Positions 1 through 64,000 of a stretch of DNA of 64,000 bases are shown piece after piece. How positions within the stretch are numbered: position 1 is the first letter of the stretch; the number at the start of each line of letters is the position of its first letter. Under the pieces are notes generated by a model that was not told the origin of the DNA, searched no databases, and was given only the letters and a program-made list of their open reading frames with translations. The translations under genes and the position numbers were made by a program. The stretch comes from Prevotella sp. (GTDB lineage: Bacteria; Bacteroidota; Bacteroidia; Bacteroidales; Bacteroidaceae), in assembly GCA_016291495.1 (NCBI GenBank), contig JAEEXI010000002.1, positions 113,880 to 177,879 on the forward strand, in the 5' to 3' direction.

Positions 1-1
1 T

Positions 2-325
2 GCCCAACAAGGTTCCTGCGTCTTTGTAGGTCGTTGTGCCGATTATGTGTTACGCGACTTCGAGAATGTGGTGAATGTCTTCATCACCGCTTCAATGTGG
101 TATCGTGTGGAACAGATACTCGCCAAACAGAAGGTCACACCCCAGGAGGCAAAGCAGATTATTCTGCAGGCAGAAGGGAAACGTGCTTCATACTACAACT
201 ACTATACGGGTAAGAAATGGGGACACGCTGAGTCGTATGACCTCTGTGTGGACTCCAGTGTACTTGGTATGGTGGAGACGGAGAAGTTGATAGCCGACTT
301 CGTCAGGAAGAAATTCGGACTATGA
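2..325 (+). CDS. Cytidylate kinase-like family protein, 5'-truncated by window edge
   Basis: Frame is open from position 2 (AQQGSCVFVGRCADYVLRD...); the GRCADYVL motif and C-terminal YDLCVDSS are typical; paralog at 60666-61310. Confidence 0.8.
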   Translation, partial: AQQGSCVFVGRCADYVLRDFENVVNVFITASMWYRVEQILAKQKVTPQEAKQIILQAEGKRASYYNYYTGKKWGHAESYDLCVDSSVLGMVETEKLIADFVRKKFGL

Positions 326-816
326 AGAAGATAGGAATCATCAGCGATACCCACGCCTATTGGGACGAGAAATACCTGCATTATTTCGAGCCCTGCGACG
401 AGATATGGCATGCAGGGGATATTGGAAGTGTAGAGGTGGCAGAGAAGTTTGAGGCTTTCCGCCCGTTCCGTGCCGTCTGTGGCAATTGCGATGGTGGTGA
501 CCTTCGTCTGATGTATCGCGAACTGAACCGTTTCAAGTGCGAGGATGTTGATGTGCTTATCAAACACATCGGCGGCTACCCTGGCAACTACGACTATAGT
601 GTCCGCTCTTTGCTTTATGCCAATCCTCCTCAACTGTTTGTGGCAGGTCATTCACATATCCTGAAGGTGAAGTTTGACAAGACGCTCAACATGCTGCATA
701 TCAATCCAGGGGCTGCCGGCTTACAGGGTTGGCACAAGGAACGCACCCTCGTCCGACTGACCATCGACGGTAAGGAATTCAAGGATTTGGAAGTTATTAC
801 ATTAGGAAATCATTAA
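322..816 (+). CDS. YfcE-like metallophosphoesterase
   Basis: ISDTH, HAGD, GNCD, GHSH and NPGA motifs. Confidence 0.88.
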   Translation: MKKIGIISDTHAYWDEKYLHYFEPCDEIWHAGDIGSVEVAEKFEAFRPFRAVCGNCDGGDLRLMYRELNRFKCEDVDVLIKHIGGYPGNYDYSVRSLLYANPPQLFVAGHSHILKVKFDKTLNMLHINPGAAGLQGWHKERTLVRLTIDGKEFKDLEVITLGNH

Positions 817-831
817 AATAAAAAAAGATAT

Positions 832-1968
832 ATGAAAAGAACAATTGTCATTACTGGTGGCGCAGGCTTTATTGGAAGCCATGTGGTGCGCCTGTTCGTG
901 AACAAGTATCCTGATTACCACATCATCAACCTCGACAAGTTGACCTATGCGGGTAATCTGGCAAACCTCAAGGACGTTGAGAACAAGCCCAACTACGAGT
1001 TTGTGAAGATGGATATCTGCGATTTCGACGCTTTTTACAAGCTGATGCAGGTCAAGAAGGTTGATGGTATCATTCACCTCGCTGCTGAGAGTCATGTGGA
1101 TCGCTCGATCAAAGACCCGTTTACGTTTGCCAAGACCAACGTCATGGGTACGCTGTCATTGCTTCAGGCCGCTAAGCTCTATTGGGAGTCATTGCCGGAG
1201 CGTTACGAGGGCAAGCGCTTCTACCACATCTCCACCGATGAGGTGTATGGCGCCTTGGAGTTGACACACCCTGAGGGTATCGAGCCTCCATTCACGACAA
1301 CTGCCTCGAGTGCTGAGCATCATTTGGCTTATGGCGACAAGTTCTTCCTGGAGACTACGAAGTACAATCCCCATTCACCCTACAGTGCCGCGAAGGCCTC
1401 TTCAGACCACTTTGTTCGTGCTTATCACGACACCTACGGTATGCCCGTCATCGTGACGAACTGCTCGAACAACTACGGTCCTTATCAGTTTCCTGAGAAG
1501 CTGATACCGTTGTTTATCAATAATATCCGTCACCGCAAACCGTTGCCTGTCTATGGCAAGGGTGAGAACGTGCGCGACTGGCTGTTCGTAGAAGACCACG
1601 CCCGTGCCATCGACTTGATTTTCCATCAGGGTATGATTGCCGAGACGTATAACATCGGTGGTTTCAATGAGTGGAAGAACATCGACATCATCAAGGTGGT
1701 CATCAAGACCGTCGACCGTCTGTTGGGGCGTAAGGAAGGCGAGGATATGGATCTCATCACTTTCGTGACCGATCGTGCAGGACATGATCTTCGTTATGCT
1801 ATCGACTCGTCGAAGTTGCAGAAGGAACTTGGGTGGGAGCCTTCGCTTCAGTTCGAGGAAGGTATCGAGAAGACCGTCCGCTGGTATCTCGACAACCAGG
1901 AGTGGCTCGACAATGTCACCTCCGGCGACTACCAGAAGTATTATGACAATATGTATGCTAACCGATAA
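832..1968 (+). CDS. rfbB: dTDP-glucose 4,6-dehydratase
   Basis: TGGAGFIGS, LDKLTYAGN, AAESHVDRSI, ISTDEVYG, YSAAK, NNYGPYQFPEKLIP. Confidence 0.97.
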   Translation: MKRTIVITGGAGFIGSHVVRLFVNKYPDYHIINLDKLTYAGNLANLKDVENKPNYEFVKMDICDFDAFYKLMQVKKVDGIIHLAAESHVDRSIKDPFTFAKTNVMGTLSLLQAAKLYWESLPERYEGKRFYHISTDEVYGALELTHPEGIEPPFTTTASSAEHHLAYGDKFFLETTKYNPHSPYSAAKASSDHFVRAYHDTYGMPVIVTNCSNNYGPYQFPEKLIPLFINNIRHRKPLPVYGKGENVRDWLFVEDHARAIDLIFHQGMIAETYNIGGFNEWKNIDIIKVVIKTVDRLLGRKEGEDMDLITFVTDRAGHDLRYAIDSSKLQKELGWEPSLQFEEGIEKTVRWYLDNQEWLDNVTSGDYQKYYDNMYANR

Positions 1969-1980
1969 AACAAAAACGAT

Positions 1981-3162
1981 ATGAAGAAAATCTTATTACT
2001 GGGAAGTGGAGAGTTGGGAAAGGAGTTCGTCATTGCTGCCAAGCGCGCTGGTGCCTATGTGGTGGCTTGTGACCGTTATAACGATGCGCCTGCCATGCAG
2101 GTGGCTGACGAGCGTGAGGTATTCTCCATGCTCGACGGCGATGCCCTGACGGCTGCCGTCAAGAAGCACAATCCCGATATCATTGTGCCTGAGATTGAGG
2201 CCATCCGTACAGAGCGTCTCTTCGATTTCGAGAAAGAGGGCATACAGGTCGTTCCTTCTGCCCGTGCCGTCAATTTCACGATGAACCGTCGTGCCATCCG
2301 CGACCTTGCCTCTCGTGACTTAGGACTCCGTACCGCCAAGTATTTCTATGCCAAGACGTTCGACGAGTTCAAAAAGGCTGCTGACGAGATTGGTTTCCCC
2401 TGTGTGGTGAAGCCTCTGATGTCGTCCTCTGGTCATGGTCAGAGTTATGTGCATAACGACGACGAGTTGGAGCAGGCTTTCAGGGAAGCCATGGAAGGCA
2501 GCCGTGGTGACGTGAAAGAAGTCATCATCGAGGAGTTCATCGACTTCGAGTCGGAGTTTACCTTGCTGACAGTGACGCAGAAGAATGCACCTACCATCTT
2601 CTGTCCTCCTATCGGACATGTACAGAAGGGTGGTGACTACCGTGAGTCATGGCAACCTTATCAGATCAGTGACGAAGCCCTCAAGCAGGCACAGAACATG
2701 GCCGACCAGGTGACGAAGGCCCTTACTGGATATGGCATCTGGGGTGTCGAGTTCTTCCTGACCCGCCAGGGTGAGGTTATCTTCTCTGAGCTTTCGCCTC
2801 GTCCACACGATACAGGTATGGTGACGTTGGGTCATACCACCAACCTCTCCGAGTTTGAGTTGCATTTCCGTGCTGTGATGGGTCTGCCGATTGCAGGTAT
2901 CCATCTGGAGCATGCCGGAGCCTCTGCCGTCATCCTCTCACCAGAGGAGAAGGTAGGTCCCCTGGATTACAATTTCGTTGAGGCATTGAAGGAAGACCGC
3001 ACCCGTATCCGCATCTTCGGCAAGCCTGAGGCGCATGTTGGTCGCCGCATGGGTGTCGTCCTCTGCTATGGTGAGCTGGGCGACGATGTCAATGCCCTGC
3101 GTGACAAGGCTAAGCGTCTTGCCAAGACCGTATTGGGAACAGATCCTTATATGAAGAAATGA
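1981..3162 (+). CDS. purT: Formate-dependent phosphoribosylglycinamide formyltransferase
   Basis: [49 protein letters not shown]. Confidence 0.96.
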
Positions 3163-3563
3163 TCGGACAACTCATTGACCTCCCAAAGATCGTAGACCCA
3201 CGAGGCAATCTGACGTTTGCTGAGGCACAGGAGATGGTGCCTTTTGATATCAAGCGTGCCTATTGGGTCTACGATGTGCCAGGCGGTGAAAGCCGTGGGG
3301 GGCATGCCCACAAACGCTTGAAACAGTTTGTTATTGCATTGAGCGGCTCGTTTCAAGTCACCCTTGACGATGGACGTGAACGGAAGACAGTTCTGTTAAA
3401 TCATCCGTGGCAGGGACTGCTTATTGATGTCAACACTTGGCGCACCCTCGACGATTTCTCGTCGGGTGCAGTGTGCCTCGTGCTAGCATCAGAGCACTAT
3501 GATGAGGACGACTACATCTACGATTATGATGAATTCTTGAAATACGTAGGATGTTCGAAATAG
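3159..3563 (+). CDS. fdtA: FdtA/QdtA (WxcM-like) cupin, sugar 3,4-ketoisomerase
   Basis: [27 protein letters not shown]; ATGA overlap with purT. Confidence 0.85.
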
Positions 3564-4492
3564 TAAGATATACCTCTGCGCATACTGACGAGTGGAATCA
3601 GTTTGTGGCGAAGTCGAAGAACGGCACATTCCTCTTCGATCGTGGCTACATGGACTATCACGCTGACCGATTCCAAGACTATTCGTTGATGTTCTATTGC
3701 AAAGGACACTTGCTGGCCGTTCTGCCTGCGCATGTCGTTGGTGATGCGCTCTGTACGCATCGTGGACTGACCTATGGCGGATTGCTGATGAGCGAACAAC
3801 TGACGATAGCAGAGACAATGGTGCTGTTTCGTGAATTGAATGATATGCTACGTGGCGAAGGATTGAAGCATGTCAGTTACAAAGCCATCCCCTGGATATA
3901 TCACCGCTTGTCGGCAGAGGAGGACTTATATGCACTCTACCATGAGTGCAAGGCCCGTATCGTGGCTCGTGACTATTCCACAAACATATTTCTTGGAGCC
4001 AATCTGCGTTGGGAGCGCGTTCGTCGTCGTGGCGTCACCCGTGCCGAACGGGCAGGCATCCATGTGGAAATCAGCAACGACTATGCTGACTTCTGGCAGG
4101 TGTTGGCCGATAATCTTGGTACGAAATACGGTATCAAGCCTGTACATAGCCTTCAGGAGATAGAACTACTGCATAGTCGGTTTCCAAAGAACATCGTGCT
4201 CTATCAGGCAGTTCTCGATAGAAAGGTGTTAGGTGGTGTCGTCCTTTACGTGACTCCTCAGGTGGTACATGCCCAGTATAGTTCTGCCACACCGGAGGGC
4301 AAGAGTCTTGGTGCTATCGATGCTATCTACAACCGTATCATGCACCATGACTACAAAGACTATCCTTATTTCGACTTTGGTCGTTCTACGGAGAATCCTG
4401 ACGGCAGCGGTCTTAATGAGACACTCGTCTTCCAAAAGGAAGGTTTCGGAGCCCGCGGCTTGTGTTACGATATCTATGAGTACGACCTATAA
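3551..4492 (+). CDS. GNAT/FemAB-like acyltransferase
   Basis: NGTFLFDRGYMDYH, HRGLTYGG, FDFGRSTE, KEGFGARG; family often found near sugar-nucleotide genes. Confidence 0.75.
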   Translation: MFEIVRYTSAHTDEWNQFVAKSKNGTFLFDRGYMDYHADRFQDYSLMFYCKGHLLAVLPAHVVGDALCTHRGLTYGGLLMSEQLTIAETMVLFRELNDMLRGEGLKHVSYKAIPWIYHRLSAEEDLYALYHECKARIVARDYSTNIFLGANLRWERVRRRGVTRAERAGIHVEISNDYADFWQVLADNLGTKYGIKPVHSLQEIELLHSRFPKNIVLYQAVLDRKVLGGVVLYVTPQVVHAQYSSATPEGKSLGAIDAIYNRIMHHDYKDYPYFDFGRSTENPDGSGLNETLVFQKEGFGARGLCYDIYEYDL

Positions 4493-4499
4493 TCCTTCT

Positions 4500-5108
4500 T
4501 TATTCGTCTAACAGGAGTACGGTAGCGCTTCTTGCGGCTTGGGCACCCATGACGAGGACTTGTGCGATATCAGCCGTCTTCGAGGGACCGCTGATAAAGG
4601 TGCCATAACCGTAGTCGGACAGTCCGGCAACGGAATCGCCGGCACTGAGGCGCTTGTAGGCCTCGTGCATGTTGTTTACAATCTCCGACTTCTTTAGCAG
4701 GATGACCAGATTCTCGGAGATGAAGCAGACGGCTTTCTCCTTCATCTGCTGGGGAATCCACACGCAGGCATTCTCAGCCACACCGAAACTGCCGCGAACG
4801 ACGCCCACATCGGTGCCGTTCAGGTCGCGGGCCCGTCCCACCTCGTCGGGATTGCGCGTGGCGATGGTAATCTCGGGCAGGTTGGAGGCTATCTCCTTGG
4901 CATCGGGATAGAGCTCGCGGATGAGGTCGTTCACGTCGCGCCCCTTGTCCACCTCGATGGCATTGCCGCCCACGCTCTTGGTCATGTTCATAAACTGCAA
5001 CAGCGGGTCGGGGTAGGTGATGGCCTGGATGTCGCTCAGGTCGGGCATGTCGAACTGTTCGCGGATATTAGCCCTGTATTTCATCAATATATCTTCTTTA
5101 CTTGACAT
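4500..5108 (-). CDS. lutC: Lactate utilization protein C (LUD domain)
   Basis: GVAENACVW, FISGPSKTADI, GAQAARS; downstream of lutAB. Confidence 0.88.
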   Translation of the reverse strand: MSSKEDILMKYRANIREQFDMPDLSDIQAITYPDPLLQFMNMTKSVGGNAIEVDKGRDVNDLIRELYPDAKEIASNLPEITIATRNPDEVGRARDLNGTDVGVVRGSFGVAENACVWIPQQMKEKAVCFISENLVILLKKSEIVNNMHEAYKRLSAGDSVAGLSDYGYGTFISGPSKTADIAQVLVMGAQAARSATVLLLDE

Positions 5109-5137
5109 AATAAATTTTTTAGCGGTTTATTACTTTG

Positions 5138-5202
5138 GCGGCAGCAAATTCTTCACTCTTCACTCTTCACTTTTCACTCTTCACTTTTCACTATTCCCTT
5201 AA
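5138..5202. repeat. Solo arm: GCGGCAGCAAATT plus 7 heptamers (YTTCACT/ATTCCCT), overlapping the lutB 3' end
   Basis: Read directly: cttcact x3, tttcact, cttcact, tttcact, attccct, taa. Confidence 0.9.
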
Positions 5203-6553
5203 TAATCTCGTGGAACGGTTTCTTGGGGAACTCCATCATCTTATGACCTTCGGCCCACGGGTTCAGGCCGCAGTTCATCAGCGGTGAGGGAATGAGGTTG
5301 GCCCAGTGGGCAAGTCCGGTGGCAAAATTATAGAGCCCGGGCGAGCCGTAGAGCATGGACATGCCTTGGCACATGAGCTTCTTCTGCGGATTGGCGGTGC
5401 CGAAGTCGCTGAGCTGTTGGCGCCACAGGTAAATCTGGTCGCCCAGATTGACCTTGGCAGGACAAACGGTCTGACAAGAGTTGCAGAGCGTGCAGGCCGA
5501 CACGTTGCCCGAGTGCTTCTGCGGGTCGCGCAGCATGCCCAGGTTGATGCCGATGGGTCCGGGGATGAAGTAGCTGTAGCTGTAGCCTCCCGAGCGACGA
5601 TAGACGGGACAGGTGTTCATGCAAGAGCCGCAGCGGATGCACTTCAGCGATTCCCAGTGCTCAGGATTGCCTATCCACTCAGAGCGCCCGTTGTCCACCA
5701 GGATGATGTGCATGTGGTGAGCCGTGGGGCGGGCCTTGCGGAAATGCGAGGTGTAGGTGGTGGTGGGCTGACCGGTTCCTGCACGACAGAGCATGCGCTG
5801 GAAGACGGCAAGGCACTCGTAGTTGGGGATGACCTTCTCCAGTCCGATGGCGGCAATGTGCAGCCGCGGGCATGAGGTCGACATGTCGGCATTGCCCTCG
5901 TTGGTGCATACCACGATGTCGCCCGTCTCGGCAATACCGAAGTTGGCGCCCGTCATGCCGGCGTCGGCGGTCAGGAACTCGTTGCGCAAACTCAATCGGG
6001 CACGATAGGTCAGGAACGTGGGGTCGTGGTTGCCCTTCTCGTTCGAAATGCCTTTCTCCTCGAAAAGCTCGCCCACATCGTCGTGGTTCAGGTGGATGGC
6101 TGGCATCACGATATGGCTGGGTGCCTGACCCTTCAACTGGATAATGCGCTCGCCCAAGTCGGTTTCCACCACCTCGATGCCTCTTTCCTCAAGATAGGGA
6201 TTCATGCCACACTCCTCCGTCAGCATCGACTTCGACTTCACCATCTTCTTGACGTTATGGTTCTTCAGGATGCCATACACGATTTCGTTGAACTCGGCAG
6301 CATCCTTCGCCCAGTGAACCTCCACGCCGTTCTTCTCGGCATTGGTGGCAAACTGGTCCAGATATTCGTCCAGATGGGTAATGGTGTGGCGCTTGATCTG
6401 CGAGGCTTTCTCGCGCAGTTGTTCCCACTCGTCCAAGCCATAGGCCATATTGTCGCGCTTGGTGCGAACGGCCCAGAAGGTGGCGTCGTGCCAGTGGGCG
6501 TATTGCTGGTTCTTTAAGAACTCCTTGGCAGCTTTGCTATGCTGTGTACTCAT
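5174..6553 (-). CDS. lutB: Lactate utilization protein B (Fe-S subunit)
   Basis: KSKSMLTEE, ETDLGERIIQL, CIRCGSCMNTCP, CTLCNSCQTVCP. Confidence 0.93.
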   Translation of the reverse strand: MSTQHSKAAKEFLKNQQYAHWHDATFWAVRTKRDNMAYGLDEWEQLREKASQIKRHTITHLDEYLDQFATNAEKNGVEVHWAKDAAEFNEIVYGILKNHNVKKMVKSKSMLTEECGMNPYLEERGIEVVETDLGERIIQLKGQAPSHIVMPAIHLNHDDVGELFEEKGISNEKGNHDPTFLTYRARLSLRNEFLTADAGMTGANFGIAETGDIVVCTNEGNADMSTSCPRLHIAAIGLEKVIPNYECLAVFQRMLCRAGTGQPTTTYTSHFRKARPTAHHMHIILVDNGRSEWIGNPEHWESLKCIRCGSCMNTCPVYRRSGGYSYSYFIPGPIGINLGMLRDPQKHSGNVSACTLCNSCQTVCPAKVNLGDQIYLWRQQLSDFGTANPQKKLMCQGMSMLYGSPGLYNFATGLAHWANLIPSPLMNCGLNPWAEGHKMMEFPKKPFHEIIKGIVKSEE

Positions 6554-6555
6554 AA

Positions 6556-6712
6556 TTTAAGGTAAAAGTGAATAGTGAAAAGTGAAAAATTTACTTCCGC
6601 ACTTCTTGCTATTCATCTTTTTCTTTTGATAATCGTTAATACTATTGTTAATTCTCACTCAGGGACAGCGGTAGCAAATTATTCACTATTCCCTTTTCAC
6701 TATTCCCTTTTA
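6556..6712. repeat. Empty inverted-arm element: left arm 6556-6600, 67-bp spacer, right arm 6668-6712
   Basis: Left arm is 43/45 identical to 7444-7488; right arm is GCGGTAGCAAATT plus 4 heptamers and ends at the lutA stop codon. Confidence 0.88.
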
Positions 6713-7441
6713 CAGCCCCGCTGCTAAAATCTCTACTACGTGCTTGAACTCAATCTTCTTGCCTTGCTTGCGGGCTACACCAGCCATATGCATCAGACAA
6801 GAGCAGTCTGGACCAGTGATATACTCAGCACCCGTCTGGATATGACGCTCCACCTTGTCGAGTCCCATCTGGGCGGACACGGCGGTCTCCTCGACGCTGA
6901 ACATGCCGCCGAAGCCGCAGCACTCGTCAGGACGCTCAGGTTCCACGACATCGATGCCGTCAACCAATTGCAACAGGTCCTTGATCTTATTGAACTTCGC
7001 TACATGCTCCTCAGAAGGGGAGGAGAGTCCCAGCTCGCGAACACCATGACAGGAATTGTGCAGGCTGACCTTATGGGCAAAGGTGCCCAGACGGCGGTCG
7101 ACCTTCACCACGTCGTGCAGGAACTCGACCACGTCCATGCATCTCTTGGCGCTCTCGCACTCATGGTTCAGCAGTCGCGGATAGTTCAGACGGATAAACG
7201 CCGTACAACTGACACTGGGTGACACCACATAGTCGAAGTCCTTGAAGAGGTCGTCAAACTTCTCTGCCAAAGGAATGGCTTGTTTCTCGAATCCTGCATT
7301 GGCCATCGGCTGACCGCAGCAGGTCTGTTTCTGTGGATACGTGACATCCAGCCCCAGATGCTTCAGCAACTTATAGGTTGCCAAACCCACCTCAGGATAG
7401 ACAGCATCCACATAACAGGGAATGAATAATCCAATTTTCAT
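6710..7441 (-). CDS. lutA: Lactate utilization protein A (CCG-domain Fe-S protein)
   Basis: LFIPCYVD, QTCCGQP, HNSCHGVR, ECCGFGGMF, DCSCLMH. Confidence 0.93.
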   Translation of the reverse strand: MKIGLFIPCYVDAVYPEVGLATYKLLKHLGLDVTYPQKQTCCGQPMANAGFEKQAIPLAEKFDDLFKDFDYVVSPSVSCTAFIRLNYPRLLNHECESAKRCMDVVEFLHDVVKVDRRLGTFAHKVSLHNSCHGVRELGLSSPSEEHVAKFNKIKDLLQLVDGIDVVEPERPDECCGFGGMFSVEETAVSAQMGLDKVERHIQTGAEYITGPDCSCLMHMAGVARKQGKKIEFKHVVEILAAGL

Positions 7442-7497
7442 AGTTTAAGGTAAAAGTGAATAGTGAAAAGTGAATAATTTGCTTCCGCCATTCCTTT

Positions 7498-7875
7498 TCA
7501 CTTCATTTCATTATTTTGTTTCGTTGTTTTAATTGATGAAATCAGAAGAGCAAGTAACTCTTGGCAGTCTATATTCATGCTCTCGAATTCCTTTTCATTC
7601 AAATAATCAGTATCTTTTAGGATATTGAGCCAATAGAGGGTTTCGTTGCACTCTTTTAGTGCAATAGACAGTTTGTTGATGAAATCAGCTGGGCTTTGCG
7701 CATAGGTTGCCTCACTTACCAAAGCACCAATAGCTGTACCAGAGCGGAATATTTGATTAATCATTCCATACTCTTTAGGGCTACATTTGATAAATTTCAC
7801 CATCTTTACTATTCTCACTCCGAAGCAATAGCTTTTCTTCGTGAGTGGCGTATTATTATGTTGAATATAAGACAT
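7498..7875 (-). CDS. Four helix bundle protein (23S rRNA IVS-protein/Avd-like family)
   Basis: QIFRSGTAIGALVSEA..AQS..DFINKLSIALKECNETLYWL family signature; more AT-rich than its neighbours. Confidence 0.92.
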   Translation of the reverse strand: MSYIQHNNTPLTKKSYCFGVRIVKMVKFIKCSPKEYGMINQIFRSGTAIGALVSEATYAQSPADFINKLSIALKECNETLYWLNILKDTDYLNEKEFESMNIDCQELLALLISSIKTTKQNNEMK

Positions 7876-7967
7876 GCGGCAGCAAATCGTTTCTTTATTA
7901 TGCTTTGCCTCAGCGGCGGCAGCAAATCGTTTCTTTATTATGCTTGCCTCAGTGGCGGCAGCAAATT
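7876..7967. repeat. Tandem 40/39-bp duplication plus a third partial copy, each starting GCGGCAGCAAAT
   Basis: Copies at 7876-7915, 7916-7954 and 7955-7967. Confidence 0.92.
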
Positions 7968-7994
7968 ATTCACTTTTCACTATTCACTTTTCCC

Positions 7995-9599
7995 TTAAAT
8001 CACGTGCAACCCCAGGAACACCATCAGTCCATTCATCAATATCCAGAAGATAGCGAATGGCATCGTCCTGCGCATAATGTCGCCGTCCTGCCCCTCCATG
8101 TCGCAGGCGGCAGTAGCAATGGCGATCGACTGCGGTGAGAGCAGTTTACCGCCCTCAGAACCCGCACAGTTGGCAGCCGCGAGCCAGTTGGTCTCGCTAC
8201 CCGTAACGCCAAAGAAGGTGCCTTGGTTCACCAATCCGAGGTCGCTGGCAGCGGTAGCCTGCAACTTACCAAACAGGATGTTGGCATTGGTGGCTGATCC
8301 CGTTACGAAGGTTCCGATAGAACCAATCAGTGGAGCGAAGAAGGGGAAGGCTGCACCCGTCAGCAGGACGAGTCCCTTGGCAATGTCGTTGGTCATACCC
8401 GTGTTGTTCATCAGCATCGCCATCGCTACGAGACAGCAGATGGTCACGACCGTCTTCTGCAGGTTGAGCGTGGTCTTAGCCAACAACTTCAACAACTTGC
8501 CGATACTCATACCCTGAATCAGTCCACCGATGACGGCACCCAGGAAAATCATCAGACCTGCATTCGACAACCAACCGAACTTAAAGGTATTGCCAATGAC
8601 GGGCAACTCGAACTTGGTCACCAAAGTGTTGTTCAACAGCTCATTGACAGAAGGAACAATCTTGCTGCTGATCAGGATGAAGAAGATAATCAGTCCATAG
8701 ACACTCCATGCCTTCAGCGTCTTGACGACACCGAATTTGTGGTGTTCCACATGCACCGTATCCTTCTCAGCCTCATGGCGCAGGAACAGCTTGTTATACA
8801 GCAGCATGGCTGCGATGGCGGCTACAGAGCCCAGGATGGCGGGTGTCTCAGGACCGATGAAGTGGGCACAGCAGAACTGCACAGTGATAGAACAGGTTCC
8901 CACGAAGAGGGCAATAGTGATGTTCTTCACAATCTTCGTCTTGTCCGTCATCATCAGGATAAGGAACGGGGTGATGTAGAACATCAGCGAGAGCTGTAAT
9001 ATAATAAAGGTGGCCACCTCGCAGAGCTCCTCAGGCGTTGCCGTTCCACTTGCCGCCACTTGGTTGGCCAATGTCGTGGCAGGCAGACCGACGGCTCCGA
9101 AACCTACGGCAACCGTGTTTGCCACCAGACAGATAACGGCTGAGAACATGGGCTTGAAACCCAGTCCTATCAAGATGGCCGCAGGAATGGCTACAGCGGT
9201 GCCGAAACCAGCCATACCCTCCAGCACGCCACCAAGGCCCCACGTCAACAGCAGCACCAACAGTCCCTTGTCGCTGGTCATCTGGATAAACTGCGTCTTG
9301 ATAGTCTCAATCTCCTTCGTCTCACACAGGATATTGTAACTGAAGATGGCACAGATGATGATCAGGATAATGGGGAAACATGCCTTCAGCAGTCCTTCCA
9401 CCACTGACCATAAAGTGATGCCGAAGATACTGGCATCTGCAAACTTCTCGGGAATGATACCCATTGCAGGCACGGCAAACAATGCCAGGAGGATGGTCAC
9501 GATAAGGGTGACGATGGCACTCCTGTAGCCGGAAACCTTGAATCCCATCATCAGTACAATGAGTAACAGAATAGGGATTACGGATATTAATGCTGTCAT
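7995..9599 (-). CDS. lctP: L-lactate permease
   Basis: Many transmembrane segments; LEGMAGFGTAVAI, IGTFVTGSATNANILFG, LLSPQSIAIA. Confidence 0.93.
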   Translation of the reverse strand: MTALISVIPILLLIVLMMGFKVSGYRSAIVTLIVTILLALFAVPAMGIIPEKFADASIFGITLWSVVEGLLKACFPIILIIICAIFSYNILCETKEIETIKTQFIQMTSDKGLLVLLLTWGLGGVLEGMAGFGTAVAIPAAILIGLGFKPMFSAVICLVANTVAVGFGAVGLPATTLANQVAASGTATPEELCEVATFIILQLSLMFYITPFLILMMTDKTKIVKNITIALFVGTCSITVQFCCAHFIGPETPAILGSVAAIAAMLLYNKLFLRHEAEKDTVHVEHHKFGVVKTLKAWSVYGLIIFFILISSKIVPSVNELLNNTLVTKFELPVIGNTFKFGWLSNAGLMIFLGAVIGGLIQGMSIGKLLKLLAKTTLNLQKTVVTICCLVAMAMLMNNTGMTNDIAKGLVLLTGAAFPFFAPLIGSIGTFVTGSATNANILFGKLQATAASDLGLVNQGTFFGVTGSETNWLAAANCAGSEGGKLLSPQSIAIATAACDMEGQDGDIMRRTMPFAIFWILMNGLMVFLGLHVI

Positions 9600-9641
9600 A
9601 GGCTTTGTAGTTATTTGTGATTATTCTATAAGTTCTGGGGA

Positions 9642-9649
9642 CAAATATA
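9642..9649 (-). promoter_or_regulatory. Bacteroidota -7 promoter box for the lctP-lut operon
   Basis: TATATTTG on the minus strand, ~43 nt upstream of the lctP ATG. Confidence 0.65.
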
Positions 9650-9735
9650 CAAATTTTCCGTCATACCGCCATCAATTTTATGTGAAAGAATAATAAAAGA
9701 GCTACGAATTATTGGTAGCCTTCCCTTCGATGACA

Positions 9736-9778
9736 AAGAAGAATCCGCAAAATCTTCTCAGATTCTGCGGATCTTTTC
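9736..9778. terminator. Probable intrinsic terminator
   Basis: ATCCGCAAAATC / GATTCTGCGGAT imperfect stem with A- and T-rich flanks. Confidence 0.55.
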
Positions 9779-9803
9779 CTTTTTGGCTTCGCCTGAGCAC
9801 CTA

Positions 9804-10069
9804 TTAATGAAGATACTGAGCGAAGAATTCTTCCATCTTGTCATAGGGAATCACGCCAGCACCACGTTTGTAAGTACCGTTGCGGAAGTCCTCTGTGCGC
9901 TGCTGGGCAATGGCCAGACGCTGCTTGTCTCGGAACTCCTTCGAGTCCTCGGCATCCAAAATGATCGATGCGGTTTTCCCCTCTTGGGCGATGTAAAACC
10001 GCTCTGTCTGAGCTGTTGCGACTGTCCAGGTGCAGACGCACAACAAAAAAAACCTAATCTCTTATTCAT
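9804..10069 (-). pseudogene. Frameshifted remnant of a secreted protein
   Basis: ATG at 10069; adding one T to the T8 run (10045-10052) gives the signal peptide MNKRLGFFLLCVCTWTVATAQ in frame with the 9804-10046 ORF. Confidence 0.6.
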
Positions 10070-10091
10070 AGTTGTTTACAATCCTTTATCA

Positions 10092-10748
10092 CTATTCGTC
10101 TTTTAATATACCTAAAATCTCTTCCATTCTGTCAATGATAAAGTCTGCTCCAGCCTCTTTGAGTTCCTCTCTGGTGCCGTTGCCCCAAGTCACTCCACAG
10201 GTCTTAGTTCTGGCATTGGCTCCCATCAGAATGTCAACATCCATATCGCCAACCACCAAGGTCTCGTCAGCCCTGAATCCCAGAATATCGAGAATCTTCA
10301 ATACGGGTTCTGCATTTGGTTTGGCATGAATTATGTCCTGTGCTCCAATGATGCAAGAGAAATAGGACAGCATTTCCATTCTGTTCAACAGATCCCGTAG
10401 CGACTCGCTGGTTCGTGAAGATGCAATAGCAAGACTGATCTCCTGACTCCTTTGCACTTCAAGCGTTTCTTTTACCTGAGGGAAAGGCAGTGGCGTTATC
10501 TTCTTCAGATTTTCGGCGAAATATCTGTGATGCACTTCTGCACATCTTTCCAACTCATCAGCATTAAGTTGAGGAAACATCTTGGCATAGCATCCTTTTA
10601 ATGGCAGTCCGATGGTAGAAGCACACACTTCTTCGTCCTGCAATGGAAGACTCAGCTCTTTCATGACGTCCTGCATTGTCACAACAATATTCCGTCTGGT
10701 ATCGCCCAACGTCCCGTCAAAGTCGAATATAATCAGTTTTATACTCAT
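10092..10748 (-). CDS. HAD-IA family hydrolase (phosphoglycolate phosphatase-like)
   Basis: IFDFDGTLGD, ASSR, KPNAEP, VGDMDVDI. Confidence 0.9.
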   Translation of the reverse strand: MSIKLIIFDFDGTLGDTRRNIVVTMQDVMKELSLPLQDEEVCASTIGLPLKGCYAKMFPQLNADELERCAEVHHRYFAENLKKITPLPFPQVKETLEVQRSQEISLAIASSRTSESLRDLLNRMEMLSYFSCIIGAQDIIHAKPNAEPVLKILDILGFRADETLVVGDMDVDILMGANARTKTCGVTWGNGTREELKEAGADFIIDRMEEILGILKDE

Positions 10749-10758
10749 GGCAATCCAT

Positions 10759-11226
10759 TTACTCTTCCACCTCGCAATGCAGAAATCCCATTTCCTTGGC
10801 TTTTTCCTCGTTCATCAGGAAGTAGATGGCCTCGCCCTCGTTGCAGAGTTCGCCCTTCGAATTGGTTATCTCCGCACTGATATAGGCAAGGTTTCTCACC
10901 TGTTTTGTCACTTTGGCCCGTATTGTCAATTCCGGCTCTGTTGTCGGAACTGCCTTGCGGAACTTCACACTCAACTGCACGGTATAGCCGCTGGTCTGTA
11001 GTTTCCTGGTGACTACCCATCCGCACACTTCATCAATCAGCGTACTCAGTATGCCGCCGTGCATGGTATCTACCCAGCCCTGATAGTTATGCTCAGGATG
11101 CCAGGTACTCACGATATAGTCACCATCTTCATAGAACTCCATGTGAAGCCCGATGGGATTGTCAGGACTGCAACCGAAACAGTTATATCCCTCATGGTTG
11201 CGCCAAGGATTTATTATCTTCTTCAT
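10759..11226 (-). CDS. PaaI family thioesterase
   Basis: CFGCSPDNPIGL, YQGWVDTMHGGILSTLIDE hot-dog fold motif. Confidence 0.88.
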   Translation of the reverse strand: MKKIINPWRNHEGYNCFGCSPDNPIGLHMEFYEDGDYIVSTWHPEHNYQGWVDTMHGGILSTLIDEVCGWVVTRKLQTSGYTVQLSVKFRKAVPTTEPELTIRAKVTKQVRNLAYISAEITNSKGELCNEGEAIYFLMNEEKAKEMGFLHCEVEE

Positions 11227-11765
11227 TTTATTTCCTCTAATCCTCCAGTTTCTGAATCAATGATAAACCCGCGAACCACTATATCCTTTGGTACCAACGG
11301 ATGAGTCTTGATGGTCTCAACGGTCTTGCGGACGGAGGTCGGTGTGTCCTTAAATCCTTCAAGCCACTGGTCGAGGTCAATGCCACACTTGCGGATGGTG
11401 TCAAGTGTTTCGTCTGTCACGCCACGGGCAATCATCTCGTGGTGGAAGTGGTCATAGCTCATGTGGCAGGCTCCGCAATGAGAGTGTGCCACCACCATAA
11501 TCTCCTGTACGCCCAGCTCGTAGATGGCGACTATCAGGCTGCGCATGGCTGAGTCGAAGGCAGAGATTACTAAGCCTCCAGCGTTCTTGATAATTTTCGC
11601 ATCACCGTTTTTCAGTCCGAGTGCAGCAGGCAGCAGTTCTGTCAGTCGGGTGTCCATACACGACAGCACCGCCAACTTCTTGTCTGGGTACTTGTCGGTC
11701 AGATACTTCTCGTAGCCCTTCTGAGCCACAAATGTCTTGTTGTATTCAATAATCTGGTCTATCAT
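11223..11765 (-). CDS. Beta-class carbonic anhydrase
   Basis: CMDTRL and HSHCG zinc ligands; start reassigned to MIDQII at 11765. Confidence 0.92.
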   Translation of the reverse strand: MIDQIIEYNKTFVAQKGYEKYLTDKYPDKKLAVLSCMDTRLTELLPAALGLKNGDAKIIKNAGGLVISAFDSAMRSLIVAIYELGVQEIMVVAHSHCGACHMSYDHFHHEMIARGVTDETLDTIRKCGIDLDQWLEGFKDTPTSVRKTVETIKTHPLVPKDIVVRGFIIDSETGGLEEIK

Positions 11766-11791
11766 ATCACAAATCATATTAAATCGAAGGG

Positions 11792-11829
11792 CAAAGGTAG
11801 TCAAAAATCCCATATTTTTCGTACCTTTG
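11792..11829. promoter_or_regulatory. Divergent promoter pair
   Basis: CAAAGGTA (TACCTTTG on minus) at 11792-11799 and TACCTTTG at 11822-11829. Confidence 0.7.
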
Positions 11830-11851
11830 CACCGATTATTAACAAAAGTTG

Positions 11852-11913
11852 ATTCTTGTCACGATTCGGCCAATTCTGAGCAAGCTCAATTTGGCTCTCG
11901 CTGCTCCAAGAAT
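11852..11913. repeat. REP-like palindromic element
   Basis: ATTCTTG...CAAGAAT termini, core TGAGC-AA-GCTCA hairpin, 3' TTGGCTCTCGCT shared with 13502-13563. Confidence 0.6.
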
Positions 11914-11929
11914 TAGGATAGTTTAGGAT

Positions 11930-12658
11930 TTGAGCAGTATTGTCATCTCCATATTCCTACTGAGCATAGGTGCGAGTTTCATCCAGCGCACCACGGGCTT
12001 CGGCTTCGGCATCTTCATCATGACGATGCTGCCGTTCCTCATGCCAAGCTATGGAGAGGCTACGACACTCTCAGGACTCCTGGCAATCACCACTTCTGCA
12101 GCTATTGTGTGGCGCTTAAGAAGCTACGTTACCTGGCAACGGCTTTGGCCGATTTTGTTGACGTTCATCATCGTCTCGACCATTGCCATCTTTGTCCTGA
12201 CACGTATCGAAGACCACATCTTACGACGTATTCTTGGTGTGGCACTCATTCTGATCAGCATCTACTTTATGCTGTTCAGTCAGCGCATAAAGTTGTCAAC
12301 GACGAAAAAAGTGCAGGTAGGTGCAGGAACATTGAGCGGACTGATGGGCGGATTCTTCGGTATGCAAGGCCCGCCTGCCGTGCTGTACTTCATCCAAAGT
12401 GAACCAACGAAGGAGCATTATATGGCAATGGCTCAGACCTATTTCCTGATTGGCAATGTCATGATGACTGGTGTGAGAGCCTACAACGGTTTCTTCACAA
12501 CTACTGTAGCCGTTGACTATCTCTATGGCCTCGGTGGTGTCATCATCGGCACGATACTGGGTGCATACGTCTTCAAACATATCCCCAACCGCATCTTCCG
12601 CTACATCGTCTATGCCTATATCTGCATCAGCGGTGTAATCATACTCATAACAAATTAG
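11930..12658 (+). CDS. Sulfite exporter TauE/SafE family membrane protein
   Basis: TGFGFGI, GLMGGFFGMQGPP, hydrophobic throughout. Confidence 0.88.
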   Translation: MSSIVISIFLLSIGASFIQRTTGFGFGIFIMTMLPFLMPSYGEATTLSGLLAITTSAAIVWRLRSYVTWQRLWPILLTFIIVSTIAIFVLTRIEDHILRRILGVALILISIYFMLFSQRIKLSTTKKVQVGAGTLSGLMGGFFGMQGPPAVLYFIQSEPTKEHYMAMAQTYFLIGNVMMTGVRAYNGFFTTTVAVDYLYGLGGVIIGTILGAYVFKHIPNRIFRYIVYAYICISGVIILITN

Positions 12659-13487
12659 CATATCCGCAACTGAAGGACTGTAGTTGTTCTCCCATCACGC
12701 CCTTCATTACCTCAAACACATGATCACCTGTGCAATGGCTTGTATAGAACCGCGTTGTTGGATATTGTTCTTTCAATCTTTCTGCCAGTTCCTGTAGTTC
12801 TTCTTCCGATTCCTGACCATCGAGTAAGTGAAAACCACCTACTACAAAATTTACAGGATAAGGGCAAGCAGCAAGAATATTCTCCAGTCCACTATGAGCA
12901 CAACCCGTAAATAGCAAGCCATCAACATATAGAGCTAACTCATGACGGAAATCGTCGTGGATATAGTTTCCATCAGCATCCTGCACATAGAGGTTTTGAT
13001 TGCCTTTGGGCATTGGATGGGTCTGAGGTAATCGACTCTGTCGCTTCGCTTGTCGAAGAATATGGGCGATCACATGGATACCTTCTGCTATCTCACAGGT
13101 CTGGTTGATCAAGATGAGTCTGTCATCGTCTATCTGTGGCCATTCCGTCGTAATGCTATGCAGATTTCCTCGTTTGGAAAAGAACTTACCAGTCATAGCA
13201 TCGGGCGAAACGATAATCTGAGCTTTTTGATTATGCTCCAAGAAATACCGTAAACCTCCTGCATGGTCACTATGTCCATGAGAAATGAAAACATAATCGA
13301 CATCGCTGAGATTTACGCCCAACAGCCCTGCATTTCGGATCAACACGTCACTCGCTCCTGTATCAAGCAGAATCTTGTGTCGCTCCGTTTCCAATAGAAT
13401 AGAAAGACCATGTTCTGTGTATAGACGGCTATCGCTGCTTCGATTATCTGATAATATAGTCCACTTCATCATTCCATTCGTCCCCAT
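12645..13487 (-). CDS. MBL-fold metallo-hydrolase
   Basis: EHGLS, LLDTG, SHGHSDHAGG, TGCAHSG, GGFHL, SHCTG. Confidence 0.9.
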   Translation of the reverse strand: MGTNGMMKWTILSDNRSSDSRLYTEHGLSILLETERHKILLDTGASDVLIRNAGLLGVNLSDVDYVFISHGHSDHAGGLRYFLEHNQKAQIIVSPDAMTGKFFSKRGNLHSITTEWPQIDDDRLILINQTCEIAEGIHVIAHILRQAKRQSRLPQTHPMPKGNQNLYVQDADGNYIHDDFRHELALYVDGLLFTGCAHSGLENILAACPYPVNFVVGGFHLLDGQESEEELQELAERLKEQYPTTRFYTSHCTGDHVFEVMKGVMGEQLQSFSCGYANLL

Positions 13488-13496
13488 TTCATTTGA

Positions 13497-13682
13497 CTAA
13501 CGTCGAATTCCTCCTCGCTCGGCATAGTTCAAGCAAGCTTGGCTCTGCTCTCGCTCATTCGTCATTTGATTGTCGTCTTTATAATACGACTCAAAGCCAT
13601 GCTGGAATGCCTCCTGCATTTCTTCCTTCATAGCAATGGTCTTTGCCTCCCTAAGCGGTAATAACCGTATCTCTTTTTCCAT
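13497..13682 (-). pseudogene. Truncated gene fragment (GNAT-like N-terminus) ending in a translated repeat
   Basis: MEKEIRLLPL...KEEMQEAFQHGF then NEREQSQACLNYAE encoded by the palindrome at 13502-13563; the GNAT likeness is from recall. Confidence 0.5.
13502..13563. repeat. REP-like palindromic element
   Basis: GGCATAGTTCAAGC-AA-GCTTGGCTCTGCTCTCGCT imperfect hairpin. Confidence 0.65.
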
Positions 13683-13801
13683 ACACTCAGATAAAACTAC
13701 AAATAATTCTCACAGGGGTACTTCATAATTGATTGCTTTAATTGAATACTTTTATTTCAGTTGCTTGCTCTAATTGCTGAGGTGCAGCCCGTTCTCGCAA
13801 A

Positions 13802-13847
13802 TATCTTTGCAAAGGTACTCATTTTTACTTTATTATTCGTATCTTTG
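13802..13847. promoter_or_regulatory. Cluster of -7 boxes
   Basis: TATCTTTG 13802-09 (+), CAAAGGTA 13810-17 (-), TATCTTTG 13840-47 (+). Confidence 0.5.
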
Positions 13848-13871
13848 TGCCCAACTTTACAAAATATTAAG

Positions 13872-13982
13872 ATGGAATACAGAAAGATTGGCGATAACTA
13901 CTTCATGCCTTGTTCTCATTCAAGGGAGGGTACCAGATTAGTCGCTATGGTAAAAAATTATCTGGAAAACGATTGAGATATA
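13872..13982 (+). pseudogene. Possible frameshifted TnpV-like fragment
   Basis: MEYRKIGDNYFMP then a frame change to FSFKGGYQISRYGKK; resembles TnpV N-termini from memory. Confidence 0.3.
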
Positions 13983-14326
13983 TGAGTGTACGAGACTTTG
14001 AAATGGAGATATGCTGCAGTATGCAGGTGCGTTCATTGATACATGAACTTGAACTCTGCAAGCAGGTTGGTGATACGAAGGATCGCATGGTACATCCACG
14101 TTATCCGGCAGCCCCTCGAGATGATACCCTCTTTGACTCTATGAATCTTTATGCGAAGCTTGACAAAGAAGGAAAGGTTGAACTCTCTGGTACAGTTTTC
14201 TATTGGAACCATATAGACGGTGACACACAGGAAACCACAGTTATAGAAAACTTCCCCGATATTGATGCCTGTCTTGAATGGCTCAAAAGCGGTGAAAAGT
14301 CTGATTATATTGCATCGAAATTATAA
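13983..14326 (+). CDS. Hypothetical protein (114 aa)
   Basis: ATG at 13983 within the 13910-14326 ORF; followed by a terminator-like hairpin. Confidence 0.55.
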
Positions 14327-14339
14327 TACGCCAAAAACA

Positions 14340-14375
14340 AGAAGGGCTGACTGCATTACCTCTGTCAGTCCTTCT
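14340..14375 (+). terminator. Probable terminator
   Basis: AGAAGGGCTGAC / GTCAGTCCTTCT stem. Confidence 0.55.
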
Positions 14376-14399
14376 CACCTCATTAAATTACTTCTTTTT

Positions 14400-14450
14400 C
14401 AACACAGAGGCACAGAGGTTTTAAGCTTTAAGCTCTGTGTCTCTGTGTTG
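14400..14450. repeat. Inverted repeat built from period-8 CACAGAG units
   Basis: CAACACAGAGGCACAGAG-15 nt-CTCTGTGTCTCTGTGTTG, 17/18 paired. Confidence 0.85.
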
Positions 14451-14465
14451 TAAAAAATTAAATTA

Positions 14466-14507
14466 AGCATTGAGCATTATGAATTATGCATTGTGCATTA
14501 TGCATTG
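14466..14507. repeat. Heptamer array WGCATTR x6
   Basis: agcattg agcatta tgaatta tgcattg tgcatta tgcattg. Confidence 0.88.
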
Positions 14508-14591
14508 ACTTAGTGAGGGGATACTTTAAGAAAAAAACGCTAGTGATGAACTTTTTTCCTAAGAATGAGGTGTTATTTGGATTTTTATTTG

Positions 14592-14599
14592 TATATTTG
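14592..14599 (+). promoter_or_regulatory. -7 box for the D-lactate dehydrogenase gene
   Basis: TATATTTG, 17 nt before the ATG at 14616. Confidence 0.65.
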
Positions 14600-14615
14600 C
14601 CGAAAACTAAAGCCT

Positions 14616-17600
14616 ATGAATACTACATCTTTTATCAATGACATTAAACAGTTCCTGCCTGCAGACCGTATCTATACGGACGAACTGAGACGGTTGGGAT
14701 GGGGTACGGACGCCAGTTTCTACCGGCAGATTCCCGAGGTGGTTATCCGTAGTGATGGTGAGGAGGAGATATCCCGCATCGTTGCACTCTGCCACAAGCA
14801 TCAGTTGCCCTACACGTTCCGCGCCGCCGGCACATCGCTGTCCGGACAGAGTTGTACCGAAAGCGTGCTCATCGTGGCTGGCAAGCATTGGGAGAAATGG
14901 AGCCTCTCGGCTGACCAAGAGCGCATCACGCTGCAGCCTGGTATCGTGGGTGGCAGGGTGAACGAGATTCTGAAGCCCTTCGGTCGGGTATTCCCACCTG
15001 ACCCTGCCAGCATCGGCAGTGCGATGGTGGGTGGTATCGTCATCAACAATGCGTCGGGCATGAACTGTGGCGTGCATGCCAACAGCGACCGGATGCTGCT
15101 CTCGGCACGTATCATACTGACTGACGGCACGGTGCTCGACACGGGGTCAGAGGAGAGCAAAGAGGCGTTCCGCAAGAGCCATCCCGAGTTCATTGCCAGA
15201 ATCGAAGCCCTACGCGACAAGGTGCGTGCCGACAAGGAATTGGCCGACCGCATCACGAAGAAGTATTCCATCAAGAATGTGACGGGTCTCAACCTGCGTC
15301 CATTGGTTGCCTATGACGATCCCTTTGACATCATCGCCCATTCGATGGTAGGGTCGGAGGGTACGCTGGCCTTCCTCTCGGAAGTGACGATGAGGACGCT
15401 GAAGGACTATCCGTTCAAGGCTTCGGCAATGGTCTATTTCCTGACGATGAAGGAGAGTTGTGAGGCTGTCGTGGCGATGAAGAAGCTGAAGGCTGGCGAG
15501 GAAGACCTGGCGATGAGTGCTGAGAACCTGATGGTGAAGAGTGCTGAGATGCTCGACTATAAGTCGCTTTCGTCTGTTGACGATCCAGTATATCTGCAGT
15601 ATCAGAAAGACGTGGATGCTGGCAAGATAGCGGGTGTGGAGCCTGGTGACTATCACAACCTGACAGCCATCCTTACGGAGACGAAGGGTATCACGCACGA
15701 GCAACTCTTGGAGAAGATTGCGAAGATCAAGGAGTGTCTGGGACAGTTCCGTCTCTATATCCCTGCCGAGTTTACGGAGGATCCTGCCGTCTATGGCAAA
15801 TACTGGGCTATCCGCTCAGGTATCTTCCCCAGCGTGGGTGGTACCCGTCCGGTAGGAACGTCGTGTCTGATAGAGGATGTCGCCTTCCCGATCGAGTCGT
15901 TGCCGGAGGCTACTGTGAAACTGCAGAAACTGATTGCCGACCACGGCTATGACGATGCCTGTATCTACGGCCATGCCTTCGAGGGTAACTACCACTTCAT
16001 CCTGAACCAGAGCTTTGCCGACGAGCACGAGGTGGCACGTTATGCCGAGATGATGCGTGACGTGGCGAAACTGGTGGTCGAGGAGTATGACGGTTCGCTG
16101 AAGGCAGAGCACGGCACAGGCAGGAATATGGCTCCGTTCGTGAAGTACGAGTGGGGCGAGAAGGCCTACGAGGTGATGAAGGAGTTGAAGGCTATCTTCG
16201 ATCCGGACGGACTGTTGAACCAGGGGGTCATCTTCAACGACGATCCCGACTGCTTCATCAAGTGTCTGAAACCGTTGCCCGTCCTCGACTACGACTTCGA
16301 CAAGGTGCCCGATGGCGGACATTATCTGATGGAGCCTGCACTCTCAACCGCCAAGGAGACCATCGAACAGGTGAAGCGCGCCAACAAGTGTATCGAGTGC
16401 GGCTTCTGTGAGGTCAACTGTATGTCGTGCGGACTGACGCTGTCGTCGAGAATGCGTATTGCCGTGCAGCGTGAGATACGCCATCTCATCAAGACTGGCG
16501 AGAACCCTGAGCGGCTGGCTACGCTGAAGAAGCAGTATAAATACTATGGTGACCAGACCTGTGCCACTGACGGACTCTGTTCTACATCGTGCCCGATGAA
16601 GATCAATACGGGAGAGTTGACCCACCTGATTCGTCAGATGGATATGAACGACAGTCCTACGGGCTATAAGATCGGTGAGTTTGCTGCCAACCACATGGCT
16701 GGTATCAAATCGGGTCTGCGTGTCGTGCTTGACGTGGCCCATACTGCTCATATCACCCTCGGTCCTACGATGATGACCAGTATTGCCCGTGGTATGAACA
16801 AGATGGGGCTGCCCCTCTGGACGACGGCGATGCCGAAGAAGAAACGGCAGCCGAAACCCAGCGATCTGACGCAGTTTATCATCGAGAAGAGCATTCCGCA
16901 TAAAGAGGAGGAGCACTCACCATTGAAGGTGGTTTACTTCCCCAGCTGTATCAACCAGACGATGGGACAGTCGAAGCATGGCGGTAAGATTCATGCCTTG
17001 GTGGATGAGGTCATCCAGCTGATGGCGAAGGCTGGTTATGAGGTCATTTTCCCAGAGGGAATGGATCGTATGTGCTGCGGACAGATTTGGGAGTCGAAGG
17101 GTATGCTCGACATTGCCGACCGCAAGAGTGCAGAACTGGAAGCAGCTATCTGGAAAGCCTCGGAAGAGGGTAAGTATCCCGTGCTTTGTGCCCAGAGCCC
17201 TTGTCTGCATCGCATGAAGAAAGTGATGCATAAGATGAAGCTCTACGAGCCTGCCGAGTTTATCATGAAGTATCTCGTGCCGCGTCTGGACTTCCATCCG
17301 ATTGACCGTCCTGTTGCGCTGCACCTCACTTGTTCCACCCGTCAGATGGGGGTCGACAAGGATATGGTAGCGCTGGCCAAGATGTGTTCTACGAAGGTCT
17401 TCCTGCCTGAGGGTGTGGGCTGTTGCGGCTTTGCCGGTGACAGAGGCTTCACCTTCCCGGAGATGAACAAGTATGCGTTGCGAAAACTGCGTCCGCAGAT
17501 TGAGGCCAACCATATCGAGGTGGGTTATTCGAACAGCCGTACCTGCGAGATAGGACTCGAGACGAATACGGGAATCCCGTATATGTCCATCGTCTATCTC

Positions 17601-17630
17601 GTTAACGAGTGTACGACTGCAAAAACTTGA
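14616..17630 (+). CDS. FAD- and Fe-S-dependent D-lactate dehydrogenase (Dld-II type)
   Basis: RAAGTSLSGQ, GSLKAEHGTGRNMAPF, CIECGFCEVNC, CATDGLCSTSCP, C-terminal CCG domains; start moved to MNTTSF. Confidence 0.88.
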   Translation: MNTTSFINDIKQFLPADRIYTDELRRLGWGTDASFYRQIPEVVIRSDGEEEISRIVALCHKHQLPYTFRAAGTSLSGQSCTESVLIVAGKHWEKWSLSADQERITLQPGIVGGRVNEILKPFGRVFPPDPASIGSAMVGGIVINNASGMNCGVHANSDRMLLSARIILTDGTVLDTGSEESKEAFRKSHPEFIARIEALRDKVRADKELADRITKKYSIKNVTGLNLRPLVAYDDPFDIIAHSMVGSEGTLAFLSEVTMRTLKDYPFKASAMVYFLTMKESCEAVVAMKKLKAGEEDLAMSAENLMVKSAEMLDYKSLSSVDDPVYLQYQKDVDAGKIAGVEPGDYHNLTAILTETKGITHEQLLEKIAKIKECLGQFRLYIPAEFTEDPAVYGKYWAIRSGIFPSVGGTRPVGTSCLIEDVAFPIESLPEATVKLQKLIADHGYDDACIYGHAFEGNYHFILNQSFADEHEVARYAEMMRDVAKLVVEEYDGSLKAEHGTGRNMAPFVKYEWGEKAYEVMKELKAIFDPDGLLNQGVIFNDDPDCFIKCLKPLPVLDYDFDKVPDGGHYLMEPALSTAKETIEQVKRANKCIECGFCEVNCMSCGLTLSSRMRIAVQREIRHLIKTGENPERLATLKKQYKYYGDQTCATDGLCSTSCPMKINTGELTHLIRQMDMNDSPTGYKIGEFAANHMAGIKSGLRVVLDVAHTAHITLGPTMMTSIARGMNKMGLPLWTTAMPKKKRQPKPSDLTQFIIEKSIPHKEEEHSPLKVVYFPSCINQTMGQSKHGGKIHALVDEVIQLMAKAGYEVIFPEGMDRMCCGQIWESKGMLDIADRKSAELEAAIWKASEEGKYPVLCAQSPCLHRMKKVMHKMKLYEPAEFIMKYLVPRLDFHPIDRPVALHLTCSTRQMGVDKDMVALAKMCSTKVFLPEGVGCCGFAGDRGFTFPEMNKYALRKLRPQIEANHIEVGYSNSRTCEIGLETNTGIPYMSIVYLVNECTTAKT

Positions 17631-17633
17631 TAA

Positions 17634-18443
17634 TCAGAAAGTACAGGGCAATGTGCTCAACTGATAATAGAGGGTACGGGCCATGCGCTCGTGCCCTTTG
17701 TCATTGGGGTGCAAGCGGTCTACGGCACCGTCCTTGAAGTACTGCACATGCTCGTCCATCAAGGGGTATAATCCGCTCAGCGCATTCAGGTCGATGACAG
17801 GTACTGCCCAGATATTGCCAGCCTCTTTGACGGCTTCCACGTAGCGAAGGAATGGTTCTCCGCAACGGTTGTAATAGTCTTCCGTCGGTTGCCAGTTCTT
17901 GTCGTTCCGATAGAATCCGGCACGATGGATGGGCGTGATGAGCACAATCTGTTTGGTGGGGTAGGTGCGCTTCAGTTTGTCAAGCGCGATATTGATACGT
18001 CCCTTGTAGGTGTCCGTTGTCATGACGGGAAGCATCCGCTTCCGCGTGACGATATGCTTGGGTTCGTGAATTCCTGCCATGACTTCTTCCTCTTTGATGT
18101 CATACCATTCTCCGAGAGGAATACCCTCGTTGAAATCATTCGTGCCGATGAAGATGAGAATGGCATCTACGGAGTCGCCATGCTCTGACTGCAGCTTGTC
18201 GGTCTGAACGGGGATATTATTCCATTGTCGTCCGCTCACGCCATAGACGTAGGTCGTGATATGGAGCCAATCTTGCAGAAAATTCCAATACTTTAGCTTT
18301 GAACCGTCGTTCCTGGGGTCAGTGATAGAGTCACCGAAATAGGCGACTCGTTTGTTCATCCAAGGATGTACGAAGGTGGTCTGTCCATAAACGGCTCCGC
18401 AGAGCAGAGCCGATAATATAAATAAGGTAAGTCTTTTCTTCAT
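17634..18443 (-). CDS. Secreted SGNH/GDSL hydrolase (acetylxylan esterase-like)
   Basis: Signal peptide MKKRLTLF; GDSITD, IGTND, DRLHPNDKGH. Confidence 0.88.
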   Translation of the reverse strand: MKKRLTLFILSALLCGAVYGQTTFVHPWMNKRVAYFGDSITDPRNDGSKLKYWNFLQDWLHITTYVYGVSGRQWNNIPVQTDKLQSEHGDSVDAILIFIGTNDFNEGIPLGEWYDIKEEEVMAGIHEPKHIVTRKRMLPVMTTDTYKGRINIALDKLKRTYPTKQIVLITPIHRAGFYRNDKNWQPTEDYYNRCGEPFLRYVEAVKEAGNIWAVPVIDLNALSGLYPLMDEHVQYFKDGAVDRLHPNDKGHERMARTLYYQLSTLPCTF

Positions 18444-18447
18444 GTAT

Positions 18448-18855
18448 TTAGTATTCCATCTTGGCAGGCAGTTCCTTAGCCTGGTCAATCATCTTCTGGA
18501 TCTCAACTACGGCAGGAACGCGGTTGGTCAGATTCTTCTGGGCATTCACCTCTTCGAGTTTCTTCTGCAGGTTCTCTGCTACGCGATGCTTCAGCTCCTT
18601 GACGGTATCGACACCAGCGGCTTCCAATAACTCGGCAAACTGCGGTCCGACGCCATTGATGCGGTACAGGTCGCAGTGGTTGGCCCATTTCAGAATCAGT
18701 TTCCCACTAATACCCGTCGCCTCCTCCAGTGCCTTGCGGCCTGCGGGCTTTGCACATTTCTCTAACAGTTCGGCATCCGTCTTGATGCCAACAGCAATCA
18801 GTTTCTCAGCGTAAACTTCGCCAACACCTTCAATGTCAATTACTTTGTAAGTCAT
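18448..18855 (-). CDS. DUF4332 domain protein (HhH-like)
   Basis: IEGVGEVYAEKL, WANHCDLYRINGVG, GVDTVKEL; start MTYKV. Confidence 0.85.
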   Translation of the reverse strand: MTYKVIDIEGVGEVYAEKLIAVGIKTDAELLEKCAKPAGRKALEEATGISGKLILKWANHCDLYRINGVGPQFAELLEAAGVDTVKELKHRVAENLQKKLEEVNAQKNLTNRVPAVVEIQKMIDQAKELPAKMEY

Positions 18856-18912
18856 AATGGTAAAATTAGTTTTAGTTTTCACGCAGTGGATGCACTTTGC
18901 ATACTGCAACGG

Positions 18913-19003
18913 CAAATTTACGAAATAAATCAATGTGAAGCAACTTTTTATTTTTTTTTAATACTATATTTTGCATAATAAGGCAAATAAATAACTATCT
19001 TTG
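18913..19003. promoter_or_regulatory. Divergent -7 boxes
   Basis: TAAATTTG (minus, 18913-20) and TATCTTTG (plus, 18996-19003). Confidence 0.6.
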
Positions 19004-19027
19004 CCTCGATTTTTAATAAAAGAGAAG

Positions 19028-19753
19028 ATGAATTACAACGATTATGAATTGAAAGAGTATGCAGCTACCGAGAGACAATGGGATGTCTCTGCTGCATTTC
19101 CCGTATTGATGCGTAAAGTATATGTATGGATGACACTGGCACTGGCGATTACCGGTTTCACGGCCTATGCCGTCGCTTCCAGTCCTGGCATCCTTCAGGC
19201 AATCTATAGCAACCAGATTCTGTTCTGGGGACTGATTATTGCTGAGTTCGGACTGGTCATTGGAGTGAGTGCGGCTATCAATAAGTTATCACTGAGTACC
19301 GCCACCTTGATGTTTGTGCTGTATTCCGTCATCAACGGTGCGCTGATGTCGTATATCTTCCTGGCATATACCGCCTCTTCCATCGCTACCGTATTCTTTA
19401 TCACGGCAGGTACCTTTGCGGCCATGGCGTTGATAGGATACACCACGAAGACCGACTTGTCGTCGCTGGGCAAGTATTTGCTGATGGGACTGATAGGTAT
19501 TATCATTGCTACCTTGGTGAATGTATTCTTTGTGAAGAGTACTGGCTTCGACCTAATCCTGAGCTATGCTGGTGTCTTGATTTTCGTAGGACTGACCGCA
19601 TACGACTCCCAGAAGATCAAACAGATGCTCATGGAGGCACCGGATGCAGGGGAGACAGCACAGAAATACGCACTTCTGGGTGCCCTCTCGCTCTATCTTG
19701 ACTTCATCAACCTGTTTATCTACCTGCTTCGTATTTTCGGAAAGAGAGATTAG
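19028..19753 (+). CDS. Bax inhibitor-1/YccA family membrane protein
   Basis: MRKVYVWMTLAL, LTAYDSQKIK, GALSLYLDFINLF. Confidence 0.92.
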   Translation: MNYNDYELKEYAATERQWDVSAAFPVLMRKVYVWMTLALAITGFTAYAVASSPGILQAIYSNQILFWGLIIAEFGLVIGVSAAINKLSLSTATLMFVLYSVINGALMSYIFLAYTASSIATVFFITAGTFAAMALIGYTTKTDLSSLGKYLLMGLIGIIIATLVNVFFVKSTGFDLILSYAGVLIFVGLTAYDSQKIKQMLMEAPDAGETAQKYALLGALSLYLDFINLFIYLLRIFGKRD

Positions 19754-19770
19754 AAGAATTGGGTGTAAAA

Positions 19771-19802
19771 TTTGCGTGTTTCGTAGAAAAGCACTACCTT
19801 TG
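19771..19802 (+). promoter_or_regulatory. Full Bacteroidota promoter
   Basis: TTTG-20 nt-TACCTTTG. Confidence 0.75.
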
Positions 19803-19824
19803 CACCGTCCAAAAGCCAAACGTG

Positions 19825-20289
19825 ATGAAAAAGACAGTATTTTTATTGGTATCATTGATGCTGGTGATAGCCTGTTCCAAACAGGAAAAACCATTCAACT
19901 ACCGTGGATTATCATTGGCAATGTCTACGTCTCAGTTTGTGGATTCCATGAAGGCTCGTGGCTTTGCTGTTGATAGTGCTGCCTCTGACAGCGGCCGAAC
20001 AGTGGTCTTTGCCAGTACACAGCAGAAATACAGGGTTCTGGTAGCTTTCGCAGGACAGAAGTTGGCAGCCGTACAGGAACAATACACTTTGTCGTCGAAT
20101 GATAGTACACGTCGTATGTGGCAAGAGATGCGTGACGGCTTGGAGAAGGAACTCGGTGCATGGCCTGACTGTCCGTTGTTGAAGGACGATCACAAGATAG
20201 CTAACTTTGATGCCTCAGACGGCATTATCTCAGTCATCTTAGAAAACACCTACAAGCCGACGCTGACGATACGCTATCTGCCAAAATAA
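19825..20289 (+). CDS. Hypothetical lipoprotein
   Basis: MKKTVFLLVSLMLVIAC lipobox. Confidence 0.75.
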   Translation: MKKTVFLLVSLMLVIACSKQEKPFNYRGLSLAMSTSQFVDSMKARGFAVDSAASDSGRTVVFASTQQKYRVLVAFAGQKLAAVQEQYTLSSNDSTRRMWQEMRDGLEKELGAWPDCPLLKDDHKIANFDASDGIISVILENTYKPTLTIRYLPK

Positions 20290-20335
20290 AGGAATAAGAC
20301 AACAACACAAACATACTTAAAAAGAGAGAAAGACC

Positions 20336-22180
20336 ATGTGTGGAATAGTAGGGTATATTGGACAAAAAGAGGCCTTCCCTATCTTGATTAAAGGATTACG
20401 CCGACTGGAGTATCGTGGCTACGACTCTGCCGGTGTTGCCCTTATCAACGATAATGGTGAATTGAATGTCTGTAAGGCAAAGGGAAAGGTTGATAATCTG
20501 GTAGATTATTGTAATGACAAGAACGTCAGTGGTTCTGTAGGTATTGCCCATACACGTTGGGCAACGCATGGAGAACCTTCTGCAGTGAATGCGCATCCAC
20601 ACTATTCGCAATCGAAGAATCTGGCAATTATCCATAATGGTATCATAGAGAACTATGCCGACTTGAAAGAGAAGTTGCAGGCGAAAGGGGTTTCGTTCCG
20701 TTCTGATACTGACACCGAAGTGCTGGTGCAGCTGGTGGAGTATATCATGGAGCGTAAAAATCTTGACCTGTTGACTGCTGTTCAGGTGGCATTGTACCAG
20801 GTGATTGGTGCCTATGCCATTGCTATTATTGACAAGCGTCAGCCTGACCAGATTATTGCTGCCCGCAAGCAGAGTCCGCTGGTAGTGGGTATCGGAGATG
20901 ATGAATTCTTCCTTGGTTCTGATGCCAGTCCCATCGTGGAATACACGGATAAGGTGGTGTATCTGGAAGACGGAAACATTGCCGTACTTCGAAAAGGAGA
21001 GGAACTGAAGGTCGTCAGTATCTTAGGTGAGGAACAGGAATTGGCCGTCAAGAAGGTGGATATTAATCTTGGTCAGTTAGAGAAGGGCGGTTTTGCTCAC
21101 TTTATGCTGAAGGAGATTTTCGAACAGCCGGATTGCCTGACAAACTGTATGCGAGGACGTGTCAACGTGGATACGGATAATGTCGTACTCTCTGCAGTCA
21201 TCGACTATAAGCAGCAGTTGTTGAATGCCAAGCGTTTCATCATTGTTGCCTGTGGTACTTCATGGCATGCCGGTTTGATAGGTAAGCAGATGATAGAACA
21301 GTTCTGCAGGATTCCTGTGGAAGTGGAATATGCCTCAGAGTTCCGTTATCGTAATCCTGTCATTACCAAAGAGGATGTGGTTATTGCTATTTCGCAGAGT
21401 GGTGAGACAGCGGATACGCTGGCTGCCGTACAACTGGCTAAGGAAGCCGGTGCCTTTATCTATGGTATCTGCAATGCCATCGGCTCGAGTATCCCCCGTG
21501 CTACAGACACGGGTTCCTATATTCATGTAGGACCGGAAATTGGTGTCGCCTCTACAAAGGCATTTACTGGACAGGTAACGGTATTGACAATGCTTGCCCT
21601 TGCCTTGGCGAAGGAGAAGGGAACGATTTCCAACGAGAACTATATGCATATCGTGAAGGAGTTGCATGAGATTCCTGCTAAGATTAAAGAGGTGTTGAAA
21701 CAGAATGACCGCATTGCCGATCTGAGCCGCACCTTCACCTATGCACGCAACTTCCTGTATCTGGGACGCGGCTTCAGTTATCCTGTTGCCTTGGAGGGCG
21801 CCTTGAAGTTGAAGGAGATTTCCTATATTCATGCAGAGGGTTATCCGGCAGCAGAAATGAAACATGGACCGATTGCCTTGATAGACTCTGATATGCCAGT
21901 GGTTGTCATTGCTACCCATAACGGAATGTATGAGAAGGTGCTTTCGAACATCCAGGAGGTGAAGGCGCGTAAGGGTAAGGTCATTGCTGTGGTCAGTCAG
22001 GGTGACGACACCATCAGTCGGATAGCCGATGAGGTGATCGCACTGCCAGATACGATAGAGTGTCTGGAACCGTTATTGGCAACGATACCACTGCAGATGC
22101 TTGCTTATCACGTTGCTGTTTGCAAAGGTCTGAATGTCGATCAACCAAGGAACCTTGCTAAGAGCGTTACCGTTGAATGA
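20336..22180 (+). CDS. glmS: Glutamine--fructose-6-phosphate aminotransferase
   Basis: MCGIVGYIG, LEYRGYDSAG, HTRWATHG, SQSGETADT, DQPRNLAKSVTVE. Confidence 0.99.
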   Translation: MCGIVGYIGQKEAFPILIKGLRRLEYRGYDSAGVALINDNGELNVCKAKGKVDNLVDYCNDKNVSGSVGIAHTRWATHGEPSAVNAHPHYSQSKNLAIIHNGIIENYADLKEKLQAKGVSFRSDTDTEVLVQLVEYIMERKNLDLLTAVQVALYQVIGAYAIAIIDKRQPDQIIAARKQSPLVVGIGDDEFFLGSDASPIVEYTDKVVYLEDGNIAVLRKGEELKVVSILGEEQELAVKKVDINLGQLEKGGFAHFMLKEIFEQPDCLTNCMRGRVNVDTDNVVLSAVIDYKQQLLNAKRFIIVACGTSWHAGLIGKQMIEQFCRIPVEVEYASEFRYRNPVITKEDVVIAISQSGETADTLAAVQLAKEAGAFIYGICNAIGSSIPRATDTGSYIHVGPEIGVASTKAFTGQVTVLTMLALALAKEKGTISNENYMHIVKELHEIPAKIKEVLKQNDRIADLSRTFTYARNFLYLGRGFSYPVALEGALKLKEISYIHAEGYPAAEMKHGPIALIDSDMPVVVIATHNGMYEKVLSNIQEVKARKGKVIAVVSQGDDTISRIADEVIALPDTIECLEPLLATIPLQMLAYHVAVCKGLNVDQPRNLAKSVTVE

Positions 22181-22185
22181 TATAC

Positions 22186-22221
22186 AGGGCGATTCGTCAT
22201 TGACGTTTCGCCCTTCTTTTT
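22186..22221 (+). terminator. Intrinsic terminator after glmS
   Basis: AGGGCGA/TCGCCCT stem plus T-run. Confidence 0.6.
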
Positions 22222-22247
22222 GAAAATAGAATACTAAACAAGATATA

Positions 22248-23321
22248 ATGAAAGATGTAACATTAGTCCTGGAGGACGGAACAAGATTTAAGGGGAAGTC
22301 ATTTGGCTATGATGCTCCTGTTGCCGGTGAGGTCGTTTTCAATACGGCAATGATGGGATATCCGGAGTCGTTGACGGATCCCTCGTATGCGGGACAGTTG
22401 ATGACGCTGACTTATCCGCTGGTAGGAAACTATGGTGTGCCTCGCTTCTCTATAGAGGAAAACGGTTTGCCTACCTTTATGGAGAGTGACAAGATTTATG
22501 CCTCAGCCATTATCGTCAGTGATTACAGTGAGCAGTACAGTCATTGGAATGCCTGTGAGAGTCTTGGTGACTGGTTGAAGCGCGAGAAGGTTCCTGGTGT
22601 GACAGGTATTGATACACGCCAATTGACAAAGGTGCTTCGTGAGCATGGCGTGATGATGGGTAGACTGGTGTTCTCGGAGGACTCTGAGAACAATGAATAC
22701 CCTGACTATGGAAGTATCAATTGGGTTGACCGTGTGTCCTGCAAGGAGATTATCCATTATAATGAAGGTGCAGGAAAGAAAGTCGTACTTGTCGATTGCG
22801 GCGTGAAAGCGAATATTATCCGTTGTCTGATAAACCGTGGCGTAGAGGTCATCCGTGTTCCTTGGAATTATGACTATACGCAGATGGAATTCGACGGTCT
22901 CTTCCTTGCCAATGGTCCTGGTGACCCTGATATGTGTGAGGATGCGGTGAATATTATTCGTAAGCAGATGTCACAGAGTCGTAAACCCATCTGTGGAATC
23001 TGTATGGGTAACCAGTTGCTCGCCAAGGCCGGAGGCGCACAAATCTATAAGTTGAAATACGGGCATCGTTCCCATAATCAACCAGTACGTGAGGTGGGTA
23101 CCAATCGCTGTTATGTGACCAGTCAGAATCATGGCTATGCTGTGGATGCTGCAACTCTTGGAAAGGAATGGAGGGAGTTGTTCGTGAACATGAATGACGG
23201 TTCGAATGAAGGCATCCGTCATCAGACCAATCCGTGGTTCAGTAGTCAGTTCCATCCAGAAGCTTGTTCTGGCCCCGTTGATACAGAATTTATGTTTGAT
23301 CGTTTTATAGAAGCATTGTAA
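22248..23321 (+). CDS. carA: Carbamoyl-phosphate synthase small subunit
   Basis: GEVVFNTAMMGYPESLTDPSY, NGPGDP, GICMGNQ, QFHPEA. Confidence 0.98.
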   Translation: MKDVTLVLEDGTRFKGKSFGYDAPVAGEVVFNTAMMGYPESLTDPSYAGQLMTLTYPLVGNYGVPRFSIEENGLPTFMESDKIYASAIIVSDYSEQYSHWNACESLGDWLKREKVPGVTGIDTRQLTKVLREHGVMMGRLVFSEDSENNEYPDYGSINWVDRVSCKEIIHYNEGAGKKVVLVDCGVKANIIRCLINRGVEVIRVPWNYDYTQMEFDGLFLANGPGDPDMCEDAVNIIRKQMSQSRKPICGICMGNQLLAKAGGAQIYKLKYGHRSHNQPVREVGTNRCYVTSQNHGYAVDAATLGKEWRELFVNMNDGSNEGIRHQTNPWFSSQFHPEACSGPVDTEFMFDRFIEAL

Positions 23322-23322
23322 G

Positions 23323-26300
23323 ATGAAATACGAGAATATTAAGAAAGTCCTGTTACTTGGTTCTGGTGCATTGAAAATCGGTGAGGCTGGTGAGTTTGAC
23401 TACTCAGGATCTCAGGCATTAAAGGCATTACGTGAAGAGGGTGTAAAGACAATACTCATCAACCCGAATATTGCAACGGTGCAGACTTCCGAGGGTGTCG
23501 CCGACGAGGTGTATTTCCTGCCAGTACAACCATATTTCGTGGAACGTGTCATAGAGAAGGAACGTCCGGACGGCATCTTGCTTTCCTTTGGCGGTCAGAC
23601 GGCCTTGAATTGTGGCGTTGAACTCTATAAGAGTGGCGTGTTGGAGAAGTATCATGTCAAGGTGTTGGGTACCCCAGTACAGGCTATCATGGATACTGAA
23701 GACCGTGAACTCTTTGTGGAGAAACTCAATGAGATTGATGTTAAGACGATCAAGAGTGAGGCTTGTGAGACGATAGAACAGGCTCGTCAGGCGGCTAAGG
23801 ATTTAGGATATCCTGTGATTATCCGCGCAGCCTATGCATTAGGCGGTCTGGGTTCTGGCTTCTGTGATAATGAGGAGGAACTTAATAAACTGGCAGAGAA
23901 AGCTTTCTCGTTCTCTCCGCAGGTGTTGGTAGAGAAATCACTGAAGGGATGGAAAGAGATAGAATATGAAGTGGTTCGTGACCGTTATGACAATTGTATT
24001 ACAGTCTGTAATATGGAGAATTTCGACCCGCTGGGTATTCATACCGGAGAGTCGATTGTCGTTGCTCCTTCTCAGACACTGACTAATTCAGAATACCATA
24101 AACTGCGTGCCCTTGCCATCAAGATTATCCGTCATATCGGTATTGTGGGAGAATGTAACGTCCAATATGCATTCGACCCTCAGTCAGAAGACTATCGTGT
24201 CATTGAGGTCAATGCCCGATTGAGCCGTTCTTCGGCTCTTGCCTCCAAGGCGACAGGCTATCCTTTGGCTTTTGTGGCTGCGAAGTTAGGTATGGGATAT
24301 GGTCTTTTTGAATTGAAAAACTCTGTGACGAAGACAACCTCTGCTTTCTTTGAGCCGGCTCTTGACTATGTGGTATGTAAGATTCCCCGTTGGGACCTTT
24401 CCAAATTTCATGGTGTAGACAAAGAACTAGGATCTTCCATGAAGTCTGTGGGTGAAGTGATGGCTATCGGTCGTACCTTTGAAGAGGCTATCCAGAAAGG
24501 ACTCCGTATGATCGGGCAGGGTATGCATGGGTTTGTCGAGAATAAGGAACTGTCAATTGCCGATGTGGACGCTGCCCTTCGTGAGCCTACAGACAAACGT
24601 ATCTTTGTCATTTCAAAAGCCATGCATCTGCCTCAATATGATATAGAACGTATCCATGAGCTGACGAAGATAGACAAGTGGTTCCTGTATAAGTTGAAGC
24701 ATATTATTGACATTGATGAGGCATTGAAGAAGACCCATAAGGATGCCCTGACGGAAGACCTGTTGCGAACGGCCAAGGAATATGGATTCACAGACTTTCA
24801 GATAGCTCGAGCCATTGGCATGGAGGATGAAAAAGGGAATATGCATAAGGCGATGCTGGAAGTACGTCGTATACGTAAGGAAATGGGAATTCTTCCTGTT
24901 GTCAAACAGATAGATACGCTGGCTGCGGAGTATCCTGCACAGACGAACTACCTGTATGTCACGTATAAAGGAACGGACAGTGATATACCTTTTGAAAAGG
25001 ATGGGAAAACGATTATTGTCCTTGGCTCTGGTGCCTATCGTATTGGATCGAGCGTAGAGTTTGACTGGTGTGGTGTGCAGGCATTGAACACCATCCGTAA
25101 GGAAGGGTGGAGGAGTGTCATGATCAACTACAATCCTGAGACGGTGTCAACAGATTATGATATGTGTGACCGTCTGTATTTTGATGAGTTGACTTTTGAA
25201 CGTGTCATGGATATCATCGATATGGAACAGCCACATGGTGTCATCGTATCAACAGGTGGTCAGATACCTAATAATCTTGCCATGGCACTGGATGAGCAAC
25301 ATGTCTCGATTCTTGGTACGTCGGCACAGGATATCGATGGTGCGGAGGACCGTGCGAAATTCTCGCAAATGTTGAATGAGATAGGAGTTAACCAGCCGGA
25401 ATGGAGCGCCTTGACTTCTATGCAGGATATTGATGCCTTTGTGGAGCGCGTAGGATTTCCTGTCTTGGTACGTCCTTCCTATGTCTTGAGTGGTGCTGCC
25501 ATGAATGTCTGTTCTAACAAGGAGGAATTAGAACGTTTCCTGCAACTTGCTGCAAATGTGAGTGAAGATCATCCTGTTGTGGTCTCAAAGTTTATTGAGA
25601 ATGCCAAGGAGATAGAGATGGATGCTGTGGCAAAGGATGGTGAGATTCTTGCATATGCAATCTCAGAACATATTGAGTTTGCCGGTGTTCATTCAGGGGA
25701 TGCCACTATACAATTTCCACCTCAGAAACTTTATGTGGAGACGGTGCGCCGTATCAAGCGTATCAGCAGACAGATAGCGAAGGCGTTGCATATCAATGGA
25801 CCTTTCAACATCCAATTTATGGCACGTGACAATGATATTCTTGTTATTGAGTGTAATTTACGTGCCTCACGTTCTTTCCCCTTTGTATCAAAGGTGTTAA
25901 AATTGAATATGATAGAACTTGCCACGAAAGTCATGCTTGGACTTCCCGTGGAGAAACCGCATAAGAACCTGTTTGACCTTGATTATGTGGGAATTAAAGC
26001 AAGTCAATTCTCTTTTAATCGCTTGCAGAAAGCAGACCCCGTGTTGGGTGTAGATATGGCTTCTACGGGTGAAGTCGGCTGTTTGGGTGATAATACCTCT
26101 ACAGCTTTGTTGAAGTCGATGTTGAGTGTAGGACATCGCATCCCCAAGAAGACAGTATTGCTTTCAACAGGTAGTGCAAAACAAAAAGCGGAGATGTTGG
26201 ATGCTGCCCGTATGTTAGTTGAGCATGGTTACGAACTCTATGCCACTGGCGGAACGTCGAAATATCTAGAAGATAATGGGGTTCAGAATACGCTTGTACA

Positions 26301-26553
26301 TTGGCCCAGTGACCCCGATCAACACCCGCAGGCACTTAGTTTGTTGCATGAGCACAAGATAGATATGGTAGTGAATATTCCTAAGAATCTTACCACACAT
26401 GAATTGACAAATGGTTATAAGATTCGTCGAGCAGCCATAGACTTAAATGTTCCTTTGATAACCAATAGTCGACTCGCTTCTGCATTTATTCAGGCTTTCT
26501 GTACGGTCAGATTAGACGAGATAGGTATCAAATCGTGGAAAGAGTATCGGTAA
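23323..26553 (+). CDS. carB: Carbamoyl-phosphate synthase large subunit (copy 1)
   Basis: GSGALKIGEAGEFDYSGSQA, NPETVSTDYD, GVHSGDA, MGS domain. Confidence 0.98.
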   Translation: MKYENIKKVLLLGSGALKIGEAGEFDYSGSQALKALREEGVKTILINPNIATVQTSEGVADEVYFLPVQPYFVERVIEKERPDGILLSFGGQTALNCGVELYKSGVLEKYHVKVLGTPVQAIMDTEDRELFVEKLNEIDVKTIKSEACETIEQARQAAKDLGYPVIIRAAYALGGLGSGFCDNEEELNKLAEKAFSFSPQVLVEKSLKGWKEIEYEVVRDRYDNCITVCNMENFDPLGIHTGESIVVAPSQTLTNSEYHKLRALAIKIIRHIGIVGECNVQYAFDPQSEDYRVIEVNARLSRSSALASKATGYPLAFVAAKLGMGYGLFELKNSVTKTTSAFFEPALDYVVCKIPRWDLSKFHGVDKELGSSMKSVGEVMAIGRTFEEAIQKGLRMIGQGMHGFVENKELSIADVDAALREPTDKRIFVISKAMHLPQYDIERIHELTKIDKWFLYKLKHIIDIDEALKKTHKDALTEDLLRTAKEYGFTDFQIARAIGMEDEKGNMHKAMLEVRRIRKEMGILPVVKQIDTLAAEYPAQTNYLYVTYKGTDSDIPFEKDGKTIIVLGSGAYRIGSSVEFDWCGVQALNTIRKEGWRSVMINYNPETVSTDYDMCDRLYFDELTFERVMDIIDMEQPHGVIVSTGGQIPNNLAMALDEQHVSILGTSAQDIDGAEDRAKFSQMLNEIGVNQPEWSALTSMQDIDAFVERVGFPVLVRPSYVLSGAAMNVCSNKEELERFLQLAANVSEDHPVVVSKFIENAKEIEMDAVAKDGEILAYAISEHIEFAGVHSGDATIQFPPQKLYVETVRRIKRISRQIAKALHINGPFNIQFMARDNDILVIECNLRASRSFPFVSKVLKLNMIELATKVMLGLPVEKPHKNLFDLDYVGIKASQFSFNRLQKADPVLGVDMASTGEVGCLGDNTSTALLKSMLSVGHRIPKKTVLLSTGSAKQKAEMLDAARMLVEHGYELYATGGTSKYLEDNGVQNTLVHWPSDPDQHPQALSLLHEHKIDMVVNIPKNLTTHELTNGYKIRRAAIDLNVPLITNSRLASAFIQAFCTVRLDEIGIKSWKEYR

Positions 26554-26561
26554 ATAATTTG

Positions 26562-26600
26562 GCAAATATTTGGCGATTCGCCAAATATTTGCTACTTTTG
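26562..26600 (+). promoter_or_regulatory. Promoter TTTG-20-TACTTTTG overlapped by a perfect 15-bp inverted repeat
   Basis: GCAAATATTTGGCGA-T-TCGCCAAATATTTGC directly followed by TACTTTTG. Confidence 0.75.
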
Positions 26601-26630
26601 CAGATAAATAACTAATGAACTGCAAATAAA

Positions 26631-27779
26631 ATGGAATTTGGCGATACCTTTGAATCTAAGATAAACCGAAGTGACTACAAAATACTTATCGTGGATGATG
26701 TGGTGAGCAACGTCTTGTTGCTTAAGATATTGCTGACTAATGAGAAATTCCAGGTGTGTACGGCTTCCAATGGAAACACATGCATAGAACAAGCAAAAAA
26801 GGAACATCCGGATTTAATCCTTCTGGATGTGATGATGCCGGACATTAGTGGCTTTGATACTGCTGTCATTTTGAAAAAGGATCCGGAAACGCTTGATATT
26901 CCTATCATTTTCCTGACAGCTCTGAATAATCCTAGTGATTTGGTACATGGTTTCCAGGTTGGTGCCAACGATTTCCTGACAAAGCCTTTTAATAAAGAAG
27001 AGTTGGTGATGCGTGTGATGCACCAGATTAGTCTGGTTGCTGCTAAGCGTATTATCGTTAGGCAGAACGAGGAGTTGAAGAGAACTATCTCTAACCGAGA
27101 CAAGATGTACTCGGTAATAGCTCATGACTTGCGTTCACCGATGGCTTCCATTCGTATGGTGTTGAACCTTGCCGTGAATGTGGTTTCGCCAGAAACAGTA
27201 GGAGAGGAGATTTTCGGACTACTTGATAAGGCTAATCGGGAATCGGAGGAAACACATGATTTGTTGGATAACCTGTTGAAATGGACGAAGAGTCAGACAG
27301 GACGACTGAATGTGGTATATCAGGATATTGATTTGGATGACATTGTCCCAGGTGTAGTAGATATCTTTATGATGATTGCAGAAATGAAGAAAATCAAACT
27401 GCAGTTCCTGCCTGGTGATGAGAAACTAATAGTACATGCTGATAATGATATGATTAAGACCATTATCAGGAACTTTATCTCTAATGCAATCAAATTTACT
27501 CCTGAAGACAAAGGAATCGAGGTCTTTTATAAGCGTGAAGGCGATTTTGCCAAAATCAGTGTTCGTGACCATGGCGTAGGTATTGCAGAAGACCGTTTGG
27601 ATACGATTTTCCATAAAGGAGAGACAACATATGGTACAGGTGGCGAGGAAGGTTCTGGACTTGGTCTTCAGCTCTGTCAGGATTTTGCGCGTAAGAACGG
27701 AGGTGATGCGATGGTTGAATCTGTATTGGGAGAAGGTTCCACTTTCAGCGTTTTGATACCATTAAAGAAAGACGAATAA
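26631..27779 (+). CDS. Hybrid response regulator/histidine kinase (REC-HisKA-HATPase)
   Basis: ILIVDD, LLDVMMP, AHDLRSP, NAIKF, DHGVGI, GSGLGL. Confidence 0.93.
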   Translation: MEFGDTFESKINRSDYKILIVDDVVSNVLLLKILLTNEKFQVCTASNGNTCIEQAKKEHPDLILLDVMMPDISGFDTAVILKKDPETLDIPIIFLTALNNPSDLVHGFQVGANDFLTKPFNKEELVMRVMHQISLVAAKRIIVRQNEELKRTISNRDKMYSVIAHDLRSPMASIRMVLNLAVNVVSPETVGEEIFGLLDKANRESEETHDLLDNLLKWTKSQTGRLNVVYQDIDLDDIVPGVVDIFMMIAEMKKIKLQFLPGDEKLIVHADNDMIKTIIRNFISNAIKFTPEDKGIEVFYKREGDFAKISVRDHGVGIAEDRLDTIFHKGETTYGTGGEEGSGLGLQLCQDFARKNGGDAMVESVLGEGSTFSVLIPLKKDE

Positions 27780-27794
27780 AATTCATAAATTATA

Positions 27795-28832
27795 ATGAAA
27801 CAGACTATACTTGTTACGGGTGGAACAGGTTTCATAGGAAGCCATACTACCGTAGAATTACAGAATGCCGGTTATAAAGTAGTTATCATTGATAATCTTT
27901 CGAATTCCAATGAGAACGTTGTCGATGGTATTGAGAAAATAACAGGTATTCGTCCTGCTTTTGAAAAAGTAGACTGTTGCGATATGGAAGCTATGGATGG
28001 CGTTTTTAGGAAATATCCTGATATCGAAGGCGTTATTCATTTTGCCGCTTCCAAGGCTGTAGGTGAAAGTGTGGAAAAACCATTGCTTTATTATCGGAAT
28101 AATATCGTTAGCTTGGTAAACCTGTTGGAGTTAATGCCCAAATATGGTGTAAAGGGTATCATCTTCTCGTCCAGTTGTACGGTATATGGTCAGCCAGATC
28201 CGGAGAATCTTCCTGTAACGGAGGATGCTCCAGTGAAACCAGCAGAGAGCCCATATGGTAATACTAAGCAAATCAATGAGGAGATTATTCGTGACGACAT
28301 CAATAGTGGAGCTCCGATTAAAGCTATACTGTTGCGTTATTTTAATCCGATAGGTTCTCATCCTTCTGCTATTATCGGTGAGTTGCCTAATGGGGTTCCG
28401 ATGAACTTGATTCCTTATGTCACACAGACTGCTATGGGTATAAGGGAACAGCTAAAGGTGTTTGGCAATGATTATAATACTCCTGACGGTACCTGTATCC
28501 GTGATTATATTTATGTGGTTGATTTGGCTAAGGCCCATGTAAAGGCCATGGGGCGTGTTCTTGATACTGATAGTGATAAGTTGGAAGTATTTAATGTGGG
28601 AACGGGACATGGCTGTACTACTAAAGAAATCGTGGATGCTTTCCAAAAAGCAACGGGTGTGAAACTTAATTGGACATTTGCTCCCCGTCGTGCTGGTGAT
28701 ATTGAAAAGGTTTGGGCAAATCCTGAAAAAGCAAATAAGGTACTTGGATGGAAAGCTGAAACATCTCTCGAAGATACACTAAAGAGTGCCTGGAACTGGC
28801 AGAAGAAATTACGCGAGGAAGGTATTCAATAG
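27795..28832 (+). CDS. galE: UDP-glucose 4-epimerase
   Basis: TGGTGFIGSHT, HFAASKAVGES, YGNTK, LRYFNP, GTCIRDYI. Confidence 0.97.
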   Translation: MKQTILVTGGTGFIGSHTTVELQNAGYKVVIIDNLSNSNENVVDGIEKITGIRPAFEKVDCCDMEAMDGVFRKYPDIEGVIHFAASKAVGESVEKPLLYYRNNIVSLVNLLELMPKYGVKGIIFSSSCTVYGQPDPENLPVTEDAPVKPAESPYGNTKQINEEIIRDDINSGAPIKAILLRYFNPIGSHPSAIIGELPNGVPMNLIPYVTQTAMGIREQLKVFGNDYNTPDGTCIRDYIYVVDLAKAHVKAMGRVLDTDSDKLEVFNVGTGHGCTTKEIVDAFQKATGVKLNWTFAPRRAGDIEKVWANPEKANKVLGWKAETSLEDTLKSAWNWQKKLREEGIQ

Positions 28833-28884
28833 TAGAACGTATAACCAGTCATTATTGACTGAGTTATTTTGTGTTTGTGTTGTT

Positions 28885-28914
28885 ATGAGCCCCCGATGCG
28901 AATCGAGGGCTCAT
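28885..28914. other. Intergenic hairpin
   Basis: ATGAGCCC(C)CGAT/ATCG(A)GGGCTCAT; no clear U-tract. Confidence 0.45.
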
Positions 28915-28935
28915 TCTATCAAAATGATGACGATG

Positions 28936-31224
28936 ATGAATGAAAATCTCTTAGAGCAACTGAATGACGGTCAGCGTGAAGCTGTTGTTTATTGTGACGG
29001 ACCGCAACTGGTGATAGCTGGTGCTGGTTCGGGTAAAACTCGTGTGCTGACTTATAAAATAGCCTATTTATTACAACAGGGAATTAATCCATGGAATATT
29101 CTTGCACTGACCTTTACAAATAAAGCTGCAAGAGAAATGAAGGAGCGTATTGGTCGTCTGGTGGGGGCGGAACGTGCCCGTTATCTTCAGATGGGTACAT
29201 TTCATTCTGTATTTGCACGACTATTAAGAATTGAGGGACAGTTATTAGGTTTTCAATCTAATTTCACCATTTATGATCAAAGTGATTCGCGTTCTTTGGT
29301 GAAAAGTATCATTAAAGAGATGCGGTTGGACGATAAAGTCTACAAGCCTGCCGGAGTCGCTGACCGTATATCAATGGCGAAGAATCATCTGTTGCTTCCT
29401 CAGGCATATGCACAGAGTGCTTGGGCTAGAGATGATGTTCAACGTAAGTGCCCATCAGTGAAGGATATCTATATAAGGTATAGCGAGCGCTGTAAACAGG
29501 CAAATGCGATGGACTTTGACGATTTGTTAGTGTATACATATATATTGTTGAAGAATTATAAGGAAGTCAGGCAGAAATATATTGATAGTTTCAAGTATGT
29601 TTTGGTAGATGAGTATCAGGATACGAACTATGCTCAACAAGAAATAGTACTTTTACTCACAAAAGAGCACGGACATGTATGTGTGGTTGGTGATGATGCA
29701 CAAAGTATATATAGTTTCCGTGGTGCGAATGTTGATAATATTTTGAATTTCCAAAAGGAATATGATGGAGCAAGACTCTTTAAGCTGGAACAGAATTATC
29801 GTTCAACCCAATTGATAGTCAAAGCTGCAAATAGCTTGATTCGCCATAATGAGCGCCAAATACCAAAGGATGTGTTCAGTGAGAAAGAGCATGGGGAAAA
29901 ACTCACGTTGAAACCAGGATATAGTGATAAGGAGGAGGCAATCATTGTATGTAATGATATTCAACGCATCAAACGAAAAGACAATTGTCGATATAGTGAT
30001 TTTGCGATATTGTATCGTACTAATTCACAGAGTCGTTCGTTTGAGGAACAGATGCGAAAAGATGGTATTCCATATCGTATATATGGAGGTATGAGCTTCT
30101 ACCAACGAAAGGAGATTAAGGATGTAATAGCATACTTCCGTGTGGTGTCAAACCCCAATGATGAGGAGGCTTTACGTCGTATTATTAACTATCCTTCAAG
30201 AGGCATTGGTGATACGACTGTTGCCAAAATTGTAGAAATTGCCAATACTCATGGGGTGGGGTTGTGGACTGTCATTAGTCAGCCAATGCTCTTCCATCTT
30301 AATGTTTCGAAGGGAACAGAAACAAAGCTAGAAGCCTTTCGTCAATTAATAGAAGGGTGGATGGGACGTCTTGATAAAGAAGATGCCTATGAACTAGGTC
30401 ATGCTATCATTATGGAAAGTGGTATTAGTCGTGATATCTATAGTTCAAATAATCCGGAAGACTTGTCACGTCAGGAAAATCTAGAAGAGTTTTTGGGGGG
30501 AATGCAGGATTTTGTGGAAAGCCGGAAAGAGGAGGATATGGGAGAAATGATTTCCCTAGGAGATTTCTTGCAGGAAGTTGCGTTATTGACAGATCTTGAC
30601 AGTGATAATGGGGAGGAAAATGACAAGGTAACGTTAATGACGATTCATAGTGCAAAAGGTCTGGAGTTCCCTACAGTCTTTATTGTCGGGTTGGAAGAGA
30701 ATATTTTCCCTTCTCCAATGTGTACCAATTCTATGCGTGATTTAGAGGAGGAACGTCGTTTGTTATATGTCGCAATTACTCGGGCAGAGAGAAGATGTAT
30801 ATTGACATGTGCACAGAATCGTTGGCGCTATGGTAGAATGGAGTATGATACACCTTCTCGTTTTATCAAGGACATTGATCCTGGTTTACTTCATGTGGAG
30901 TCGGGGAGAGGAGGTTATGAATCCTTAAAGATACAAAGTCGTCCTGTTTCGCGGATGCAGAACTCCAGACCTGTGGCAACGCAGTTTATGGCAGACCCCA
31001 AACCTCGTCTTATTCCTGTACGACACGAATCTCCTTTACCGCAATCAGCAATAGGTAATATTGGCCTGAAAGAAGGTAATGTGATTGAGCATCAGCGTTT
31101 CGGAATTGGAACGGTTATTAAAGTAGAAGGGAATGGTGAAAACCAGAAAGCGACTGTCGTATTTAAGAATGCAGGAACTAAACAGTTGCTATTGAAGTTT
31201 GCCAAGTATACAATTGTAAAATAA
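28936..31224 (+). CDS. uvrD: ATP-dependent DNA helicase, UvrD/PcrA family
   Basis: AGAGSGKT, LTFTNKAA, VDEYQD, GDDAQSIY, NYRS, HSAKGLEF, EERRLLYVAITRA; start approximate. Confidence 0.95.
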   Translation: MNENLLEQLNDGQREAVVYCDGPQLVIAGAGSGKTRVLTYKIAYLLQQGINPWNILALTFTNKAAREMKERIGRLVGAERARYLQMGTFHSVFARLLRIEGQLLGFQSNFTIYDQSDSRSLVKSIIKEMRLDDKVYKPAGVADRISMAKNHLLLPQAYAQSAWARDDVQRKCPSVKDIYIRYSERCKQANAMDFDDLLVYTYILLKNYKEVRQKYIDSFKYVLVDEYQDTNYAQQEIVLLLTKEHGHVCVVGDDAQSIYSFRGANVDNILNFQKEYDGARLFKLEQNYRSTQLIVKAANSLIRHNERQIPKDVFSEKEHGEKLTLKPGYSDKEEAIIVCNDIQRIKRKDNCRYSDFAILYRTNSQSRSFEEQMRKDGIPYRIYGGMSFYQRKEIKDVIAYFRVVSNPNDEEALRRIINYPSRGIGDTTVAKIVEIANTHGVGLWTVISQPMLFHLNVSKGTETKLEAFRQLIEGWMGRLDKEDAYELGHAIIMESGISRDIYSSNNPEDLSRQENLEEFLGGMQDFVESRKEEDMGEMISLGDFLQEVALLTDLDSDNGEENDKVTLMTIHSAKGLEFPTVFIVGLEENIFPSPMCTNSMRDLEEERRLLYVAITRAERRCILTCAQNRWRYGRMEYDTPSRFIKDIDPGLLHVESGRGGYESLKIQSRPVSRMQNSRPVATQFMADPKPRLIPVRHESPLPQSAIGNIGLKEGNVIEHQRFGIGTVIKVEGNGENQKATVVFKNAGTKQLLLKFAKYTIVK

Positions 31225-31234
31225 GGGAGATTAA

Positions 31235-31273
31235 AGAGCATCATCTTCCGGTCGTTCTGGAAGACGATGCTTT
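31235..31273. terminator. Terminator between convergent genes
   Basis: AGCATCATCTTCC / GGAAGACGATGCT stem. Confidence 0.65.
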
Positions 31274-31362
31274 ATGGGTAAATGTTTCTTTTTTCGTAGA
31301 TAGGCTTTTTTCCGGATTTCGTATTCTTCGTAATGCCTTTCTAGAAAATTGTCTGCCATATT

Positions 31363-32835
31363 TTATCTACTCTTGTTATATATCACGCTTATCCTAATAG
31401 GATCATGTTGATTATTAGGTCCTCCAACTAAACGTGAACTGGTAATAGACATTTCATTATTTACAGCACTAATAGAAGAAGATGTAGAATAATATGATGT
31501 AGATGTCGTCGTCGTAGTCTTTACAGGAATGAGGACTACTTTATTCCAATTAGGATGCTCAATCGTATAGTTAGCTCCACCTTCTTTCTTCTTCAAATAC
31601 ATGTAGTTGATTAATGCAGAAATATTTCCGAATGTGTATGAGTTGTAGGAAGTACTCAAGTTTGCTAAATAAGACGTTACATTGTCTGGGAGTTTATGGC
31701 GCTCAAAGAAATTAATAACGCTGTCTCTTTCAACCATCAACAGCGTAGATGGGTCTTTCAGTAACTCTCCAGCCAATTCTGTTTTGTCATTCATCTTATG
31801 GAATATCACTTTTGCAGAGGTGATTGTGTCATTCTCGTGGCCCATTTTAATCTCATCAACAGGAAGTGTTACTTCTGTATAGATTCCTGCTGGTGTTTTC
31901 AGATATGTCCACTCTGTTTCTTTTGCCATCTCTTCGATTCGATTTTTATCATTGCTGATATGGGTAGTTTGTAAAACTTCCTCAGTACTGTAAAATACGG
32001 AATTGTCAAGATAGAGCACATTGTCTTTCATGAACCGATAATAAACAGCAAGGCGTGTCGTTGATATTTCTGCCATAACTCCAACACCGTCAGTTGTCTT
32101 AAAATAGAAGCCTGGGCAGACATTCTTAGTAAAGGTGTATGAGTTCTTGAAATATTCAGGATGCTCATAATATGTACGCATTAAGTATGTTCCATAATTG
32201 TCATACACTTTATTATTCTTGTCTTTATATGGCATATCCAATAAAACCCTGACAGACAGGTTAGATTTATTTGCATTTCTTACGCTGTCGTTTTGTTGCA
32301 TATCGGTGACACTATAGACGATGTTATGCTGAAGTCCGTCGGCTCTAATATAACCTTCTGCCTCGGGATCAAAATCCGTATAGTATAATTTACCTTCCTC
32401 TATTGGCCTGTCTAACTCATACATAGTCATTTTCATAGTAGCCAAAGAGTCTCCCGTGAAATTGTTCAGTATGATAGAAAGAGCACATGAATCGGCAACA
32501 ACTTCACCGTCTTTAATACTAACTACATCCTCTTTGGGATAGAAAATGCTGTCAACGGCGTTTTCCAATGTAGCAAATTGTGTCATATAGTCTGAAGTGA
32601 TATAGGCACTGGTCTCGGGATCTTTAATACGCCCCAGATAACTATATATACTTTGTGAAAGAACTGCATCAACGGCTATGGAACGTGATGTTACATCAAA
32701 AGTGTCTGGAACAATGGCAAACAGGTCTACATTACTTGTGAGGGATTTGCCGATTCCTGCGGTATCTTCATCACATGAAGAGATTGTAAACATCAAAGAA
32801 GTTACAATCCCTGTCAGTAGCATTTTTCTCATCAT
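31363..32835 (-). CDS. DUF4270 family lipoprotein
   Basis: Lipobox ISSC; YLKTPAG motif; usual synteny with the glycogen-synthase-like gene. Confidence 0.8.
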   Translation of the reverse strand: MMRKMLLTGIVTSLMFTISSCDEDTAGIGKSLTSNVDLFAIVPDTFDVTSRSIAVDAVLSQSIYSYLGRIKDPETSAYITSDYMTQFATLENAVDSIFYPKEDVVSIKDGEVVADSCALSIILNNFTGDSLATMKMTMYELDRPIEEGKLYYTDFDPEAEGYIRADGLQHNIVYSVTDMQQNDSVRNANKSNLSVRVLLDMPYKDKNNKVYDNYGTYLMRTYYEHPEYFKNSYTFTKNVCPGFYFKTTDGVGVMAEISTTRLAVYYRFMKDNVLYLDNSVFYSTEEVLQTTHISNDKNRIEEMAKETEWTYLKTPAGIYTEVTLPVDEIKMGHENDTITSAKVIFHKMNDKTELAGELLKDPSTLLMVERDSVINFFERHKLPDNVTSYLANLSTSYNSYTFGNISALINYMYLKKKEGGANYTIEHPNWNKVVLIPVKTTTTTSTSYYSTSSSISAVNNEMSITSSRLVGGPNNQHDPIRISVIYNKSR

Positions 32836-32872
32836 TGAAGTCTTTGAATCTTAATGATTATTATCCTATATA

Positions 32873-33679
32873 TTATTCTTTACAAATCTGGTTATAGAAA
32901 GTCTCATATGCGGAACCGAATTCCTCACCGGGATAATCTAAAACGGGAATATTGTTCGTTTTTGCATATTTCAGCAAATCTTCATTTATATCTTTATGGG
33001 CGGCAATTACACCATCGCTATAGTCTATAGCAAGTTTTCCTAACTCTTCAAAATCAAAACTGTCGTTATATTTTTTCAACAAATCGGCTTTTGCTTCTCG
33101 GAACTCTATGCATTGTTTGAAATTTGCGCTGAGTACAGAGTTAAGACTTCTGGGGAAGAGTGAAGTGATGACCTTAGTGTTAGCAAAAGAAGGCTCTTCA
33201 TGGTAGGCTGTCTTTATGTATAGAGGAACAACAGCTCCCATCCATCCTTGAACGTGAATGATATCTGGTACCCAACGTAATTTTTTTACGGTTTCCAATA
33301 CGCCACGTGCAAAGAATATTGCACGTTCTCCGTTGTCAGAATAGTCTTCTCCTTTTTCATCAACAGTCATCTGCCGTTTGGAGAAATAGTCATCATTGTC
33401 GATAAAATACACCTGAATACGGGTTTGGGCAATGGATGCAACCTTGATAATCAAAGGATGATCCGTATCGTCGATGATTAAGTTCATTCCTGAGAGACGA
33501 ATCACCTCATGTAATTGTCCACGTCGTTCGTTGATTGTTCCCCATTTGGGCATAAATGTACGAATTTCGTGGCCGTTCTCCTGCATGACTTGTGGGAGAG
33601 CCTTACCCATCAGTGAGAGTTCACTGTCAGGTACATAAGGAACGATTTCTTGGTTTATGAACAGAATCTTCTTTGCCAT
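32873..33679 (-). CDS. Glycogen/starch synthase N-terminal domain protein (Glyco_transf_5)
   Basis: EIRTFMPKWG, HEVIRLSGMN, IFFARGVLE, DIIHVQGW. Confidence 0.88.
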   Translation of the reverse strand: MAKKILFINQEIVPYVPDSELSLMGKALPQVMQENGHEIRTFMPKWGTINERRGQLHEVIRLSGMNLIIDDTDHPLIIKVASIAQTRIQVYFIDNDDYFSKRQMTVDEKGEDYSDNGERAIFFARGVLETVKKLRWVPDIIHVQGWMGAVVPLYIKTAYHEEPSFANTKVITSLFPRSLNSVLSANFKQCIEFREAKADLLKKYNDSFDFEELGKLAIDYSDGVIAAHKDINEDLLKYAKTNNIPVLDYPGEEFGSAYETFYNQICKE

Positions 33680-33699
33680 ATCGATATGTTTTACCTGTG

Positions 33700-33707
33700 C
33701 AAAGGTA
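33700..33707 (-). promoter_or_regulatory. -7 box
   Basis: TACCTTTG on the minus strand upstream of 33679. Confidence 0.65.
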
Positions 33708-33851
33708 CGAAAAATAATTCACAAAACCGCAGAATCGTGCACATTTAAGGATTTTTAGTCACGAATTTGGCATATTTTTACGATATTTTTTCCTTATTTG
33801 ATAAAAATGTTGTTATTTTGCACCCGATTTGTATATACGAACCAAAGAAAG

Positions 33852-34706
33852 ATGAAAGTATTCAATAAGATTGTGGATCTTCAGAATCAACTTTTTGAAG
33901 ACCGCAAGCAAGGAAAAGAAATAGGTCTTGTACCTACTATGGGCGCACTGCATGAAGGACATGCCTCTTTGGTGAGACGTAGTGTGGCAGAAAATGGGAT
34001 AACGGTCGTGTCGGTATTTGTCAATCCGACACAGTTTAACGACAAAAATGACTTGAAGAACTATCCTCGTACACTGGATGCAGATTGTGAGTTGCTGGAC
34101 CAGTGTGGTGCAGACTACGTGTTGGCTCCCAGTGTGGAGGAGATGTATCCAACACCAGACACCCGTCAGTTTGAATATCCTCCCGTGTCAACTGTTATGG
34201 AGGGTGCACATCGTCCGGGACATTTCAATGGTGTCTGTCAAGTTGTAAGCCGATTGTTCTATATTGTGAAACCCACTCGTGCTTATTTTGGTGAGAAAGA
34301 CTGGCAACAGATTGCTGTCGTGAAGGCAATGGTACGCCATCTGGGTATCCCTGTTCAGATTGTGGAGTGCGACATCGTTCGTGACAAGGACGGACTGGCC
34401 AAGAGTTCACGTAATACGTTGTTGGCACCAGAGGAAAGAGCTATTGCTCCGACTATCTATAAAGCATTAAGTGGAAGTCTGAAATATGCTAAGAATCATA
34501 CGGTTAAGGAGACGCATGATAAAGTCGTAAAAGACATTAACAATGTGGATGGACTGGATGTGGAATACTTCTCCATTGTTGATGGAAACACTTTGCAAGA
34601 TATAGACAACTGGGAAGATTCTCCGTATGTCGTGGGATGTATTACTGTCTATTGCGGTAAGACTCCGATACGTTTAATAGATCATATCAAATACAAAGAG
34701 GCATGA
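33852..34706 (+). CDS. panC: Pantoate--beta-alanine ligase
   Basis: [46 protein letters not shown]. Confidence 0.97.
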
Positions 34707-35047
34707 TGATAGAAGTTCTGAAGTCGAAAATCCATTGTGTGACTGTAACGGAAGCCAACCTTAACTATATGGGTAGCATTACCATCGACGAGGACTTGAT
34801 GGATGCTGCCAATCTGATAGCTGGTGAGAAGGTTCAGGTTTTGGATAACAATAACGGTGAGCGTTTTGAGACTTATATTATCAAAGGAGAACGCGGTAGC
34901 GGATGTATCTGTCTGAATGGTGCTGCAGCCCGTAGAGTACAGGTTGGTGATGTCATTATCATCATATCTTATGCTATGATGGATTTTGAAGAGGCGAAAC
35001 AGTTCAAGCCTCGCGTGCTGTTTCCGAAAGAAGGTAATAAGCTATAA
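34703..35047 (+). CDS. panD: Aspartate 1-decarboxylase
   Basis: [27 protein letters not shown]. Confidence 0.97.
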
Positions 35048-35053
35048 TATAAC

Positions 35054-35085
35054 AAATAAGCCGCTCAACAAAGAGCGGCTTATTT
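35054..35085. terminator. Bidirectional terminator
   Basis: Perfect 13-bp stem AAATAAGCCGCTC/GAGCGGCTTATTT. Confidence 0.85.
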
Positions 35086-35104
35086 ATTGCTGTTAGCTAT
35101 TAGC

Positions 35105-35539
35105 TTATTCTATAACGACCAGTGCATCGTCTTCCATGACGGTCTGTCCGGGTTTTACACAGATAGCGGTAATTTTACCAGCCTTCTCTGCCTCGATATT
35201 GTTGGCCATCTTCATAGCTTCCAATACGAGAACGGTATCGCCAGCATTCACCTCGTCGCCAACATTGACGCAAATCTCTGTGATGACACCAGGCAGAGGA
35301 GCCTTGATAGCATTATTCGTATTGATATTGGCAGAAGCCTCGGAGCTCTCGGAACTTTCTGCGCTTTCTGCTGCAGCAGGTTTGCGCACCACTACTTTCT
35401 TCTCCTCTACAGGCTCTGGTTCCATTTCCACTTTGTACTCCTCGCCATTCACGGTGACGGTCGCTGTGTTTTCTGCGATATCGCCAATAGTAACCTCATA
35501 TTGGTTACCATTAATGGTATATTTATATTCCTTTTTCAT
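35105..35539 (-). CDS. Biotin carboxyl carrier protein (MmdC-like)
   Basis: APLPG...LEAMKMAN biotinylation motif. Confidence 0.93.
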   Translation of the reverse strand: MKKEYKYTINGNQYEVTIGDIAENTATVTVNGEEYKVEMEPEPVEEKKVVVRKPAAAESAESSESSEASANINTNNAIKAPLPGVITEICVNVGDEVNAGDTVLVLEAMKMANNIEAEKAGKITAICVKPGQTVMEDDALVVIE

Positions 35540-35551
35540 ATAAGTTCATTT

Positions 35552-35701
35552 TTATGGATGTTCTGTCATTGTCTGGGCATAGCCGTTCCACTGCGTCTGT
35601 TTCTCCTGAATCGTGATGATGCCAGGTTCTTTGTCGTGGACGTTATTGCCCTTGAACTCGTAAAGTGCCATAGCGATGGCTGCATATACTTCGTTCTTCA
35701 T
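35552..35701 (-). CDS. 49-aa OadG/MmdD C-terminal-like peptide (below the ORF-track cutoff)
   Basis: MKNEVYAAIAMALYEFKGNNVHDKEPGIITIQEKQTQWNGYAQTMTEHP; sits between mmdA and the biotin carrier. Confidence 0.75.
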   Translation of the reverse strand: MKNEVYAAIAMALYEFKGNNVHDKEPGIITIQEKQTQWNGYAQTMTEHP

Positions 35702-35716
35702 AAGCATTACTTTATA

Positions 35717-37282
35717 TTACATCGGAATATTACCATGTTTCTTGGCCGGCAGTGCATCGCGCTTGGTAGCCAGCTGAGCAAGAGCACGACAGATGCGGAA
35801 ACGAGTGTTGCGTGGTTCGATGACATCGTCGATATAGCCGTACTTAGCAGCCTGATAAGGATTAGCGAAGAGTTCGTTGTACTCCTCCTCCTTCTCGGCG
35901 ATGAAGGCCTTCACATCCTCACCAGCCTCTTTCTTGGCCTTGGCTTCTTTGGCGTAGAGGACTGCAGCGGCACCAGAAGCACCCATCACAGCAATCTCGG
36001 CAGAAGGCCAAGCGTAGTTGAGGTCGGTATGCAGTTGCTTAGAACCCATCACGATGTGTGAACCACCGTATGACTTACGCAGGGTAACGGTAATCTTGGG
36101 TACAGTTGCCTCTCCGTAAGCGTAGAGCAGCTGGGCACCGTGCAGGATAACAGCGTTGTACTCCTGACCTGTACCTGGCAGGAATCCTGGAACGTCAACT
36201 AATGATACGATAGGAATATTGAAGGCATCGCAGAAACGTACGAAGCGGGCACCCTTACGAGAAGCGTTTACGTCAAGCACACCCGCATAGCATGAAGGCT
36301 GGTTAGCGACGATACCCACACTCTGACCATTGAAGCGGGCAAAACCTACGATGATGTTCTTGGCAAACTTAGGCTGTACCTCGAAGAACTCGTTGTCGTC
36401 GGTGATAGCCGAAATGACCTTATACATATCATAAGCCTCGTTGGGGTTCTCGGGGATAATCTCGTTCAGCGAATCCTCCAGACGGTCGATGGGGTCTGTA
36501 CACTTCTTGCGTGGAGCCAACTCCATGTTGTTAGAAGGAATATAGCTCAACAGTGTCTTTAGCATCTCAACGGCTTCCTCTTCAGTCTTGGCAGTGAAGT
36601 GAGTCACACCACTCTTAGAGGCGTGTACGCTGGCACCACCGAGGTGCTCTTGGTCAATATCCTCACCAGTAACGGTCTTCACTACCTTCGGACCCGTGAG
36701 GAACATATATGACGTACCTTCCATCATCAGGGTGAAGTCGGTGAGGGCAGGGGAGTAAACGGCGCCACCTGCACAGGGACCAAAGATACCGGAAATCTGT
36801 GGAATGACACCAGATGCTAGGATGTTACGCTCGAAAATCTCAGCATAACCGGCCAGTGCGTTAATTCCTTCCTGTATACGGGCACCTCCAGAGTCGTTGA
36901 TACCAATGACAGGAGCGCCCATCTTCATGGCCATATCCATGACCTTGCAGATCTTCTGACTCATGGTCTCTGACAAAGAACCTGCATGAACGGTGAAGTC
37001 CTGTGCAAAGATGAATACCAGACGTCCGTCAATGGTACCACTACCTGCAACGACACCGTCGCCAAGGAACTGTTTCTTCTCCATGCCGAAGTTATGACAG
37101 CGATGCTCCTTGAACATGTCATACTCTTCGAAGGAACCTTTGTCAAGCAGCATCTCTATACGTTCACGGGCTGTATACTTTCCTTTGTCGTGCTGCTTCT
37201 GTATAGCTTTCTCACCACCACCGAGACGAGCTTGCTCACGCTTCTCGATGAGTTGTTTGATTTTTTCTAATTGCTTGCTCAT
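35717..37282 (-). CDS. mmdA: Acyl-CoA carboxyltransferase (methylmalonyl-CoA decarboxylase alpha / PCC beta)
   Basis: [48 protein letters not shown]. Confidence 0.88.
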
Positions 37283-37289
37283 AATGATA

Positions 37290-37694
37290 TTAATGTTCAC
37301 AAAGTTCAGTTAAAATACCTGCTGTTGATTTCGGATGCAGGAAAGCGATGTTCAGGTTCTCGGCACCCTTGCGAGGCTTCTCGTCGATGAGGCGAACGCC
37401 CTTCTCGCTGACCTCAGCCAGTGCGTTGGCAACACCATCCTCTACGCAGAAGGCTACATGGTGAACACCCTTGTTACCTTTGTCGAGCCACTTCTGGATA
37501 GTGCTTTCAGGAGATGTCGGTTCCAGCAGTTCCAGTTTCACCTCACCACACTTCAGAAAGGCGGTCTTTACTTTCTGATCCTCTACCGTTTCGACGGCAT
37601 AACACTTCAGACCCAGCACGTTCTCGAAGTACGGCAGGCTCTCTTCAATGCTCTGGACAGCAATGCCCAGATGCTCAATGTGTGAAATCTTCAT
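37290..37694 (-). CDS. mce: Methylmalonyl-CoA epimerase
   Basis: [35 protein letters not shown]. Confidence 0.95.
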
Positions 37695-37728
37695 ATTGTT
37701 AATAATATTAATTGTATAAATAATAGTG

Positions 37729-37736
37729 CAAAGATA
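37729..37736 (-). promoter_or_regulatory. -7 box for the mce operon
   Basis: TATCTTTG on the minus strand. Confidence 0.7.
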
Positions 37737-37747
37737 CAATTATTATT

Positions 37748-37782
37748 TAAGAACTAAGAATTAAGAATCAATAATTAATGAT
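37748..37782. repeat. Heptamer array TAAGAAT-like x5
   Basis: taagaac taagaat taagaat caataat taatgat. Confidence 0.75.
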
Positions 37783-37784
37783 TA

Positions 37785-40169
37785 TTAAAACTCGACAATG
37801 ACCTTTCCATTGATTTGTCTGCCTGTCAGGTAGTTTGGAACAGCATATTGATGATTGGTCACATCAGTTACCCAATAGTAGCTATTGACATTTGAAATTC
37901 CGAAAATATTCAGTCCGTCAATACCTACCCAAACTTTCCTAATACCAAAGGAAGAGCGGTCCTCGTTGCGCTGATAAGCGAGGTAACTCATACCGATATC
38001 TGCTCGTTTGTAGGCGGGAGCACGGAATTGTTGGTATTCCAATCCTCTGTGTGGAGGTCCGAAGGGAAGTCCGTCTGCAAAGGCGAGTCGCAAGGTCATC
38101 TTCCATCGTTCTGTACCAGGGAAATAGTCGGTAAAGTGGAGATTCACACCCCATCGCTGGTCGGTAGGTAGTGGTACACTGATTCCGTTAATTTTCTGGC
38201 GTGTACTCATGAGTGAGAAGGTTAACCAGGAGTCAGTGCCTGGCACAAACTCACCATAGAGCTTTAGGTCAAGACCTGCCGCATAACCTTTAGCCATATT
38301 CTGTCCATAATATACCACCTTCATGTTTTGTACGTTATATGGTACGAGGTTATCCATGATTTTATAGTATGCCTCAGCCGTAAAACGGAAAGGACGGTTC
38401 GCCATACGGAAACGATAGTCAAAGGCCCCGACAATATGGATAGAACGTTGGCTCTTGATATCCTTGTTCAACGCGACGATGGTCTTTCCGTTGATTGTTG
38501 TTGTGTCACGCAGTTCTTTATAGAAGGGGGCCTGATAATAGATACCCGTTGACAAACGGAAAGTCATGTTCTCATTGAAACCAGGTATCATGGCCAAAGA
38601 TAGGCGAGGTGAGATAATTGTTTCTTTGTTATAACTCCAATTGGCAAGTCTCACTCCTACATTAAGTGTCCACAGGTTAGGTTTTTCTGTATTACCTGTC
38701 TGGAAACGGTAGGTGTCTTGTAAGTAGGCTTCTATGCGTGTGGATGATATTTTGTTTTTTGAAGCCAATGAATAAATGAGATCCAGTCTCTCACCAGTAT
38801 GTGGAATACTATAGCCGCTAGAGTCACGCATCTCATATTCTTTTGCGTTCTCCTCGATGTTTTCCAATTTCATGGTGAAACCACCTTCTATGTCATGTCT
38901 CTTTGCCTTATGGTTGACAGTCAGTTTGATACTTTCCACATTGGCGGTAAGATAGTTTCGGGCATGTTCCATATAGGTTCCTACGCCCAGGTTTTCCGTC
39001 GTCTGTGTATCGTCCAGCCAATACTGGCCTTGTATATCGTAGGTCTCTTGTTCTTTTGTATGGAACGCTGCTGCCTGTAGTTTTACATGCGTTTTCTCTG
39101 TAGGATGATAAGTGATAGAGGCTGTTCCAAAGAGGGTACGGAAAATATCTTTTTCCTGTCCGTCGAAGTAAACTTTGAACGACTTTACTTCCTGCATTGT
39201 ACCGAAAGAGGTCTCACGGTCGCTGGGTACAAAATTATAGTGGTTCTCCGATATGTTTCCAATGACTTCCAAGTCCCATCGTTTATTAGGACTCCATGTT
39301 ATATAGGTCTGGTAGTCAAGAAAGTTTGGTCTGTATTCGCCTTTTGTCTCTAGCGACCCTAAGAGATAGCGGTTTGTTTTATAGCGTACGCCATGACTCA
39401 TAGAGAATTTCTTATTACCATAGCCCACAAACACACTGCCTCCCAGAAGTGAGGCTTGAAGATTTCCTTCCAGCCGAGTAGGCTTACGATATTGGATATC
39501 CAAGGCGCTGGACATCTTGTCGCCGTATTTCGCTTCAAAACCACCGGAAGAGAAACCGATTTTCTCTACCATATCGCTGTTGATGACAGAAAGTCCCTCT
39601 TGTTGTCCGCTACGGATAAGCAAGGGACGATAGATTTCTGTTCCGTTGATGTATACGGAGTTCTCATCGAAAGAGCCTCCTCTCACATTATACTGGCTAG
39701 ACAATTCATTATGTGTCGATACACCAGCCTGTTGTTGTACCAGTTCTTCTACAGCATTTCCCGTTGTAGAGGGATTCTGACGAAGATCCTTAGTGTTCAG
39801 CTGGTCTGTTCCCGTTGTTTGCCGGCGCTTCTCTGTCACTACCACCTCGTCTAATTCTTTCATAGGGTGTAGGGTAACAAGCAAACGCTGTTTCCCTTTG
39901 GGGTTGCGGAGCACACGAGTACGTGTCTGGAAACCTATCATCGAGAATTTTACGACGACAGAGTCAGCCGACTTTAGGGTCAGGGAATATTCACCCTTTA
40001 GGTTGGCAACGGTCACGGCTCCTTGTTCAAGACAACTTACAGTAGCCAGTTCAATAGCATTACCTTCCTCGTCGCTCACAGTTCCAGAGAGGGTAAACGA
40101 CTGAGCATGCATCATTGTACTGCCCATGAGCAGTAAAAGTATAGTGAGAATGGTATATTTTCTTTTCAT
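37785..40169 (-). CDS. TonB-dependent receptor-like outer membrane protein with N-terminal CarboxypepD_reg-like domain
   Basis: Signal peptide, LDEVVV, YNVRGGSFDEN plug motif, C-terminal F. Confidence 0.85.
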   Translation of the reverse strand: MKRKYTILTILLLLMGSTMMHAQSFTLSGTVSDEEGNAIELATVSCLEQGAVTVANLKGEYSLTLKSADSVVVKFSMIGFQTRTRVLRNPKGKQRLLVTLHPMKELDEVVVTEKRRQTTGTDQLNTKDLRQNPSTTGNAVEELVQQQAGVSTHNELSSQYNVRGGSFDENSVYINGTEIYRPLLIRSGQQEGLSVINSDMVEKIGFSSGGFEAKYGDKMSSALDIQYRKPTRLEGNLQASLLGGSVFVGYGNKKFSMSHGVRYKTNRYLLGSLETKGEYRPNFLDYQTYITWSPNKRWDLEVIGNISENHYNFVPSDRETSFGTMQEVKSFKVYFDGQEKDIFRTLFGTASITYHPTEKTHVKLQAAAFHTKEQETYDIQGQYWLDDTQTTENLGVGTYMEHARNYLTANVESIKLTVNHKAKRHDIEGGFTMKLENIEENAKEYEMRDSSGYSIPHTGERLDLIYSLASKNKISSTRIEAYLQDTYRFQTGNTEKPNLWTLNVGVRLANWSYNKETIISPRLSLAMIPGFNENMTFRLSTGIYYQAPFYKELRDTTTINGKTIVALNKDIKSQRSIHIVGAFDYRFRMANRPFRFTAEAYYKIMDNLVPYNVQNMKVVYYGQNMAKGYAAGLDLKLYGEFVPGTDSWLTFSLMSTRQKINGISVPLPTDQRWGVNLHFTDYFPGTERWKMTLRLAFADGLPFGPPHRGLEYQQFRAPAYKRADIGMSYLAYQRNEDRSSFGIRKVWVGIDGLNIFGISNVNSYYWVTDVTNHQYAVPNYLTGRQINGKVIVEF

Positions 40170-40223
40170 CACTATAAATAACGTAAGACAAATGAATTTA
40201 TTATTTGCAATAGCCAATAGTCA

Positions 40224-41207
40224 TCACTCTCTCCACCACCATGAGGCGAGCGCATTGACCCATCGGATGCTGATACGAAACCAACGGAAACCTGTCACCT
40301 CTTTGCCTCCGAAACTGAGAATGAAGTCGCGATATGGATTGCGACGGAAGGGGAGCCCTACGTCCACGAAACGGAAATGCTGCATACCTTCTTCCTGTGC
40401 CTGTTTGATAGCATTCCATATTGTTACGGCATTCGGGTGTAGCATTGCATAACTCTTCCTTCGTGAGGCGGAATACCAGAGAAACATGTCTCCCTCAGAA
40501 TGTACACATGCACAACAGCCAATCACTTTTTCTTTATATTTTGTAATGAACAAACGGCACCGCTGACTATCCATCATTCCCTGAAAGAAAGTATCTGCCG
40601 GCAAATGGCGTCTTGGTTTCAGCCAATTATGTCTGCGCAGTAGTTTCGAGAACTCTTGAAATTCCTCTTTTGTTTCTACCAACTTGGTTACGGCCCCTCG
40701 CTCTTGTGCAGCCTCAATACGTTTCATCTGCCGTTCCGTGATACGTTCCTCAGCTGTTTTTGAATGCAGTGAGTTGTGGATGTTCATCCATTTTACATGG
40801 AAGAATCTCATACGTCTTAGTTCCTTGTAGCCAAACATTTTCTGAGAGAGGTGACTGAACTCAATATAGAGTGTCCGGTTCTGCATTCGTTCTGTGATGG
40901 CCTCTGCCATCAGTCCGAACATTTGTTGTTTGCGATGCTCCTCGTCTGCCAGGTGAAACACACCTTCACCAATCACCCTGACGTGCATATATATATAAGG
41001 TGGAATCCATGATCTCCGATAATACATGATAGCCAACATATGAGCCACCACAGTCCCGTTAGCTTCTGTTACCACTGCCATAAAAGGCTTTTGGCGTGGT
41101 GTTCGTTCACAGAGTTCCATCAGTTCCTTACTGTGGAAATAGTTACCGTCGGGCATCTTTGGTAACTCTGTGGTGTGCTCATAGATAATGACTTTCAGTT
41201 CTTTCAT
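40224..41207 (-). CDS. GNAT/FemAB-like protein
   Basis: YLWYSAS-like segment, FVDVGLPF, FILSFGG. Confidence 0.7.
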   Translation of the reverse strand: MKELKVIIYEHTTELPKMPDGNYFHSKELMELCERTPRQKPFMAVVTEANGTVVAHMLAIMYYRRSWIPPYIYMHVRVIGEGVFHLADEEHRKQQMFGLMAEAITERMQNRTLYIEFSHLSQKMFGYKELRRMRFFHVKWMNIHNSLHSKTAEERITERQMKRIEAAQERGAVTKLVETKEEFQEFSKLLRRHNWLKPRRHLPADTFFQGMMDSQRCRLFITKYKEKVIGCCACVHSEGDMFLWYSASRRKSYAMLHPNAVTIWNAIKQAQEEGMQHFRFVDVGLPFRRNPYRDFILSFGGKEVTGFRWFRISIRWVNALASWWWRE

Positions 41208-41309
41208 GGGGGTAAAGTTACAAATATTAGTGATAAAAACCAAATTAATTTGGATTTTTTCCCATAAATCATTATATTTGCACCGTCATAAACTAAAAAA
41301 CGAATAACC

Positions 41310-41825
41310 ATGAAGCGAATCATTCTTTTCTTCAGTTTTTTCCTGATGTGTTGTGTCTGTTGGTCTCAGAAGTTGATAACTCCTAGTGAACTGATAGTGG
41401 TCTATGCCACTTCTGACGATGGTTTCTTGAATGTACGTGAAGCTCCGTCCAGTAAGGCAAGGATATTAGGAACCTTGCCCTTATGTTTCCACGGTTTAGG
41501 GCGTGGTATCCTATTGGAGTCTGGTGAGCGATGGAGCAAGGTCAAAATCGAAAATGATATTGTGGGCTGGGTATATAATAAGTATTTAGGCTATCAGTCA
41601 TGGTATGAAGGGAAAGGTAAACCTAAACTCGTTGCCAAGTATGCTCCAACTCTTCTTTATACGGATAATTATGCTGATGACGGTCCCAAGTATATCCCAT
41701 ATGGTACCGTCCGTCAAGGTTTGATTCTTGCCGATGAATACGAATTGCTTGAAGACGGCTATTACGTCCTAAAGACAGGGCACGACTATCTCTTCATCAA
41801 ACAGACAGACGTTGACGTGGAGTAA
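41310..41825 (+). CDS. Secreted SH3-domain protein
   Basis: Signal peptide; DGFLNVREAPSSKARILG...WSKV...GWVYNKYL; TATATTTG at 41273-80. Confidence 0.78.
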   Translation: MKRIILFFSFFLMCCVCWSQKLITPSELIVVYATSDDGFLNVREAPSSKARILGTLPLCFHGLGRGILLESGERWSKVKIENDIVGWVYNKYLGYQSWYEGKGKPKLVAKYAPTLLYTDNYADDGPKYIPYGTVRQGLILADEYELLEDGYYVLKTGHDYLFIKQTDVDVE

Positions 41826-42452
41826 CTATCGCTTGTCGATGTATTTGTAGCCGTTTTGGTATTGCGATTTCGGGAAGGTGAAGAAGCTGTCTGTGATGCC
41901 TCCCACCTTGAAATTGCTAATCTTGATGGTGGTATGGAAGATACCGACTTTGACACGCACGTTGATAGGGTAGTGGGTATAGTGGTCCAGCAGGACACGG
42001 GCCTCCTTGATACCCTTGACTCCTTTCTTTGCCTTTAACGTGATATAGTAGCCCTTCTTCGGATCGTCCTTGATACTATAGGTATAGTTGTCAGGCGTGA
42101 ACTTAAACTTGGCGGCATACTTGTCACGTTCTTCGGAATGGGCATCATAGACGGTGATCGTCTTTTTCTTCCGCTCTAAACGGTAATAGGTGACATCGTC
42201 GTTCCATGCGATATATTTCTCGTCTACAAACTTACTCTTCTTGCCTTTTGTCCAGATGGTTCCCTCTGTCTTGTAAATTCCAATGATATTCACGGAATAA
42301 TGCAACTGGGATCCCTCGGGTCCAAACACCATCTCGTAAGCCTGATTGAACATCCGTCGTGCCTGTTGGGCATTAGGAGAATCCTGTGCTTGCATTCCCA
42401 ATGAGAATAACAAGCACAGGATTATAAGGGGGATAGAAAATCTAACTTTCAA
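41826..42452 (-). CDS. Hypothetical secreted protein, possibly LolA-like fold
   Basis: Signal peptide; beta-rich; start codon uncertain because it lies in a heptamer array. Confidence 0.65.
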   Translation of the reverse strand: MKVRFSIPLIILCLLFSLGMQAQDSPNAQQARRMFNQAYEMVFGPEGSQLHYSVNIIGIYKTEGTIWTKGKKSKFVDEKYIAWNDDVTYYRLERKKKTITVYDAHSEERDKYAAKFKFTPDNYTYSIKDDPKKGYYITLKAKKGVKGIKEARVLLDHYTHYPINVRVKVGIFHTTIKISNFKVGGITDSFFTFPKSQYQNGYKYIDKR

Positions 42453-42476
42453 TTCTTAACTTTTAACTATGAATTA
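42442..42476. repeat. Heptamer array TTAACTT-like x5 overlapping the carB2 stop
   Basis: ctaactt tcaattc ttaactt ttaacta tgaatta. Confidence 0.75.
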
Positions 42477-45400
42477 TATTCCTGCCAGCTCTTGATTTTA
42501 ATGTCCTCTTCTTTCATGGCAGTGAATGCTTCAATGAAGGCCTTGGCGAGACGGACATTCGTCATCAATGGGATATTATGGTCAATGGCACCACGACGGA
42601 TGCGGTAACCGTTGGTCAACTCACGCTTGGTGTGGTTCTTCGGAACATTGACGATGAGGTCGAAAGCGTGGTTGGCAATCATGTCCATGACGTTGTTCTC
42701 ACCGTTCTCGTCAGGCCAGCATACTGCAGTAGCCTCTACACCGTTCTCGTTGAAGAATTTGGCAGTACCGCCAGTAGCGAATACCTGATAGCCCTTCTGA
42801 ACCAGTTGCTTGGCAGGCTCCAGCAGACTGACCTTTCCCTTGGCAGCACCACTGGAGATCAATACGCTCTTCTTCGGTAGACGATAACCGGTGGCGATAA
42901 GGGCATTGAGCAGCGCCTCGTTGAGATCGTCACCTAGACAGCCAACCTCACCTGTAGAACTCATATCCACACCCAGTACAGGATCGGCATTCTGCAGGCG
43001 GGCAAACGAGAATTGTGATGCTTTCACACCGATTCGGTCAATGTCGAACTCACTCTTCTCCGGTTTCTGGTAAGGAGCGTCGAGCATGATCTTCGTAGCC
43101 GTCTCGATGAAGTTACGCTTCAGAATCTTCGATACGAAGGGGAACGAACGGCTGGCACGGAGGTTACACTCAATGACCTTCACCTCACGGTTCTTAGCCA
43201 GGAACTGGATATTGAACGGACCACTGATGTTCAGTTCGGCAGCAATCTTGCGAGAAATCTTCTTTATTTGACGGATGGTCGAGAAGTAGATGTGCTGGGC
43301 AGGGAATATCATGGTGGCGTCACCAGAGTGTACACCAGCATACTCTACATGCTCGGAGATGGCGTACTCGACGACTTCTCCCTTGTCTGCAACAGCGTCA
43401 AACTCTATCTCCTTGGTATCGGTCATGAACTTCGAGATAACGACAGGGAATTCTTTCGAGACCTCCGTCGCCATGTTCAAGAAGCGGTGCAGTTCTTCAT
43501 CGTCATAGCAGACGTTCATAGCAGCACCAGAGAGCACATAAGAAGGACGTACTAAAACGGGATATCCTACCTCCTCCACAAATTCCTTCACATCCTCGAA
43601 CGAGGTAAGGGCGCGCCAGCGAGGCTGGTCGATACCAAGCTTGTCGAGCATGGCAGAGAACTTGTCGCGGTTCTCGGCCCGATCGATGTTCACAGGACTG
43701 GTACCCAATACGGGAACGCCCTGACGATACAGCTTCATGGCGAGGTTGTTGGGAATCTGTCCACCCACGCTGACGATAACACCGCGTGGCTGCTCCAGGT
43801 CGATGACATCCAGCACACGCTCCAACGACAACTCGTCGAAGTACAGGCGGTCGCACATGTCATAGTCGGTCGAGACTGTCTCGGGGTTATAGTTGATCAT
43901 GATGGACTTATAGCCCAGCTTTCGTGCCGTATTGATGGCATTCACCGAACACCAGTCGAACTCTACGGACGAACCGATACGATAGGCACCGGACCCCAGC
44001 ACGATAACCGATTTCTCGTTCTTGTAGTAGTTGATGTCGTGGGCAGCCGTATAGGGTTTGCCGTCGGGAGTGCCGAAGGCTGGGGTATGGGTGTATGTGA
44101 AATACAGGTAGTTTGTCAGTTCAGGATGCTCAGAAGCCACCGTTGGGATGCGCTTGACAGAGGGCAGGATACCCTTGGTCTTACGATACTGGCGGACGGC
44201 CAAGTTCTCCTTCTCCATATTGCCACCCTGTGGTTTCAGTACGAAACGGGCTATCTGGAAGTCGGAGAAGCCGCACTGCTTAACCTCTAATAATAATGAG
44301 GTTGGCAGTTCCTCAATTTTATTGTACTCCATCAACTGGTGTTTCAAGTCTACGATATGCTTCAGGCGCTCCAGGAACCACTTGTCAATTTTCGTCAGTT
44401 CCTCGATATGGTCGATGGTATAGCCTTCCTCCAGAGCCTGGGCAATGGCGAAGATGCGGAGGTCTGTCGGATTCGACAATGCGTCCTCCAGATTGTCGAA
44501 CTTCGTATGGTCATTGCCCACGAAACCGTGCATGCCTTGTCCGATCATACGCAATCCTTTCTGGATCATCTCTTCGAACGAGCGTCCGATAGACATGATT
44601 TCGCCGACGGACTTCATGCTCGAACCGATCAGACGGCTCACACCGGCGAATTTCGTCAGGTCCCAACGTGGAATCTTACAGATCATATAGTCGAGGCTCG
44701 GGGCCACATAGGCGCTACTGGTCGTACCCATCTCGCCAATCTGGTCGAGGGTGTAGCCGAGGGCAATCTTCGCTGCCACGAAGGCGAGGGGATAGCCTGT
44801 TGCCTTGGAGGCGAGAGCAGAGCTTCGGCTCAGACGGGCGTTGATTTCAATGATGCGGTAGTCGTTGGTCTTCGCGTTGAAAGCGAACTGGATGTTACAC
44901 TCACCGATGATGCCTAAATGCTTCACACACTTAATCGTGATTTCCTGCAGCATTTTCACCTGCTCCTCAGTGAGCGAACAGGTGGGAGCTACGACGATAG
45001 ACTCACCGGTATGAATGCCGAGCGGGTCGAAGTTTTCCATCGAAGCCACTGTGAAGCAACGATCGTTGGCGTCGCGGATGCACTCGAACTCGATTTCCTT
45101 CCATCCCTTCAGCGACTCTTCCACCAGAATCTGTGGAGCGAAAGTGAAGGCACTCTCAGCCAGTTCCACGAAAGCTTTCTCGTCAGGACAGATACCTGAA
45201 CCCAGACCGCCCAGTGCATAAGCCGAACGGATCATGATGGGGAAGCCGATCTCACGGGCAGCCTTCAGTGCGTCGTCCATATTTTCTACGGCATGAGAAA
45301 CGGGTACCTTCAAGTCTACCTCGCCGAGTTTCTTTACGAAGAGGTCGCGGTCCTCCGTATTCATGATAGCCTCGACGCTGGTACCCAGCACTTCCACGCC

Positions 45401-45727
45401 ATACTCTTTCAATATACCTTTCTGATACAGTTCCGTACCGCAGTTCAGTGCGGTCTGTCCGCCAAAGGCTAGGAGAATGCCGTCAGGACGCTCCTTCTTG
45501 ATGATTTCCGTAACGAAATGAGTAGTTACTGGCTGGAAGTACACCTTGTCGGCGATGCCTTCCGATGTCTGGATCGTGGCGATGTTAGGGTTTACCAACA
45601 CGGAAGAGATACCTTCCTCACGCAATGCTTTCAGCGCTTGTGAGCCTGAGTAGTCAAACTCGCCGGCCTGTCCGATTTTAAGGGCACCCGAACCTAGCAC
45701 GAGTACTTTCTTTAATTGTTTCTTCAT
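42467..45727 (-). CDS. carB: Carbamoyl-phosphate synthase large subunit (copy 2, no adjacent carA)
   Basis: GSGALKIGQAGEFDYSGSQA and all CPS motifs. Confidence 0.97.
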   Translation of the reverse strand: MKKQLKKVLVLGSGALKIGQAGEFDYSGSQALKALREEGISSVLVNPNIATIQTSEGIADKVYFQPVTTHFVTEIIKKERPDGILLAFGGQTALNCGTELYQKGILKEYGVEVLGTSVEAIMNTEDRDLFVKKLGEVDLKVPVSHAVENMDDALKAAREIGFPIMIRSAYALGGLGSGICPDEKAFVELAESAFTFAPQILVEESLKGWKEIEFECIRDANDRCFTVASMENFDPLGIHTGESIVVAPTCSLTEEQVKMLQEITIKCVKHLGIIGECNIQFAFNAKTNDYRIIEINARLSRSSALASKATGYPLAFVAAKIALGYTLDQIGEMGTTSSAYVAPSLDYMICKIPRWDLTKFAGVSRLIGSSMKSVGEIMSIGRSFEEMIQKGLRMIGQGMHGFVGNDHTKFDNLEDALSNPTDLRIFAIAQALEEGYTIDHIEELTKIDKWFLERLKHIVDLKHQLMEYNKIEELPTSLLLEVKQCGFSDFQIARFVLKPQGGNMEKENLAVRQYRKTKGILPSVKRIPTVASEHPELTNYLYFTYTHTPAFGTPDGKPYTAAHDINYYKNEKSVIVLGSGAYRIGSSVEFDWCSVNAINTARKLGYKSIMINYNPETVSTDYDMCDRLYFDELSLERVLDVIDLEQPRGVIVSVGGQIPNNLAMKLYRQGVPVLGTSPVNIDRAENRDKFSAMLDKLGIDQPRWRALTSFEDVKEFVEEVGYPVLVRPSYVLSGAAMNVCYDDEELHRFLNMATEVSKEFPVVISKFMTDTKEIEFDAVADKGEVVEYAISEHVEYAGVHSGDATMIFPAQHIYFSTIRQIKKISRKIAAELNISGPFNIQFLAKNREVKVIECNLRASRSFPFVSKILKRNFIETATKIMLDAPYQKPEKSEFDIDRIGVKASQFSFARLQNADPVLGVDMSSTGEVGCLGDDLNEALLNALIATGYRLPKKSVLISSGAAKGKVSLLEPAKQLVQKGYQVFATGGTAKFFNENGVEATAVCWPDENGENNVMDMIANHAFDLIVNVPKNHTKRELTNGYRIRRGAIDHNIPLMTNVRLAKAFIEAFTAMKEEDIKIKSWQEYNS

Positions 45728-45831
45728 ATCGTAGATTAAAATTTTGTGCTAATTTCGGGCTACAAAATTACGCATATTTTTTCTAATGCCCAAGTCTTTT
45801 AATTATTTTTTCGTAACTTTTCATGTGAATT

Positions 45832-46626
45832 TCACCTGAGTTCCCAAAAGGCGACAGCGGAGGCGGCGGCGACGTTGAGGGAGTCGACACCGTGCGACAT
45901 GGGGATGCGGACTACGTAGTCGGCTTCAAGAATGGTTGTCTGTGGCAGTCCGTCGCCCTCGGTTCCCATGATGATGGCCAGTTTCGGTTCTTGTTTCAGG
46001 ATGGGGGAGTCGAGGGGGATGGAACGGTCGGTAAGTGCCATTGCGACAGTTTTGAAACCGAGGTTGCGAAGTTGCTGGACGTCGCCCTCTATCCACGTCC
46101 ACGGTACGAGGAATACGGAGCCCATCGATACGCGGACGGCTCGGCGGTTGAGCGGATCGCATGAATTGGTGGTCAGCACGACGGCATCGATGCCCAGTGC
46201 GGCAGCAGAGCGGAAGATGGCTCCGATGTTCGTGGTGTCGACGACGCCGTCGATGACGACGATGCGGCGAGCATTGCGGCAGATGTCTTCGACGCACTTC
46301 GTGGTCGGGCGTCGCATGGCACAGAGTACGCCGCGTGTCAGGGTGTAGCCCGTCAGTTCGGCCAGCAGTTCGCGTGTCCCGGTATAGACGGGAATGTCAC
46401 CGGTGCGGCTGATGATGTCGGCGGCGTCGCCCTCGATGTGTCTTCGCTCGCAGAGCAGTGCCACGGGTTCATAGCCGGCATCCAGTGCTACGCGGATGAC
46501 CTTTGGACTCTCTACGATGAAGATTCCTTTCTCGGGCTCTATGCGGTTTCGCAGTTGTGCTTCCGTCAGTGTGCTGAACATTTCCACGCCAGGGTGGTGG
46601 AGGGATGTGATGTCGATGATGGGCAT
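45832..46626 (-). CDS. TrmH/SpoU family RNA methyltransferase
   Basis: DTTNIGAIFRSAAALG, IMGTEGDGL, VDSLNVAAA. Confidence 0.92.
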   Translation of the reverse strand: MPIIDITSLHHPGVEMFSTLTEAQLRNRIEPEKGIFIVESPKVIRVALDAGYEPVALLCERRHIEGDAADIISRTGDIPVYTGTRELLAELTGYTLTRGVLCAMRRPTTKCVEDICRNARRIVVIDGVVDTTNIGAIFRSAAALGIDAVVLTTNSCDPLNRRAVRVSMGSVFLVPWTWIEGDVQQLRNLGFKTVAMALTDRSIPLDSPILKQEPKLAIIMGTEGDGLPQTTILEADYVVRIPMSHGVDSLNVAAASAVAFWELR

Positions 46627-46645
46627 TTTTTTCTCTATTTCTCTG

Positions 46646-46704
46646 CAAAAATACTAAATAATTGAAAAAGAGCGAGCGATATATGGAATTATTTCGTATA
46701 TTTG
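46646..46704. promoter_or_regulatory. Divergent -7 boxes
   Basis: TATTTTTG (minus, 46646-53) and TATATTTG (plus, 46697-704). Confidence 0.65.
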
Positions 46705-46755
46705 CGAAACATTATACGAACTAACAATATTATTTCAACACTGAACAGAATCAAT

Positions 46756-48186
46756 ATGAAGAAACTGATGATTTTAGGGCTGGCCCTGCTGTCGATGACG
46801 ATGCAGGCGCAAAGCCCATGGGCAGGCGAGTCTGATGGCTCGGTAATGACTGCGAGAAAGTTTACGCTCGACCTGACTGCTGACGGGAAGGCGCAGATGG
46901 TTTGTTTTCTGCCTCAGGCCCCTTCGGGTAAGGCGATTGTGGGAATTCCGGGTGGCGGTTATTCCGTGCTGTCGAACGGTCATGAGGGCTATCTGGCCTC
47001 CGACTGGCTCAACCGGCAGGGAATTGCTTATTTCGTGGTGAACTACCGGCTGCCGGAGGGTGACCGCAGCAAGCCGATCAGTGACGTGGAGAATGCTTTC
47101 CGCATCGTCCGCGACTCGGCGAAGGTGTGGGCTATCAATCCGCACGACGTCGGTATCATGGGATTCTCGGCAGGCGGCCATCTCTCATCGGTCATCTCTA
47201 CGCATGCCGACTTCGATGTGCGTCCCGACTTCACCATTCTGTTCTATCCGGTCATCTCGATGGACGAGCGGGTGTCGCACAAATGGTCGTGCGTCAATTT
47301 CCTCGGCGAGGAGGGACAGAAGAATCCCGAACTGGTGCGCGACTTCTCGACGAACAATGTGGTGCGCCGTCATCTGACGCCTCCTGCCGTCATCATATCG
47401 GCCAGCGACGACCGCCTGGTGCCGTTCGTGACCAATGGTCTGGAGTATTACAAGGCGATGCGCAAGGCGGGTAACGATTGTGCGATGTTTGTCTATCCGA
47501 CGGGCGACCACGGCTTCGGCTTCGGTCCTTGGTTCAAGTATCACGACCAGTTGCTCACCGACTTGGGCAATTGGCTGAAGGACCGTCAGGCGCCGCAGCC
47601 TGATGCCATTCGCGTGGCATGTGTCGGCAACAGCATCACCGATGGTCACGGCATCGACATGGCGACGGCGTATGGCTATCCGGCTTTGTTGCAGAAGAAG
47701 CTGGGCAACGGCTATTGGGTGAAAAACTTCGGCGTGAGCGGTCGGACATTGTTGAACAAGGGCGACTATCCGTATATGAACGAGTTGGCCTGGAAAGACG
47801 CGCTGGCCTTCAAGCCCGACATCGTGGTCATCAAGTTGGGCACCAACGATTCCAAACCCCAGAACTGGCAGTTTGGCAAGGAGTTCAAGCAGGACCTGGA
47901 GCAGATGATCAAGGCAATGCGTGCCGCCTCTCCCAAGAGCCGCATCCTGCTCTGCACTCCCATTCCGGCCTTCAAACCGTCGTGGGACATCAGCGATGTC
48001 GTGATTGCCAACGACATTATTCCCATCCAGCAGCAGGTGGCCAAGAAGCTGGATTTGGAGGTCATCGATCTGCATACGCTCTTTGCGGGCTGTGAGGATT
48101 TGGTATTGCCCGACGGTATCCATCCTAACGACAAAGGGGTAGGGCGTATGGCGGAGATCATTGCCGAGGCCCTGAAGAAGAAATAA
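46756..48186 (+). CDS. Bimodular esterase: alpha/beta hydrolase plus SGNH domain (acetylxylan esterase-like)
   Basis: PGGGY, GFSAGGH, DHGFG; then VGNSIT, LGTND, DGIHP. Confidence 0.88.
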   Translation: MKKLMILGLALLSMTMQAQSPWAGESDGSVMTARKFTLDLTADGKAQMVCFLPQAPSGKAIVGIPGGGYSVLSNGHEGYLASDWLNRQGIAYFVVNYRLPEGDRSKPISDVENAFRIVRDSAKVWAINPHDVGIMGFSAGGHLSSVISTHADFDVRPDFTILFYPVISMDERVSHKWSCVNFLGEEGQKNPELVRDFSTNNVVRRHLTPPAVIISASDDRLVPFVTNGLEYYKAMRKAGNDCAMFVYPTGDHGFGFGPWFKYHDQLLTDLGNWLKDRQAPQPDAIRVACVGNSITDGHGIDMATAYGYPALLQKKLGNGYWVKNFGVSGRTLLNKGDYPYMNELAWKDALAFKPDIVVIKLGTNDSKPQNWQFGKEFKQDLEQMIKAMRAASPKSRILLCTPIPAFKPSWDISDVVIANDIIPIQQQVAKKLDLEVIDLHTLFAGCEDLVLPDGIHPNDKGVGRMAEIIAEALKKK

Positions 48187-48216
48187 TCCTATCATAACTG
48201 AAAATAAAGCGAGACA

Positions 48217-49428
48217 ATGAGAAAACTATTCGTAATGGCTGCCCTCTGCCTGACGGGTATGGCGGCGCAGGCTCAGCAGAACCTGAACTGGGGACAGGGA
48301 CCGCAAGTGGCATCGCCTGACGTACATGCCGATAACAGTGTGACGTTTAATCTGATTGCCCCCGAGGCGCAGAAAGTGCAGATTACCGGCGACATGCTGC
48401 CGGCGCAGAAAGTGGAGTACCAGGGCAATACCTATGACATGCCGGGTGTGGTTGATTTGGTGAAGGACGATAAGGGCGTGTGGAGCTATACCACCGCGCC
48501 GCTGAAGCCCGAGCTCTATACCTATAATATAATAGTGGACGGCGTGAAGATTATCGACCCGCTGAATGTCTACAACATCCGCGACATCAACAATCTGTTC
48601 AGCGTACTGCTCATTGGTGGTGACGCACGAGCCGATTTGTATAAAGTCAATAAGGTGGCTCACGGAACGGTGAGCAAGGTGTGGTACGAGAGTCCGACGG
48701 CAGGCATCACGCGCCGCCTGACGGTCTATACCCCTGCCGGCTACGAAACCAGCGGCAAGCGCGAATATCCTGTGCTCTACCTGTTGCACGGCATCGGTGG
48801 CGACGAGAATGCTTGGAGCGAGCTCGGTCGTGCCGCACAGATTCTCGACAACCTCATCGCGCAAGGCAAAGCCGAGCCGATGTTGGTGGTGATGACCAAC
48901 GGCAATATCTCGCAGGAGGCTTGCCCCGGCGAAACCTCTGAGGGTTTCCGCGTGCCGACGATGATGCTGCCCAAGACGATGGAAGGAAGTTTCGAGACCG
49001 CCTTCCCCGACGTGGTGAAGTTCATCGAGAAGACCTACCGTGTGAAGAAAGACAAGGCCCACCGCGCCATTGCCGGTCTGTCGATGGGCGGTTTCCACAG
49101 CCTCTTTGTTTCCATCAACAATCCTGACCTCTTCGGCTACATCGGCCTGTTCTCTGCTGCCGTCGATCAGCAGCAGCCCGACCCCAACGGTCATCCGGAA
49201 ATCTACGCCGACCGCAACGGGAAGATCGACCGCCTGTTTGCCAAGAATCCCAAGCTCTTCTGGATTGGCATCGGCAAGACCGACTTCCTCATCAAGAACA
49301 ACAACGACCTGCGTGCCTACCTCGACTCGAAGCAGCACAAGTACACCTACCTCGAGACCGACGGCGGTCACATCTGGCGCAACTGGCGCATCTACCTTTC
49401 CGAATTTACTCCTTTATTATTTAAATAA
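48217..49428 (+). CDS. CBM48-like plus CE1 esterase (feruloyl/acetylxylan esterase family), paralog 1
   Basis: [25 protein letters not shown]. Confidence 0.88.
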   Translation: MRKLFVMAALCLTGMAAQAQQNLNWGQGPQVASPDVHADNSVTFNLIAPEAQKVQITGDMLPAQKVEYQGNTYDMPGVVDLVKDDKGVWSYTTAPLKPELYTYNIIVDGVKIIDPLNVYNIRDINNLFSVLLIGGDARADLYKVNKVAHGTVSKVWYESPTAGITRRLTVYTPAGYETSGKREYPVLYLLHGIGGDENAWSELGRAAQILDNLIAQGKAEPMLVVMTNGNISQEACPGETSEGFRVPTMMLPKTMEGSFETAFPDVVKFIEKTYRVKKDKAHRAIAGLSMGGFHSLFVSINNPDLFGYIGLFSAAVDQQQPDPNGHPEIYADRNGKIDRLFAKNPKLFWIGIGKTDFLIKNNNDLRAYLDSKQHKYTYLETDGGHIWRNWRIYLSEFTPLLFK

Positions 49429-49433
49429 GTCCT

Positions 49434-51794
49434 ATGAAAAAGTCTATGTTTTACGTGCTCGGTATAGCAGCCCTCGTTATGGGTTGTAACGCTACCGACA
49501 AAGTGACTAAGAGCACCATCGACCAGCAGGAAGTGATGAGCAAGTTGTCGCTCGAAGACAAGGCCCACTTCGTCATCGGTGTGGGTATGGAAGGCTTCAG
49601 CGGTGACAATGCCGTCATCGGCGCCACGAAGAACCTCGTGCCCGGTGCCGCAGGTACCACCTATCCCCTCGACTCCCTTGGCATCCCAGCCATCGTTCTG
49701 GCAGACGGTCCTGCCGGACTGCGTATTGATGCCAAGCGCGAAGGCGACTCTGCCACTTATTATTGTACCCATTTCCCCATTGGTACCCTGCTCGCCTCGA
49801 CTTGGAACACGAATCTCGTGGAGCAGGTCGGTCAGGCTATCGGCGAGGAAGTGAAGGAATATGGTGCCGACGTGCTGTTGGCTCCTGCCTTGAATATCAT
49901 GCGTAACCCGCTCTGCGGCCGCAACTTCGAGTACTACTCAGAAGACCCTGTGGTGGCAGGCAAGACCGCTGGTGCCTACATTACCGGCGTACAGAAGAAC
50001 GACGTGGGTACGAGTATCAAGCACTTCGCCGCCAACAACCAGGAGACGAACCGCATGAACACCGATGCCCGCATCTCACAGCGTGCCCTGCGCGAAATCT
50101 ACCTGAAAGGTTTCGAGATTGCCATCAAGGAGAGTAAGCCTTGGACGGTGATGACCTCCTACAACTACATCAACGGCACGTACTCCAGCGAGAGCAAGGA
50201 CCTCGTTGAGACCATCCTGCGTGACGAGTGGGGCTACGAGGGCACGGTGATGACCGACTGGTTTGGCGGCAAGGACGGTGCCAAGCAGATGTGGGCTGGC
50301 AATGACATGCTGCAGCCCGGAAAGAATGAGCAGTTCGACAGCATCGTCGCCGGCGTGAAGAGCGGCAAACTGGCCGAGGCCGACCTCGACCGCAACGTCG
50401 CCCGCATCCTGAACCTCGTGGAGAAGTGTCCGCGTTTCCAGGGTTATCAGTATAGCAACAAGCCCGACCTCAAGGCTCATGCTGCCGTGACGCGCCAGTC
50501 GGCTGCCGAGGGTATGGTACTTATGAAGAATGAGAAGGCCTTGCCGTTTGCCGCGAACGTGAAGAACGTCGCCCTCTATGGCATTACGTCTTATGACTTC
50601 ATCGCCGGCGGTACGGGTTCCGGCAATGTGAACCACGCCTACGTTGTCTCGCTGCTCGACGGTATGAAGAACGGCGGCTATACCGTTTCTGAGGAACTGA
50701 AGAAAGCTTACGAGACCTACATCGCTGATGCCAAGAAGAAGGCTGAGGCCGCCCTCGAGGAACAGGCCAAGAAGGATCCGAAGAACGCCATGCTCGTGAA
50801 GTTCCTTCCCCAGCCGCTGCCCGCCGAGAAACTCTTCTCCGCTGACGAACTGGCGAAGCAGGCCGAGGCTTCCGACATCGCCGTCATCACGCTGGGCCGT
50901 TTGTCTGGCGAGTTCCTCGACCGCAAGGTGGCCGACTTCAACCTGAGCGACTCCGAGCGCCAGCTCATCACGCAGGTTTGCGACGTCTATCACAAGGCCG
51001 GCAAGCAGGTCGTTGTGCTGCTGAACATCGGTGGTGTCATCGAGACCGCTTCGTGGAAAGACCTGCCCGATGCCATCCTCTGCGCCTGGCAGGCCGGACA
51101 GGAAGGTGGCAACAGCGTCGTTGACGTGCTCAGCGGCAAGCAGTCGCCCAGCGGCAAGTTTACCATGACTTGGCCCGTGAAGTTCACCGATGCCTATTCG
51201 TCGAAGAACTTCCCCATCGACGAAGACCCGCGCATCGACATGTTCAACCAGGGCAAGAAGGGCAACGTCCGCAACGTGGACTATACCGAATATGAGGAGG
51301 ACATCTACGTCGGCTACCGCTACTTCGACTCGTTCGACGTTCCCGTCTCTTATCCCTTCGGCTATGGCCTGAGCTACACCACCTTCGCGTACAGCGATGC
51401 CAGGATAGCCCATAAGGACGACGGCTACGACATCTCTGTCACTGTCAAGAACACCGGCGACCGCGAGGGCAAGGAAGTCGTGGAACTCTACGCTGCCGCT
51501 CCCGACTCGAAGGCTGCCAACAAGCCCGCCAAGGAGCTGAAGGCCTTCGCCAAGACCAAGAGCCTGAAGCCTGGCGAGAGCGAGAAGCTGACCTTCAAGA
51601 TCAATGCCGCCGACCTGGCTTCCTACGACGAGGCCGCTTCTGCATGGGTGGTTGCCGAGGGCGATTACCAGTTCCTCGTCGCCGCCTCCGCTACCGACAT
51701 CAAGGCCTCGCTCAAGGCTACTGTCAAGGCTCAGCAGACGAAGGCCCACAACGTGCTGAACCCCCAGACGAAGATGAACCTGTTGAAAAGATAA
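49434..51794 (+). CDS. GH3 beta-glucosidase/xylosidase lipoprotein with Fn3-like C-terminus
   Basis: Lipobox VMGC, ADGPAGLR, GRNFEYYSEDP, KHFAAN, MTDW, YPFGYGLSYT. Confidence 0.95.
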   Translation: MKKSMFYVLGIAALVMGCNATDKVTKSTIDQQEVMSKLSLEDKAHFVIGVGMEGFSGDNAVIGATKNLVPGAAGTTYPLDSLGIPAIVLADGPAGLRIDAKREGDSATYYCTHFPIGTLLASTWNTNLVEQVGQAIGEEVKEYGADVLLAPALNIMRNPLCGRNFEYYSEDPVVAGKTAGAYITGVQKNDVGTSIKHFAANNQETNRMNTDARISQRALREIYLKGFEIAIKESKPWTVMTSYNYINGTYSSESKDLVETILRDEWGYEGTVMTDWFGGKDGAKQMWAGNDMLQPGKNEQFDSIVAGVKSGKLAEADLDRNVARILNLVEKCPRFQGYQYSNKPDLKAHAAVTRQSAAEGMVLMKNEKALPFAANVKNVALYGITSYDFIAGGTGSGNVNHAYVVSLLDGMKNGGYTVSEELKKAYETYIADAKKKAEAALEEQAKKDPKNAMLVKFLPQPLPAEKLFSADELAKQAEASDIAVITLGRLSGEFLDRKVADFNLSDSERQLITQVCDVYHKAGKQVVVLLNIGGVIETASWKDLPDAILCAWQAGQEGGNSVVDVLSGKQSPSGKFTMTWPVKFTDAYSSKNFPIDEDPRIDMFNQGKKGNVRNVDYTEYEEDIYVGYRYFDSFDVPVSYPFGYGLSYTTFAYSDARIAHKDDGYDISVTVKNTGDREGKEVVELYAAAPDSKAANKPAKELKAFAKTKSLKPGESEKLTFKINAADLASYDEAASAWVVAEGDYQFLVAASATDIKASLKATVKAQQTKAHNVLNPQTKMNLLKR

Positions 51795-53060
<1,266 letters not shown>

Positions 53061-53116
53061 CGCCCTTAGGTTGACGGCCAAACGATAAGGAGCACCGCCA
53101 GTTTGAAGGCAAACTT

Positions 53117-53148
53117 AAAAGGAGCACCCACCGAAGGATGCTCCTTTT
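53117..53148. terminator. Bidirectional terminator
   Basis: AAAAGGAGCA...TGCTCCTTTT. Confidence 0.75.
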
Positions 53149-53168
53149 CTTATTCCGTACCCCAATTT

Positions 53169-53255
53169 TCGTAAACTAGTTATCTTAAAATCGTAAACTA
53201 GTTATCTTAAAATCGTAAACTAGTTATCTTAGAATCGTAAACTAGTTACTTTAGA
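53169..53255. repeat. 4 x 22-bp tandem array (TCGTAAACTAGTTATCTTAAAA), iteron-like
   Basis: Copies start at 53169, 53191, 53213 and 53235; each contains the palindrome AACTAGTT. Confidence 0.93.
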
Positions 53256-53285
53256 TTACTCGCCCTACTGGCTTCCGTTGGCAAA

Positions 53286-53540
53286 TTAACGAAATTTCCG
53301 CCGTCCCCCTTTCTTGCCATTCTCGGAGGCTACCTTCGACCGCTCGGCTGAGTCCTTGCCCAACGATTCTTCGAAATTGTTCCTAAAGGCGAAGTCCGAA
53401 ACCTGTCTCGGCTTCAGTCCCAGCAGCCGCGCCAGCTTCGCCGTCGGCATCAAGCGGAAGAGCCGCATAATCTTTTCACCATACAATGCCTTGCTGAACC
53501 GCCGACCCGTCTGCGGCTCTTCATTCTGTTTCTTCTTCAT
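53286..53540 (-). CDS. Small basic hypothetical protein, possible HTH plus a KGG-like tail
   Basis: AKLARLLGLKPRQVS and SENGKKGGRRK. Confidence 0.65.
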   Translation of the reverse strand: MKKKQNEEPQTGRRFSKALYGEKIMRLFRLMPTAKLARLLGLKPRQVSDFAFRNNFEESLGKDSAERSKVASENGKKGGRRKFR

Positions 53541-53569
53541 AATTTTACTGTTTTTTATCCATAGAAAAA

Positions 53570-53592
53570 GGGAGCCCGAAGGCTCCCCGTGT
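53570..53592 (-). terminator. mnmE terminator with a UUCG tetraloop
   Basis: Minus strand GGGAGCC-TTCG-GGCTCCC-TTTTT (stem 53570-53587). Confidence 0.85.
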
Positions 53593-53628
53593 TTTTTGCT
53601 CTCTCGTTGTAGTCACTATGACCTGACG

Positions 53629-54903
53629 TCACTTTCCCACGCAGAAGTGCTTGAAGATGTTCCCTAATACTTCGTTGGGAGTAATCTGGCCGCCCGTGAT
53701 TTCGGCAAGGGTACTGAGGGTGAGGCGGAGGTCCTCGCTGAGCAGGTCGCCGCTCAACTGCGACTGCAGACCGTCGAGGACGCGCTGGAGATGCTGTCGG
53801 GCACGGACGAGCGCCTCGTAGTGGCGGGCGTTGGTGACGATGACGTCGTTGTCGGCGGTCTTGGGAGCGGCGGCGGTCAGTTGCTGGCGCAGTTGGTCAA
53901 GGCCCACGCCGAACTTGGCTTGGAAATTGTCGGTCTTGTTCTCGATGCGGATGACGGTCTGGTCGTCGCGGACGGGAATGTCGGGGTAGGGCACGCCGGG
54001 CTCGGTCATCATCAGGATAATCCGGGCACGCTGGGCGGCAGCCATCGAGCGCTCGATGCCGAGGTTCTCAATCTGGTCGTCGGTATGGCGGATGCCGGCG
54101 GTATCGATGAAGCGGAAGGTGACGCCGCCGAGCTGAATGGTGTCTTCGATGGCATCGCGGGTAGTGCCCTGTATGTCGCTGACAATGGCGCGCTCTTCGC
54201 CCAGCAGGGCATTGAGCAGCGTGCTCTTGCCTACGTTGGGCGCTCCGACAATGGCCACGGGAATGCCGTTCTTCAGGGCGTTGCCGACTTCGAAAGTCTG
54301 AGCAAGATGGGTGATGTGGGCATCGATGGTCTGTGTAAGTTGCAATAGTTCCGAGCGGTCGGCAAACTCGAGGTCCTCATGGTCGGAGAAGTCGAGTTCG
54401 AGTTCCAACAGGGAAGTGAGTTTCAGCAGTTGTTCCCTCAGGCGGCTGAGCTCCGTGGAGATGCCGCCCCGCAGTTGGCTCATGGCCAAATGGTGCGTCG
54501 CCCTGTTGGACGAGGCAATGAGGTCGGCCACGGCTTCGGCCTGCGAGAGGTCCATCTTGCCATTCAGGTAGGCGCGCTGGGTAAACTCACCGGGGCGGGC
54601 CATGCGGCAACCGTTCTTGATCAGCAGTTCCAACACCTTATTTAATATATATAGGGAACCGTGGCAGGAAATCTCCACACTATCTTCGCCCGTATAGGAG
54701 TGGGGAGCACGGAATACGGCGACCATCGCCTCGTCAATCACTTCCTCGCCATCCTTGATGCGGGTAAACCTTGTCGTGTTTGCTGCGACCCGGTCGCAGC
54801 TGATAGAACAGAGAGAAGAGACGGTGGTGAAGGCATCAGGGCCAGAAACCCTGATGATTCCCAATGCTCCGCCAGGAGCCGTTGCCAGAGCGCAAATAGT
54901 CAT
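53629..54903 (-). CDS. mnmE: tRNA modification GTPase
   Basis: GEDSVEISCHG, GEFTQRAYLNGK, GAPNVGKS, GTTRD, DTAG, NKTD, FCVGK; start taken at the ATGA overlap. Confidence 0.97.
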   Translation of the reverse strand: MTICALATAPGGALGIIRVSGPDAFTTVSSLCSISCDRVAANTTRFTRIKDGEEVIDEAMVAVFRAPHSYTGEDSVEISCHGSLYILNKVLELLIKNGCRMARPGEFTQRAYLNGKMDLSQAEAVADLIASSNRATHHLAMSQLRGGISTELSRLREQLLKLTSLLELELDFSDHEDLEFADRSELLQLTQTIDAHITHLAQTFEVGNALKNGIPVAIVGAPNVGKSTLLNALLGEERAIVSDIQGTTRDAIEDTIQLGGVTFRFIDTAGIRHTDDQIENLGIERSMAAAQRARIILMMTEPGVPYPDIPVRDDQTVIRIENKTDNFQAKFGVGLDQLRQQLTAAAPKTADNDVIVTNARHYEALVRARQHLQRVLDGLQSQLSGDLLSEDLRLTLSTLAEITGGQITPNEVLGNIFKHFCVGK

Positions 54904-55199
54904 TTCTTCTTGGTCCATGTATTGGCAAAGATAACACCGACTACGGTAATGGCAATGAAGATGGCGGTAGCCACCAATAGCGAATCCTTATTATCGCCGA
55001 TAAGGGGGAGAATGGCGCAAAAGGCGGCGGTAATCACCATCAGAATGGCCATGACAATTCTGAGTCGCTTGATATCGACTTTTGCCCGCTCTTCCTCGCT
55101 GGCGGTATTATAGCCCGCAATGAGCATATCACCTTTACCCATCAGAAGGACGATGGCAAGGACGAGAAAGAGGATTGCTAATACGATACTCACAATCAT
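54900..55199 (-). CDS. DUF3784-like small membrane protein
   Basis: KGDMLIAGYNT motif, three hydrophobic segments. Confidence 0.78.
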   Translation of the reverse strand: MIVSIVLAILFLVLAIVLLMGKGDMLIAGYNTASEEERAKVDIKRLRIVMAILMVITAAFCAILPLIGDNKDSLLVATAIFIAITVVGVIFANTWTKKK

Positions 55200-56071
55200 A
55201 TTCTATCTAATACTTTTTGGATGAGTGTTTCGATGGAGTTCTTGTATTCCGTATTCATCTCCGTGGTGTAGCGGTTGGCAATCACCATGCAGCAGGTCAT
55301 GGCACGATGTCCCAGCAGGGAGGCCATGCCGGCGAGGGCAGAGGATTCCATCTCGAAGTTGCAGACCTTCATGCCCTCGTATTCGAACGACTCCACTTTC
55401 TCGTTCTGTTGCGGGTCGGCGATGTCGGCACGCAACTGGCGACCCTGCGGACCATAGAAGCCTCCGCAGGCGATGGTATAGCCGCGCACCATGTCGTCGC
55501 CGGCAATCTGGTCGATGAGGTCGGCATCAGCAACGGCGACATACGGCGAGCCTTTGATGGGATCCCACTGCATGTGTTCCTTGAAGGCTTTCTCCATCGG
55601 GATGTCGCAAACCACATTACGCCCGGCGTAGTAGTTCAGCAGTCCGTCGAAGCCGATGCTCTTGACGCTGGCGATGAAACAGCCCGTCGGCGTGAAGGGC
55701 TGCAAACCGCCGCAGGTACCGATGCGTACGATGGTCAGGCTGCGGTGCTCGTCCATCTCCGTTCTGGTGGTATAGTCGATATTGGCAAGGGTATCGAGTT
55801 CATTCATCACGATATCGATATTATCGCATCCGATACCAGTCGACTGAACCGTGATGCGCTTGCCCTGATAAGTGCCTGTGATGGCATGGAACTCGCGGTT
55901 GGAAACCTCGCATTCTTTCTCGTCGAAATAGGCGGCAACGGTCTCTACACGTCCTGGGTCACCGACGAGGATGACGCGGTCGGCCAGTTGCTCGGGACGG
56001 AGATGCAGGTGGAAGCAGGAACCGTCGTTGTTGATAATCAATTCTGATGCAGGGAATACTCTTTTGTCCAT
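55196..56071 (-). CDS. Nucleoside (uridine) phosphorylase family
   Basis: LVGDPGRV, STGIGCDN, RIGTCGG, FYGPQGR, NFEMES. Confidence 0.9.
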   Translation of the reverse strand: MDKRVFPASELIINNDGSCFHLHLRPEQLADRVILVGDPGRVETVAAYFDEKECEVSNREFHAITGTYQGKRITVQSTGIGCDNIDIVMNELDTLANIDYTTRTEMDEHRSLTIVRIGTCGGLQPFTPTGCFIASVKSIGFDGLLNYYAGRNVVCDIPMEKAFKEHMQWDPIKGSPYVAVADADLIDQIAGDDMVRGYTIACGGFYGPQGRQLRADIADPQQNEKVESFEYEGMKVCNFEMESSALAGMASLLGHRAMTCCMVIANRYTTEMNTEYKNSIETLIQKVLDRI

Positions 56072-56076
56072 AAGGC

Positions 56077-57906
56077 TTATTTGTTTTTAGTTAGATATAT
56101 GTTTTCCGCTTGGCGGATGGCTTTTTCCTGTTGGTGGATGGCGAGATACAACTCGTTCTGCAACTTTTCGTTGTCGAGAATCTCGCGGGAGAGCGCTGTC
56201 CGCTCTTTGTCAGTAGCCTTGGGATAATACTTCCGGCTCTTCTCCAAGGCAAGAACGGTTTGCTCGTAACGCTGGCGTAGCTTGACGAGTTGCTGGTAAC
56301 GCTCCTGGTTTCCGGCTGCCTTGAAGTCTTTTACCTGATGATAGACAACCTGATCGTTGATGACTAAGGAGAAGTCTGAGTGCTTTTCCTTCGGTTGTGT
56401 CTTAGCCTGTCGCAGTCGCTTGACTGCCTCCTTGTATTGCTGTTTGTCATCCCATGTCATACTGATGCTGTCGATACGGGCAAAGCCGGCAATCTGCTCT
56501 GGCGTGTATTGCTCTGCATCATAGGTCTGGTATTTCTCCGCAGGGATGAAAGTGTAGACGCATACCATACTGTCAGGCTGGTTGCGGTCAGAGGCGAAGA
56601 AACCCAATTGGTTGTATTCGTCAATGGCAAACAGATAGTCATTGGCGGTAGAGTTGAAAGGCATGCCGATGTTCTCTGGCTTGAGGAACCTGCCTTCCGA
56701 AGCATCATAGGTAGTCATAAACAGGTCGTAGCCACCGATACTTCCTTCGCCCTCAGCGGCAAAATAGAGTGTCGTCCCGTCGGGCATCATAAAAGGATAG
56801 TTGAGGTGCTGCAGTTGCCTGTCGCTATTGATGCCGGCCAAGGTATCTGCGGCAGTCCACTGTTGTTGGAGCAGCTCCTGTGAGTAGATGCAGCTGTCGT
56901 TCCCGGCATAGAGACAACGGTTGTTGAGCGCATTCATAAATGCTATTGCCTTGGAGGCTTTCTTAGGGAAGAAAGTCGAGTAGGGGGCGATGCGTCCAGC
57001 CTCCGGTGTCAGATGGTAGGCCTTCAGGAACTGCTCTTTACGCATGACGATGCTGTCGATAAACATAATCCGTTGGGTTGCCATCGTCATTTGTCGCAGA
57101 TGCTCAGACTGTTCCGTCGGCTGCTCTTTTTTCTGTCGGACATGTTTCTTCCGTTGTGCGGGAGCCGTTACGCATACGAGAAGCAACAGCAGCAGGGTGA
57201 TTCGCTGAACCAGTTTGTTGGCTGCCTCCAAAGCATTCCAGATGGAATAGCGTGCCTCCTTATTCATCTCCTGCATCTGTTCGAAGAGTCCGTGGACGGT
57301 GGTGCGGTTGGTGTCGTGCTCATAAGGACATCGCTTCAACTGCTTTTCATAACCCTGTTGCTCCGCATAAGCCTGGATGTCAGCCTCCTCACAAAGACAT
57401 AACGGGCGGATGATAGCCAGTGGCATCTTCTCCATCTCCAGATAGGCGGGCATCGTTGAGAATTGTCCTTGGAAGGTGAGGTTCATCAACGTCGTATGGA
57501 TGATGTCGTCCTGATGATGTCCCAAGGCAATCTTATTACAGCCCAGTTCCTGTGCAAGATTGAAGAGCTGTTTGCGGCGCTGCCAGGAACATAGGAAACA
57601 GGCAGGCTTCTTATCGGAAGGCTCAAAACGGGTGGTGATGACATGAAGGGGAACACCTAAGGCATCACAGAACTGTTGCAGATAAGTGGTGTCTGTCTCA
57701 TACTGGATATTCTCCATCCGTACATGCAAGGCTTCAACGGTGAAGCGCGGAAAGAATACTTTCGATTGTCGGGCAAGCAACTCCAACAGACACAGAGAGT
57801 CTTTTCCGCCAGAGAGTCCTACGAGAATCTTATCACCTTCCTCAATAAGGCGATAGTCACGTAAGGCTTTTCGGAAGCGTTGTTGAAGTCGTTGTCCCAC
57901 ATTCAT
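56077..57906 (-). CDS. ttcA: TtcA-family PP-loop protein fused to a signal-peptide-bearing PD40-like protein
   Basis: SGGKDS, CFLC, GHHQDD, IIRPL; then RITLLLLLLVCVTAPAQ and YPFMMPDGTTLYFA...GGYDLF. Confidence 0.8.
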   Translation of the reverse strand: MNVGQRLQQRFRKALRDYRLIEEGDKILVGLSGGKDSLCLLELLARQSKVFFPRFTVEALHVRMENIQYETDTTYLQQFCDALGVPLHVITTRFEPSDKKPACFLCSWQRRKQLFNLAQELGCNKIALGHHQDDIIHTTLMNLTFQGQFSTMPAYLEMEKMPLAIIRPLCLCEEADIQAYAEQQGYEKQLKRCPYEHDTNRTTVHGLFEQMQEMNKEARYSIWNALEAANKLVQRITLLLLLLVCVTAPAQRKKHVRQKKEQPTEQSEHLRQMTMATQRIMFIDSIVMRKEQFLKAYHLTPEAGRIAPYSTFFPKKASKAIAFMNALNNRCLYAGNDSCIYSQELLQQQWTAADTLAGINSDRQLQHLNYPFMMPDGTTLYFAAEGEGSIGGYDLFMTTYDASEGRFLKPENIGMPFNSTANDYLFAIDEYNQLGFFASDRNQPDSMVCVYTFIPAEKYQTYDAEQYTPEQIAGFARIDSISMTWDDKQQYKEAVKRLRQAKTQPKEKHSDFSLVINDQVVYHQVKDFKAAGNQERYQQLVKLRQRYEQTVLALEKSRKYYPKATDKERTALSREILDNEKLQNELYLAIHQQEKAIRQAENIYLTKNK

Positions 57907-57921
57907 CGTGTCTGATTTCTA

Positions 57922-58290
57922 TCATTTCATGAAAACAAGATAGACCGCACAGATGATCAGAAAGAATGCGAGAATGTGGTTCCAATGCAGATTCTGTCCT
58001 TGGAACATGATATTGGCAATGACGGCGAAAACTCCCAAGGAGATACATTCTTGGATAACCTTCAACTGTACCAGTGTGAAGGGGCCCCCATTACCCTCAA
58101 AGCCCAGACGGTTGGCAGGAACCTGGCAGCAGTATTCAAAGAAGGCAATCATCCACGAAAAGAGGATGACGCCAATGAGCGGCCAGTTGCTGCTGACTCC
58201 CGTCTCTGATAATTTCAAATGCCCATACCAAGCAAGTGTCATAAACACATTGCTTAGTATGAGCAAAATGATGGTATAGAGTCCGTTCAT
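57922..58290 (-). CDS. DMT family protein (DUF486-like)
   Basis: SNVFMTLAWYGHLK, FFEYCCQVPANRLG, QLKVIQE. Confidence 0.88.
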   Translation of the reverse strand: MNGLYTIILLILSNVFMTLAWYGHLKLSETGVSSNWPLIGVILFSWMIAFFEYCCQVPANRLGFEGNGGPFTLVQLKVIQECISLGVFAVIANIMFQGQNLHWNHILAFFLIICAVYLVFMK

Positions 58291-58292
58291 GA

Positions 58293-60659
58293 CTACTTCT
58301 TTTGCAAGTATTCATCCATATGGGCTGCCGCACGACGACCGTCGCCCATAGCAAGAATCACGGTAGCGCCACCACGGACGATGTCACCACCGGCGAAGAT
58401 TTCAGAACGAGCCGACTGCATGCCCTCGTTGACGACGATGGTGTTCTTGCGACCCAGTTCCAATCCCTTGATAGATTTAGGAACCAATGGATTGGGGGAT
58501 ACACCAACGGCAACGATAACCTGGTCAACTTCCAAGGTAACGGTCTTGCCCTCTACGGGAACAGGACTGCGACGGCCACTGGCATCTGGCTCACCGAGTT
58601 CCATGACCTGCAGAACGGCAGCCTTGACGGCACCGTTCTCGTCAGCGATGTACTCGATAGGATTGTGGAGCGTCAGGAAGTTGATACCTTCTTCCTTGGC
58701 ATGCTTCACTTCCTCCAGACGGGCAGGCATCTCTTGTTCAGAACGACGGTAGACGAGGGTAACGTTACCACCCAGACGCTTAGCCGTACGGCAAGAGTCC
58801 ATAGCGGTATTACCACCACCCACAACAAGTACGTTCTTACCCAGATTGATAGGTGTATCCGTCGTCGGGTTGGCAGCATCCATCAGGTTCACACGGGTGA
58901 GGTACTCATTTGACGACATGATATTGATGGCATTCTCGCCAGGAATATTCATGAAGTTAGGCAGACCGGCACCAGAACCTACGAAGACACCTTTGAAACC
59001 CTGCTGTTCCAGCGTCTCGACGCTGATGGTCTTACCAACGATGACGTCGGTCTGGAAGTGGACGCCCATCTTGGCAAGGTTCTCGATTTCCACGTCCACG
59101 ATCTTGTTGGGCAGACGGAACTCAGGGATACCGTATTTCAGCACACCGCCAATCTCGTGCAATGCCTCGAAGACATACACGTCATAACCTTTCTTCACCA
59201 TATCGCCAGCGAAGCTCAGTCCGGCAGGACCAGAGCCTACAACAGCAATCTTGATGCCGTTGGCAGGTGCAATCTCCGGCAGACTGATGTTGCCGCTCTC
59301 GCGCTCGTAGTCGGCAGCGAAGCGCTCCAGATAGCCGATGGCTACAGCGGGCTCGTTCATCTTCAGATGGATACACTTGCTCTCACACTGTTTCTCCTGG
59401 GGACAAACACGTCCACAGACTGCGGGTAGGGCAGAAGTGTCCTTCAGAACCTTAGCGGCAGCCAAGAAATCACCACGCTCGATATTCTTGACAAACGATG
59501 GGATGTTGATGTTGACAGGACAACCCTCGACACAGGTAGGCTTTGCGCAGTCCAGACAACGCTTGGCTTCCGTCATTGCCATCTCCTTGGTGAGTCCGAT
59601 GTTCACCTCCTCAATACGGGTGGTAGCGCGATAGACAGGGTCCAACTCCGGCATGATGACACGCTCGATGGCCGTGCGCTCCTTGGGTTTCATGCTCTTG
59701 CGGAGCTCTTCACGCCATGCAGCGTTGCGATCGGTCAGTACTTCAATGGGGTCGTTAGTGGAGTCGCTGTCCATCGTCACATCAGTGGCGGCAGCATTTT
59801 TTTCACTCTTCACTTTTCCCTCTTCACTTCCCATCAGATGCTCCTCATAATGCTCCAGTTCTTCTTGCTCGGCACGCTTGAAGGTGCCCATGCGCTTGAA
59901 CATCTCGTCCCAATCGACGAGAGCACCGTCAAATTCAGGACCGTCGATGCAGACGAACTTCGTCTTGCCACCAATCGTCAGACGACAGGCACCACACATA
60001 CCTGTACCATCAACCATAATGGTGTTGAGGCTGACCTCACAAGGGATATTGTATTTTTGGGCAGTGAGGTTGGAGAACTTCATCATGATGGGAGGGCCGA
60101 TGGCAAATACCTTGTCGACATGCGGTTCCTGTTGGATGAACTTCTCAATACCAACAGTTACCACACCTTTCTCACCATAACTGCCGTCATCGGTCATGAT
60201 GATGACTTCGTCTGATGACTCACGTACCTTATCTTCAAGGATAATCAAATCCTTTGAACGGCCTGCCATTACAGAGAGAACACGGTTGCCGGCGGCCTTC
60301 AGAGCCTGGATGATAGGCAACATGGGTGCCACACCCAGTCCACCACCGGCACATACGACCGTACCGTAGTTCTCAATGTGGGTGGGATTACCCAATGGAC
60401 CAACTACGTCAGCCACATACTCGCCTTCTTTCAAGGCACAAAGTTTCTTGGAAGAAAGTCCTACCATCTGTACGACCAGAGTAATGGTACCTTTGTCAAT
60501 ATCGGCACCGGCAATGGTCAGAGGCATACGTTCACCTTTCTGGTCAACACGTACAATCACGAAATTACCAGCCTTACGGCTTTTCGCAATCAATGGAGCC
60601 TCAATCTCAAAAAGGAAAACCTTCTCTGAGAACTGCTCTTTTCTTACAATTTTATTCAT
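58293..60659 (-). CDS. Fused NfnA-NfnB-type transhydrogenase (DHOD-B NAD-binding plus GltD-like)
   Basis: GERMPLTI, GTGMCGACR, CIDGPEFD; CLDCAKPTCVEGCP, VCPQEKQCE, GSGPAGL, GGGNTAMD. Confidence 0.88.
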   Translation of the reverse strand: MNKIVRKEQFSEKVFLFEIEAPLIAKSRKAGNFVIVRVDQKGERMPLTIAGADIDKGTITLVVQMVGLSSKKLCALKEGEYVADVVGPLGNPTHIENYGTVVCAGGGLGVAPMLPIIQALKAAGNRVLSVMAGRSKDLIILEDKVRESSDEVIIMTDDGSYGEKGVVTVGIEKFIQQEPHVDKVFAIGPPIMMKFSNLTAQKYNIPCEVSLNTIMVDGTGMCGACRLTIGGKTKFVCIDGPEFDGALVDWDEMFKRMGTFKRAEQEELEHYEEHLMGSEEGKVKSEKNAAATDVTMDSDSTNDPIEVLTDRNAAWREELRKSMKPKERTAIERVIMPELDPVYRATTRIEEVNIGLTKEMAMTEAKRCLDCAKPTCVEGCPVNINIPSFVKNIERGDFLAAAKVLKDTSALPAVCGRVCPQEKQCESKCIHLKMNEPAVAIGYLERFAADYERESGNISLPEIAPANGIKIAVVGSGPAGLSFAGDMVKKGYDVYVFEALHEIGGVLKYGIPEFRLPNKIVDVEIENLAKMGVHFQTDVIVGKTISVETLEQQGFKGVFVGSGAGLPNFMNIPGENAINIMSSNEYLTRVNLMDAANPTTDTPINLGKNVLVVGGGNTAMDSCRTAKRLGGNVTLVYRRSEQEMPARLEEVKHAKEEGINFLTLHNPIEYIADENGAVKAAVLQVMELGEPDASGRRSPVPVEGKTVTLEVDQVIVAVGVSPNPLVPKSIKGLELGRKNTIVVNEGMQSARSEIFAGGDIVRGGATVILAMGDGRRAAAHMDEYLQKK
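59784..59832. repeat. Solo arm of the GCGGCAGCA/TTCACT family inside a CDS
   Basis: AGTGGCGGCAGCATTTTTTTCACTCTTCACTTTTCCCTCTTCACTTCCC versus 7951-7994. Confidence 0.8.
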
Positions 60660-60665
60660 AATTTA

Positions 60666-61310
60666 TTATCCAATGTATTGGAGGATCAGGTCTACTGCCT
60701 CCTGCTCGGTCTTGCCGTCCATATTGATGACAAGATCGTAGTTACGGGTGTCATAACGTGAGGTACCGGTGAATTTCTTCACATAGGTCTCACGCATATC
60801 GTCAATCTTCTTGATGACTTTCTCTGCTTCATCACGACTCAGTCCCTGCTTGTTCATGATGCGCTGAATACGATGCTCCAGCGGAGCCTGAATCAGGACG
60901 CTAAGATGGTTGGGATTGTTGGCGAATACATAGAACCCCGAACGACCGGCAATGATGCAAGACTCTTCCTCTGCGAGTTTCGTAAGGACTTCCTTCTCAA
61001 CATTGAACATGTCCTCGGTTGTCGTCAGGTGGAATTCATCACCACTCATACGCTGGTAATACCATACTTCGTTCATGTTCTGTCCCATATACATCGCAGC
61101 GTTGATGAACTCACGCCACCACTGGGTCTTGCTGCCCTTCAGGCGTTCAATCTCCTCGGTATTCAAATTGAATTTCTTCTCCAACTCTTTGATGAGAGCC
61201 TTGTCGTAGAATGAAACACCTAACTTCTCAGCAAGCATCTTGCCGATGGTACGACCACCACTACCCAGTTCGCGGTTAATGGTAATTACAAACTTCTGAT
61301 TCTTGTCCAT
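60666..61310 (-). CDS. Cytidylate kinase-like family protein
   Basis: ITINRELGSGGRTIG, IIAGRSG, YDLVIN. Confidence 0.9.
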   Translation of the reverse strand: MDKNQKFVITINRELGSGGRTIGKMLAEKLGVSFYDKALIKELEKKFNLNTEEIERLKGSKTQWWREFINAAMYMGQNMNEVWYYQRMSGDEFHLTTTEDMFNVEKEVLTKLAEEESCIIAGRSGFYVFANNPNHLSVLIQAPLEHRIQRIMNKQGLSRDEAEKVIKKIDDMRETYVKKFTGTSRYDTRNYDLVINMDGKTEQEAVDLILQYIG

Positions 61311-61337
61311 AATTGAAATGTTTTAAGTGATTTGTAT

Positions 61338-62657
61338 TTAGTCAATGATTTCAAAACCTGTATAGGGAACGAGGGCAGCAGGAATCTTGATGCCGTTCTC
61401 GGTCTGGTTGTTCTCCAGAATGGCTGCCACGATACGGGGCAGGGCAAGTGCAGAACCGTTCAGCGTATGACACAGCTCCGTCTTTTTCGTATCAGCACGA
61501 CGATAACGGCATTTCAGACGATTAGCCTGATAGGTATCGAAGTTAGAGACGGACGAAACCTCCAGCCAACGACCTTGAGCCTCTGAGTAGACCTCGAAGT
61601 CATAGCAGATAGATGATGTGAACGATTGGTCACCACCGCAGAGCAACAGAATACGATAGGGAAGTTCCAGCTTCTTCAATAGTCCCTCCACGTGTTCCAG
61701 CATCTCCTTGTGGCTCTCTTTCGAGTGTTCAGGCTTGTCGATACGCACAATCTCAATCTTTGAGAACTCATGCAGACGGTTCAGTCCGCGAACGTCCTTA
61801 CCGTAACTGCCTGCCTCACGGCGGAAACACTCTGTATAGGCACAGTTCTTGATAGGCAGTTGTGCCTCGTCCAGAATGACATCACGATAGATATTTGTCA
61901 CAGGCACCTCGGCAGTGGGAATGAGATAGAAGTCGTCCACCTCACAGTGATACATCTGTCCCTCCTTGTCAGGCAACTGACCTGTACCATATCCGGAGGC
62001 AGCATTCACAACTGTCGGTGGCATAATCTCCGTATATCCGCTCTTACGAGCCTCGTCAAGGAAGAAGTTGATGAGGGCACGTTGCAGTTGGGCTCCCTTG
62101 CCGATATAGACAGGGAAACCAGCTCCTGTAATCTTCACACCCAGGTCAAAGTCGATGAGGTTATACTTCTTGGCCAGTTCCCAGTGGGGAAGAGGATTCT
62201 CCATTCCCAGTGAAGGATTGACATCCCAATTGCCGACAGTATCGTTGGCAGTGCATTCCTTCAGATTGCTCTTGACAACGTGGTTGTCCTCAGCGGCAGA
62301 ACCCTCAGGAACTTCATCGTATGGGATATTAGGAATCTGACAAAGCAGACGGGTCATTTCCTCCTGAGCCTCGTTCATGGTCTCTTCCAACTGCTTGTTG
62401 GCTTCCTTCATCTTAGAAACCGACTCTTTGATGGCATCAGCCTCTGCCTTTTTGCCTTCTTTCATCAGTCCGCCAATCTGTGCAGCAAGCTTCTTTGCCT
62501 CACTCAGGTTGGCATCCAGTTTCTGCTGGGCCTCACGACGACGCTTGTCAACGGCAAGCACTTCGTCAATAGCTTCTTTGGCTCCTTTGAAATGTTTCTT
62601 TTCCAGTCCGCGAATCACGCGGTCTGTTTCCTCAGTAATGAGTTTCAGTGTAAGCAT
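61338..62657 (-). CDS. serS: Serine--tRNA ligase
   Basis: Coiled-coil N-terminus, GTGQLP, LIPTAEVP, FRREAGSYG, EVSSVSN, HTLNGSALA. Confidence 0.98.
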   Translation of the reverse strand: MLTLKLITEETDRVIRGLEKKHFKGAKEAIDEVLAVDKRRREAQQKLDANLSEAKKLAAQIGGLMKEGKKAEADAIKESVSKMKEANKQLEETMNEAQEEMTRLLCQIPNIPYDEVPEGSAAEDNHVVKSNLKECTANDTVGNWDVNPSLGMENPLPHWELAKKYNLIDFDLGVKITGAGFPVYIGKGAQLQRALINFFLDEARKSGYTEIMPPTVVNAASGYGTGQLPDKEGQMYHCEVDDFYLIPTAEVPVTNIYRDVILDEAQLPIKNCAYTECFRREAGSYGKDVRGLNRLHEFSKIEIVRIDKPEHSKESHKEMLEHVEGLLKKLELPYRILLLCGGDQSFTSSICYDFEVYSEAQGRWLEVSSVSNFDTYQANRLKCRYRRADTKKTELCHTLNGSALALPRIVAAILENNQTENGIKIPAALVPYTGFEIID

Positions 62658-62697
62658 AATATGTCTTTTTGTTTAATGAGTTCAAGTAAAAACGATG

Positions 62698-62705
62698 CAA
62701 AGGTA
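62698..62705 (-). promoter_or_regulatory. -7 box for serS
   Basis: TACCTTTG on the minus strand. Confidence 0.7.
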
Positions 62706-62743
62706 ATCAATTTTTTCTGAAAGACAGAAAATATTCTCTATTT

Positions 62744-63610
62744 TTATTGTACGCGCATAATAATACTTGCCCAATGGTTGTTTTCACACTGACTGACGAG
62801 TGCGAGTCCCAGTTCCTTTCCCTTGGCTTCCAGCATGGGAATGTCTTCCGTGTAGAATCCACTCATAATCAGGGTTCCGTTCGATTTCATGACCTTACGG
62901 AAACGTTCCATATCCTGCAATAGGATGTTGCGGTTGATGTTCGCCAATACGTAGTCGAAATGCTCGTCGATGGAGTCGAGTAGGGAGGCGTCTCCGCACA
63001 TGGTCGTGATGTGCTCATCGACCTGATTAATGACGGCATTATGGCGAGTGTTGTCCGCACTCCATTCGTCTATATCATAAGCAGTTACGCCTTTGGCTCC
63101 AAGTTTTAATGCTGCTATACCCAAGATGCCTGTTCCACATCCGGCATCCAATACGGTTTTGTCTTTCATAGACTCCTCTAAAAGGGTGGCACATATCATT
63201 TGGGTAGTCTCATGTGTCCCTGTTCCGAAGGCAAGGTGAGCGTCGATTTCTATGAGTTGTACCCCCGTATCCTTCTCAATAATTGCGGGAAGGTGTCGTC
63301 CATCGTGGATTACCATCTTGCCGTCGGCAATGATGATAGGGTCAAACCCCTCTTGTTCCCACTGTTCGTTCCAGTCCTTGTCTTCCGCCTCCGCAACATT
63401 ATATATAATATTCGTATTCTCTATCGGAAAGAACTGGAGAGCCTGACCGAGAGTATCCTCGTCGAAGAGCGTCTGCTGTACATAGCCTTTGAGTCCCTCG
63501 TCCGTATCTTCAAAAGTCTCGAAACCTGCCTCGCCAGCCATTGCAGCCAAGATGTCGCGGGCATCCTGTGAGAGGGGTTGAATCTTGAAATTGACCTCGT
63601 AATATTTCAT
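62744..63610 (-). CDS. prmA: Ribosomal protein L11 methyltransferase
   Basis: DWNEQW, AFGTGTHETT, VLDAGCGTGIL, DIDEWS, ANINRN. Confidence 0.96.
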   Translation of the reverse strand: MKYYEVNFKIQPLSQDARDILAAMAGEAGFETFEDTDEGLKGYVQQTLFDEDTLGQALQFFPIENTNIIYNVAEAEDKDWNEQWEQEGFDPIIIADGKMVIHDGRHLPAIIEKDTGVQLIEIDAHLAFGTGTHETTQMICATLLEESMKDKTVLDAGCGTGILGIAALKLGAKGVTAYDIDEWSADNTRHNAVINQVDEHITTMCGDASLLDSIDEHFDYVLANINRNILLQDMERFRKVMKSNGTLIMSGFYTEDIPMLEAKGKELGLALVSQCENNHWASIIMRVQ

Positions 63611-63631
63611 GCTTTTGTTAATTATTTAGTG

Positions 63632-63712
63632 CAAAATTACAAAAAATAGGGAAAAACCTATCCCAGTTTAGGGTTTTTCCCTAATTTTGCATTGAAATTA
63701 GTTGTATTTTTG
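63632..63712. promoter_or_regulatory. Divergent promoter region with a 12-bp inverted repeat
   Basis: TAATTTTG (minus, 63632-39), TATTTTTG (plus, 63705-12), TAGGGAAAAACC-13 nt-GGTTTTTCCCTA. Confidence 0.6.
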
Positions 63713-63744
63713 CATCGTGAAACCATAAAATGAAGGAAATGAAT

Positions 63745-64000
63745 ATGAAAAAGTTAGTTCTACTCTCAGTCCTCTTGGGTGCCATGCCAATCACCATGAT
63801 GGCACAGGACGACGATCTCTACTTCGTACCTACGAAGGAGAACGTGGCAAAGGATGCCGAGAAGTATGGTATGCCTACCGATACTTACTATTCGGGCAGT
63901 ACTCGTAGCACTGACGAATATAACCGCCGTGCATGGAGCCGTGTAGCCCCCATCGACTCTGCGGGTAATGATATTATCGACTTCTCTGCAGAAAAAGGTG
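63745..64000 (+). CDS. Secreted hypothetical protein, 3'-truncated by window edge
   Basis: MKKLVLLSVLLGAMPITMMAQDDDLYFVP..., open to the end of the window. Confidence 0.75.
   Translation, partial: MKKLVLLSVLLGAMPITMMAQDDDLYFVPTKENVAKDAEKYGMPTDTYYSGSTRSTDEYNRRAWSRVAPIDSAGNDIIDFSAEKG

What the first reader, a model, noticed from the sequence alone, without database searches (positions are those of the whole stretch)
56077..57906. tRNA-thiolation-family enzyme fused through an internal signal peptide to an exported PD40-like protein
Seen: a TtcA-like domain (about 234 aa, ending ALEAANKLVQ near 57205) continues without stop or ATG into RITLLLLLLVCVTAPA-Q, a signal-peptide-like segment, and then a domain with a PD40-type repeat and a coiled-coil tail. 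Inference: either a recent loss of the stop/start junction, or a real membrane-spanning fusion in which signal peptidase could release the periplasmic half and leave TtcA membrane-tethered.
Basis: partly seen in the sequence, partly recalled or inferred. Interest (0 to 1): 0.6.

Follow-up and report, generated by a model that had tools for sequence, protein, structure and literature searches.

The report
tRNA enzyme fused to exported protein
In a group of rumen Prevotella species, a cytoplasmic tRNA-thiolating enzyme and the exported protein encoded next to it have merged into one old, well-conserved gene that keeps the export signal in the middle, so it is probably made as one chain and cut in two at the membrane; that cut has not been shown.

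Summary
Window 56077..57906 (-) is one 609-codon frame: a TtcA-like PP-loop/[4Fe-4S] tRNA thiolase (residues 1-234), then a signal-peptide-like segment (235-250, site APA|Q), then a 359-residue PD40-type protein with a helical-hairpin tail.

It is neither an assembly artefact nor a recent accident.
- The exact protein occurs on 7 contigs from three sources.
- About 33 clusters of 598-627 aa fusions exist, at 67-100% identity.
- At least 14 distinct rumen Prevotella species carry it, including the isolate tf2-5.
- Synonymous sites are saturated, and dN/dS is 0.06 for the N half and 0.10 for the C half.

Most of the genus has two genes, often adjacent and in frame, separated by one stop and 1-4 codons.

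The internal segment keeps signal-peptide geometry: a 15-17 residue hydrophobic core, small residues at -3/-1, and Gln at +1 (the Bacteroidetes Q-rule). No in-frame start codon is conserved before it. One species (G463) deleted the TtcA body in frame, so the TtcA start and first nine residues now form an ordinary N-terminal signal peptide.

Best reading (about 0.5): a two-compartment polyprotein cut by signal peptidase I. Cleavage, topology and internal initiation are untested, and the read check was unavailable. The scan has noted the same kind of fusion on other DNA. Interest is moderate.

The parts
56077..57906 (-). Whole fused ORF, 609 codons plus stop (stop at 56077..56079)
   Evidence: exact protein on 7 public contigs
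57205..57906 (-). TtcA-like tRNA thiolase domain, residues 1-234; the only ttcA-like gene in this genome
   Evidence: Pfam PF01171 and NCBIfam NF007972; aligns to TtuA PH0300, E 1e-16; the only other PP-loop hit in the genome is the 477-aa TilS-like ORF
57796..57813 (-). PP-loop ATP-binding motif SGGKDS, residues 32-37
   Evidence: kept in all 14 fused loci
57589..57600 (-). CxxC (Cys103, Cys106), two of the three predicted [4Fe-4S] ligands
   Evidence: aligned with the CxxC of PH0300 TtuA; kept in all 14 fused loci; role of these cysteines in E. coli TtcA from PMC4081106
57319..57333 (-). Motif holding the third predicted cluster ligand, Cys193 (residues 192-196)
57157..57204 (-). Internal signal-peptide-like segment, residues 235-250: Arg, a 15-residue uncharged and mostly hydrophobic stretch, Ala at -3 and -1
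   Evidence: homologous to the N-terminal signal peptide of stand-alone relatives
57154..57159 (-). Predicted signal peptidase I site, between Ala250 and Gln251 (Q-rule site)
   Evidence: small-x-Ala|Gln in 30 of 33 fused clusters and in most split ones; Q-rule from PMC5837995 and PMC10653852
57121..57156 (-). Lys/Arg-rich start of the predicted mature protein (residues 251-262); absent in the 598-602 aa sub-clade
56080..57156 (-). Predicted mature exported protein, residues 251-609; member of a large family of stand-alone Bacteroidales proteins of unknown function
   Evidence: 612 representatives at E<=1e-30, typical length 380-480 aa; AF2 model with mean pLDDT 94
56527..57075 (-). Beta-rich domain with PD40-type blades (partial propeller), residues about 278-460
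   Evidence: TolB blades by Foldseek; half-propeller and 5-bladed propeller matches, Z about 9; PD40 hit at 370-397 = 56716..56799
56086..56310 (-). C-terminal antiparallel helical hairpin (coiled-coil tail), residues about 533-607
57229..57231 (-). In-frame TTG (Leu226), the only candidate internal start close to the hydrophobic run; not conserved
   Evidence: TTG in 9 of 11 fused loci, CTG in L017, TTA in L018

Best explanation
This is a natural two-compartment polyprotein. Shown: ttcA and the downstream gene for an exported PD40-type protein have merged through loss of the ttcA stop, the short spacer and the downstream ATG. The fused frame is old and conserved, both halves are under purifying selection, and the former N-terminal signal peptide survives intact as an internal segment. 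Inferred: translation starts at the ttcA ATG and the TtcA domain folds in the cytoplasm. When the very hydrophobic Leu-rich segment (residues 236-250) emerges, it is targeted, probably by SRP, to SecYEG and inserts N-in/C-out, and the C half is threaded into the periplasm. Signal peptidase I then cuts after Ala250, and Gln251 is cyclised by glutaminyl cyclase as in other Bacteroidetes exported proteins. TtcA is left carrying a 15-residue hydrophobic C-terminal tail. It is then either membrane-tethered or released after the tail is degraded.
For: Fusion is real and recurrent. Ancestral two-gene state with one stop and 1-4 codons, in frame. Age and selection: dS about 1.5 (saturated); dN/dS 0.06 (N core), 0.10 (C core), 0.16 (tail), 0.22 (junction). 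TtcA catalytic motifs are kept in all 14 fused loci, and this is the only ttcA in the genome. Signal-peptide geometry is unchanged between 33 fused and 75 split clusters: hydrophobic core 15-17 residues, not lengthened to a transmembrane anchor, small residues at -3/-1, Gln at +1. Gln at +1 is only useful if the site is cut (Q-rule, PMC5837995 and PMC10653852). No in-frame ATG/GTG/TTG before the hydrophobic run is conserved across fused loci. In G463 the TtcA body (about residues 10-236) is deleted in frame from a fused gene 89% identical to P0018, so the C half there is translated from the ttcA ATG, with TtcA residues 1-9 acting as the n-region.
Against: There is no experimental or proteomic evidence for export or cleavage. 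The first 12 mature residues carry net charge about +4 against about +2 on the cytoplasmic side of the hydrophobic run, which runs against the positive-inside rule; stand-alone relatives share this feature. Several fused lineages do have an in-frame Met just before the hydrophobic run, and the window has an in-frame TTG at Leu226, so separate initiation is not excluded. Six stand-alone gene calls (P0038-P0044) nest inside the fused clade in the C-half tree. The fused and split states therefore interconvert, or arose more than once, which fits a nearly neutral fusion. The G463 evidence is a single assembly.
Confidence: 0.5

Rival explanations
1. Two proteins from one frame by internal initiation. 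Ribosomes start independently inside the 3' end of the ttcA part (TTG at Leu226 in the window; Met in other lineages) and make an ordinary precursor with an N-terminal signal peptide. TtcA is then either made as a read-through fusion that is a tolerated by-product, or is also processed.
For: The window has an in-frame TTG ten codons before the hydrophobic run, which would give a normal n-region with Lys and Arg. Several fused lineages carry Met directly before the run. Bacteroidetes start sites need no Shine-Dalgarno sequence (own knowledge). Fused and split forms are intermixed in the C-half tree.
Against: No start codon is conserved at any one position: L017 has CTG and L018 has TTA at the Leu226 position, and neither has another start before the run. 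In split relatives the start sits in an A/T-rich spacer that is gone here. In G463 the whole 3' end of ttcA is deleted, yet the C half stays in frame with the ttcA ATG. Without a stop codon, every ribosome that starts at the ttcA ATG still makes the full fusion.
Confidence: 0.2
2. Uncut bitopic membrane protein. The hydrophobic segment acts as a permanent signal anchor, with TtcA on the cytoplasmic face and the PD40 domain on the periplasmic face of one polypeptide.
For: The topology argument is the same as for the best explanation. A folded 234-residue domain immediately upstream might hinder signal peptidase access (inference).
Against: The hydrophobic core stays at 15-17 residues, short for a stable anchor. 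The -3/-1 small residues and Gln at +1 are kept as strictly as in cleaved-type stand-alone relatives across saturated divergence, which is not expected if the site were never cut.
Confidence: 0.15
3. Tolerated, functionless fusion. The C half is no longer exported and is dead weight, or the ORF is an assembly or sequencing artefact.
For: TtcA is dispensable in E. coli (own knowledge), and G463 has lost it. The two genes are unlinked in many Prevotella species, so no functional coupling is required.
Against: dN/dS is 0.10-0.16 for the C half across 14 fused species, and no frame-breaking change occurs. The signal peptide is kept. The identical protein appears in independent assemblies from three sources, and the fusion is present in an isolate genome (L017).
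Confidence: 0.05

Closest known systems
FbcH cytochrome b/c1 precursor of Bradyrhizobium japonicum (Thony-Meyer et al., Cell 1989; PNAS 1991; cited from my own knowledge, not found in the paper library)
   Same: One bacterial gene encodes two mature proteins. The second is preceded by an internal signal peptide that is cut by signal peptidase after membrane insertion.
   Different: In FbcH the upstream partner is a polytopic membrane protein of the same complex, and processing is shown experimentally. Here the upstream partner is a soluble cytoplasmic tRNA enzyme with no known link to the downstream protein, and processing is only inferred.
TtcA, tRNA 2-thiocytidine(32) synthetase of E. coli (PMC4081106), and TtuA PH0300 (PDB 3VRH/5MKO)
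   Same: PP-loop SGGKDS, a CxxC plus a third Cys as [4Fe-4S] ligands, similar length (about 235 aa), and no TtuA-type zinc fingers.
   Different: It scores below the NCBIfam equivalog cut-off (163 against 272 bits). The last two residues of the stand-alone Prevotella form are replaced by the junction. It carries a C-terminal hydrophobic extension and a second protein.
Stand-alone Bacteroidales PD40/helical-hairpin proteins (for example the 389-393 aa genes in L002 and L003, and P0247); more distantly TolB and the propeller part of PorE
   Same: The mature sequence is alignable end to end (35-74% identity). The N-terminal signal peptide has the same Ala|Gln site, and the gene often sits next to ttcA.
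   Different: They have their own ATG and are separate genes. Longer members add N-terminal TPR repeats. They have no OmpA-like domain as in PorE. The propeller in the model is only partial, unlike the six blades of TolB.
Earlier notes of this scan on other genomes: EpmB-lipoprotein fusion (e1-5221410), PelX-PelA hydrolase fusion (e1-5287772), signal-peptide-like helices in giant fused proteins (e1-5067180)
   Same: A cytoplasmic enzyme is joined in frame to an exported protein through the retained signal peptide.
   Different: The gene pairs and phyla differ. These are unchecked AI notes, not published cases.

Membership tests
TtcA (NF007972, tRNA 2-thiocytidine(32) synthetase) | PP-loop ATP pyrophosphatase motif SGGxDS | tested here: met
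   SGGKDS at residues 32-37; PF01171, E 2.8e-19
TtcA (NF007972, tRNA 2-thiocytidine(32) synthetase) | Three Cys ligands of the [4Fe-4S] cluster (Cys122, Cys125, Cys222 in E. coli; PMC4081106) | tested here: met
   Cys103, Cys106 and Cys193 align with the CxxC and the third Cys of TtuA PH0300 and are kept in all 14 fused loci. Not aligned directly with the E. coli protein.
TtcA (NF007972, tRNA 2-thiocytidine(32) synthetase) | Score over the curated equivalog cut-off (272 bits) | tested here: not met
   163.3 bits and 166.7 bits. It is best called TtcA-like; the target nucleoside is not established.
TtcA (NF007972, tRNA 2-thiocytidine(32) synthetase) | s2C32 formation in tRNA | not testable with these tools
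   Needs LC-MS of tRNA nucleosides
Sec/signal peptidase I signal peptide (Bacteroidetes Q-rule type) | Basic n-region, 7-17 residue hydrophobic core, small residues at -3/-1, Gln at +1 | tested here: met
   Lys232/Arg235, a 15-residue core, Ala248/Ala250, Gln251; own script, no SignalP
Sec/signal peptidase I signal peptide (Bacteroidetes Q-rule type) | Located at the N terminus of the translated product | tested here: not met
   It begins at residue 235 of the ORF, and no conserved start lies before it
Sec/signal peptidase I signal peptide (Bacteroidetes Q-rule type) | Actually cleaved, with the downstream part exported | not testable with these tools
   Needs proteomics or reporter fusions
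PD40 / TolB-type beta-propeller | PD40 repeat over the Pfam gathering score | tested here: not met
   18-19.3 bits against 20.9 in the window protein. Family members P0338 (27.3) and P0264 (21.7) pass.
PD40 / TolB-type beta-propeller | Closed six-bladed propeller | tested here: inconclusive
   The AF2 model (pLDDT 94) has about 12 strands, roughly 3-4 blades. The best fold matches are partial: TolB with 138-205 aligned columns and TM about 0.25; a three-blade designed half-propeller and five-bladed GH43 enzymes at Z about 9.
PorE (NF052230, T9SS) | Full TPR + propeller + CRD + OmpA_C architecture, with a score over the 600-bit cut-off | tested here: not met
   51 bits, and only residues 369-460 match. 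No OmpA-like domain.
FbcH-type bacterial polyprotein | Internal signal peptide between two complete protein units in one ORF | tested here: met
FbcH-type bacterial polyprotein | Post-translational cleavage into two stable proteins | not testable with these tools
   No proteomic data available

The most novel reading that the evidence does not exclude
The fusion is an obligate, selected device. Signal peptidase I cuts it, the PD40 protein goes to the periplasm, and TtcA stays bound to the inner membrane by the leftover signal peptide. That would make it a naturally tail-anchored Fe-S tRNA-thiolating enzyme made in 1:1 stoichiometry with an envelope protein. It would also be a genetically simple natural model for internal signal-peptide processing in Bacteroidota.
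Probability: 0.2. Interest if true: 0.65.

Novelty: new variant of a known kind. Interest (0 to 1): 0.5.

Why it matters
Bacterial genes that encode a cytoplasmic enzyme and an exported protein in one chain, joined by a working signal peptide, are rarely documented. The textbook case (FbcH) joins two membrane-complex subunits. Here the same principle seems to have been reached by trivial mutation between two unrelated neighbouring genes and then kept for a long time. The clade also supplies natural controls. Split relatives carry one stop codon at the junction. There is a cultured isolate with the fusion. One species deleted the enzyme and turned the internal signal back into an N-terminal one. 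That makes several questions directly testable in Bacteroidota: how far a folded upstream domain is compatible with Sec targeting, whether signal peptidase I cuts internal sites, and what happens to a cytoplasmic enzyme left with a signal-peptide tail. For annotation, these ORFs should not be called TilS or a single-function protein.

Tried and rejected
Independent assemblies were used instead.

DNA around the six stand-alone gene calls nested in the fused clade (P0038-P0044):
- The metagenome scan with P0040 gave only 34-36% relatives.
- Three 400-genome draws of the genus held no close split form.
- So single versus multiple origin, or reversion, stays open.

N-half tree: poorly resolved, and in conflict with the C-half tree. 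It was not used for the origin question.

A conserved internal start codon was looked for and not found.

A recent pseudogene-like fusion is rejected by dN/dS and by the saturated dS.

Fold searches with Foldseek against PDB and VIA wide gave only generic propeller-blade and coiled-coil matches, so the C half gets no functional assignment.

The FbcH papers are not in the library and are cited from memory.

A full-length structure prediction was not run, because without PAE it would not bear on cleavage.

Full report
OBSERVATION

Window 56077..57906 on the minus strand is a single 609-codon frame.
- Residues 26-185 match the PP-loop family PF01171 (E 2.8e-19).
- Residues 4-229 match the NCBIfam TtcA model (E 7e-48, 163 bits, under its 272-bit equivalog cut-off).
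- The PP-loop SGGKDS (32-37), a CxxC (103-106) and a third Cys (193) are present. They align with the ATP site and [4Fe-4S] ligands of TtuA PH0300. In E. coli TtcA the three equivalent cysteines are essential (PMC4081106).
- After residue 234 the frame runs on, without a stop or ATG, into Arg235 and 15 uncharged, mostly hydrophobic residues that end Ala-Pro-Ala. Gln251 and a Lys/Arg-rich stretch follow.
- A 359-residue part comes next. It has a weak PD40 hit (370-397) and a PorE-like match (369-460, E 7e-14).

WHAT THE C HALF IS

A search of 1.84 billion representatives found 612 relatives at E<=1e-30. Nearly all are stand-alone proteins of 380-480 aa. The longer ones carry N-terminal TPR repeats.

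An AF2 model built on 126 sequences is confident (mean pLDDT 94). It shows three parts:
- a short alpha/beta start;
- a beta-rich domain of about 12 strands;
- a long C-terminal antiparallel helical hairpin.

Foldseek and VIA-align give only generic matches: TolB blades, a designed three-blade half-propeller, five-bladed GH43 enzymes, and coiled-coil hairpins. It is therefore a periplasm-type PD40 partial propeller with a coiled-coil tail. Its function is unknown. It is not PorE: it scores 51 bits against a 600-bit cut-off and has no OmpA domain.

IS THE FUSION REAL, AND HOW COMMON IS IT?

- The exact protein is on 7 contigs from NCBI, JGI/IMG and Logan, and near-identical members are on more.
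- About 33 clusters (at 90% identity) of 598-627 aa fusions exist, at 67-100% identity.
- Among GTDB species representatives, the uninterrupted frame is present in ten rumen Prevotella besides the window's genome. These include the isolate Prevotella sp. tf2-5 (L016-L025).
- Later draws added more (G092, G585, G578). Together this gives 14 distinct fused sequences with DNA in hand.
- In an even draw of 400 species of the genus, only four plus the window's own genome had it.

The fusion is thus confined to one clade.

ANCESTRAL STATE

Relatives with the same gene order (gltD-like, ttcA, PD40 gene, nucleoside-phosphorylase-like gene, mnmE) have two genes.
- ttcA ends with a conserved Lys-Leu-x-Glu-Tyr/Glu C terminus.
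- Then come one stop and 1-4 codons, often in the same frame.
- The PD40 gene then starts with ATG and a classical signal peptide ending Ala|Gln.
- In other species the two genes lie on different contigs, so linkage is not obligatory.

In the window, the TtcA C terminus is kept up to Lys-Leu-Val. The last two residues, the stop, the spacer and the ATG with the first n-region residues are gone.

AGE AND SELECTION

Across the 14 fused loci, synonymous sites are saturated (median dS about 1.5). Median dN/dS is as follows:

| Region | dN/dS |
|---|---|
| TtcA core | 0.06 |
| Junction and hydrophobic segment | 0.22 |
| Linker | 0.24 |
| C-half core | 0.10 |
| Helical tail | 0.16 |

The catalytic motifs are kept in all 14 loci. 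The fused gene is the only ttcA-like gene in the genome; the other PP-loop hit is TilS. Both halves are therefore functional, and the fusion is old. This rules out an artefact or a fresh stop-codon loss.

THE INTERNAL SEGMENT STILL LOOKS LIKE A CLEAVED SIGNAL PEPTIDE

In 33 fused and 75 split clusters the features are the same:
- the hydrophobic run is 15-17 residues;
- small residues sit at -3 and -1, with Ala at -1 almost always;
- Gln sits at +1.

The run has not lengthened into a typical membrane anchor. In Bacteroidetes, Gln at +1 of signal peptidase I substrates is cyclised after cleavage and stabilises the exported protein (PMC5837995, PMC10653852). Its retention makes sense only if the site is cut.

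HOW THE C HALF IS TRANSLATED

No in-frame ATG, GTG or TTG before the hydrophobic run is conserved.
- The window's TTG at Leu226 is CTG in tf2-5 and TTA in L018. Those two loci have no other candidate start.
- Some lineages do have a Met just before the run, so internal initiation cannot be excluded everywhere.

A natural experiment bears on this. In G463 (95% complete) the homologous ORF is 89% identical to the fused P0018 over residues 237-612. Its N terminus, however, is TtcA residues 1-9 joined directly to the hydrophobic run. An in-frame deletion removed the TtcA body and the whole 3' end of ttcA. The ttcA start now drives an ordinary N-terminal signal peptide. G463 has no other ttcA. This shows that the C half is the part that had to stay expressed and exportable. 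It also shows that expression from the ttcA start is sufficient. It rests on a single assembly.

MECHANISM PROPOSED

The proposed steps are all inferred:
1. Translation starts at the ttcA ATG.
2. TtcA folds in the cytoplasm.
3. The Leu-rich segment is captured co-translationally and inserts N-in/C-out in SecYEG.
4. The C half is translocated.
5. Signal peptidase I cuts after Ala250.
6. Gln251 is cyclised.
7. TtcA keeps a hydrophobic tail and is either tethered or trimmed.

Points against this reading:
- The mature N terminus is more basic than the cytoplasmic flank. Split relatives share this, and one fused sub-clade has lost that stretch.
- There are no protein data.

Rivals are internal initiation (0.2), an uncut bitopic protein (0.15), and a functionless fusion or artefact (0.05).

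OPEN POINT

In a quick maximum-likelihood tree of C halves, all fused forms fall in one fully supported clade. Six stand-alone gene calls (P0038-P0044) fall inside it too. This means one of three things:
- the fusion arose more than once (the junctions differ in length by 1-2 residues and in sequence);
- some lineages re-split;
- those calls have another cause.

Their DNA could not be fetched. The N-half tree is unresolved and conflicts with the C-half tree. Two types of TtcA N terminus occur among fused genes, which suggests recombination inside ttcA.

COMPARISON AND NOVELTY

The closest established precedent is the FbcH cytochrome b/c1 precursor of Bradyrhizobium, cut at an internal signal peptide (my own knowledge). 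Here the upstream unit is a soluble tRNA enzyme unrelated to the downstream protein. This scan has already noted the same kind of fusion on other DNA (EpmB-lipoprotein, PelX-PelA), so the phenomenon may be more common than the literature suggests. I rate this a new variant of a known kind, of moderate interest. Its value lies in the built-in natural controls and in a cultured host.

Noticed in passing
L105 (G463:C121), ORF 1495..2868 (-): A relative has deleted TtcA residues about 10-236 in frame from a fused gene. The TtcA start plus nine residues now serve as the n-region of a normal signal peptide. That genome has no ttcA at all.
   Followed up: yes
window 57832..57906 (-) and the same part of L016, L017, L072: Two distinct types of the first 25 or so TtcA residues occur among fused genes. 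They do not follow the C-half tree; for example L016 is the closest overall relative but has the other type. This suggests homologous recombination within ttcA between Prevotella species.
   Followed up: partly
L018, L022, L023, L024 (598-602 aa forms); corresponds to window 57100..57156: One fused sub-clade has lost the Lys/Arg-rich stretch that follows the predicted cleavage site, which leaves a near-neutral mature N terminus. This may be an adaptation to the N-in topology forced by the fusion.
   Followed up: no
P0289, P0338 and loci L053-L068: Longer members of the C-half family (470-490 aa; Muribaculaceae and Bacteroidaceae) carry N-terminal TPR repeats before the PD40 part, recalling the front half of PorE-like proteins.
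   Followed up: partly
P0130, P0148, P0154 and others: JGI names the stand-alone Prevotella TtcA-like proteins 'tRNA(Ile)-lysidine synthase TilS/MesJ'. This looks like over-annotation from the shared PP-loop, because the real TilS is a separate 440-480 aa gene.
   Followed up: partly
window 57922..58290 (-) and 54900..55199 (-): Two small hydrophobic ORFs (122 and 99 aa) are packed into the same co-directional gene string. The first ends 15 bp before the ttcA ATG and is absent from the syntenic locus L002. The second overlaps both neighbouring genes by a few bases.
   Followed up: no
L032, L036, L037: Contigs that carry Prevotella-type C-half genes (46-48% identity) are filed under Firmicutes names (Acutalibacteraceae, Oscillibacter, Vescimonas). 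This is probably bin contamination.
   Followed up: no

Follow-up and report, generated by a model that had tools for sequence, protein, structure and literature searches.

A translated arm of a dispersed heptamer repeat family in the NfnA-NfnB linker of a rumen Prevotella

The stretch of DNA analysed here, referred to throughout as the window, comprises 64,000 nucleotides of a Prevotella genome (C18:113880-177879 of a 28-contig assembly). It carries a minus-strand open reading frame whose product joins the two parts of an NfnA-NfnB-type enzyme, the Pfam domain DHODB_Fe-S_bind belonging to the NfnA part and Fer4_20 and Pyr_redox_2 to the NfnB part. A hypervariable linker (approximately residues 276-292) separates these parts, and within it lies a repeat arm of the kind that also populates the junctions of a lactate-utilisation (lut) operon in the same window. 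The relevant features are the following, in window coordinates.

58293..60659, minus strand: NfnA-NfnB-type fusion ORF of 788 aa, with DHODB_Fe-S_bind at aa 212-248, Fer4_20 at aa 348-455 and Pyr_redox_2 at aa 470-774.
59787-59828, read on the minus strand: solo repeat arm of 42 nt (14 codons, six heptads), translated as SEEGKVKSEKNAAA, residues S278-A291 of the fusion.
59817-59819, minus strand: codon 281, GGA (Gly), within the variant unit TTCCCTC.
7444..7999, minus strand: full cassette between lctP and lutA, with arms at 7444-7490 and 7953-7999.
7498..7875, minus strand: PF05635 gene of 125 aa, a four-helix-bundle "23S rRNA IVS protein", Avd-like (E = 1e-24).
6556..6713, minus strand: ORF-less palindrome filling the lutA-lutB junction, its arms pairing as a long hairpin.
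5134..5199, minus strand: solo arm of 7 units at the lutB-lutC junction, contributing the final 8 codons of lutB together with its TGA stop (ORF end 5174).

On the plus strand, the linker arm consists of the core GGCGGCAGCATTTTT followed by TTCACTC, TTCACTT, TTCCCTC and TTCACT, with units starting at 59802, 59809 and 59816 and the last occupying 59823-59828. A previous sequence-only reading had placed a lut-type repeat here, in frame within the interdomain linker, and both points hold. The 13-mer AGTGGCGGCAGCA is exact at 59784-59796 and at 7951-7963, with a one-mismatch copy at 7912, giving three matches at no more than one mismatch in the whole window against 0.12 expected. Heptamer dimers TTCACTNTTCACT, including those at 59802-59828, number 19 in the window against 0.34 expected, and the product of the ORF contains ...EEHLMGSEEGKVKSEKNAAATDVTMD... 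around the translated arm. The bounds proposed earlier, 59784-59832 (CAGTGGCGGCAGCATTTTT TTCACTC TTCACTT TTCCCTC TTCACT TCCC), require trimming: the arm is real, but the element proper covers only 59787-59828. The leading AGT of the 13-mer corresponds to the native Thr codon ACT of arm-less orthologues, so that part of the match is coincidental; likewise, CAGTG, which would extend the match between 7951 and 59782, was excluded from the element because ACT GAT are native codons. The copy in this genome (G000) is a decayed family member (..GAAAAAAATGCTGCC) in which GAATTT has changed to AAAAAT. A scan of the window revealed neither a PF05635 gene nor a partner arm accompanying it, and no second heptamer array near 59.8 kb.

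The lut operon displays the family in more elaborate forms. The arms of the full cassette, 47 nt each and 96% complementary, contain tandem heptamers and enclose a gene of the PF05635 family, which is considered Avd-like (PMC10053308). The palindrome at the lutA-lutB junction folds with -40.3 kcal/mol (z = -3.0), and its loop still codes for ELTIVLTIIKRKR*, resembling the C-terminal ends of intact PF05635 members (ELIKLLTSIIKKIK.. and ELIKMLMKIIKT..); it thus looks like a deletion derivative of a cassette. As claimed earlier, the nfnAB arm has the same orientation as the arms behind the lctP, lutA and lutB stops. The genome holds five PF05635 genes, three of them bracketed by inverted heptamer arrays, whose three types are AGTGAAN plus core, TTAATGC and AATTGAN. 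Other units bracket 5 of the 8 PF05635 genes of G015, G012 and G070 in like manner, bringing the total to 8 of the 13 genes examined. In our reading, the ORF-less palindromes and solo arms are derivatives of a full cassette made of two inverted arms around a PF05635 gene. Where arms are paired, they probably act like IVS stems in transcripts; the solo arm stands without a partner. The genome also contains two reverse transcriptase genes at C22:49400-51426. A link between reverse transcription and the arms was set aside as speculation, since nothing connects these two genes with them.

Each arm comprises a 14-nt core (GCGGNAGCAAATTN; also written GGCGGCAGCA..) and four 7-nt units TTCACTN, 42 nt in all, and the family amounts to about 60 copies in the 2.88-Mb genome. 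Arrays of at least three TTC[AC]CTN units occur 50 times, most of them directly preceded by GCGG[T/A/C]AGCAAATT, while the exact core occurs 38 times, with heptamers next to it in nearly all cases. Many copies are arranged as inverted pairs that diverge from facing cores. A strict 27-mer that spans the core and two units is found 30 times, compared with 0 for the reversed control, and so the element is dispersed, as had been suspected. Of 60 congeners, only 7 have the same 27-mer, with 1-10 copies per genome. In GTDB (one genome per GTDB species) it matches more than 117 contigs, nearly all of them from rumen MAGs that bear the label Prevotella, Prevotellaceae, Bacteroidaceae or Bacteroidales; the reversed pattern gave 0 matches across 61 genomes. 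Judged by these matches, the family is specific to a rumen Prevotella lineage, relatives elsewhere being almost absent. Rfam covariance models returned no family match, only sub-threshold miRNA-hairpin ones, and a literature search yielded no account of this Prevotella element. No transposase was linked to the arms, and no target-site duplication was seen when filled and empty sites were compared at HlyIII, GltB and ArgRS.

The nfnAB copy is far from the only one in coding DNA. ORF listing combined with Pfam, with a hand-curated census and flanks read by eye, verified in-frame copies within 16 real genes (NfnAB and 15 others), about a quarter of the roughly 60, which strongly supports the inference that the element enters coding sequences. 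These genes are grouped below by the sense in which the arm is read.

TTCACT sense (10 genes): GT2 glycosyltransferase, RsmB/F-like methyltransferase, T9SS-CTD protein, MFS transporter, glutamate synthase large subunit, MEMO-AMMECR1 protein, HlyIII, GH2, CbiE-like methylase and the sigma2-sigma4 linker of an ECF sigma factor.
AGTGAA sense (6 genes): NfnAB, MutS2, BT4734-like protein, RluA, GH95 and ArgRS.

Within these genes the arms occupy variable loops or linkers that differ among orthologues, and a few native codons are replaced. In HlyIII, relatives read LR-EQGY-WGW and G000 reads LR-NAAANYSLFTLHFSLN-WGW, 48 nt standing for 12 (net +12 aa) with no duplication. In a variable loop of GltB, 60 nt stand for 33 (net +9 aa), and in MutS2 the linker ahead of the Smr domain has gained a net 3 aa. 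One variable loop of ArgRS contains an arm in two genomes, read in the AGTGAA sense in G000 (SEELRVKSEEFATA) and in the TTCACT sense in G056 (AEANSSLFTLHSSL), and six other species have unrelated sequence there; arms of opposite orientation in a single loop point to recurrent entry, permissive loops being struck independently. The type III glutamine synthetase (GlnN) of Prevotella sp. RGIG3601 translates both arms, SKELRVKSEEFATA-YPAAQ-ADSSLFTLNSSL, and the TTA of its left arm has a mirror counterpart, TTAACTC, in the right one. Among 12 loci sampled in other species, one is clearly internal to a gene, three near N-termini are ambiguous (L036, L073 and L075), one lies in a doubtful ORF and the rest are junctional or intergenic. 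The doubtful ORF (L047) was not counted, having no Pfam match and a low-complexity translation, and a copy at C16:11236 that looked ORF-internal by eye was removed because it forms the 3' end of a transporter gene read from the opposite strand. Of the remaining copies in the genome, classified by ORF ends and flanks, most are in the AGTGAA sense and come after a stop codon or overlap one. In lutB, tatA, an SNF transporter and other genes, such arms provide both the stop and the final codons. Some copies fill stop-to-ATG junctions, and six are found immediately upstream of a TAnnTTTG -7 box.

The two strands of the arm differ sharply in what they allow a ribosome to read. TTCACTN repeats are free of stops in all frames, and the core in this sense closes a single frame (CGG TAG); the frames observed are used by 8 (AVANSSLFTLHSSL), 2 (GGSKFFTLHSSLFT) and 0 copies. 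AGTGAAN repeats, in contrast, meet a TGA within three units in every frame. When the two core-adjacent units are intact, one frame is open in this sense, and it needs a third unit that does not read TGA. In NfnAB, an A at 59819, the consensus letter, would turn codon 281 into an in-frame TGA. The sequence-only reading had noted that the variant unit falls exactly there, and the observation extends to all six AGTGAA-sense coding copies, each of which uses that frame with an altered third unit: GGA in NfnAB and MutS2 (SEKGKVNSEKFAAA), TTA in the other four (SE[EK]LRVKSEEFA[TA]A). Copies with a consensus third unit are non-coding or read in the TTCACT sense in 8 of 8 cases. A caveat attached to the original observation was also justified, in that GGGAA at unit 3 occurs in five non-coding arrays as well. 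In this frame the changed unit is a necessary condition of survival and not independent evidence of anything more. The 28-mer carrying TTA (TTAACT) occurs four times in the genome, exactly at the four TTA coding copies; this class requires either a fix after entry or a subfamily restricted to coding sequences.

How the arm relates in time to the gene fusion was read from orthologues. About 20 congeners have full-length NfnA-NfnB fusions (58-93% identity) that lack the arm, and G026, from another family, has both halves in one open frame with no arm. In an alignment of fused orthologues, neither the sequence nor the length (11-36 aa) is constant from EHL to TD..MD, and the arm was not seen in any of the 19 other species. 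Most genomes with an arm-less fusion hold no family copy in the 27-mer scan of 60 congeners. Recent history was traced in metagenomic proteins of 91-96% identity, and the linker alleles encountered are listed here.

P0032, P0039, P0055, L210 and L211: consensus arm AGTGAAG AGGGAAA AGTGAAR AGTGAAG AATTTGCTGCCGCC (SEEGKVKSEEFAAA).
P0044: AGTTAAA at the critical unit (TTA for codon 281; SEELKVKSEKFAAA), with different flanks.
P0004-type: decayed arm (SDEGKANGEKSATA).
G000: arm partly decayed.
P0042, P0047 and G015: no arm; unrelated linker of nearly equal length.

Canonical arms (..GAAGAATTTGCTGCCGCC) thus stand at orthologous sites of metagenomic relatives, and all seven nfnAB alleles read have four units. 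P0042 and P0047 are arm-less although their proteins are 94-95% identical. The existence of arm-less fusions, including these close ones, argues for a later entry of the arm, its linker being hypervariable by then. Comparison of these sequences therefore shows an arm younger than the fusion and confined to a small clade, and the alignment indicates that it took the place of some 14 native linker codons instead of lengthening the linker. The earlier suggestion that the arm marks the fusion or helped to create it was not sustained, given the roughly 20 arm-less fused congeners, most of them without the family. The linker of G017, GSNEEQVV (GAAGAG..CAAGTG), faintly resembles a decayed arm, and on this resemblance the arm could be older than assumed.

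Taken as a whole, we regard it as likely that 59787-59828 is a solo arm of an IVS-type family of heptamer-armed cassettes, which entered the hypervariable linker of an already fused protein and has been tolerated there as a passenger. The arm would have entered the NfnA-NfnB linker in the ancestor of the small clade, after the fusion, and would have persisted owing to its frame-preserving length, the GGA at unit 3, the hydrophilic peptide it encodes and a host segment free of sequence constraint. Entry may have occurred through templated break repair, gene-conversion-like replacement or some form of cassette mobility. Replacement-type entry is favoured over cut-and-paste, as the loss of native sequence is not predicted by classical cut-and-paste insertion. 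With no target-site duplication, transposase or observed movement, the word "mobile" is used here on the strength of presence/absence patterns only. Decay in G000 and in the P0004-type allele, together with the arm-less close relatives, leads us to infer that the nfnAB arm is a neutral passenger. At the same time, near-consensus arms in lineages of 91-95% identity are hard to fit to a single old insertion decaying neutrally, and their persistence would need recurrent entry, gene conversion or selection. A broader and bolder reading, which we hold only tentatively, makes the arm a frame-preserving 14-codon module of PF05635/IVS-type cassettes, one that repeatedly overwrites hypervariable loops of rumen Prevotella housekeeping proteins by replacement, whether through templated repair, gene conversion or a cDNA-mediated route involving an Avd-like protein and a reverse transcriptase, with a gene-only TTA subfamily (unit 3 = AGTTAAG).

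Selection could also have retained the arm for a function, for instance in RNA or DNA as a site for a heptamer-binding PF05635 pentamer, a restart of NfnB at M296, a slippage switch between fused and split forms or a flexible spacer. Near-consensus arms do persist across several diverged lineages, and in GlnN of RGIG3601 the TTA/TAA change between the in-frame arms is compensatory, hinting that pairing matters. A functional role is nevertheless improbable for the nfnAB copy: those of G000 and P0004 are visibly decaying, close relatives manage without an arm, no partner arm lies near 59.8 kb, and the seven alleles read all show four units.

Even less probable is a scenario in which an arm at an nfnA-nfnB operon junction once provided the nfnA stop, and a change of TGA to GGA or TTA then fused the two reading frames. 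It has some appeal, for arms elsewhere supply stops, as in lutB and tatA, and adjoin the next ATG; a single change suffices to turn TGA into GGA or into TTA; and a conserved ATG (M296) lies 15 nt downstream of the arm. In addition, nfnA and nfnB occur as two neighbouring genes in G025, G031, G039, G030 and G028, where the break maps to query residues 264-309 or thereabouts, and the arm falls in the stop/start junction region of the unfused relatives (about aa 265-305). Against this stand the arm-less fusions of the congeners and of G026, mostly in genomes without the family, and the arm-less alleles at 94-95% identity. A search of JGI metagenome contigs for a split (TGA) allele gave 0 matches, with just two contigs carrying any allele under that pattern, too small a sample to weigh on the question. 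Finally, a chance or compositional likeness of a Glu/Lys/Ser-rich linker to the repeat can be dismissed, even though low-complexity linkers are common and native codons account for 3-4 nt of the 13-mer match, because perfect 42-nt consensus arms occupy orthologous sites, the 13-mer exceeds expectation (3 observed, 0.12 expected) and the reversed control is empty in 61 genomes.

The repeat family has partial counterparts in other bacteria. Rickettsia palindromic elements (RPE) are short dispersed palindromic repeats lying many times in frame within unrelated housekeeping genes, where they add a conserved peptide at sites compatible with the fold (PMC10969869). Like RPE and intragenic MITEs (ERIC, BOX), the Prevotella arms are dispersed, multi-copy and in frame in 16 unrelated genes. 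They are set apart from RPE by host phylum (Bacteroidota) and by their tandem-heptamer unit structure, by the fact that mostly single 42-nt arms are translated and not a whole element, and by being read in both orientations, with strand-specific stop avoidance and replacement of native codons. They share inverted arms with MITEs, but no target-site duplication or cognate transposase was found.

[quoted passage not shown] ORF-bearing IVS of Coxiella burnetii and Leptospira (S23p/PF05635) thus resemble the full cassette, with its PF05635 gene between long heptamer-containing inverted arms. The Prevotella copies, however, lie in lactate-utilisation operon junctions and coding sequences instead of helix 25 or 45 of 23S rRNA, and the family, known here from sequence alone, includes many ORF-less and solo-arm copies, some within genes. 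Heptameric repeats of Xanthomonas (GGGAATC) and Nostoc (GGGGAYT) are intergenic, prefer about four units and occasionally form inverted pairs; they lie between co-oriented ORFs, tens of bases from stops or starts. A G-quadruplex structure has been proposed for these G-rich repeats, which are reported to be depleted from coding regions (PMC4692102). Unlike these, the Prevotella arrays adjoin a unique core, and about a quarter of the copies fall in coding sequences. Cyanobacterial STRR are further arrays of heptamer units.

Rickettsia is the textbook example of selfish repeats that are translated as part of essential enzymes. The present family brings Rickettsia-like translated repeats to an abundant gut and rumen genus, and it does so with an unusually clear sequence logic: 7 and 3 both divide the arm length, no stop interrupts one strand, and the opposite strand is closed by stops in all three frames unless one specific fix is made. 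It also links solo heptamer arrays, unexplained bacterial heptamer repeats and the enigmatic PF05635/Avd-like "IVS protein" genes. For annotation, the peptides AVANSSLFTLHSSL and SEELRVKSEEFATA should be taken as repeat-derived and not as domain signatures. Furthermore, ArgRS, struck twice in opposite orientations, and GltB, GlnN, MutS2 and NfnAB offer natural experiments on protein loops that tolerate 14 extra residues.

Arms of the repeat family are also translated inside other enzymes. A type III glutamine synthetase of Prevotella sp. RGIG3601 (JAFSYY010000018.1; L089 4150-4250) contains a complete palindrome in frame, both arms included; one of the arms has changed to TTA, and the opposite arm has the matching TTAACTC, so that pairing is kept. 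In arginyl-tRNA synthetase, one variable loop holds oppositely oriented arms in two species (L220, source genome G000 C20:82384, versus L224, congener G056 C7:51979).

Among NfnA-NfnB fusion linkers without an arm, that of the closest species (L002, G015) contains a perfect 8-bp hairpin, CCCGAAGG-CTCT-CCTTCGGG, and the GSNEEQVV linker of G017 bears a faint likeness to a decayed arm. At window 56077-57906, a 609-aa ORF runs from a TtcA-like N-terminal part through a hydrophobic LLLLLV segment into a long C-terminal region.

At gene ends, arms supply upstream genes with their final codons and stop, lutB ending in KGIVKSEE and tatA in EVKSEE; in one gene-end case, a heptamer-internal GTG appears to start the next gene.

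Arms at gene ends (contigs of G000)
window 5174-5199: final codons and stop of lutB
C22:119436: final codons and stop, tatA-tatC
C16:11259, C11:126906, C12:30182: gene-end arms of the same group

Arms also accompany a multi-copy gene family with the C-terminus GGDNGGGNTGGGSDPN (G000 C9:290, C11:8930, C15:302, C18:196854 and C18:266558); the arm and (TTAATGC)n and (CCTCTYA)n arrays always follow the gene, and several copies lie at contig ends.

Inverted heptamer arrays flank 8 of the 13 PF05635 (Avd-like, 23S IVS protein) genes examined, and the 7-nt unit differs from one bracketed gene to the next (AGTGAAN, TTAATGC, AATTGAN, AAGTGAN and TTTGAAA, among others).

PF05635 genes with inverted heptamer arrays
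window 7444-7999: the cassette
C27:16347: L196
C22:64143: L197
G015: L203, L205, L207
G012: L202

G000 has two neighbouring reverse-transcriptase genes at C22:49400-51426 (L208 and L209, with ORFs of 479 aa and 744 aa); two PF05635 genes are situated 9-13 kb away from them. A long-core arm variant, GCGGTAGCTAATCGTTTCTTTAGTACGCTTGC..GCAAGAAATTA, with a small internal hairpin, occurs at window 7876-7950 and at G000 C5:360 and C22:231612; its initial portion is present in three tandem copies at window 7876-7967, ahead of the cassette gene.

Six arms of G000, reading core and then heptamers, are followed after 0-10 nt by a -7 box of the Bacteroidetes type, TAnnTTTG.

Arms before a -7 box (G000)
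C1:6197
C3:2171
C5:5383
C8:11542
C22:87856
C25:9519

These six arms may supply the upstream portion of promoters.
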